NCBI RefSeq assembly: GCF_003044035.1
Contig: NZ_NVQC01000012.1
Span: 2,030 to 34,029, forward strand
Direction of reading: 5' to 3'
Source: Candidatus Methylomirabilis limnetica
GTDB taxonomy: Bacteria; Methylomirabilota; Methylomirabilia; Methylomirabilales; Methylomirabilaceae
Length of the DNA: 32,000 nucleotides
A program made the translations under genes and the position numbers. Every line of letters begins with the position of its first letter. Position 1 is the first letter of the stretch. Below the pieces are notes generated by a model that ran no database searches, was not told where the DNA came from, and saw only the letters and a program-made list of their open reading frames with translations. This document shows positions 1 through 32,000 of this stretch, one piece after another.

Positions 1-329
1 CACCGCAAGCGCAATGCCGCATCGTAGATATCCTGCTGGTCGCGATAGCGGCCGACTCCCACTTGCCAGAGCACGCGACTGGCAAGCCTGCTCCACAGGT
101 TGATCGTGTACACCAGGTCGAGCCTGCCTTCGAACGCGACGCCGCCGTCGGTGGCGCGCGCACTCTTCGCGCCCAGTTTCTCCAGTTCCACCGCAAGCCC
201 TGCTTCCAGTCCGCGCGGGCAGGTGGCAAAAAAGCACTCTTCGCCGGTGGCGGCCCCGCGTAGCGGCGCCCACGCGGGTTGCGCCTTCGAATCCCGGGCT
301 GAATACCTAGAATGGCTTGAGGACGACAA
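1..329 (-). CDS. THUMP-domain SAM-dependent RNA methyltransferase (RlmL/RlmK-like), N-terminal part; the gene runs off the left edge
   Basis: My own - strand translation reads ...ECFFATCPRGLEAGLAVELEKLGAKSARATDGGVAFEGRLDLVYTINLWSRLASRVLWQVG..., a typical THUMP N-terminus. The only in-frame start upstream of FFAT is TTG at 329, with an in-frame stop at 333-335, so the start is uncertain. Confidence 0.55.
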   Translation of the reverse strand, partial: MSSSSHSRYSARDSKAQPAWAPLRGAATGEECFFATCPRGLEAGLAVELEKLGAKSARATDGGVAFEGRLDLVYTINLWSRLASRVLWQVGVGRYRDQQDIYDAALRLR

Positions 330-363
330 GGATCACCACCATAAAAAGAATCGTCAAAGTAGC

Positions 364-560
364 GATGAACCCGCCTCTTCGCGGTGGCCGCTCTGTCATC
401 GTACGCATTCTAATCGCTGTCGTTCCAAAAGACCCTTGGCGATCATTCCCTCGTTGCCTCACATGGTACGGGTGGCCGGGTGCAACGGTTCAGGTAACCC
501 GTGGCATGCACGATCATGACCGCGAACACCACGAATCGTTGCGATAATAGTGTCTGTCCC
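364..560 (+). repeat. Copy A (5'-truncated) of a ~200-nt conserved repeat family; candidate structured RNA / MITE
   Basis: Aligns by eye at roughly 80-85% identity to 1462-1676 and 3005-3204. It ends in gataatagtgtctgtccc followed by TA. Confidence 0.85.
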
Positions 561-640
561 TATTTAAATCGCAGATGCCACCGGCGCAGACCGGAATAGC
601 AAATGATGGCACTACGGCAGCCGCTGTGATATAAAGCCGC

Positions 641-1387
641 ATGCTTACGACCATGGAGCGCAAAGAACTGATAGCACTGCAGGGTAAGAAGGAGCGCCAG
701 AGGCGCGGGCTATTTCTCGTGGAGGGCGTAAAGCTCGTGGAAGAGCTGCTTCAGTCGAGATGGGAAGTGGAACGTATCTTTGCCGTTGAGACGTGGAGCC
801 CGGGACGAAAGACGCGCGCGCCAGTGGTGCGCATCGGGGACAATGAGCTGGAGCGAGTGTCGGCCATGGAGGCACCAAACCAGGTTCTTGCTGTCGTGCG
901 CATTCCGAAAGCTGCTCCAGCACCGCCACCGGAAGGACTGGTTCTAGCGCTGGCAGGACTCCGCGATCCCGGCAACATGGGGACCGTCCTCCGGATCGCA
1001 GACTGGTTTGGCGTGTCACGAGTTATCTGCTCACTGGACTGTGCCGAGCGTTTCAATCCAAAGGTTGTCCAGGCAAGCATGGGTTCCATCTTCCGGGTAC
1101 CTGTGCACCGGCAAGACCTTGCCGGATACCTTGGCGATTGCGCAAAGCACGTTGAGATCGTCGCCGCCTGCGCGGCTGGCGGTGAGAACCTGTTCGTCTT
1201 GACGCCGCGTGAGCCTGCCGTGGTGATTCTTGGCAGCGAAGGTCAAGGCATACCTGACGCCCTGATGTCGCATGTGCGCTGCCGCATGACCATCCCGCGC
1301 GCAGGTCATGCGGAGTCGCTCAACGTCGCGGCCGCAGCCGCAGTAGTCTGCGCGGAGTGGAAGCGCGCGGCGCTATCACGCATGTAG
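641..1387 (+). CDS. TrmH/SpoU family RNA 2'-O-methyltransferase (RlmB/YsgA-like)
   Basis: 248-aa ORF with SpoU motifs: GLRDPGNMGTVLRIADWFG, VILGSEGQGIP, IPRAGHAESLNVAAAAAV. Confidence 0.9.
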   Translation: MLTTMERKELIALQGKKERQRRGLFLVEGVKLVEELLQSRWEVERIFAVETWSPGRKTRAPVVRIGDNELERVSAMEAPNQVLAVVRIPKAAPAPPPEGLVLALAGLRDPGNMGTVLRIADWFGVSRVICSLDCAERFNPKVVQASMGSIFRVPVHRQDLAGYLGDCAKHVEIVAACAAGGENLFVLTPREPAVVILGSEGQGIPDALMSHVRCRMTIPRAGHAESLNVAAAAAVVCAEWKRAALSRM

Positions 1388-1461
1388 TGCCTCAGAAGGT
1401 GTGAAGAAATACGATCGGATCTGCTGAGCTTTAACAGCCATGTGCCCGAGGCGGTCTATTT

Positions 1462-1676
1462 TCCTGCGCACCTCCCAGATGAACCCGTCTCTTCGCAGTA
1501 GCCGCTCTGTCATCGTGCGCCTCCGAATCGCTGTCGTTCCGAAAGGCCGCCTGGCAATAACTCCCTCGTTGCGTCACATGATACGGGTGGCCGGATGCAA
1601 TGATTCGGGTAATTCGTGGCAGGCACGGGTCATGACCATAACCACCACGAATCGTTGCGATAATAGTGTCTGTCCC
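1462..1676 (+). repeat. Copy B (5'-truncated) of the ~200-nt repeat family
   Basis: Same conserved blocks and orientation as copies A and C. It ends in ctgtccc followed by TA. Confidence 0.85.
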
Positions 1677-1720
1677 TAATTTTAAAGTATCTGAGCCTGT
1701 CCCGCAAACTCTCGTTCACC

Positions 1721-1796
1721 CTTCGACGCGCTCAGGGCGAACGGTATGGGCATTGAAAAGAAAGATGTTTTTCCATTCGTGCTGAGCCCGTCGAAG
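1721..1796. repeat. Imperfect palindromic REP-like element
   Basis: Arm cttcgacgcgctcagggcgaacgg (1721-1744) is the near reverse complement of ccattcgtgctgagcccgtcgaag (1773-1796). Confidence 0.6.
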
Positions 1797-1814
1797 CACA
1801 ACAAGGGGTTTGTA

Positions 1815-1833
1815 GGACAGGCTCATCTGTCCC
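1815..1833. repeat. Mini element made only of the two terminal-repeat tips of the repeat family, TA-flanked
   Basis: The sequence reads TA ggacag gctcat ctgtccc TA. These are the same tips (ggacag / ctgtccc) and the same TA flanks as copy C. Confidence 0.5.
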
Positions 1834-1880
1834 TATTTTCTGGAAGGTCAGCTCCGGGGCCTTCTTGCGCTTGGGCATAG

Positions 1881-2084
1881 TCAACGCTCCCGAGGCCTGA
1901 TGCGATACTCCGGCGGGGACTCCCGTAAGGTCGCGCCGTTCTGTTGCCTGGCCGCTTCGCGAATCGTGCGCATCCGATCTCGCAACGCGTCGAGCATCGC
2001 GAGTTTCTCCACTAAAGGAAGAGCGGTCAGATTCCGGCGAAGCGCCCGCTTGCTGTCGAGAATCCTTTGGAGGTCGAAGCTCAT
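1881..2084 (-). CDS. Hypothetical 67-aa protein, translationally coupled to the upstream gene
   Basis: The ORF start overlaps the stop of 2081-2572 in an ATGA arrangement. The sequence is predicted helical and charged. No family recognised. Confidence 0.5.
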   Translation of the reverse strand: MSFDLQRILDSKRALRRNLTALPLVEKLAMLDALRDRMRTIREAARQQNGATLRESPPEYRIRPRER

Positions 2085-2572
2085 GTCCCGCTCTGGAGGA
2101 AGGTTCTCTCAAATTCGCGCCACCGATCAACGAGTCCGTGCCGCGCCAGGATGGCCTGAAAACGTTTGGCCTCCAGCGCGTCGGCCTCGACGAACTGGAG
2201 TAGCCGCGCCTTGTCTTTGGCCCGGCCGGTCTGCAAAGCGATCGCCGCGAGATGCTCCGCCGTCAAGACCCACGCTGCCGTGCCTTCCACGTCCACAGTC
2301 ACGGCCTCGGCCAGCGCTTCTTCCACCAGCGGACCTGTGGGCGGCAGAAACTGAACGGGCCATCCGGCAATAACGATGTATTCGCCCTCGACAACGCCGC
2401 CCCGGGCCGTGAGGTAATCGAAGATGGAGCGCGGGCTGATCAGGACCTGGCGGGGTTGTTGTTTAAACCCGACGAAGATGTCCACGTCCAGCGTGGCCAC
2501 CGGTTCGAGGTAAAACGTCGCGCCCACCGCCCCGCCAATGGCGTAGCGCTCCACGACCCTGTCGGTCTCCAT
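2081..2572 (-). CDS. Hypothetical protein, possibly nucleotidyltransferase-fold
   Basis: METDRVVERYAIGGAVGATFYLEPVATLDVDIFV... resembles minimal nucleotidyltransferase cores (GG...D.D). An alternative GTG start at 2608 would add a helix-turn-helix-like VSIARVISIINQ. The long N-terminal extension in the ORF track is low-complexity read-through. Confidence 0.5.
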   Translation of the reverse strand: METDRVVERYAIGGAVGATFYLEPVATLDVDIFVGFKQQPRQVLISPRSIFDYLTARGGVVEGEYIVIAGWPVQFLPPTGPLVEEALAEAVTVDVEGTAAWVLTAEHLAAIALQTGRAKDKARLLQFVEADALEAKRFQAILARHGLVDRWREFERTFLQSGT

Positions 2573-2649
2573 CTGATTGATGATACTGATGACGCGGGCA
2601 ATGCTCACGGCAAGGTCCTTTCCGATGGCCGAAAGTGGAGCGCCCGCTG

Positions 2650-2797
2650 CAAGTCCGCCTCCGTATCCGCCGCTGTCCGGTGACGCATTCGTGGACCAGG
2701 GACTTGCGGTAGGCGACGAACACTTCGATCTGGCGCTCAATTCCACGCGCAACCTGTCGCACTTCGCCGAGCTTCTTGTCGAGATAATAGGTAATGG
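2650..2797 (-). pseudogene. C-terminal remnant of a type I restriction-modification specificity subunit (HsdS)
   Basis: ITYYLDKKLGEVRQVARGIERQIEVFVAYRKSLVHECVTGQRRI matches the conserved HsdS C-terminal helix pattern (..YLD.K...ID....I..L.EYR.SLI..AVTGKIDV). Upstream TRDs are absent and the stop is lost. Confidence 0.45.
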
Positions 2798-2904
2798 GCC
2801 TATGCACTTCACTCAACTGCCCGCAACTGACTGCACTTGGTGCGCATCTCGCACTCAATATGTTGTGGTAAAACCGGCGTCGGTTGATTTAAGTGCATAG
2901 GCCC
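2798..2904. mobile_element. 107-bp MITE-like element with 14-bp terminal inverted repeats
   Basis: gggcctatgcactt (2798-2811) and aagtgcataggccc (2891-2904) are perfect inverted repeats. They are flanked by the direct repeat aataggtaat on both sides. Confidence 0.5.
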
Positions 2905-2918
2905 AATAGGTAATAATA

Positions 2919-3204
2919 GGGACAGACACTATTTATTGAAATCCTTTCTTGGTCTTCCCTCTGCAGTACGCGTTTTACTCGTCCCAGTTATCCTGCTCAC
3001 TTCCCAAATGAACCCATCTCTTTGCAGCGGCCGCTCTGTCATCGTGTACCTTCGAATCGCTGTCGTTCCGAAAGACCGCCTGGTGGTCATTCCCTCATTG
3101 CGTCACATGATACGGGTGGCCGGGTGCAACGATTCGGGTAATCCGTGGTATGCGCGATCATGACCGTACACGCCATGAATTGTCACGATAATAGTGTCTG
3201 TCCC
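2919..3204 (+). mobile_element. Copy C: complete 286-bp member of the repeat family (MITE-like)
   Basis: Perfect 15-bp terminal inverted repeats gggacagacactatt (2919-2933) and aatagtgtctgtccc (3190-3204). TA lies on both flanks (2917-2918, 3205-3206). Confidence 0.8.
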
Positions 3205-3206
3205 TA

Positions 3207-3540
3207 TTTTATGGAGTTCAAGAGGTTCCAGGTCAGTCTCGAGATCCCCAGGTCGCACACGCACTTCGCGCTCATGCTCCCCGGATACGGCCGGAACGTC
3301 GAAGAGGCCGTCCCTGCTCACGCGAACCCGCTCGGCGTACGCGAAGGCGAGCCCTGCACGTGACGTCGCTAGACGTTCGAGAAGCGCGTCAGGATCCCTA
3401 TCCCGGAGCATCACGCCACGCTTCCCCACCGAGAAGTAGAGGAGTGCGTTGCGCCGGTCGAGTTGCAGCAGTCGGGTCTGCCACTGCCGAATCGCCTCGA
3501 CGACTACTTGCTGGCGCGACTTGCTGCTCACAAGCACCAC
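3207..3540 (-). pseudogene. N-terminal fragment of a DUF4011-type superfamily I helicase, truncated by copy C
   Basis: WQTRLLQLDRRNALLYFSVGKRGVMLRD is the DUF4011 N-terminal signature. The reading frame runs straight into the repeat terminus (LELHKIGTDTIIV is the translated TIR). Confidence 0.55.
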
Positions 3541-3777
3541 CTCCGTACGCTACTCCGCCCAGTGGCTTTACCGACACGCCTTTTGCTCACCGTGAGCAAG
3601 CCACGCCGATGGCGTCGGCGACGTCCTGCAAGAAATGAAACCCGAATCCTGACATCTGGCCGCATGCGGGGCCTGAAGGCGCCTAACGCTAGGTTTCAGC
3701 CGCACCTGGAAGCCAGAGCGAGGCGCGAGCGGAGGCTGGAAGACGTCGGCCGCAAACCCTTGTTCGACTGTGTCTGG

Positions 3778-4179
3778 CTAGGGAAAAAGGCCGAGGCGCA
3801 TCCACTGCTGCCGGGCCGCGACCTGGGCCGTGCTGTTCATCCCCAAGCGCACCACTGTTGTCCTACCGCTCGGGGTGAGCCCTTCGATCTCTCCGCTCTC
3901 GGCAGCGATGCGGAAATGGTCCTCCCACTGGTCCTCCCGCGGGTGGAACAGACGGACAACCACATGGCTCTCGGGATCATTGCCGCTGACGTGCGTGGCC
4001 TTATAAAGATTGCAGGCGCGGCAGGCCAGCGCCCAATTCGCGGCAGTATCGTCGCCGCCCCGGGAGACTGGCACAATATGTTCGACTTCTAGCGGCAGGT
4101 TGAAGACGGCTTCCGGCGCGTGGCAATACTCACACCGATGGCCAGCCCGGAGCGCCACCTGCGTATAGTGCGGGTTCAT
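3778..4179 (-). CDS. Small HNH endonuclease (133 aa)
   Basis: HRCEYCH ... EVEHIVPVSRGGDDTAANWALACRACNLYK: an HNH motif with two Cys pairs. Confidence 0.85.
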   Translation of the reverse strand: MNPHYTQVALRAGHRCEYCHAPEAVFNLPLEVEHIVPVSRGGDDTAANWALACRACNLYKATHVSGNDPESHVVVRLFHPREDQWEDHFRIAAESGEIEGLTPSGRTTVVRLGMNSTAQVAARQQWMRLGLFP

Positions 4180-4538
4180 CGCCCCAAGGCGTCAGCCAAT
4201 GTGGCAGCTCGCGCTGCTGCTGCGTGCAACTCCGCTTCGACGAGCGCTTCCAGCTCGGTCTGCTCGTCCATAGACAGCGTATACCCTTGGTCTCGCACGG
4301 TCCGCCAGCGCTCCATCAGTGCGGAAAGGCTCTGTTGTTGGGCTGCAGTGAAGAACCGATCCGAGCGCAGACTTTGCACGATGACCAGCGTGCTCGTCTC
4401 GTCCGCAGATAATTGCGCTGTGAGCGCGTCTAACGCTTCCCCCACTGTTTTGCCCTCGGCGTGCTTTGTACCAGCGATGGCACAGTAGGAAAGCTCGCCG
4501 TGCCCCGCTGGGATAGGCAAGATGGCTACCTTTGTCAT
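4176..4538 (-). CDS. Hypothetical 120-aa partner of the HNH endonuclease
   Basis: AGGAGG Shine-Dalgarno 8 nt upstream. Its stop overlaps the HNH start (ATGA at 4176-4179). The C-terminal half is helical (QQQSLSALMERWRTVRDQG...EALVEAEL). Confidence 0.7.
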   Translation of the reverse strand: MTKVAILPIPAGHGELSYCAIAGTKHAEGKTVGEALDALTAQLSADETSTLVIVQSLRSDRFFTAAQQQSLSALMERWRTVRDQGYTLSMDEQTELEALVEAELHAAAARAATLADALGR

Positions 4539-4756
4539 AGTGACGACCTCCTACTGGCCATTGAAAGGCGTTCAAGCCGTACTTTCCCTTAGGCTGTAGC
4601 CTAACGGTATTGAGTGGGCTGGTCAGTCTAGCTCTGTTACAACCTGTTAACGTTAGACGAACTAGTCGAACAGCCGCGTCTCGCGGTCATAGCGCCGGTG
4701 GCACTGCGGCTCCTCGTAGGGTGAAATAATGATAAGACAGTCGATAATGGCGCTCA

Positions 4757-4942
4757 CTATTCGGTATCCCAAGCCAGGGTCATGCCTTCCTGCGCTAGCG
4801 CTGTTCGTACGGTGTGCCGCACGAGTGCAGCGATCTCGATCGCATGGCGTGCCTCCTCTTCGGTTACTGCCTGGTCTTCACCGGGATAGCGCGCCGTGAT
4901 CGCAAATGGGGTGAGTTCTTCTGCTTCATGGAGGGCTTCCAC
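4757..4942 (-). pseudogene. C-terminal half of a HEPN-domain protein (partner of the MNT gene)
   Basis: ITARYPGEDQAVTEEEARHAIEIAALV matches HEPN C-terminal helices. Only 61 codons are open, from a GTG immediately after an in-frame TAG. The N-terminal half is missing. Confidence 0.5.
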
Positions 4943-4965
4943 CTACCACCTTTTGCCGAATCACT

Positions 4966-5286
4966 TCATCGGGGACGCTCATAAAGCACCTTCCCTTCCA
5001 GGGAGGCCGGGCGAGCTACGGTGCCAGGAATATCACGGTCGCGCTCGAACTCCTCAGGGGTGATGACCACTACGTCCCGCGCAAACCCCAAACCGGCGAG
5101 CGCCCGATCCATCGCTACCATCAGTGACCGGCGACTGCCTGTCAGCGGGCATACCACCAGGAGATCGACGTCGCTTCGCTCATCAGCCGTTCCCCGCGCT
5201 TGCGAGCCAAATAGAATCACGCGGTGTGGTTTAAATTGAGCGACCAGACGATCCCTGGCTTGATTTAATACTTGCTCGCTAATCAT
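4966..5286 (-). CDS. Minimal nucleotidyltransferase (MNT family antitoxin-like)
   Basis: From internal ATG: MISEQVLNQARDRLVAQFKPHRVILFGSQARGTADERSDVDLLVV. This is the GS...D.D nucleotidyltransferase motif. Confidence 0.8.
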   Translation of the reverse strand: MISEQVLNQARDRLVAQFKPHRVILFGSQARGTADERSDVDLLVVCPLTGSRRSLMVAMDRALAGLGFARDVVVITPEEFERDRDIPGTVARPASLEGKVLYERPR

Positions 5287-5552
5287 CTCCCCCTCGCAAC
5301 TTTCAGATTCCTGCGCACACGCTAACTGAGACTGCCGTAGAAGCCGAGACGAGCTCGGACGAACTCCAACTCGGCCTTCAAGGGACTCAGCCTCGCAACT
5401 GAGTCTTGTCAAGCAGGTTAAACATAGCTCGGTTGACACGGGTGTCAAGCAAAATGAAACCGTTAGAACAGCAAAGGATCAACTAGAACACACGACCCTG
5501 TGCGACGATCGGGCTTGCGGCAGACGCTGCCTTCTGGCAGAATAACGGCACG

Positions 5553-6956
5553 ATGGCAGAGACACTCCTAGACAAGATCTGGCGCGCTCACACTGTTCGG
5601 ACGCTTCCCTCGGGACAGACGCAGCTTTTCGTCGGCCTGCACCTGCTCCACGAGGTGACCAGCCCTCAGGCCTTCCAGATGGTACGCGAGGCCGGGCTCA
5701 CGGTCCGCTACCCCGAGCGGACCTTTGCGACCATCGACCACATCGTTCCTACCGCCTCTCAACTCCGTCCCTTCGCCGACCCGATGGCTGAGGAGATGAC
5801 CGTCCACCTGACCCGAAACTGCAAGGAGTTCGGCATCCCATTCTTTGATCTGGACAGCAGCCGGCAGGGGATCGTCCATGTTATCGGGCCGGAGCTTGGG
5901 CTGACCCAGCCGGGCATGACCATCGCCTGTGGCGACAGCCACACCTCCACCCACGGGGCGCTGGGGGCGCTGGCGTTCGGTATCGGCACCAGCCAGGTGC
6001 GGGATATCCTGGCGACCCAATGCATAGCGATGACCAAACCTAAGATTCGGCAGATCCGGATAGAAGGTAGGCTGACGCGTGGGGTCTACGCCAAGGATGT
6101 GATCCTGGCAATCATTCGCAAGCTGGGCGTGAAAGGCGGGGTAGGTTACGCCTATGAGTACGCGGGATCGGCAATTGAAGTGATGTCGATGGAAGAGCGT
6201 CTAACTATCTGTAATATGAGCATCGAGGGCGGGGGGCGCGTCGGCTATGTGAACCCCGACGCAACCACCTTCGAGTACCTCAGGGGACGCCCCTTCGCGC
6301 CACACGGCGAGGCCTTTGACCGGGCCGTGGCCTGGTGGAGGGGCACAGCGTCGGACCCAGACGCCACCTTCGACGATGTCGTGCTCCTCCATGGCCCCTC
6401 GATCGAGCCCATGCTCACCTGGGGCATCAACCCTGGGCAATCGATAGGGGTGAGCGAGCAGATCCCGCATCCAAACGACGCGCCCGATGTGGACAGAGCC
6501 GCCTGGGCCGAGGCGCTGACCTTCATGGATCTTGAGTCCGGCCAGCCGATCGTCGGGACGCCGATCGATGTCGCCTTCATCGGCTCCTGCACCAACGGGC
6601 GCCTCTCTGACTTGCGGGTTGCGGCCGAGGTTGTCCGGGGGCGAAAGGTGGCGGGGGGGATCAGGGCCCTCGTCGTTCCAGGGTCTCAGGCGGTGGCCAT
6701 GGCAGCCGAGGCCGAGGGGCTCCACGAGATCTTTCTGGCGGCCGGGTTTGCGTGGCGAAAGGCGGGCTGTTCGCTCTGTCTCGGGATGAATGAGGATAAG
6801 CTGATAGGCCGGGAGCTTTGCGCCGCTTCCAGTAACCGGAACTTCAAGGGGCGCATGGGGAGCCCCACGGGGCGGACGCTCCTTATGAGCCCGGCTATGG
6901 TGGCCGCGGCAGCCATTCAAGGGAAGATCTCGGACGTGCGGGAGATGCTGCCGTGA
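5553..6956 (+). CDS. leuC: 3-isopropylmalate dehydratase large subunit
   Basis: 467 aa with aconitase-family motifs ([20 protein letters not shown]) and the typical LeuC N-terminus TLLDKIW..H. It is followed by leuD. Confidence 0.95.
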
Positions 6957-7549
6957 GACAGGACGACCTTCGACGCCGGATCGCCGGTCGCGCGATACCG
7001 CTGCCCGGCAATGATATCGACACCGACCGGATCATCCCGGCCCGCTTTCTGAAATGCATTACCTTCGAGGGACTTGAGGCGCACGTCTTCGAGGACGACC
7101 GCCGGCAGATGCCGGACCACCCGTTCAACCAGGCTCGCTACCAGGGGGCGACGATCCTGGTTGTCGGCCAAAACTTCGGCTGCGGCTCCTCGCGGGAGCA
7201 TGCGCCGGAGGCGCTCAGGCGCTGGGGGATTCGCGGCATCGTGGGTGAGTCGTTCGCCGAGATCTTCTTCGGCAATTGCACGGCGATAGGACTCCCGTGT
7301 CTGACGCTGGATGCCGAAGGCGTCGCCTGGTTAGGAGGGGTCGTGTCGCGACGCCCGGAGCAGGAGGTCTTGCTGGATGTCGAGGACCGACTGGTGCGCC
7401 TTGATGAGCGGATATTCCCTACCATGATTCCAGATGGGGTACGGAATCAACTCTTGACGGGCACCTGGAACGCGATGGGCGTCCTGCTGGAGGCTAGAGA
7501 CGAGATCGACCGGGTCGCCAGGAGCCTTCCTTACGTCAACGGCTATTGA
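6953..7549 (+). CDS. leuD: 3-isopropylmalate dehydratase small subunit
   Basis: 198 aa with the [14 protein letters not shown] motif. Its GTG start overlaps the leuC stop (GTGA). Confidence 0.95.
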
Positions 7550-7629
7550 GAGTGGTCAGTGATCAGTGATCAGACGCCGACCACAGCGCACTAGCCACTG
7601 CCCACTGCTATACCCCTATAGGAGGCAGG

Positions 7630-8418
7630 ATGAAGCTCACGGCCAACGGTATCGACATCCACTATACGATTGAGGGAGAGGGCCCGGTGGTGACCATGAG
7701 CCACGCCCTCGGGTGCAACCTCTCGATGTGGGATGAGCAGGCTCAGGCACTCAGTGGGCGCTACCGGGTACTCAGGTATGATACGCGAGGGCATGGCGGT
7801 AGCAGTGCGCCGCCCGGCCCCTATAGCCTAGAACAGATGGCTGACGACCTGCACGGGCTGCTCACCGGCCTTGGTATCACGCAAACACACTTCGTGGGAA
7901 TCTCGATGGGCGGGATGATCGGTCAGACCTTCGCGCTGAAGTACCCGATGCTACTCCAAGGCCTGATCCTCTGCTCCACCACTAGCCGCTACCCGGCGGC
8001 CATGCGATCTACCTGGGTGGAGCGGATCCGCACTGTAGAAGCGAAAGGGATGGAGCCGACGGTTGAGCCTGCACTTCAACGCTGGTTTACCCCGTCTTTC
8101 CGGGAACGCCGGCCAGATGTGATGGAGCGCGTAAGGGTCATGCTGCGGAGCACGCCTCCGCACGGGTGTATCGGCTGCTGCTACGCGATCCCGACGATAG
8201 ACCTCACCGATCGTCTCGGTGAGGTTCGCTGTCCGGCCCTCGTCATCGCAGGTGAAGACGATCCAGGGACTCCGGTTGCAATGGCGCAGGAGATCCACGT
8301 AGCCCTCCACTCCTCCGAGCTCGCCATCCTGCGCTCCGCTTCGCACCTGGGCAACCTGGAACAGCCGGAAGCGTTCAACCGTATCCTACTCGGCTTCCTT
8401 GATAAGGCGACTGAGTAA
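7630..8418 (+). CDS. pcaD: Alpha/beta hydrolase, 3-oxoadipate enol-lactonase-like
   Basis: 262 aa with nucleophile elbow GISMGGMIG, YDTRGHGGS and a C-terminal SASHLGNLEQPEAF. Shine-Dalgarno is taggagg. Confidence 0.7.
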   Translation: MKLTANGIDIHYTIEGEGPVVTMSHALGCNLSMWDEQAQALSGRYRVLRYDTRGHGGSSAPPGPYSLEQMADDLHGLLTGLGITQTHFVGISMGGMIGQTFALKYPMLLQGLILCSTTSRYPAAMRSTWVERIRTVEAKGMEPTVEPALQRWFTPSFRERRPDVMERVRVMLRSTPPHGCIGCCYAIPTIDLTDRLGEVRCPALVIAGEDDPGTPVAMAQEIHVALHSSELAILRSASHLGNLEQPEAFNRILLGFLDKATE

Positions 8419-8494
8419 CGGAAGGTCCCGCCTGTCAGCTTCGTGAGGAGCACCGATACTCCTCTTTGCCCTGCCTGAACGAGGCCCTATAAAA

Positions 8495-8533
8495 AACAAG
8501 AAGGAGGTCCCGCATCAGGACCTCCTTCTTGTT
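8495..8533 (-). terminator. Intrinsic terminator of the first 95-aa gene
   Basis: Perfect 16-bp stem aacaagaaggaggtcc / ggacctccttcttgtt with a 7-nt loop, followed on the - strand by TTTTTTAT. Confidence 0.8.
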
Positions 8534-8557
8534 AAGAACCGCCGTAGCGCCTGAGTC

Positions 8558-8845
8558 TTACTCGATTATCTCGAGGACCCGACTCGTGACATTAGTGGCA
8601 ATCTGCATGAGCTCACTGCGAAGCGCCTTGCGCTCATCAAGGACCAATATTTTATCGAGGTTGCCGAAGTTGCCTATCTCAATCGTAATGATTCGCTCCA
8701 CCGAAGCAGCCAAGTGGTCCCCGAAGATGTGAAACCTCGAAACCCCTGGCTGAGCAAGCCAGAACTTCTTCATCTTATCACGCAAGAAGTTATCCAACTC
8801 CTCTTCTCGCTTTGGGTCAACTTCACACAAGATGTGATAAACCAT
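8558..8845 (-). CDS. Hypothetical 95-aa protein, paralog 1 (beta-alpha-beta pattern, ferredoxin-like / dimeric alpha-beta barrel guess)
   Basis: The ORF has a strong Shine-Dalgarno (aaggagagg), its own terminator, and an intact paralog 558 bp away. Confidence 0.8.
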   Translation of the reverse strand: MVYHILCEVDPKREEELDNFLRDKMKKFWLAQPGVSRFHIFGDHLAASVERIITIEIGNFGNLDKILVLDERKALRSELMQIATNVTSRVLEIIE

Positions 8846-8952
8846 TGTACCTCTCCTTTCACACCAGATTAAAGTTGCGACAGCCTGCTCATCATCCTCG
8901 CGCGCTCAGCCCCTGAAAAGGCCCAACAAAAACACAAAACCTTTGCGGAGGT

Positions 8953-8997
8953 ACAATTGCACGAAGGACAGCTTGTTGTCAACCAAATTACGGTTGG
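8953..8997 (-). promoter_or_regulatory. Candidate sigma70 promoter plus palindromic operator for paralog 1
   Basis: The - strand reads ccaaccgtaatttggTTGACA-18 nt-AATTGT, with TG just upstream of the -10. The palindrome CCAACC-N6-GGTTGG overlaps the -35. The arrangement is conserved at 9513-9557. Confidence 0.4.
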
Positions 8998-9052
8998 CTT
9001 GTCTTGTCAGACCCCTCTCATGATTCCTATCGTCGCCTGAACGAGGACCTAA

Positions 9053-9091
9053 AACAAGAAGGAGGTCCCGCATCAGGACCTCCTTCTTGTT
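9053..9091 (-). terminator. Intrinsic terminator of the second 95-aa gene
   Basis: The same 16-bp stem as 8495-8533, followed on the - strand by TTTT. Confidence 0.75.
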
Positions 9092-9115
9092 AAGAGCCGC
9101 CGTAGCGCCTGAGTC

Positions 9116-9403
9116 TTACTCGATTATCTCGAGGACCCGACTCGTGACATTAGTTGCGATCTGCATGAGCTCACTGCGAAGCGCCTTGCGCTCATCAAGG
9201 ATCAAAATCTTATCGAAGTTACCGAAGTCGCCTATCTCAATCGTAATGATTCGCTCCACCTTATTAGCCAAGTGGTCCCCGAAGACGTGAAACCTCGAAA
9301 CCCCTGGCTGAGCAAGCCAGAACTTCTTCATCTTATCACGCAAGAAGTTATCCAACTCCTCTTCTCGCTTTGGGTCAACTTCACACAAGATGTGATAAAC
9401 CAT
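9116..9403 (-). CDS. Hypothetical 95-aa protein, paralog 2
   Basis: Starts at the internal ATG (MVYHILCEV...) with the same Shine-Dalgarno as paralog 1. It has 6 aa differences, clustered in residues 40-67. Confidence 0.8.
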   Translation of the reverse strand: MVYHILCEVDPKREEELDNFLRDKMKKFWLAQPGVSRFHVFGDHLANKVERIITIEIGDFGNFDKILILDERKALRSELMQIATNVTSRVLEIIE

Positions 9404-9512
9404 TGTACCTCTCCTTTCACACCAGATTAAAGTTGCGACAGCCTGCTCATCACCCCCACGCGCTCGACCTCTGAAACGGCCCAACGGAAGCACAAGACCC
9501 TTTTGTGCGGGT

Positions 9513-9557
9513 AGAATTGCACTAAGGGCGACTTGTTGTCAACCAAATTACGGTTGG
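9513..9557 (-). promoter_or_regulatory. Candidate promoter/operator for paralog 2
   Basis: Duplicate of 8953-8997: TTGACA, an 18-nt spacer, AATTCT, and the same CCAACC/GGTTGG palindrome. Confidence 0.35.
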
Positions 9558-9795
9558 CCTGTCTTCTCACGTTGTTCATCGGTTCCCTTAGGAGGCGTCA
9601 AAAATCAACATTTACATCCACCAAAGCAACAAACCCCCTTGTATCCCCCTTTTGTAAAGGGGGAAGTTGCTGGAGAGGTTGTGCGAGATTGCAATCTAGT
9701 TAATGCTCCCCGTAATATATTGTCGCCTTTCATCTCAAGATGTAAGGCAGGCTCATGAGCGAGGTCTCTCACGCCGAGTTGTCGCGACTTTCCGC

Positions 9796-9824
9796 TTGAC
9801 AGCGGGATCGAAGAACGGTATCAC
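9796..9824 (+). promoter_or_regulatory. Candidate sigma70 promoter upstream of gltB
   Basis: TTGACA (9796-9801), a 17-nt spacer, TATCAC (9819-9824). Confidence 0.35.
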
Positions 9825-10022
9825 ACTATGCCTAATCTGTGTGGGGCATCTCCGCCGTCGGCCTTGCCCTTCACCTTCCAGGGCCCGCGAGGGAGGGGCT
9901 TTTCCTATTGCTTAGCGTGGCTGTGTGTAGCTGTTTTTCACGTGACGTATCACACGGTTTCGGCTATATTCAATGATAATTATCACTGATCGACTACTTC
10001 GAAAAGGTAGAAGGAGAACTGT

Positions 10023-13000
10023 GTGACTGACCAGACGGATTCGGTGTCTGTGAACCATTACGGTGTCCCACCTAAACAGGGCCTTTATGACCCAGCCTAC
10101 GAACATGACGCCTGCGGCGTCGGCTTCGTGGTAGACATCAAGGGTCGTAAGTCCCACGCCATCATCCAGCAGTCGCTGACGATCCTGAAGAACCTGCTTC
10201 ATCGTGGCGCGTGCGGCTGCGAGCCGAACACGGGCGATGGGGCAGGCATCCTCATTCAGATGCCCCACGCCTTTCTCGCCCGCGAGTGCGCCAAGATAGG
10301 GATCACCCTGCCTGCGCCGAAGCAGTACGGCGCCGGGCTAGTCTTCCTGCCCACTGACCCTTCGCAGTCCGCAAAATGCCAGGCGATCTTCGAGGAGCTG
10401 ATACTGGAAGAGGGGCAGACGCTCCTGGGGTGGCGGGACGTACCGACCGACGACTCGTCGATCGGCCCCAGCGCCAAGGCCGCCGAGCCGATCTTCAAGC
10501 AGATCTTCATCGGCCGCAATCCCTCCATCAAGGACGACCTGGCGTTCGAGCGGAAGCTCTACGTGATCCGCAAGCAGGTCGAGCATGTGGTCTACGGCTC
10601 GGCCCTGCCGCAGCGGAAGCTCTTCTATGTACCAAGCCTCTCCTCAAATACGCTGATCTACAAGGGGATGCTTTCGGCGGATCAGATCGAGACGATCTTC
10701 CCGGACATCATGGACCCGGCCGTCGAATCGGCGCTGGCGCTGGTTCACCAGCGCTTCTCGACCAATACCTTCCCCTCCTGGCCGCTGGCCCACCCGTATC
10801 GATATGTGGCGCATAATGGCGAAATCAACACGCTGCGTGGCAACATCAACTGGATGCGCGCCCGCGAGGCGCTGTGCGAGTCAGAGCTACTGCCGGACCT
10901 CAAGAGGATCTTTCCGATCGTGCTGGAGGGTGGGAGCGACTCGGCGATCTTCGACAACGTCCTGGAGTTCCTCGTGATGGCCGGGCGTCCCCTGCCACAC
11001 GCCGTCCTTATGATGATCCCGGAGGCCTGGAGCGGTCACGAAGCAATGGACGAAGAGCGCAAGGCCTTCTACGAGTACCATAGCTGCCTGATGGAGCCAT
11101 GGGACGGGCCGGCCTCGATTGCCTTTACCGACGGGACGGTGATCGGGGCGGTACTGGACCGGAATGGACTGCGCCCGTCGCGCTACTACGTCACGAAGGA
11201 CGGCCTGGTCGTCATGGCCTCCGAGGTGGGGGTGCTGGACATCCCGCCCGAGAATGTGCTGATTAAGGAGCGCCTGCACCCCGGACGGATCTTTCTGGTG
11301 GACACCGCCCAGGGGAGGATCGTCGACGATACCGAGTTGAAGCGCGCCGTTGCCACCGAGCACCCGTATCGGGAGTGGCTTGAGGCGAACCTGGTCCCGC
11401 TGGAGGAGCTGCCGGCGCCCTCGCACGTCCATGAGCCGGATCACGAGACCGTACTGCAGCGACAGCAACTCTTCGGCTACACCCACGAAGACCTGCGCAT
11501 CCTGATTGGACCAATGGCCTTGAAGGGTGAGGAGCCGGTCGGCTCTATGGGGACCGACACGCCGCTCGCCGTCCTCTCCAACCGTCCGCGTCTGCTCTAT
11601 GATTATTTCCAGCAACTCTTTGCCCAGGTGACCAACCCTCCGCTGGACGCGATCAGGGAGGAGCTGGTGACTCAGATGGCGACGACTATCGGTCCGGAAC
11701 AGAACCTGCTCAAGCCGGAGCCTGAAAGCTGCCGGCAGCTCAAATTGAAGACGCCGGTCCTGGACAATGAGGAGTTGGCGCGGATCCGCTATATGGATCT
11801 ACCCGGCTTCAGGTCGATCACGCTGCCGATGCTGTTCCCGGTGAACGAAGGTGGCAAGGGCCTCCAGCAGGCGCTGGAGGAGCTGTACCATAAAGCGAGC
11901 CAGGCTATTGCCGATGGCTACACCTTCCTCATCCTGTCCGATCGGGGTGTATGTAAGGAGTTGGCCCCGATCCCGGCCCTCCTCGCTACCGCCGGCGTCC
12001 ATCATTATCTGGTCCGGGAGGGAACCCGAACGCGGGTTGGGCTGGTGATCGAGAGCGGCGAGGCGCGCGAGGTCCACCATGCGGCACTGCTCATCGGGTA
12101 CGGCGCGGGCGCTATCAACCCATACCTGGCCTTCGAGACCATCGATGACATGATCCGCGATGGGCTGCTGCCGGGGATAGATCACAAGAAGGCCGTCAAG
12201 CACTACATCAAGGCGCTCAACAAAGGTGTCCTGAAGGTGATCTCCAAGATGGGGATCTCCACGATCCAATCCTACCGTGGCGCCCAGATCTTCGAGGCGA
12301 TCGGGCTGGATAAGGCGTTCGTGGATCGGTGCTTCACCTGGACCGCATCCAGAATCGGCGGCATCGGAATCGACGGGGTTGCCGAAGAGGTGATCCTCCG
12401 CCATCGCAAAGCCTTCCCCGACCGACCCGTCGGCCAGGCTGACCTTGAGTGGGGCGGTGAATACCAGTGGCGGCGAGACGGCGAGTACCATATCCTTAAC
12501 CCTGATACGGTCTTCAAGCTGCAGCACTCCACACGAACCGGCCAGTATACCGTATTCAAGGAGTACACAGAGCTGGTGAACAACCATAGCCAGAGTCTGT
12601 GTACCCTCCGGGGGCTGTTCGAGGTCAAACGTGCTGAGCAGCCGATCCCGATCGAGGAGGTTGAGCCCGTCGAGTCGATCCTCAAGCGCTTCGCTACCGG
12701 AGCCATGTCGTACGGCTCGATCAGCCAGGAGGCCCACGAGACACTGGCCATTGCCATGAATCGGTTGGGCGCCAGGTCGAATACCGGAGAGGGGGGCGAG
12801 GATCCGGCCCGCTTCACGCCGGACCCCAACGGCGACTCGCGCCGTAGCGCCATCAAGCAAGTGGCCTCCGGCCGCTTCGGAGTCACCAGCGAATACCTGG
12901 TCAATGCTACCGACCTGCAGATCAAGATGGCGCAGGGCTCTAAGCCTGGTGAGGGCGGCCAGCTCCCCGGGACAAAAGTCTACCCCTGGATCGCCAAGGT

Positions 13001-14612
13001 GCGGAATTCGACTCCTGGCGTAGGCCTTATCTCGCCGCCGCCGCACCACGACATCTACTCTATCGAAGACATCAAGCAGCTCATCCATGACTTGAAGAAT
13101 AGTAATCCAAGTGCGCGTATTCACGTCAAACTTGTCGCTGAAGTAGGGGTCGGGACGATCGCGGCTGGGGTCGCCAAGGCCTTCTCTGATGTGGTCCTGA
13201 TCTCCGGCCACGATGGCGGTACCGGCGCCTCCTCGCTAAGCTCCATCAAGCACGCCGGCCTGCCATGGGAGCTGGGGCTTGCCGAGACCCAGCAGGTGCT
13301 GGTGATGAACAAGCTCCGGGATCGGATCAGCGTCCAGGTCGATGGTCAGATGAAGACAGGGCGCGACGTCGTCATCGCCGCGCTGCTGGGCGCCGAGGAG
13401 TATGGTTTCTCTACGGCGCCGCTGGTCGTATCGGGCTGCATCATGATGCGCGTCTGCCATCTGAACACCTGCCCGGTTGGGGTCGCCACTCAGGATCCCG
13501 AGCTCAGGAAGAACTTCTCCGGCAAGCCCGAGTATGTCGAAACCTTCTTCCGCTTCATCGCTGCCGAGGTGCGCGAGCTGATGGCGGAGCTTGGCTTCCG
13601 CACGATGGATGAGATGATCGGCCGCGTAGATAAGCTCGACATGAAGAAGGCCGTAGAGCACTGGAAGGCCAAGGGTCTGGACTACTCGTCGATCCTCTAT
13701 CGCCCGGAGGTCGGGCCGGAGGTGGCCATCCGTAAGGTGCGAGAGCAGGACCATGGCCTGGAGCAGTCGCTGGACATGACCACCATCGTCCCACTCTGCC
13801 GGCCCGCGCTAGAGCGGCGTGAGCCGGTGGGCCTGCGCCTATCGATCAGGAACGTGAATCGCACGGTCGGCACCATTCTGGGTTCCATGGTGACCAGCCG
13901 CTACGGAGGCGACGGCCTGCCGGAGGATACGATCCGGATCCACTTCGCAGGGTCGGCCGGGCAAAGCTTCGGCGCCTTCATACCCCAAGGGATCACGCTG
14001 GCCCTGGAGGGCGATAGTAACGACTTTCTTGGCAAGGGGCTGTCTGGCGGAAAGATCATCGTCTTCCCACCCCGTCAGGCGACGTTCGTCCCCGAAGAGA
14101 ATATCCTGGTCGGCAACGTGGTGCTATACGGCGCAACGAAGGGTGCGGCCTATCTCCGAGGAGTTGCCGGCGAGCGGTTCGCGGTGCGCAACAGCGGCGC
14201 CCATGCGGTGGTGGAGGGTATCGGAGACCACGGCTGCGAGTACATGACGGGCGGCCGCGTCGTCGTAATCGGTCGCACCGGACGCAACTTCGCCGCAGGG
14301 ATGTCCGGCGGAATAGCCTACGTCCTGGACGAAGCCGGCGACTTCAAGGCCCGGTGCAATCTTAGTATGGTCGATCTGGAAGCCTTAGATGCCGAGGAGG
14401 AGATTGAGGAGGTCAAGGCAATGTTGCGGCGCCACCTCCACTACACCGGCAGCACTGTGGCCGAGCGGATCCTTGGGAGCTGGCAGACGATGGAAGCGAA
14501 GTTCGTTAAGGTGATACCAAAAGACTACAAACGGGCGATGATGGCGATGAAACGCGCTGAGAGCGAAGGGATCCCCTGGGAGGAGGCGGTGATGATGGGC
14601 GCCCATGGGTAA
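10023..14612 (+). CDS. gltB: Glutamate synthase large subunit
   Basis: 1529 aa. It has the N-terminal amidotransferase Cys (EHDACGVGF), FMN and Fe-S regions, and the C-terminal GXGXG beta-helix repeats. GTG start 5 nt after GAAGGAGA. Confidence 0.97.
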
Positions 14613-16050
14613 GCCGACCGGTTTCATCGAGTTCAAGCGCGAGAAGCAGCCATACCGGCCCGTCGAGGAACGGGTCCAAGACTGGCAGCAGGTGATGCTG
14701 CCGTGGCCGGTAGAGGTACTGAGGCGGCAGGGGGCGCGCTGCATGGACTGCGGCATCCCGTTCTGCCACCAGGGCTGCCCGCTGGGCAATATCATCCCAG
14801 ACTGGAACGACCTGGTCTACCGCGATCGGTGGCGGGACGCCATAGAGCGCCTGCACGCCACCAACAACTTCCCGGAATTTACCGGGACCGCCTGCCCGGC
14901 GCCCTGCGAGGGATCGTGCGTCCTCGGGATCAACAACGATCCGGTCACGATCAAGGCGATTGAGCTGGCCATCATCGATCACGCCTTCGAGGCGGGATGG
15001 ATTATACCGGAGCCTCCCGCCGTACGCAGCGGGAAAAAGGTCGCAGTGGTGGGCTCTGGCCCTGCCGGGCTCGCGGCGGCCCAGCAACTCAATCGTGCCG
15101 GTCACTGGGTCACGGTCTTCGAGCGGGCCGACAGGATCGGTGGTCTCCTACGCTACGGGATTCCGGAGTTCAAACTCGAGAAGCGGGTACTGGACCGGCG
15201 GCTTGACGTGATGGCAAAGGAGGAGATTCAGTTCCGCGTCAATGCGAACATCGGGGTGAATGTGGCGGTCGAGGAGCTTCGGCGCGAGTTCGATGCTATC
15301 CTGCTCGCTGGGGGAGCTACCACGCCGCGAGACCTCGCGCTCCCGGGACGCGAACTGCGCGGGATCCACTTCGCCATGGAGTACCTGACCCTCCAGAACC
15401 GGCGCTGCGAGGGCGAGTTAATTCCTGATGAGACGTTCATCACCGCCAATGGGAAGCGAGTGGTCATTATCGGCGGTGGCGACACCGGCGCTGACTGCCT
15501 GGGAACCGCACACCGTCATGGGGCACTCTCCGTCCATCAGTTCGAGTTGCTCCCCCAGCCACCGGATACCCGCGCGCCTGATAATCCCTGGCCCCAGTGG
15601 CCGGTCATCTTCCGCACCTCTTCCGCGCACCAGGAGGGCGGCATCCGTGAATACGCGGTCTCTACCGCTAGCTTTTCCGGAGAGAACGGCCAGGTCAAGA
15701 AGCTGCACGCGCACCGGGTCGAGACGGCTACCGAAAACGGCCGGATGGCCTTCAGACCGATTCCGGGCACCGAGTTCGAGCTGGAAGTCGACATGGTCCT
15801 GCTCGCCATGGGCTTTCTGGGTCCGGAGCGCAACGGACTACTTAGCGACCTCGGCGTAAGGCTTACCGATCGCGGCAACGTCTGGCGCGACGGGAACTGG
15901 ATGACCAGTGTGCCCGGCGTATTCACCGCAGGCGACATGCAGCGCGGCCAATCGCTGATCGTCTGGGCCATCGCCGAGGGCCGGAGCGCCGCCCGCGGCA
16001 TCGATCACTACCTCATGGGTCACTCCGCCCTCCCTGCTCCCATCCCCTAA
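14605..16050 (+). CDS. gltD: Glutamate synthase small subunit (NADPH)
   Basis: 481 aa with Cys clusters CMDCGIPFC and [10 protein letters not shown] and dinucleotide folds [14 protein letters not shown] and [13 protein letters not shown]. It overlaps the gltB stop. Confidence 0.95.
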
Positions 16051-16342
16051 ATTCACAAAAGACGCACTCCATTCGTACTGAGGAGGTCCTGCCTGTGAGG
16101 GCTGTGACTGCTGCGGAGCTTCCTGGCAGGAAAAGCACGCGGCAACCCGATGGGCTTCTGGTCTATTCATACATAGAGCGTCACTACTCGGGTGTTCAGG
16201 CTGTAGGCTGTTAGTCGTTGCGCATGGACCGAATCAAGGCGCACTTCATCGGCCAGTTCAAACGCTCTGAGCTTGGTATGGTCTCGGAGGGCGCGTTCCT
16301 ACAGTCTAAAAGCCTACAGTCTATCTGCCTGAGTAGTTACAT

Positions 16343-18289
16343 CTACACATTGCTTGGTGGCAGGCAGTCTGGCTCAAGATCGGTTGCCCCGCCCTGCTGG
16401 GTGAGCACGAAACCCTGCACGAGGGCGTGTTTGATCTGCGCCACCGTGTAGGGCTTGGTCAGAACCACGTCCACACCCGATTCCTCAAGCTGGGCCTGCT
16501 CCAACACATTGCCCCAGCCGGTGACCAGGATCACGGGAAGCTGGGGACAGCGAACCTTGACCGCCTGGGCGACCTCCCACCCTGACATCCCCGGCATCCC
16601 AAGGTCAGTCATGACCATGTCGAAGCGCGTTGTCGCGAGGCGCGTGAGGCCCTCCTCGCCGCTCGTCACGGTGGCCACCGTGTGGCCCAGGACTGGCGGC
16701 GTATCGGCCAGTGCTGTCTGGACTGTGATCCGCACCCCTGCTGCCTCTGCCTGGTTCTTCCAGCGGGGTTGAGTGATCGCGATGACCTGCTCGACGATCT
16801 CGCCGAGCGACACCGGTCCGAACGCCTTCGTGTCCCTCGGGCGGGTCGCCCTGCGGATCTTCCGAACCGTCTCAGCCGCGTCGGCGATGGCCTGCTCTTG
16901 CCGCGCGAGGCTCCCCAGGAGGCGAGCGCCTCCCACCACACCCTGCAGGGCAGCCGCCACCGGCCCCCGCTCGAGGGTGAGCCGCATGAGCTGTGCTTGT
17001 CCCAGGATCTTCATCAGCCCATTATTGAGGTCGTGGGCGACCCCAGCCGCCATCTGGCCCATCGCGCGCAACCGTTCCGTCTCGACGAGGTGGGCCTGCA
17101 TCCGCTCCAACTCCTCGACCTTCTCTGCAAGCTGGATCGCGGTCACGCGCTGTGCCTCCTCCGCCTGCTTGCGCACGGTGATGTCGGTGAAAACCGCGAC
17201 ACTACCAGTATAATCTCCATTTTCGTCGAACATTGGACAGGGCGCAACAATCGTGTTGACCTTCCCGCCATCCTTACGACGCCAGACAATCTCATAACTC
17301 TTCCGAACACCGGAGCGACGACCCGCCATCTGATCTCGGAGCAGCTTCTGGTTTTCTTCGTCAAAAACAATGGAGGTCGATTTGCCGATCAACTCCTCCA
17401 ATTCGTAACCCAGCATCTTACAAGCCCGTGGGTTCATGAAAGTAATCAAACCGTTCTTATCCTGGACGCCCAACCCTTCGCTCATGGTGTCCACCAACAT
17501 GCGGTATTTGGCCTCGCTCTCCCGCAGCGCCTCCTCCGCCTGTTTACGTTCGGTGATATCCATGGAGATGCCGCCCAGAGCAAGGCTACCGTCCGTCTGG
17601 CGAATGGGAAACTTTGATGAGAGATAGGTGTGCTTCTGCCCGCTCTCGATAATCGTTTCTTCCTCCATGTGCGGGCTCTTGCTGGCCAGAACCGCTTCAT
17701 CAACCACCCGGATTTTCTCTGCTCCCGGTAGAGGAACAAGTTGCTCGAATGTTTTGCCCAGCCAGCCCTCGCGGCCGACGCCAAAGAGTTGCTCCAGGGC
17801 TTTATTCACAAACGTATGCCGGCCCTGCCCATCCTTCATGTAGGCGAAGCCGGGGAGATGCTCCATGAAGGCTGCAAAGTTGGTCCTGCTCTCAAGGAGC
17901 TCCTCCGCCATCCGCTTGTACTCGGTGATGTCGCTCACTACGAGGTGGCACAAGGGTGACCCATCGTCGTTTTGAGCGGAGGCGGCCACCAGATGCGCCC
18001 AGAATTGCGTACCGTCTATTTTCCGCATCCGCAGATCGTAAACCTGTGGTATGCCAGTTTCAAGGAGTTGTACGGCGTGTTGGGAGTAGATATTCTGGTC
18101 TTCGGGAAAAATGAACCGGCTGATGGGTTGCTTCACCAAATCGTCCCGGGGTATGCCCATCAGGGCCGCAGCCGTGAGGTTGGTGGCCAGGACCAGCCCC
18201 TGTTCGTTCAGGGAAACATACCCCACCGAGGCCAGATCGTAGAAGTCGAAATAACTCGCCAAGGCGGTCGAGATATTTTTGTCGCTCAA
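16343..18289 (-). CDS. Multi-PAS sensor protein with a HisKA H-box and a partial receiver domain, lacking the HATPase_c domain
   Basis: Three PAS-like repeats, H-box AAGVAHDLNNGL, then ...ADTPPVLG joined directly to HTVATVTSGEEGLTRLATTRFDMVMTDLGMPGMSG (middle of a receiver domain). Confidence 0.85.
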   Translation of the reverse strand: MSDKNISTALASYFDFYDLASVGYVSLNEQGLVLATNLTAAALMGIPRDDLVKQPISRFIFPEDQNIYSQHAVQLLETGIPQVYDLRMRKIDGTQFWAHLVAASAQNDDGSPLCHLVVSDITEYKRMAEELLESRTNFAAFMEHLPGFAYMKDGQGRHTFVNKALEQLFGVGREGWLGKTFEQLVPLPGAEKIRVVDEAVLASKSPHMEEETIIESGQKHTYLSSKFPIRQTDGSLALGGISMDITERKQAEEALRESEAKYRMLVDTMSEGLGVQDKNGLITFMNPRACKMLGYELEELIGKSTSIVFDEENQKLLRDQMAGRRSGVRKSYEIVWRRKDGGKVNTIVAPCPMFDENGDYTGSVAVFTDITVRKQAEEAQRVTAIQLAEKVEELERMQAHLVETERLRAMGQMAAGVAHDLNNGLMKILGQAQLMRLTLERGPVAAALQGVVGGARLLGSLARQEQAIADAAETVRKIRRATRPRDTKAFGPVSLGEIVEQVIAITQPRWKNQAEAAGVRITVQTALADTPPVLGHTVATVTSGEEGLTRLATTRFDMVMTDLGMPGMSGWEVAQAVKVRCPQLPVILVTGWGNVLEQAQLEESGVDVVLTKPYTVAQIKHALVQGFVLTQQGGATDLEPDCLPPSNV

Positions 18290-18402
18290 GCTAAAACTCC
18301 CCCCTCATCCTCACCCAAGGAGCACACAGGGTGATCCCTGGAATAAGGCTCACGGGTATTGCCCCGATCTTCTAAACAAATTAGGTCCTTCCGGAATTCG
18401 CA

Positions 18403-18519
18403 TGGGTAGAGATCGAGTCCCACACAATGCAAAGGGATAGCCGTCTTGAAGTGACTCTTGTGTCGGAATCCATAGACAACTGGCTTGATCGTCTGAATCT
18501 TCGCGTTGAGCCCCGGTGT
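18403..18519 (-). pseudogene. C-terminal remnant of an ISL3-family transposase
   Basis: My own translation, TPGLNAKIQTIKPVVYGFRHKSHFKTAIPLHCVGLDLYP, resembles the ISL3 C-terminus (EG.NNKIK.IKR.AYGFR....F...I). Confidence 0.45.
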
Positions 18520-19244
18520 GTCATACGTCCCTGTCTACTCCTCAAGGGGGTCAGCATAAATTAAACACGCCCGAAACGGAGTGTACCTAGCAGATATACC
18601 TTTAGCAATAGTCTATTCGGCCTATTTATCTAGAAGCTGTCGCCATGGTCTACGCTCTAATATCCCATCGCTACAGGCCAGAGGAATACGCACAATGTCC
18701 CACTCAACATCAACTTGAGCCACCATCCATGGCCGAGGCCACGCGCCACGGTTATCGCAGGATCACCAGATGGCTGCGTGTGAGATTGAGGCATCCGGAC
18801 ATCTCGCCGTGCGATGATGCCACGTACCGTGGAGTGCCCCCCAGAAAGTCAACAGGGCTTATGCCACCCGGGAGACGTGAGCGCACGGTTCACGCCAGGC
18901 GCGAGAAGTGAGAGATGGACCGAGTAGCCGACGTATAGCATGCAGCGTACATGGGCATCACAGGAATAATTAGCCGTAATGAGGGCGGTACTGGCGGGAG
19001 TGACAGCGTAGAGTACACCCACTAATCTGCACCGGCATCTGACCGCCTGGCGGATTTTAGGCGGAACCGGTGGCAGGTTTGATCGGCATGCGCGCTATTG
19101 TGCTACTACGCGCCTACTCGGGAATCAGGGGTGGGAGGATGATGGGGGAAGAGATTGGGGACGGAAGAGAGGGGAGAACTTCCCTGCGGGACTATCTCTT
19201 ACTGAACCACACCCGGCTCGAATCGGCGTTGAAGAACTCTATCG

Positions 19245-19586
19245 TCATTGGCGCAGTGCCTTGGCAGGCAGACACGGAGGATCAGGATTTGCGGATCGCT
19301 GTTTAAATAGCTCACTGATCGTTCCCCTGAGCTTCATGCATTGGCTCGCAGTGTCGTGGAATTGTTGGGCTAGCTTTGGCGAGCCCGCTTTGGTCACCTG
19401 ATTCGCACCTTGAGTGGCGGCATCGGCCATCCCCCCAGAGATACAATAACGCTGAGTCAGTACTTGGGTGGTCATCCCCTTTAGTTCAGCAGATTCCACG
19501 TGGCAATTCTCGGCCGCCGCAGAGACTCCTGGCACAAAGGCGAGCAGTACGCCAAACGCGACGCCTGTGCTTACAACGATTCGCAT
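19245..19586 (-). CDS. Hypothetical secreted protein (113 aa from internal ATG)
   Basis: MRIVVSTGVAFGVLLAFVPGVSAAAENC looks like a signal peptide. GGGGGT lies 6 nt upstream. Four Cys residues. Confidence 0.5.
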   Translation of the reverse strand: MRIVVSTGVAFGVLLAFVPGVSAAAENCHVESAELKGMTTQVLTQRYCISGGMADAATQGANQVTKAGSPKLAQQFHDTASQCMKLRGTISELFKQRSANPDPPCLPAKALRQ

Positions 19587-19650
19587 GGCCTTACCCCCTG
19601 CCGGATCCGATCCGGCTGCTATCTGGCCCTTAGTAGCCATTTTGTCCATC

Positions 19651-19869
19651 CTACCTCAAGGGCCATCGCGAATGAATTCGTTCCAACCGTCGCGCCATAA
19701 AATATGCAATCCATAGACACACTACGGTAAAACCAGCACACCCTAAAAAGAAAAGCCAGTGACCGAGCAGAAAAGCAGGGATCATAATAAGCACGGGGAA
19801 CACAACAGACAGGATCATGGCGAGTCGCCGAAAGTTTCGCTCCACGCTCGAGCTTAGATTCACGCTCAT
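19651..19869 (-). CDS. Hypothetical small membrane protein (two predicted TM helices)
   Basis: LAMILSVVFPVLIMIPAFLLG and LFFLGCAGFTVVCLWIAYF. A GGAGG lies upstream of the internal ATG. The start is uncertain (19869, 19878 or 19926). Confidence 0.45.
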   Translation of the reverse strand: MSVNLSSSVERNFRRLAMILSVVFPVLIMIPAFLLGHWLFFLGCAGFTVVCLWIAYFMARRLERIHSRWPLR

Positions 19870-19968
19870 AGGTATCATCACCTCCGGATAAAAACTACCT
19901 TGACCTCGATCATAAGAAAACCTCAAAGGGACCTACGCGAAGGTCAAAGTGGAGGTAGTGAGTGTTTG

Positions 19969-19989
19969 AAAAAGGGGGGTAGGCCCCTC
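19969..19989 (-). terminator. Weak terminator-like hairpin downstream of tRNA-Glu
   Basis: The - strand reads gaggggcctacccccc followed by TTTTT. The stem is short. Confidence 0.3.
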
Positions 19990-20070
19990 TTTACGCCAAC
20001 GGAGTAGTCACTATTTAGACACCGGAGGCCTGTCCAAATACAGCCAGACTTCGCAACCACCTAGACTTTT

Positions 20071-20146
20071 TGGTGGCCCCAACGGGGATCGAACCCGTGT
20101 TTCGGCCTTGAGAGGGCCACGTCCTAGGCCACTAGACGATGGGGCC
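20071..20146 (-). tRNA. tRNA-Glu (anticodon CUC), CCA encoded
   Basis: Hand-folded cloverleaf: acceptor GGCCCCA/TGGGGCC, D arm GTCT..GGAC, anticodon stem TGGCC/GGCCG with loop CTCTCAA, T arm ACGGG-TTCGATC-CCCGT, then A-CCA. Confidence 0.95.
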
Positions 20147-20341
20147 ATGCGATCAGGCAGGGATCAAAACAGCGCTTACTATATCGGAATATGGAATCGG
20201 CGCGCAATCAAAATCTACGGGACCGCGCCATGGCGCAAGAATGCTGGGAGTACGTCACCGACTGAGGAGGGGCGTAACGACCTCGTTATCGCTCGGCCTT
20301 GGCGAAAAGGCCTTGGTCGTTGGCGGCGCCAGGGCTGAAGG

Positions 20342-22414
20342 TCACAGCCCTTCCTGCCCTCGGATGAAGTATTCCTCGATGGCCTCTGGATCGGTCGACG
20401 AGGTCTGTTGTCCCGTCCTTCGATTCACCAAAGTCTGGTAGACCCCGTCAGGAGGGAGGAAGGGTTCGACGGGGCTGTCGCCCAGGCTCTGCCTCATGAA
20501 ATCTGCCCAGATGGGCGCAGCCACTTTTCCGGCCGTCTCGTGAGAGCCGATCGAGCGACGTTGATCGTAGCCCAGCCAGATTCCCGCCACAACGCTTGGG
20601 GTATACCCGAGGAACCAGAGATCCTCTGCGGCCTGAGTAGTCCCTGTTTTCGCGGCGACGGGGCGCCCAACACGCTTAGCGGCCCTCCCGGTTCCACGTT
20701 CGACTACGCCCTCAAGAACCGAGGTCAGGACAAAAGCTACCTCCTCGCGCATGACCTGTTGCGGCTGGGGAAACTGCTCTTCGAGTACGATCTCGCCAGG
20801 ACCCACCACGCGGCGGACGGCGAAGGGCGGCGACAAGATCCCCCGATTGGCGAACGCCTGATAGGCCGACATCAGCTCCAAGAGGCTTACCTCTGAGACG
20901 CCTAAGGCCATCGCATACTCTCGCCTTAGCTCCGAGGTGATCCCAAGCCGATGGGCGAGATCGATGACCGGATCGACCCCGATCGCGGCGATCAAGCGGA
21001 TCGTCGGGACGTTGATCGACTCCTCGAGTGCCCGACGAAGCGTCACCGGACCCCGATATTTGCGGTCCACATTCTCCGGAGCCCACGTCTCGCTTCGCTT
21101 CCCCGTATTGATCTCAAAGCTGATCGGAGCATCGTCGAAAATAGTCGCTGCCGTCAGCCCTCGCTCAAACGCTGCCGCATAGACGAGCGGCTTGAAAGCT
21201 GAACCGGGTTGCCGTCGTGCCTGAACTGCCCGATTGAACTGGCTCCGGCCGTAGTTTAAGCCGCCTACCAGCGCCTTAATCTCGCCGGTCCTGGCGTCGA
21301 GGGCGATAAGCGCCCCCTCCGGCACCGCGCCTCCACTCTCCTTTTGTCCGTCCTTGCGCTTGACGATCTCCGCAATACCACGGCTGATCGCCTTGACCGC
21401 TGCCCGCTGCATGCCGGCATTCAAGGTGGTGTATATTTTCAGCCCCCCCTGTCGGACGAGGATCGGGCCCAAGCGCACATCAAGCTGCTGTCGAACATAA
21501 TCGACGAACCAGGGCGCTATTCCCTTCGATCGAAACATCGGATTAACCGAAATAGGCGTGAGGTCAGCCCGTCGGGCCTGGGCCTGTTTAAGCACACCCG
21601 TTGCCACCATCCGGTCCAACACGTACTTCCGGCGCGCCTTGGCGCGCTTGACATCGATCAGCGGCGAGTACCTACCGGGCGCTCGAGGGAGTCCAGCGAG
21701 AAGCGCGGCTTCAGGAAGGGTGAGATCGGTAACGCTCTTACTGAAATAGGTCCTGGCGGCGGCTTCGACCCCATACGCCCCGTGGCCGAAGTAGATGGAA
21801 TTCAGGTACATCTCCAGGATCTGGTCTTTTGTGTAGGATTGCTCGATCTCCCTGGCAAGCCCTAATTCTTTCACCTTCCGCCCGATGGTCCGCTCGTGGC
21901 TCAAGAACAGGGTCTTGGCGAGTTGCTGCGTGATGGTGCTGCCCCCTTCCTTCACGGAAGCGGACATGAGATTTCTTACGGCTGCTCTCGCGATGCCTTT
22001 CAGGTCAAGCGCCCCATGCTCATAAAAGCGGGCGTCCTCAGCGGCGATGATAGCCTGTCGCAACTTCAGGGAAATCCGGGAGAGCGGGACAAAGGCCCGG
22101 TATTCCGGAACGATGGGACCCAATACCCTTCCTTCATCATCGTAGAGGATGCTTGGCTCGCCGGGCTGGAAGATCGGGAGCTGCAACAGGTGAGGCAGAT
22201 CCTCGACTTGCGCCAAAGGCGCCCCCCATGCGGCCGTGCCGAGAGACATGAGAATGAACAGCGTCGCGGTCGCTGCCCGCCATCTTGTCCTGCGGTCACG
22301 CTCTTGCCGTAAGGAAACTGGTATCACCCCCCTACCAGGCACACCGTGAATTAAAGAAGACATTCGTGGTCCTGAGAACCCGCCTTTCCGGACTCGTTCA
22401 CCTTTTCGCTGCAC
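20342..22414 (-). CDS. mrcA: Penicillin-binding protein 1A (bifunctional transglycosylase/transpeptidase)
   Basis: Glycosyltransferase motifs EDARFYEH, GGSTITQQLAK and RKVKE, and transpeptidase motifs SAFKP and KTGTT. It has an N-terminal TM segment. The exact start is uncertain. Confidence 0.92.
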   Translation of the reverse strand: MQRKGERVRKGGFSGPRMSSLIHGVPGRGVIPVSLRQERDRRTRWRAATATLFILMSLGTAAWGAPLAQVEDLPHLLQLPIFQPGEPSILYDDEGRVLGPIVPEYRAFVPLSRISLKLRQAIIAAEDARFYEHGALDLKGIARAAVRNLMSASVKEGGSTITQQLAKTLFLSHERTIGRKVKELGLAREIEQSYTKDQILEMYLNSIYFGHGAYGVEAAARTYFSKSVTDLTLPEAALLAGLPRAPGRYSPLIDVKRAKARRKYVLDRMVATGVLKQAQARRADLTPISVNPMFRSKGIAPWFVDYVRQQLDVRLGPILVRQGGLKIYTTLNAGMQRAAVKAISRGIAEIVKRKDGQKESGGAVPEGALIALDARTGEIKALVGGLNYGRSQFNRAVQARRQPGSAFKPLVYAAAFERGLTAATIFDDAPISFEINTGKRSETWAPENVDRKYRGPVTLRRALEESINVPTIRLIAAIGVDPVIDLAHRLGITSELRREYAMALGVSEVSLLELMSAYQAFANRGILSPPFAVRRVVGPGEIVLEEQFPQPQQVMREEVAFVLTSVLEGVVERGTGRAAKRVGRPVAAKTGTTQAAEDLWFLGYTPSVVAGIWLGYDQRRSIGSHETAGKVAAPIWADFMRQSLGDSPVEPFLPPDGVYQTLVNRRTGQQTSSTDPEAIEEYFIRGQEGL

Positions 22415-22481
22415 ATGGTTATACTCTTAGGCTTTTGTTAATTCTCGTCGCGGGTCGATACCCCGCGGCTTGCCGCGAGTT

Positions 22482-22594
22482 CGTCATACCGGCGGACCCC
22501 GGATCGGAGTCCGGGGCAGGCACCGGTATCAAGCGGGCCCGACTGGATTCCCCCGTATCAAGTACGGGGCAGGCTCGTCAAGTACGGAATGACG
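22482..22594. repeat. Palindrome-rich extragenic element
   Basis: Ends cgtcataccg (22482-22491) and cggaatgacg (22585-22594) are near inverted repeats. Internal hairpins are ccccgga-N6-tccgggg and ccccgta-N5-tacgggg. The motif gtatcaag recurs. Confidence 0.5.
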
Positions 22595-22966
22595 GGCCAG
22601 AACAGAAGACGATACCCCGTAGCTTGCTGCGGGGTAGTTCATTTTGTCCAGCCTGCTGATGGCCACGGGGATTCCGTGGCCCATACTGTTCGCATGGTTG
22701 CACGCAGGAAGCCACCTGAATCCATCCATATATCTCCCGCCAAACCTTGCCATACTATATCATGGAATGGCGATCCCTTGAGGAGATCCATTGGGCGCTA
22801 TTTGCTCATTGACATAGACCAGTCGTCACGATACACGTGTACGCGAGGCCACATCGGACCGATGCGTGAACCCTGCACCACCCAACATGAAACGCCTGCG
22901 GCTCTCCTTCGAACAGTCCGGAGCGGGACAGGCCCAACACAAGAGGCGATTTCTCATGGAGCAGAC

Positions 22967-23536
22967 ATGGTGAAGAAGGCGCATGCGTTAGCAGAACAGG
23001 CGTGGAAGACCCTCTCCAGCCGGCCGATCTACCAGAACAGATGGCTCTCCCTCTGCGAAGATCTCGTCGAACTCCCTGACGGACGGACTACGATCTACGG
23101 TGTGGTGACAAGTGGCGAGTGTGCCGGCATTCTGCCCTTCCTCGACAGCCACACGGTCCTGCTAGTGAAGCAGTATCGGTACGTTGCGAAGCGGGTCACA
23201 TGGGAGATGCCGACAGGTGGGGTCCATGAGGGCGAATCGATCGAGGCTGCGGCCCAGCGAGAGCTGAGTGAAGAGATCGGGTATCAGGCGGGAAGGCTCA
23301 CCAGGATCAGCACCTATCACACGAGCAAGAGCGTGATGGACGAGACGGCCCACCTCTTCATCGGGGAGGAGTTGGCCAGCCTGGAGCGGCCTCCGGACGA
23401 GACGGAGTTCATCGAGGTCCGCGCCTTCCCCTTCACCGATGCCCTCCAGATGGTCCTACAGGGTGAAATCGTCGACGGGATGACGATCATCGCCATGCTC
23501 CACGCCGCCCGCCTGAGGGGCTCTAGTGTCGACTGA
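22967..23536 (+). CDS. NUDIX hydrolase (ADP-ribose pyrophosphatase-like)
   Basis: From internal ATG with a GGAG 5 nt upstream. Nudix box GGVHEGESIEAAAQRELSEEIGY. The 126-codon N-terminal extension in the ORF track covers repeats. Confidence 0.85.
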   Translation: MVKKAHALAEQAWKTLSSRPIYQNRWLSLCEDLVELPDGRTTIYGVVTSGECAGILPFLDSHTVLLVKQYRYVAKRVTWEMPTGGVHEGESIEAAAQRELSEEIGYQAGRLTRISTYHTSKSVMDETAHLFIGEELASLERPPDETEFIEVRAFPFTDALQMVLQGEIVDGMTIIAMLHAARLRGSSVD

Positions 23537-23603
23537 ACCATATGAGGCTATGTAGCATCTAAGAGGACAGAGAATATAGACGCAACCTTGAAAGCCGAGT
23601 GGT

Positions 23604-23629
23604 GTCGGGTTACGCTGCGCTAACCCGAC
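23604..23629. repeat. REP-like hairpin
   Basis: gtcgggtta-cgctgcgc-taacccgac, a perfect 9-bp stem. Confidence 0.55.
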
Positions 23630-23649
23630 CTACGGCTACGGCTAAATGC

Positions 23650-23658
23650 TGATATAAT
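23650..23658 (+). promoter_or_regulatory. Extended -10 element upstream of msrP
   Basis: TGaTATAAT. There is no good -35. Confidence 0.35.
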
Positions 23659-23774
23659 AGCTGTAGACACAACCCAGATAACGGAGCGTTCGCGATGACT
23701 CGAAAGATCGCATCCGACACCTACCAAGGTCCGGGTGCCGAGTGCCCTCTATCTCAGAATTGTAGGAGCGTCTC

Positions 23775-24728
23775 ATGTTTATCAGGCATGCTCCAGACAT
23801 TGCACCGTCAGAGATTACGGACTATCAGCTCTACCTCAACCGGCGGTCGTTTCTGATCGGAATAGCGGCCTTGGCGCTGGCCCCGACTAGATCGGCTCTG
23901 GCGGCTCCGCCAGCCGGCGAATCTCTCCCTGCCGCCCGCAACGAGCAGTTCACCCTCAAGGATCCCCTGACCCCCCTTGAAAGCATCACTTCCTACAATA
24001 ACTTTTATGAAATGGGTCCGAATAAGGACGATCCGGCACGGCTGGCGCATCTGCTCAAGCCGCGCCCCTGGACGGTTCAGATCGATGGCCACGTGGCACG
24101 CCCCAGGCGCTACGACGTTGAGGAGCTGATGCGACTGTTCCCGCTGGAAGAGCGGGTATATCGCCTCCGCTGTGTCGAGGGGTGGTCGATGGTGATCCCA
24201 TGGATCGGCTACCCGCTCGCTTCTCTCATCAAGCTGGTAGAACCGACGAGCAAGGCCAGGTTCGTAGAGTTCACCACACTCCACGATCCTGCGCAGTTCC
24301 CTGGGCAGCGCAAAAGCCTTTTCAACCTCTCCTCAATCGAGTGGCCATACGTGGAGGGGTTGCGGCTGGATGAGGCGCTCCACCCGCTCACGCTGCTCAC
24401 ATTCGGGCTGTACGGTCAGGTGTTGCCCAACCAGGACGGCGCCCCCATTCGCATCGTCGAGCCATGGAAGTACGGGTTCAAGAGCGCAAAGTCGATCGTG
24501 CGAATCCGCTTCGTGAGTGAGCAACCGAAGACAGCGTGGGAAAAGGCGACTCCAAAGGAATACGGGTTCTACTCGAACGTCAACCCTGCCGTTGATCATC
24601 CACGCTGGAGCCAGGCGACTGAGAGACGCATCGGAGAGTTTCGACGGCGAAAGACGCTGATGTTCAACGGCTATGCAGACCAGGTCGCGGCGCTGTATGC
24701 CGGAATGGACCTGCAACGGAACTTCTAA
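23775..24728 (+). CDS. msrP: Protein-methionine-sulfoxide reductase catalytic subunit (molybdopterin, YedY)
   Basis: 317 aa with a Tat-like signal ([16 protein letters not shown]) and YedY-type motifs ([23 protein letters not shown]). It is followed by msrQ. Confidence 0.9.
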
Positions 24729-24732
24729 TCCC

Positions 24733-25404
24733 GTGTCCAGACGAGCTCGCACCAGACTGAAGAGCGCAGTGTGGGGCGTTGCGCTATTACCCCTACTGCT
24801 TCTCCTGTATCGGTTCCTTACCGATCGGCTCGGCCCCAATCCGATCTCGTACGCCACTAACCTGCTCGGCGACACCACGCTCCGACTGCTGCTCGCCAGC
24901 CTTGCCCTGACGCCCCTTCGTATTCTGTTTGGGATCGCGTGGCAAATGAGCCTGCGGCGTCTGCTGGGATTGTTCGCGTTCTTCTACGTCTGTCTCCACT
25001 TCACCGTCTGGATCGCGGTAGACCACTTCTTCGACTGGGGGCAGCTCGCAGCCGACATCGTCAAGCGGCCCTACATCACCGTTGGCATGCTCGCCCTGAC
25101 GCTACTGGTGCCGCTTGCCGGCACTTCCACATCAGGAATGGTGAAGCGTCTGGGGGGCAAGAACTGGCGGCGACTGCACAGGCTGGTCTACGTCATCGGT
25201 CTGCTCGCCGTGCTGCATTACCTGTGGCTGGCCAAGAAGGGCGTGAACGACCCGTATCTCTACGCCGGGGTGCTGGCCGTCCTGCTGAGCATTCGCCTGT
25301 GGGACTTGGCTCGACGCAAAGCTTGGTTGGGCTTTCCGACATGGCGTCGTGGAGGGAATTCTCCGACAAGGACCGCCAATGAAATGCGTGGAACGTCTAC
25401 TTAG
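24733..25404 (+). CDS. msrQ: Protein-methionine-sulfoxide reductase heme-binding membrane subunit (YedZ)
   Basis: GTG start just after the msrP stop. Multi-TM protein with conserved His residues (CLHF, VLHYLW). The last ~36 codons lie in the 95-bp repeat. Confidence 0.85.
   Translation: MSRRARTRLKSAVWGVALLPLLLLLYRFLTDRLGPNPISYATNLLGDTTLRLLLASLALTPLRILFGIAWQMSLRRLLGLFAFFYVCLHFTVWIAVDHFFDWGQLAADIVKRPYITVGMLALTLLVPLAGTSTSGMVKRLGGKNWRRLHRLVYVIGLLAVLHYLWLAKKGVNDPYLYAGVLAVLLSIRLWDLARRKAWLGFPTWRRGGNSPTRTANEMRGTST
25295..25390 (+). repeat. Direct repeat, copy 1 (msrQ 3' end)
   Basis: Roughly 83% identical by eye to 27072-27165. It contains the hairpin cgacgc...gcgtcg. Confidence 0.8.
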
Positions 25405-25543
25405 GCCCGCTGAAACTCGGCCGGCTCCATGAACGACATATGCGGATCGAGGATGGATATGGTAGGTGAACACGCCACAAGGTGTCACCCTTGTCCCCGG
25501 ACTGTTTTGTTACCTATCTCCCCGACCGCTCAGGCATCCCAAA

Positions 25544-25849
25544 TCAATGAGCCTCAGCGTAGACCTTGACTTCTCTCTCAAGACGGTCACCTAGCTCATC
25601 CTCCTCGACATCAAGGTCATACTGAGCCTGGAGCCCGATCCAGAACTCAGGTGATGTGACAAAGTAGCGGGCCAGACGCAGGGCCGTATTGGCCGTCACG
25701 CTCCGCTTTCCCAAGGTGATCTCATTGATGCGGCGTGGATCAACTCCAATATCGAGAGCCAGCCGATGCTGACTGAGACCCAGCGGCTTTAGGAACTCCT
25801 CCTGCAGGACTTCTCCGGGGTGGATAGGTGCCATCTTCTGTTTTGCCAT
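25544..25849 (-). CDS. higA: HigA-type antitoxin (XRE helix-turn-helix)
   Basis: MAKQKMAPIHPGEVLQEEFLKPLGLSQHRLALDIGVDPRRINEITLGKRSVTANTALRLARYF: a canonical HigA/VapI N-terminus. Confidence 0.85.
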   Translation of the reverse strand: MAKQKMAPIHPGEVLQEEFLKPLGLSQHRLALDIGVDPRRINEITLGKRSVTANTALRLARYFVTSPEFWIGLQAQYDLDVEEDELGDRLEREVKVYAEAH

Positions 25850-25864
25850 CCGATGTAACTCCTC

Positions 25865-26092
25865 GTGATAGTCCGTGATCTCCACCTCAAAAGCATCGCT
25901 ACCTCGCCAGGCGAAGCAAATCCGCCATTGATCATTGATACGGATCGAATGCTGCCATGTGCGATTGCCTTTGAGCTTTTCCAAACGATTCCCGGGAGGG
26001 GACAGAAGATCTTGCAATGTAGCTCTTGTCAAGGAGGGCTGAGGCGTCTTAGGCGGCTTCGTCTGAAACGCGCGTGATACGTCGCGGTCCAC
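25865..26092 (-). pseudogene. higB: HigB-like (RelE-fold killer protein) remnant, N-terminally degenerate and without its own stop
   Basis: LLSPPGNRLEKLKGNRTWQHSIRINDQWRICFAWRGSDAFEVEITDYH is the canonical HigB C-terminal two thirds. The N-terminal region is not recognisable and overlaps gene 26049-26258. The frame reads through into higA. Confidence 0.55.
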
Positions 26093-26258
26093 GAGACGTA
26101 ACCCTTCGCCCCGCTTGGGTCTGATGGGCGCGTAACATCTCACACAGTTTGTGAAGGTCGTAGTCGACTTCGACAAGCAACGCCTCTCGCGCGGCGCGCA
26201 CCTCGGCAACTACCGGATCAACCCACGGCTCCTTGGCATCAAAGTGCTCGGTCGTCAT
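26049..26258 (-). CDS. Small 69-aa protein downstream of the PIN gene, probable cognate partner
   Basis: Its ATG overlaps the PIN stop. KEPWVDPVVAEVRAAREALLVEVDYDLHKLCEMLR is a pattern I recall next to this PIN subfamily. Confidence 0.6.
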   Translation of the reverse strand: MTTEHFDAKEPWVDPVVAEVRAAREALLVEVDYDLHKLCEMLRAHQTQAGRRVTSRGPRRITRVSDEAA

Positions 26259-26737
26259 GGTTCCTCTCCCGCCATCAGCTCGTCCGGGGTACAGAGAACA
26301 GGGGGCTCAAAGCCCAGGCTGCGGCAAACTCGCTCGACGCGAGGCCGGATGAGTGCATTGGCTATGTGGGTGGCGTTCCACGTCATCAGGTAATCGATGC
26401 CCTGGGATGCGGCTATCGCAATGTGAAGTGCATCCGCCCGGGCATGTTGGGGAAGTCCCGCGTGGCGGAGAATGTGATCGGCGATTTCCTCGGCAAGTGG
26501 ACTGGTATCGACAGCTTCAATCCCATCGAGCCAAGCAAGGCGGCGCGCGGACGCTTCAGCGTCCCCCCGCGATATCTCCACGAGCACAAGCTCAGATACG
26601 AACAGCTGGAAGGAATTGCGTCGACGGTCCCACCATTCGTGCGTCAGCTGCTGCCGGGCCGCCGTGATCAGGTCCCGGCTGGGCTGGGCGGCGAGGTAGC
26701 TAATGATCGAGGTTTCAAGGTAGATCGTGGGAACCAT
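26255..26737 (-). CDS. PIN-domain protein (VapC-family toxin-like)
   Basis: IYLETSIISYL ... LVLVEI ... DALHIAIAASQGIDYLMTWNATHIAN: PIN acidic residues in the expected order. Confidence 0.85.
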   Translation of the reverse strand: MVPTIYLETSIISYLAAQPSRDLITAARQQLTHEWWDRRRNSFQLFVSELVLVEISRGDAEASARRLAWLDGIEAVDTSPLAEEIADHILRHAGLPQHARADALHIAIAASQGIDYLMTWNATHIANALIRPRVERVCRSLGFEPPVLCTPDELMAGEEP

Positions 26738-26927
26738 GCCCCCAGCCTATCGCAAACCGTGTGTCTTGTCTACTTTGCCCATAACCACCAGTGTGGCTGC
26801 ATAACGTCCGCACTAAGCCGCGGTGGGCGCCAGAGCTGCGTCGACCTTCACCTTCGCCATCGAACGATGCGCGCTCCCGATTCCGAACCCCTGCCAGGCC
26901 CCCTTGCTCCACAAGAGCTTTCGCGTC

Positions 26928-27071
26928 CCGAAACCACCCCTGCGGCCGAGTCTCGACCGCGACGCCATTGATGAACTGATCTATCGGACGACCGTCCTTA
27001 GGACCCGGCTCCTGCTCGATCCGCAGGCCAGGTGTGGCCTGCGGATCGGGGAAGTCCTAAGCCTCACGGTT
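26928..27071 (+). pseudogene. Possible tyrosine recombinase fragment
   Basis: LDRDAIDELIYRTTVLRTRLLLDPQARCGLRIGEVLSL resembles the region around the first catalytic Arg (..TGLRIGE.L.L). It is cut off by repeat copy 2. Confidence 0.35.
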
Positions 27072-27165
27072 GCCTGTGGGACTGGGCGCGACGCAAAGCC
27101 TGGTTGGGATTTCAGGCATGGCGTCGTGGAGGCCATTCGCCGACAAGGACCGCCGATAAAATGGG
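27072..27165 (+). repeat. Direct repeat, copy 2
   Basis: See 25295-25390. Confidence 0.8.
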
Positions 27166-27351
27166 GCGGATTAATCCCCGGCCATTTTTGCCGATGATCG
27201 CGCGATCGGGATCGATCTCCTCCCGACCTCCCTTCAGACCATTCTAGATCTCCTAGTCCATGGCTTGGTGTATTATCAGAACGTGGCTGTTTTATATTAT
27301 TGGTATATTAATAAGATTTGACACGATTCTCCAGCATGGTAGCATATAGCC

Positions 27352-27627
27352 ATGACAGTCAAACTGAAAGATATGCGACCCGAAGGAGTAGTGACCCGGA
27401 TCGGCAAGGGGGCGCGAGTCGTGATTCCAGCCGCGCTCCGTAAAGCACTCGCGCTTCACCCGGGCGACCTTGTGGTCCTTCAGGTCGAGCAGGACACGTT
27501 GCGGCTGATCCCGCTTCGGCAGGCCATTGCTGAGGCACAACACCGCGTTCGCCAGTACATCCCGGTAGGCACTGCCCTTACCGAATCACTACTCCAGGAG
27601 CGCCGGAGAGAGGCGCAGCGTGAGTAG
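27352..27627 (+). CDS. vapB: AbrB/MazE/SpoVT-family antitoxin
   Basis: RIGKGARVVIPAALRKALALHPGDLVVLQVEQDTLRLIP: a SpoVT-AbrB swapped-hairpin motif. It overlaps the downstream PIN gene. Confidence 0.85.
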   Translation: MTVKLKDMRPEGVVTRIGKGARVVIPAALRKALALHPGDLVVLQVEQDTLRLIPLRQAIAEAQHRVRQYIPVGTALTESLLQERRREAQRE

Positions 27628-28003
27628 GGTCGTCCTCGATGCCTCCGCGATCCTTACCCTGCTAAATCAGGAGGAGGGAGCGGAACGGGTCGCTCCTTTC
27701 CTGGCGGATGCTGTGATCTCGACGGTGAACCTGGCCGAGGTCGTCACGCGTCTAGCTCTTGCAGGGATGCCGGAGACCGCCATTCGGGAGGCCTTAGCCC
27801 TCCTGCCTCTTGAATCGGTGCCGTTCGACGTCGGGCAGGCCATCGATGTGGGGCTGCTCGCGCCTACGACCAAGCTCTCAGGGCTGTCGCTGGGCGATCG
27901 GGCCTGCCTGGTCCTGGCCCACCGTCTCGACGCCACTGCGGTCACAGCGGATCAGGCATGGGTGGGCATCGACGCCGGAGTGGCTGTCGAGCTGATCCGT
28001 TGA
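27620..28003 (+). CDS. vapC: PIN-domain toxin
   Basis: VVLDASAILTLLNQEEG ... NLAEVV ... SLGDRACLVLA: PIN motifs. GTG start overlaps the vapB stop. Confidence 0.85.
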   Translation: MSRVVLDASAILTLLNQEEGAERVAPFLADAVISTVNLAEVVTRLALAGMPETAIREALALLPLESVPFDVGQAIDVGLLAPTTKLSGLSLGDRACLVLAHRLDATAVTADQAWVGIDAGVAVELIR

Positions 28004-28120
28004 TTCGGATGTTCACGAACACAGATTGGTCCGGTGCCCTGAGTTCAACGGAAGCCTGGCCAAGGGGGAACCTATACGGCTCCATGTCGTGCACATGCTG
28101 CCAATTGCGGATTTCGGTCC

Positions 28121-28290
28121 ATCGTGAACGCCAGGATCACTTCATCGTGAACGCGAAGATCACTCGATCGTGAACGCCGGGATCAGCCATCGTGAACACG
28201 TAGATCGGTATCGTGAACACGTAGATCGGTATCGTGAACACGCGGATCGGTATCGTGAACACGCGGATCAGTCATCGTGAACACGTAGAC
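28121..28290 (+). repeat. Eight tandem 21-23-bp repeats (atcgtgaacRc...) inside the IS21 left end
   Basis: Repeat starts are at 28121, 28144, 28167, 28189, 28210, 28231, 28252 and 28274. Confidence 0.9.
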
Positions 28291-28393
28291 AACCCCCGGG
28301 AAATCGGCGACCCTTACTCCCATGAGCGGGTGCCGAGAGCAACAGCGACGTTGGATGGTCCAGCGCGCCATTCCGCTCCAGGAAGGAGTGGCA

Positions 28394-29938
28394 ATGGCGA
28401 CCGAGCGACTACCCATGCGTCAGATCCGAGAGATCCTCCGCCAGAAGTGGACCCTGACCCGTAGCCACCGGCAGGTGGCCTCTAGCCTCGCGGTCAGTCT
28501 TGGGACCGTGACCGGCGTCCTCCGCCGGGCAACCCACGCCGGGCTTGACTGGCCCCACGTCCAGACCCTGACCGATGACGCCCTGGAGATCCGTCTCTAC
28601 GGCGCACCAGCCACCCCCGGGGTGACCCGCCCGCTCCCCGATTGCGCCTACCTGCACACCGAACGACGCAAGCCCGGGGTGACGTTAGAACTGCTCCACC
28701 TCGAGTACCTGGAGCAGCATCCCACCGGCTACCGCTACACCCGCTTCTGCGATCTCTACCGCCGTTGGCTGGCCCGCCATCGCCTCACTATGCGCCAGGA
28801 CCATCGAGCCGGCGAGAAGATCTTCGTCGATTACGCCGGGCAGAAACCGACCCTCGTCGATCCCACCACCGGCGTGGTTACCGAAGTAGAGCTCTTCGTC
28901 GGTGTCCTCGGGGCCAGCAACTACACCTACGCGGAAGCCACCCGCACCCAGCGGGTCCCCGACTGGCTCGGGAGCCATCAGCGACTCCTGGCGTTCATGG
29001 GCGGGGTGCCGAGCGCCATTGTCCCGGACCAGTTGAAGACCGGGGTCACCGTCCCTTGCCGGTACGAGCCCGGCCTGCAGAGGACCTACGAAGAGTTCGC
29101 CCAGCACTACGGCACCACGATCCTCCCCGCCCGGCCGGCGAAGCCACGGGACAAGGCGAAAATCGAAGTGGCCGTGCAGATCGCCGAACGGTGGATCCTC
29201 GCCCGACTCCGGCACGAGGCGTTCGGCTCGCTAGGAGCCCTGAACGCCCGGATCTGGGAACTGCTCACCGCCCTGAACAGCCGCCGAATGCGCTCCTACC
29301 AGGCGAGCCGCCAGGAGCTGTTCGAGCGGCTGGACCGTCCGGCGCTCCGGCCCTTGCCCCCGGCGCCCTTCGTCTACGGCGAGTGGAAACTCGCCCGCGT
29401 GAACATTGACTACCACGTGGAACTCGACGGCCACTACTACTCGGTGCCCCATGCTCTGGTGCACGAACGAGTGGACGTCCGCAGCACGGCCATGACAGTG
29501 GAGATCTTCCACCACGGCCAGCGAGTGGCCGCCCATGTCCGCAGCATTTCCCGCGGGCGGCACACCACCCTTACCGCTCACATGCCCAAGGCCCACCAGC
29601 AGCACCGGGAGTGGAGTCCCTCTCGGCTCATCGCGTGGGCCGAGACCGTCGGGCCGCAGACCGCCGCCCTGGTCGAGGCCATCCTGGCGAGCCGCCCCCA
29701 CCCGGAGCAGGGCTACCGGTCGTGTCTGGGGATCCTGCGCCTCGCGCGGCGAGATGGGCCCCTGCGGCTCGAGGCGGCGTGTACCCGGGCACTCGCAGTG
29801 GGCGCGCGCTCCTACCGGCACGTCGATGCGATCTTGAAGCACGGACTCGACCGTTCTCCAGTGCCGGACGCCGGTTCAGTCCCCACTGCCCGCCCGGTCA
29901 TCCACGACCAGTTGCGCGGGCCCACCTACTATCAGTGA
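28394..29938 (+). CDS. istA: IS21-family transposase
   Basis: ATG 5 nt after GGAAGGAG. N-terminal HTH (MRQIREILR), DDE region (FVDYAG..., ...VPDQLKTGV) and the typical IstA length. Confidence 0.9.
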   Translation: MATERLPMRQIREILRQKWTLTRSHRQVASSLAVSLGTVTGVLRRATHAGLDWPHVQTLTDDALEIRLYGAPATPGVTRPLPDCAYLHTERRKPGVTLELLHLEYLEQHPTGYRYTRFCDLYRRWLARHRLTMRQDHRAGEKIFVDYAGQKPTLVDPTTGVVTEVELFVGVLGASNYTYAEATRTQRVPDWLGSHQRLLAFMGGVPSAIVPDQLKTGVTVPCRYEPGLQRTYEEFAQHYGTTILPARPAKPRDKAKIEVAVQIAERWILARLRHEAFGSLGALNARIWELLTALNSRRMRSYQASRQELFERLDRPALRPLPPAPFVYGEWKLARVNIDYHVELDGHYYSVPHALVHERVDVRSTAMTVEIFHHGQRVAAHVRSISRGRHTTLTAHMPKAHQQHREWSPSRLIAWAETVGPQTAALVEAILASRPHPEQGYRSCLGILRLARRDGPLRLEAACTRALAVGARSYRHVDAILKHGLDRSPVPDAGSVPTARPVIHDQLRGPTYYQ

Positions 29939-29963
29939 ACCGATACACAGACAGGAGAGAGAC

Positions 29964-30704
29964 ATGCTCAGCCCCCCGACGATGGAGACGCTCCACGCTC
30001 TGAAGCTCACCACTTTGGCGGCCGCCTGGACCGCCCAGCAGCAGGACGCTGCTATGAGCCAGCTTGGCTTCGACGAACGCCTCGGCCTTCTGGTCGAGGC
30101 CGAGTGGCTCGCCCGGGAGAACGCCCGGTTCACCCGAACCCTTAAGACCGCCAAACTGAAGCTCAGCCAGGCGTGTCTTGAGGCGATCGAGTACCCGGCC
30201 CGGCGGGCACTCGACAAGGCCCTGATCCGCCAGCTCGCCACCGGTCGCTGGATCGCCGAGCATCAGCACGTGCTCATCAGCGGGGCGACCGGGACCGGGA
30301 AGACCTTCGTCGCCTGTGCTCTGGTCCACCAGGCGTGCCGGCAAGGGTACCGGGCCCTCTACTGGCGTCTCTCCCGACTCTTCCATGCCTTGGCCCTCGC
30401 GCGGGCTGATGGGACGTACGCCCGGCTCCTCGCGACGCTGGCCCGGGTGGACGTCTTGCTCTTGGACGACTTCGGCCTGGCCCCCCTGCAGGAGGCCGAA
30501 CGCCGCGACCTCCTGGAGATCCTGGAGGACCGATACGGCACCCGCTCGACGATCGTCACCAGCCAATTGCCCCCGGCGCATTGGCATGAGGCGATCGGAG
30601 AGCCGACCCTCGCGGATGCTATTTGTGATAGACTCCTTCACAACAGCCACCGTGTCATGCTACAAGGACCCTCACAGCGAAAGGAGAAGAAGCTCGAAGC
30701 CTAA
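29964..30704 (+). CDS. istB: IS21 helper ATPase
   Basis: Walker A GATGTGKT and Walker B VLLLDDFG. Ends in the typical IstB ICDRLLHNSHRV. Confidence 0.92.
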   Translation: MLSPPTMETLHALKLTTLAAAWTAQQQDAAMSQLGFDERLGLLVEAEWLARENARFTRTLKTAKLKLSQACLEAIEYPARRALDKALIRQLATGRWIAEHQHVLISGATGTGKTFVACALVHQACRQGYRALYWRLSRLFHALALARADGTYARLLATLARVDVLLLDDFGLAPLQEAERRDLLEILEDRYGTRSTIVTSQLPPAHWHEAIGEPTLADAICDRLLHNSHRVMLQGPSQRKEKKLEA

Positions 30705-30730
30705 CGGACTCCCAGCGTCGCTTCGCTTCC

Positions 30731-30784
30731 GTTCACGATGACCGATCTGGGTGTTCACGATGGAGCGATCTAGGTGTTCACGAT
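30731..30784 (-). repeat. Three inverted copies of the same repeat in the IS21 right end
   Basis: gttcacgat at 30731, 30753 and 30776. Confidence 0.85.
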
Positions 30785-30953
30785 GAGTGAAATGCGCAGC
30801 CAATCATCGACCCGACTATTTTCCGAGTCTATTCACGCCCAGGAAAACCAATAGTTGTCAACTACACCTTCATGCCAGTTTTACGGTGCGCACCCGGTAA
30901 CCTTCGAAGTCGAGGTGAAAAACCGCGCGAACCGATGCGGAACAAGCGCAGTC

Positions 30954-31217
30954 TCATTGTTCGTAGACATCTCTGCGGTGGGCAATCCGGGTGACGCTCA
31001 CCGTCTTATGGTCATCATCAATAATGTACACGATACGATGATCGCCGAATCGGATACGCCAGAGATCCTTGTATCCGCGCAGTTTCTTGCAGGCTGACGG
31101 TCTTGGACTAACGACCAGACCATCAATCCTCGACACCAGGTTCGCGAGGAGCTTATCGCTCAAGCGCTCCAACTCCTTCCGTGCGGACGGCTTGATATCC
31201 AGAGTGTATCTAGCCAC
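30954..31217 (-). CDS. RelE/ParE-family toxin
   Basis: YTLDIKPSARKELERL ... KKLRGYKDLWRIRFGDHRIVYIIDDDHKTVSVTRIAHRRDVY: the RelE/StbE pattern. Confidence 0.85.
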   Translation of the reverse strand: MARYTLDIKPSARKELERLSDKLLANLVSRIDGLVVSPRPSACKKLRGYKDLWRIRFGDHRIVYIIDDDHKTVSVTRIAHRRDVYEQ

Positions 31218-31401
31218 GCAGGCGACCGCGTTTGATCAAATCCGCCTTGACGGTTTCGAAGGGAACGCCTTTCTCCTTGCGCCGTTGTTCAGAGACAAGC
31301 CCGTCGTAGAAATCCTCCCACAGCGCCCTATGTTTGCGAAGGTCGATCTGTACGGCCACCTTTCGGCCCTTCTCATCGGTCAGAAACTGAATACCGGTCA
31401 T
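31210..31401 (-). CDS. Cognate antitoxin of the RelE/ParE toxin (63 aa)
   Basis: Internal ATG with GGGAG upstream. It overlaps the toxin start by 8 nt. Confidence 0.7.
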   Translation of the reverse strand: MTGIQFLTDEKGRKVAVQIDLRKHRALWEDFYDGLVSEQRRKEKGVPFETVKADLIKRGRLRG

Positions 31402-32000
31402 GGATTTCTCCCTTTCGCACAAGAGCTGGTGATGTGACTCGTCACTCGGTTCATCGATACCCAACATCGGCTGACATAAGATACAGCGTTGTACACCGCA
31501 AGTCTAATCTGCCTTCCTAAAACAAGGCACCTTGGCGCAGGATGCTGGTCTAAGATGCCCCGATGAAGGGTGGTGAACCGAGCGTGGGCGAGACGAGGCG
31601 CTGCGACCAATGCATGAAACTCTAGATTACGGGGGTGTAATCTACACTTCACTCGGTTGGCAGGCGCGGTTCCTGCGAGCACCACCAATCTACACTCTAG
31701 CGCCTCACATGTGGCTCTCAGGGAGCCTCCAGATGATCGCTTCGAGCGGGCGCCGAACTCAACGGGATCCTGGCCTTCATCCCTGACGGGGCGACGATCC
31801 GAATCATATGCCCATCGGCCTGCTGCCGCCTTGTAAAAATCAGCCGACCGTAAAAAGAACGGCAACTAATTTTGGCTCTTCGCGTAATCGAGTGGGTGAA
31901 TTTCATGTTTTTCAGAGTGCCGGGAGCATGGACGTGAGTATTTTCAGCCTCAGATATTCTTCATCCCGCAGCCCATACGCACGGCGTTGGATAACCCGTA

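Follow-up and report, generated by a model that had tools for sequence, protein, structure and literature searches.

Three repeats in a Candidatus Methylomirabilis limnetica genome island as probable pseudogenized, MITE-like derivatives of a TIRtron

What kind of sequence, some 200 nt long, occurs three times within 3 kb of the Candidatus Methylomirabilis limnetica genome? The window analyzed here is a 32,000-nt stretch of contig NZ_NVQC01000012.1. A preliminary description of it had recorded segments 364-560, 1462-1676, and 3005-3204 as one element, whose invariant blocks it took for the mark of a structured RNA or a protein-bound DNA element. A repeat search of the window confirmed three co-oriented + strand copies, 83 to 90% identical. 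In a three-way alignment of copies A, B, and C, mean column identity was 79%, flanks included, and two exact words, GATAATAGTGTCTGTCCCTA (20 nt) and TCACATGRTACGGGTGGCCGG (21 nt), are found three times each versus 0 expected from shuffles. All the quoted blocks are present. The boundaries had to be redrawn, however; set by an nhmmer profile made from full-length relatives, they are 364-567, 1454-1684, and 2912-3215, with copy C extending about 95 nt further left than 3005. The copies are spaced 1.1 to 1.5 kb apart, bracketing single genes or gene pairs. Their surroundings, upstream of leuCD, form a flexible island rich in toxin-antitoxin-like genes; the LeuC of the window is 87% identical to that of a Ca. 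Methylomirabilota MAG.

The 18-mer at the end of the repeat, ATAGGGACAGACACTATT, occurs in 135 loci, where an open reading frame (ORF) of about 225 aa is the most recurrent neighbor (32 loci; median distance, 17 nt). The encoded protein matches Pfam Y1_Tnp with E values of 1e-12 to 1e-17. Its best NCBIfam model is that of a REP-associated transposase, REP_Tyr_transpos (NF047646; 59 to 78 bits versus a cutoff of 80); scores with the IS200 model, NF033573, fall far under the cutoff (17 to 31 bits versus 55), and similarity to the solved HUH transposases 4ER8, 2A6M, and 2VHG is marginal (E about 0.02 to 0.03). In metagenomes and Methylomirabilis genomes, the gene lies between two terminal inverted repeats (TIRs) in an intact, full-length unit of about 750 nt, as in L121 (positions 4861 to 5607), L063, L041, L067, L028, and L151. 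One TIR is 55 to 57 nt upstream of the ATG and is immediately followed by TTGACA-17-TAATGA. The inverted TIR covers the stop codon, the ancestral TAG falling within AAATAGTGTCTG. The 90% identity cluster of protein P0241 includes proteins annotated as transposases from Ca. Methylomirabilis limnetica, oxyfera, and oxygeniifera; the gene was found only in related genomes, not in the window's own genome. A search of plasmid DNA gave no match, and plasmid protein matches did not exceed 39% identity and bore no annotation beyond transposase. Locus L013, with inverted TIRs 3.7 kb apart, was rejected as an autonomous element and is really two separate 121-nt short elements. A literature search on the terminal motif returned unrelated primer matches only.

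Aligned with these units, the window contains the following features (protein remnants by tblastn with the L121 protein).

364-567, minus strand: copy A, a one-ended relic (profile positions 101-305; gene-3' TIR absent)
546-563: TIR of copy A, an exact match
394-507 and 352-423: copy A remnants of transposase residues 1-38 (stop inside) and 181-204
1454-1684, minus strand: copy B, a one-ended relic (profile positions 77-306; gene-3' TIR absent)
1662-1679: TIR of copy B, with one mismatch
1476-1622 and 1448-1531: copy B remnants of residues 1-49 and 183-210
1827-1838, plus strand: isolated TIR tip with its tail, CTGTCCCTATTT, some 150 nt past copy B
2914-3209, minus strand (gene sense): copy C, an entire non-autonomous element of ~300 nt, both TIRs included (profile positions 7-309 at 2912-3215)
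3190-3207, minus strand: gene-5' TIR of copy C, the exact 18-mer
3157-3186, minus strand: putative degenerate sigma-70-like promoter of copy C, GTGACA-18-CATGAT, from a consensus scan only
3056-3151, minus strand: copy C remnant of codons 1-32, IPRITRIVAPGHPYHVTQ, a stop, and GNDHQAVFRNDSD (78% identity, E 3e-12)
3054-3062, minus strand: deletion junction of copy C, between AACGAC and AGCGATTCG in gene sense
2944-3060, minus strand: copy C remnant of codons 183-221, AIRRYTMTERPLQRDGFI...GRPRK (62% identity, E 5e-8)
2916-2933, plus strand: inverted gene-3' TIR of copy C, the exact 18-mer

Copy C is 85 to 88% identical to both ends of L121. Its N-terminal remnant has lost the start codon and has a stop in frame, and its C-terminal remnant lies in a different frame. 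The ~300-nt element equals the full-length unit minus a single 455-nt internal deletion, which took residues ~33 to 182 and with them the HUH motif (NHVH) and the catalytic Tyr. Against the element profile, full units give two separate matches (7-155 and 150-307), and the consensus of the MITE aligns with L121 positions 9 to 156 at 92% identity and with positions 612 to 757 at 90%. The invariant blocks map to this degraded transposase unit and not to an RNA or a protein-bound element: gataatagtgtctgtccc is the TIR, tcacatgRtacgggtggccgg and gccgctctgtcatcgt are reverse complements of the codons for PGHPYHVT and HTMTERP, aatcgctgtcgttcc spans the deletion junction, and tcatgacc is a -10-like box. 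The + strand ORFs at 317-547, 1440-1679, and 2936-3163, which the preliminary description had regarded as the repeat translated, are indeed spurious, because one-base indels break their frames between copies and they are antisense to real gene remnants. Its remark that no transposase is attached holds for an intact gene, since tblastn with the L121 protein revealed no intact Y1 gene across the 32-kb window, but not for the element itself, which is the remnant of a transposase gene. All this makes it very probable that the three repeats are pseudogenized, non-autonomous MITE-like derivatives of a TIRtron, the host unit of a Y1/HUH transposase. Like classical DDE-derived MITEs, the element is small, multicopy, and intergenic, with TIRs, no transposase, and ends shared with an autonomous partner, but that partner encodes an HUH tyrosine enzyme and no target-site duplication is detectable. 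Both TIRs, by which a MITE is defined, are present in copy C, which could in principle be mobilized. Copies A and B, which lost the gene-3' end and keep only the gene-5' TIR, are immobile relics; either fragments were inserted or truncation came afterwards.

TIRtrons carry TIR-associated tyrosine transposases (TIRYTs), and their TIRs, which share GGGGWSAS, are also found singly, as dimers, and in clusters at moderate abundance (Di Nocera et al. 2013, PMC3733652). The present family likewise has a RAYT-like Y1 gene between long TIRs unrelated to GTAG REPs. Its TIRs read ATRGGGACAG and are also found as singles, dimers, and groups; the published motif is fitted by the TIR copies reading ATGGGGACAG, and an exact GGGG is found in part of the copies only. 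The difference is that the window has no gene and contains an internally deleted derivative with coding remnants, which has itself multiplied. No such derivative and no Methylomirabilota family was found in the literature using the term TIRtron, and of the two cases that the preliminary description had named against itself, a described MITE applies only in that the element is MITE-like, as no published description of it was found. The family of this derivative had not been described before; the kind of genome parasite is ordinary.

By its sequence motifs, the transposase matches TIRYT, TnpAY1 subclass 2.1 (Quentin et al. 2018, PMC6006769), and the equivalent RAYT group 1 (Bertels et al. 2017, PMC5581495), to which we would assign it. 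Subclass 2.1 is characterized by NHVH or NH[YF]H, W[EQ], a YIELNP/Y[IV]HLNP-like motif, an SS motif, and a median length of 238 aa with a C-terminal domain (PMC6006769). The placement compares Table 1 of that paper with motifs from our alignment, in which the proteins are 222 to 232 aa long and have NHVH at 59-62, WQ, YVERNP at 119-124, and WSS. Shared features are thus NHVH, WQ, Y..NP (YVERNP/YVELNP), and the proximal SS, along with a length of ~225 to 235 aa, conservation of the C-terminal tail, and a taxonomic distribution that is wide and patchy. Published work has found no REP-like sequences beside subclass 2.1 genes (PMC6006769; PMC5581495), and we found no demonstration of enzymatic activity in the literature on the group. 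Here, in contrast, every sampled gene, including those of L151 to L156, bears the same TIR at fixed distances, and TIR derivatives are dispersed. Most loci were gathered by exact TIR match, which inflates the apparent conservation of the TIR, but the TIR was still present in a sample picked by protein alone. The gene-TIR distance is the same in NC10 (Methylomirabilota), Nitrospirae, Planctomycetes (Scalindua), and Desulfobacterota; the ~18-nt end is nearly invariant across phyla where the proteins are only 57 to 76% identical, and an Omnitrophica-type element has a variant form of it.

The alternative that survives best, although we consider it improbable, is a host-serving system of the REP/REPIN kind, in which the TIRs, singly or paired, and the ~300-nt elements would be retained for acting as terminators, mRNA stabilizers, or protein-binding sites and the TIRYT would be a domesticated caretaker enzyme. 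RAYTs in general have been argued to be domesticated (PMC5581495). The ~20-nt TIR (core ATAGGGACAGACACTATT, with variants ATAGGGACAG or ATGGGGACAG; 244 hits in 136 sequences) is found, like REPs and REPINs, as singles, close inverted pairs (25 to 100 nt apart), and tandems (in L057 and L103), with further spacings of ~99 and ~273 nt. As in REP/REPIN-RAYT systems, an HUH Y1 gene lies between inverted short repeats that are also scattered as singles and inverted doublets, and the non-autonomous units presumably move in trans. In the window, copy B begins 67 nt past the stop codon of a SpoU-family methyltransferase gene, and the TIR end of copy A precedes the ATG of that gene (641) by 76 nt. The TIR consensus folds into a small hairpin (-4.4 kcal/mol, z -7.6). 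The hairpins of the window itself, however, are weak (-0.6 to -2.4 kcal/mol) and no better than shuffles; the TIR has neither a GT[AG]G tag nor a G+C-rich stem, its sole palindrome being A+T rich (AAAATAG/CTATTTT, 9-nt loop), and the protein, although its best NCBIfam model is the REP-associated one, stays under the cutoff of that model. No terminator-like site was called inside the copies, two of the three are truncated, and what the window contains derives by deletion from a whole gene unit and is not a REP doublet. The ~300-nt copies also decay as neutral sequence does. The reading is not exclusive of the TIRtron-derivative explanation.

A structured noncoding RNA gene, or a cis-regulatory RNA, in three copies is largely refuted and has very little probability left. 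It was suggested by the invariant blocks, which the TIR and the ancestral codons account for. Rfam gave no match in the repeats at the gathering threshold or at E values of up to 10, in line with the preliminary description, which had matched them to no RNA or IS family it knew. Single-copy folds are unremarkable against shuffles (z -0.6 to -1.3), and RNAalifold on 35 copies returned -7.95 kcal/mol, the covariation term being -0.31. One specific hairpin of the UTR and start codon was examined, an 11-nt complementarity, GCAACGATTCG/CGAATCGTTGC, that encloses the ancestral start codon; 85% of its cells pair in the 35 copies, versus 20 to 46% with the partner slid, but covariation is no higher than in shuffles, and 15 to 21 of the 35 copies break the central pairs. 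Coding constraint is absent as well: deviations by codon position are 96/92/61 in the N-terminal part and 39/31/33 in the C-terminal part, with no third-position excess, and transitions and transversions number 473 and 256. The ~300-nt copies therefore decay without coding or RNA constraint, like neutral sequence. One subterminal block, CTTGGTCTTCCCC, has 8 deviations in 15 columns, versus 22 to 59 in other internal windows of these copies; we make no case for a cis site at the DNA level, because the GRPRK codons vary synonymously in divergent full-length units.

Copy number and insertion contexts, which the preliminary description had proposed to check, were surveyed by profile search, and many copies with unrelated flanks emerged. 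The 30 contiguous ~300-nt hits represent 28 distinct sequences, the flanks of the 28 are unrelated, and at least 30 copies in different genomic locations have the deletion junction in common. Those of the window are nearer to foreign copies (88.7 to 90.5% identity) than to one another (84.5 to 86%) and are therefore independent insertions. No copy-specific direct repeat was found at both flanks of the 28 copies, which share only family-wide conserved bases, GGRWTATA at one flank and TATTTT at the opposite one. The lack of a visible target-site duplication is expected of HUH single-strand transposition and makes the element ends given here approximate. Neither a transposition event nor an excision product was seen, and no precise empty site was obtained via SpoU methyltransferase and LeuC homologs, the relatives not being collinear here. 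The copies are co-oriented in the window and in 6 other multicopy loci, of which L077 and L072 share a homologous spacer and thus are not independent; GC skew was too weak and gene dependent for testing replication-strand bias. A local segmental duplication, the other case that the preliminary description had named against itself, or integron-attC-like cassette repeats would agree with the co-oriented copies bracketing genes in the island and with co-oriented pairs 1.0 to 1.5 kb apart at other loci. Both are refuted by the dispersal of the element over many unrelated contexts and genomes. They also fit poorly with its descent from a transposase gene, with window copies that are not one another's closest relatives, and with ends that on inspection lack GTTRRRY/RYYYAAC core sites; a scan of the window confined to Y1-transposase homologs detected nothing beyond the copies. 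A small protein fusing the transposase termini, for example a transposition regulator, is equally hard to credit: the family consensus is open for 73 aa on the minus strand from the ancestral ATG to the TIR stop, but this 73- to 74-aa frame is kept in only 3 of 28 distinct full copies, start loss, stops, or frameshifts affect most copies and all three in the window, and indels, stops, and the codon-position test led us to reject small proteins on either strand.

Returning to the TIRtron derivative, the ancestor would have been a ~750-nt TIRtron with one ~225-aa Y1/HUH transposase gene between ~20-nt TIRs. One ancestral 455-nt deletion would have removed the catalytic core and left the two TIRs, the promoter and 5' leader, codons 1 to 32, and the last ~40 codons. 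The ~300-nt derivative then multiplied to many sites in Methylomirabilota genomes, presumably moved in trans, on single-stranded DNA, by an intact transposase encoded elsewhere in the genome and working as IS200/IS605 and REP-associated enzymes do; we infer that strand-biased insertion produced the co-orientation. Single-strand transposition of IS200/IS605 elements leads one to expect an orientation bias, and their miniature derivatives (PATEs and similar) are non-autonomous and keep only the ends. The present family shares the transposase superfamily with them, and no target-site duplication is seen. The ends of IS200/IS605 elements are dissimilar subterminal hairpins, whereas those of the present family are inverted repeats, and its proteins score low with the IS200 model.

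Earlier work has regarded TIRtrons as REP-less and perhaps domesticated. We tentatively raise the possibility that, on the contrary, they form a class of transposons that is active and spreads horizontally. Outside the elements of the family, the flanks are enriched for reiterated TIR tips, which co-vary with the tip of their own element, and the tip type CTGTCCCTATTT has 5 matches versus 0.08 expected. Such tips might be cleavage-joining footprints that mark the cleavage or target site.

For this genome, the analysis removes a candidate novel structured RNA from the window, and it gives a reason why assemblies break here: the copies are dispersed repeats, and in 6 independent short-read assemblies the break falls inside copies A and B. 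The value for mobile-DNA biology is modest. One junction shared by at least 28 distinct sites is good comparative evidence that TIR-bounded DNA is indeed mobilized by enzymes of the largest RAYT-like group, whose DNA-moving activity was left unclear (PMC5581495, PMC6006769). The strictly placed TIR, the abutting promoter-like pair, and the tip reiterations offer concrete substrates for biochemistry. If TIRtrons are truly active and spreading, the ~300-nt element would be the first clear MITE of the class and direct evidence of mobilization in trans.

A repeat search of the window, a three-way alignment, and block counts against shuffled sequences confirmed the three co-oriented copies and all of the invariant blocks reported in the preliminary description. 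The copies are about 200 to 300 nt long and share 83 to 90% identity, and the two longest invariant blocks occur three times each, against none expected in shuffles. The copies are real, but copy C reaches further left than had been stated. The repeats and the genes around them are as follows (the gene sense of the repeats is the minus strand).

364-567, copy A, incomplete
between copies A and B, SpoU/TrmH methyltransferase gene
1454-1684, copy B, incomplete
1881-2084 and 2081-2812, unassigned two-gene pair between copies B and C
2912-3215, copy C, complete
3778-4179, HNH gene
4757-4942 and 4966-5448, HEPN and nucleotidyltransferase pair
within 1-5510, DUF4011 fragment

Alignment with related full copies shows that copies A and B lack the left 80 to 100 nt and keep only the end that lies upstream of a transposase gene in intact units (the gene-5' end). 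In other one-ended copies the break falls at profile position 77, 95, 101, 125, or 141; because these breakpoints differ, there is no fixed alternative end. An inverted extra copy of the terminal block lies directly upstream of copy C, at 2917-2936, and 12 nt of the block recur at 1827-1838.

An exact scan for GATAATAGTGTCTGTCCC in one genome per species found 15 loci, mostly in Candidatus Methylomirabilis MAGs and many at contig ends, and a profile search of these loci gave six further full copies. By alignment, the complete element is about 300 nt long and bounded by ATAGGGACAGACACTATT on the left and its complement on the right as inverted repeats. A metagenome scan with the 18-mer gave at least 120 loci, and contiguous full-length copies amount to at least 30 matches with 28 distinct sequences. 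Among the matches listed, motif pairs about 273 nt apart mark the long form and pairs about 99 nt apart a 121-nt short form; the motif is also found 25 to 100 nt apart in near-palindromes, solo, and in tandem.

The 121-nt form is a second nonautonomous family with the same terminal inverted repeats (TIRs) and an unrelated interior, present in Methylomirabilis-type MAGs (collected loci L013, 253-373 and 3893-4015; L009, 6506-6628; L004, 7851-7972; and L011, 4036-4154). A DUF123 gene (GIY-YIG-like, PF01986) or its first ~30 codons comes next after the element in L009 and, twice, in L013, as if element and gene had been duplicated together. Binning placed some contigs with NC10 element copies in Bifidobacteriaceae and in the 'Patescibacteria' MAG SMAG_U13113 (L012, 7848-7903; L004, L007, L008, and L014); these are probably misbinned repeat-ended contigs and not true hosts. 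Within a few kilobases of ~300-nt elements there are also genes or fragments from another Y1-transposase subfamily (MPRANRHFLSGYVWHLTHRCHH..., MPRRPRIHFDGAPLHIVQRGHN...; L008, 3374-3955; L055, 6676-6915; L107, 4776-5081).

ORF clustering showed that the protein recurring most often by the motif, among the matches listed, is present at 32 of 135 loci at a median distance of 17 nt. It is about 225 aa long, with the N terminus MPRIARIV.PGYPHHVTQRGN, and matches Pfam Y1_Tnp (PF01797) with E values of 1e-12 to 1e-17. Its best NCBIfam model is REP-associated tyrosine transposase (59 to 78 bits, just below the cutoff of 80), and the IS200 model scores far lower. The matches of a five-member profile to solved structures are weak (E of 0.02 to 0.03) and fall on E. 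coli TnpA-REP (4ER8) and IS608 TnpA (2A6M/2VHG), exactly the structures expected for this protein. The HUH motif NHVH is at residues 59-62 and the tyrosine motif YVERNP at 119-124. In intact units, such as L121 4861-5607, the motif precedes the ATG by 56 nt and recurs, inverted, over the stop codon, and the intact transposase family comprises 7955 proteins at E<=1e-20. A sigma-70-like pair matching the consensus, TTGACA-17-TAATGA, adjoins the gene-5' TIR (L121, 4883-4919; L151, 1466-1503; L156; and window 3157-3186, minus strand). With 6 nt between the -10 box and the ATG, this arrangement suggests that the transposase mRNA may be leaderless or near-leaderless and that autoregulation by TIR binding may be possible.

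The ~300-nt element is homologous to this intact unit and carries a single common deletion junction. Its profile matches intact units in two pieces (7-155 and 150-307) with about 450 nt between them. The family consensus is 92% identical to the L121 unit at positions 9-156 and 90% at 612-757, and therefore one 455-nt deletion accounts for the element. When intact proteins were searched against the window by tblastn, only residues 1-32 and 183-221 matched, on the minus strand of each copy; these remnants are in different frames, with stops or lost starts, and the 32 kb gave no other match to the intact transposase proteins. The HUH and tyrosine motifs lie in the deleted part. The three repeats are thus very probably pseudogenized, MITE-like derivatives of the ~750-nt TIR-gene-TIR unit known as a TIRtron.

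The preliminary description had favored a structured RNA or a protein-bound DNA element. For a real element, structured RNA proved to be the wrong guess: Rfam gave nothing in the repeats at the gathering threshold (the only match in the window is a tRNA elsewhere) or at E<=10, and plus-strand fold z-scores of the three copies are only -1.3, -0.6, and -0.6. RNAalifold of 35 copies in gene sense gave -7.95 kcal/mol with a covariation term of -0.31. For an 11-bp complementarity that would surround the start codon, 85% of cells are paired, with covariation not above that of shuffles and a center that is often broken. The invariant blocks, read earlier as a sign of function, correspond to the TIR, ancestral codons (PGHPYHVT and HTMTERP), the deletion junction, and a -10-like box. 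A peptide fares no better, as changes by codon position among copies (96/92/61 and 39/31/33) show no third-position excess and a 73- to 74-aa ORF open in the consensus survives in just 3 of 28 distinct full copies; transitions number 473 and transversions 256. The copies decay without coding or RNA constraint.

In motifs and length, the transposase matches TnpAY1 subclass 2.1 (Quentin et al. 2018, PMC6006769), which corresponds to RAYT Group 1 (Bertels et al. 2017, PMC5581495) and was equated by the authors with the 'TIRtrons' (TIRYT) described by Di Nocera et al. in 2013 (PMC3733652). TIRtrons are RAYT-like genes between TIRs sharing GGGGWSAS, and their TIRs can form repeat families (PMC3733652). 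Neither of the two works found to use the term describes an internally deleted, amplified derivative or a Methylomirabilota family.

Most loci were collected through the TIR itself, which biases its apparent conservation; hence, a second sample was chosen by protein similarity alone (Scalindua, 62% identity; Omnitrophica type, 59%; Desulfobacterota, 57%; Nitrospirae/Manganitrophaceae, 76%; Methylomirabilota, 91%). In all five, the TIR starts 55 to 57 nt before the ATG and its partner lies over the stop. Four of the five genes retain the core GGGACAGAC[AG]C; in the Omnitrophica type it reads GGGACAGCGAC, with both ends altered in concert. Short reiterations of the tip with its tail are frequent in the flanks that lie outside the TIRs (L152 to L156, L077, L026, L002, and 28 of 221 TIR flanks). 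CTATTTT occurs 33 times in those 28 flanks versus 1.7 ± 1.4 in shuffles, and its reverse complement 8 times; the reiterations are strand specific and about 20-fold over shuffles. They covary with the element's own tip in the protein-chosen sample, being CTTGTTTTC (four times) in Scalindua, GAAAATAGGGACA (three to four times) and CTATTTTCTTT (four times) in Nitrospirae, and GGCATAAATAGG (four times) in Omnitrophica, and seem to be generated by the elements themselves.

Relatives are homologous to the window only from ~40 nt before leuC onward, which makes positions 1-5510 a variable island. In relatives, the corresponding position is occupied by different toxin-antitoxin genes, by IS21/Mu-like transposases, or by a type I restriction system, and this nonsyntenic stretch looks like a flexible-island hotspot beside leuCD. 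Judged by reading the sequences, genes between co-oriented copies at other loci are HigB/HigA-like, PIN-like, and YaiI-like. Other repeats in the window are as follows.

1688-1845, ~145-nt unit just past copy B, with inverted ends TGAGCCTGTCCCGCAAAC / GTTTGTAGGACAGGCTCA (read from the sequence) and an internal hairpin at 1721-1796 (mir-1912 match at chance level), followed by terminator-like GGACAGGCTCATCTGTCC and CTATTTTCTG holding a solo TIR tip; no other copy among the collected sequences
2785-2915, ~130-nt unit adjoining copy C at its left TIR; its inverted arms are 33 nt long (TAATAGGTAATGGGCCTATGCACTT..., 82% complementary) and, as in the TIR tip, AATAGG occurs at their tips; no second copy in the window or collected loci
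8493-9608, ~558-nt tandem duplication where GC is low (0.526), 8493-8792 versus 9051-9350 at 95% and 8942-9009 versus 9502-9569 at 85%; each unit begins with the perfect 39-nt palindrome AACAAGAAGGAGGTCCCGCATCAGGACCTCCTTCTTGTT; ORF 9116-9493 has no Pfam match
25295-25386 and 27072-27163, 92-nt direct repeat, 88% identical, copies 1777 nt apart
28107-30786, IS21-family insertion sequence with an IstA-like ORF (28322-29938; Mu-transpos_C_2, rve) and IstB (29964-30704; IstB_IS21, E 9e-70), bracketed by arrays of a 21- to 23-nt repeat (ATCGTGAACACGTAGATCGGT; about nine copies at 28107-28315, inverted set at 30731-30786)

The 28 distinct full copies have flanks unrelated to each other and are thus dispersed. 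Each of the three window copies is closer to copies of other genomes (88.7 to 90.5% identity) than to its neighbors in the window (84.5 to 86.0%), which marks them as independent insertions. Six short-read assemblies that independently recovered the same SpoU gene stop within copies A and B, which is the behavior expected of dispersed repeats. Given the enzyme superfamily, mobilization in trans would be the work of an HUH tyrosine enzyme that acts on single-stranded DNA. The flanks of the 28 copies show no target-site duplication, consistent with such movement. Further hints agree with it: the consensus TIR forms a small hairpin (-4.4 kcal/mol, z of -7.6; weaker in the window copies), single-stranded copy C forms a 19-bp TIR-TIR panhandle, and all copies are co-oriented in the window and at six other multicopy loci, of which two have homologous spacers and so do not count as independent cases. 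The weak GC skew of the window does not allow copy orientation to be tied to replication. The window belongs to Methylomirabilota (NC10): its LeuC shares 87% identity with a protein from a Ca. Methylomirabilota MAG, and the other named LeuC matches are NC10 or Methylomirabilales. A cluster 91% identical to the L121 protein holds 'transposase' proteins of Ca. Methylomirabilis limnetica, oxyfera, and oxygeniifera, and one gene from it, L151, has slightly degenerate TIRs on both sides. Intact transposase partners are present in the Methylomirabilis lineage.
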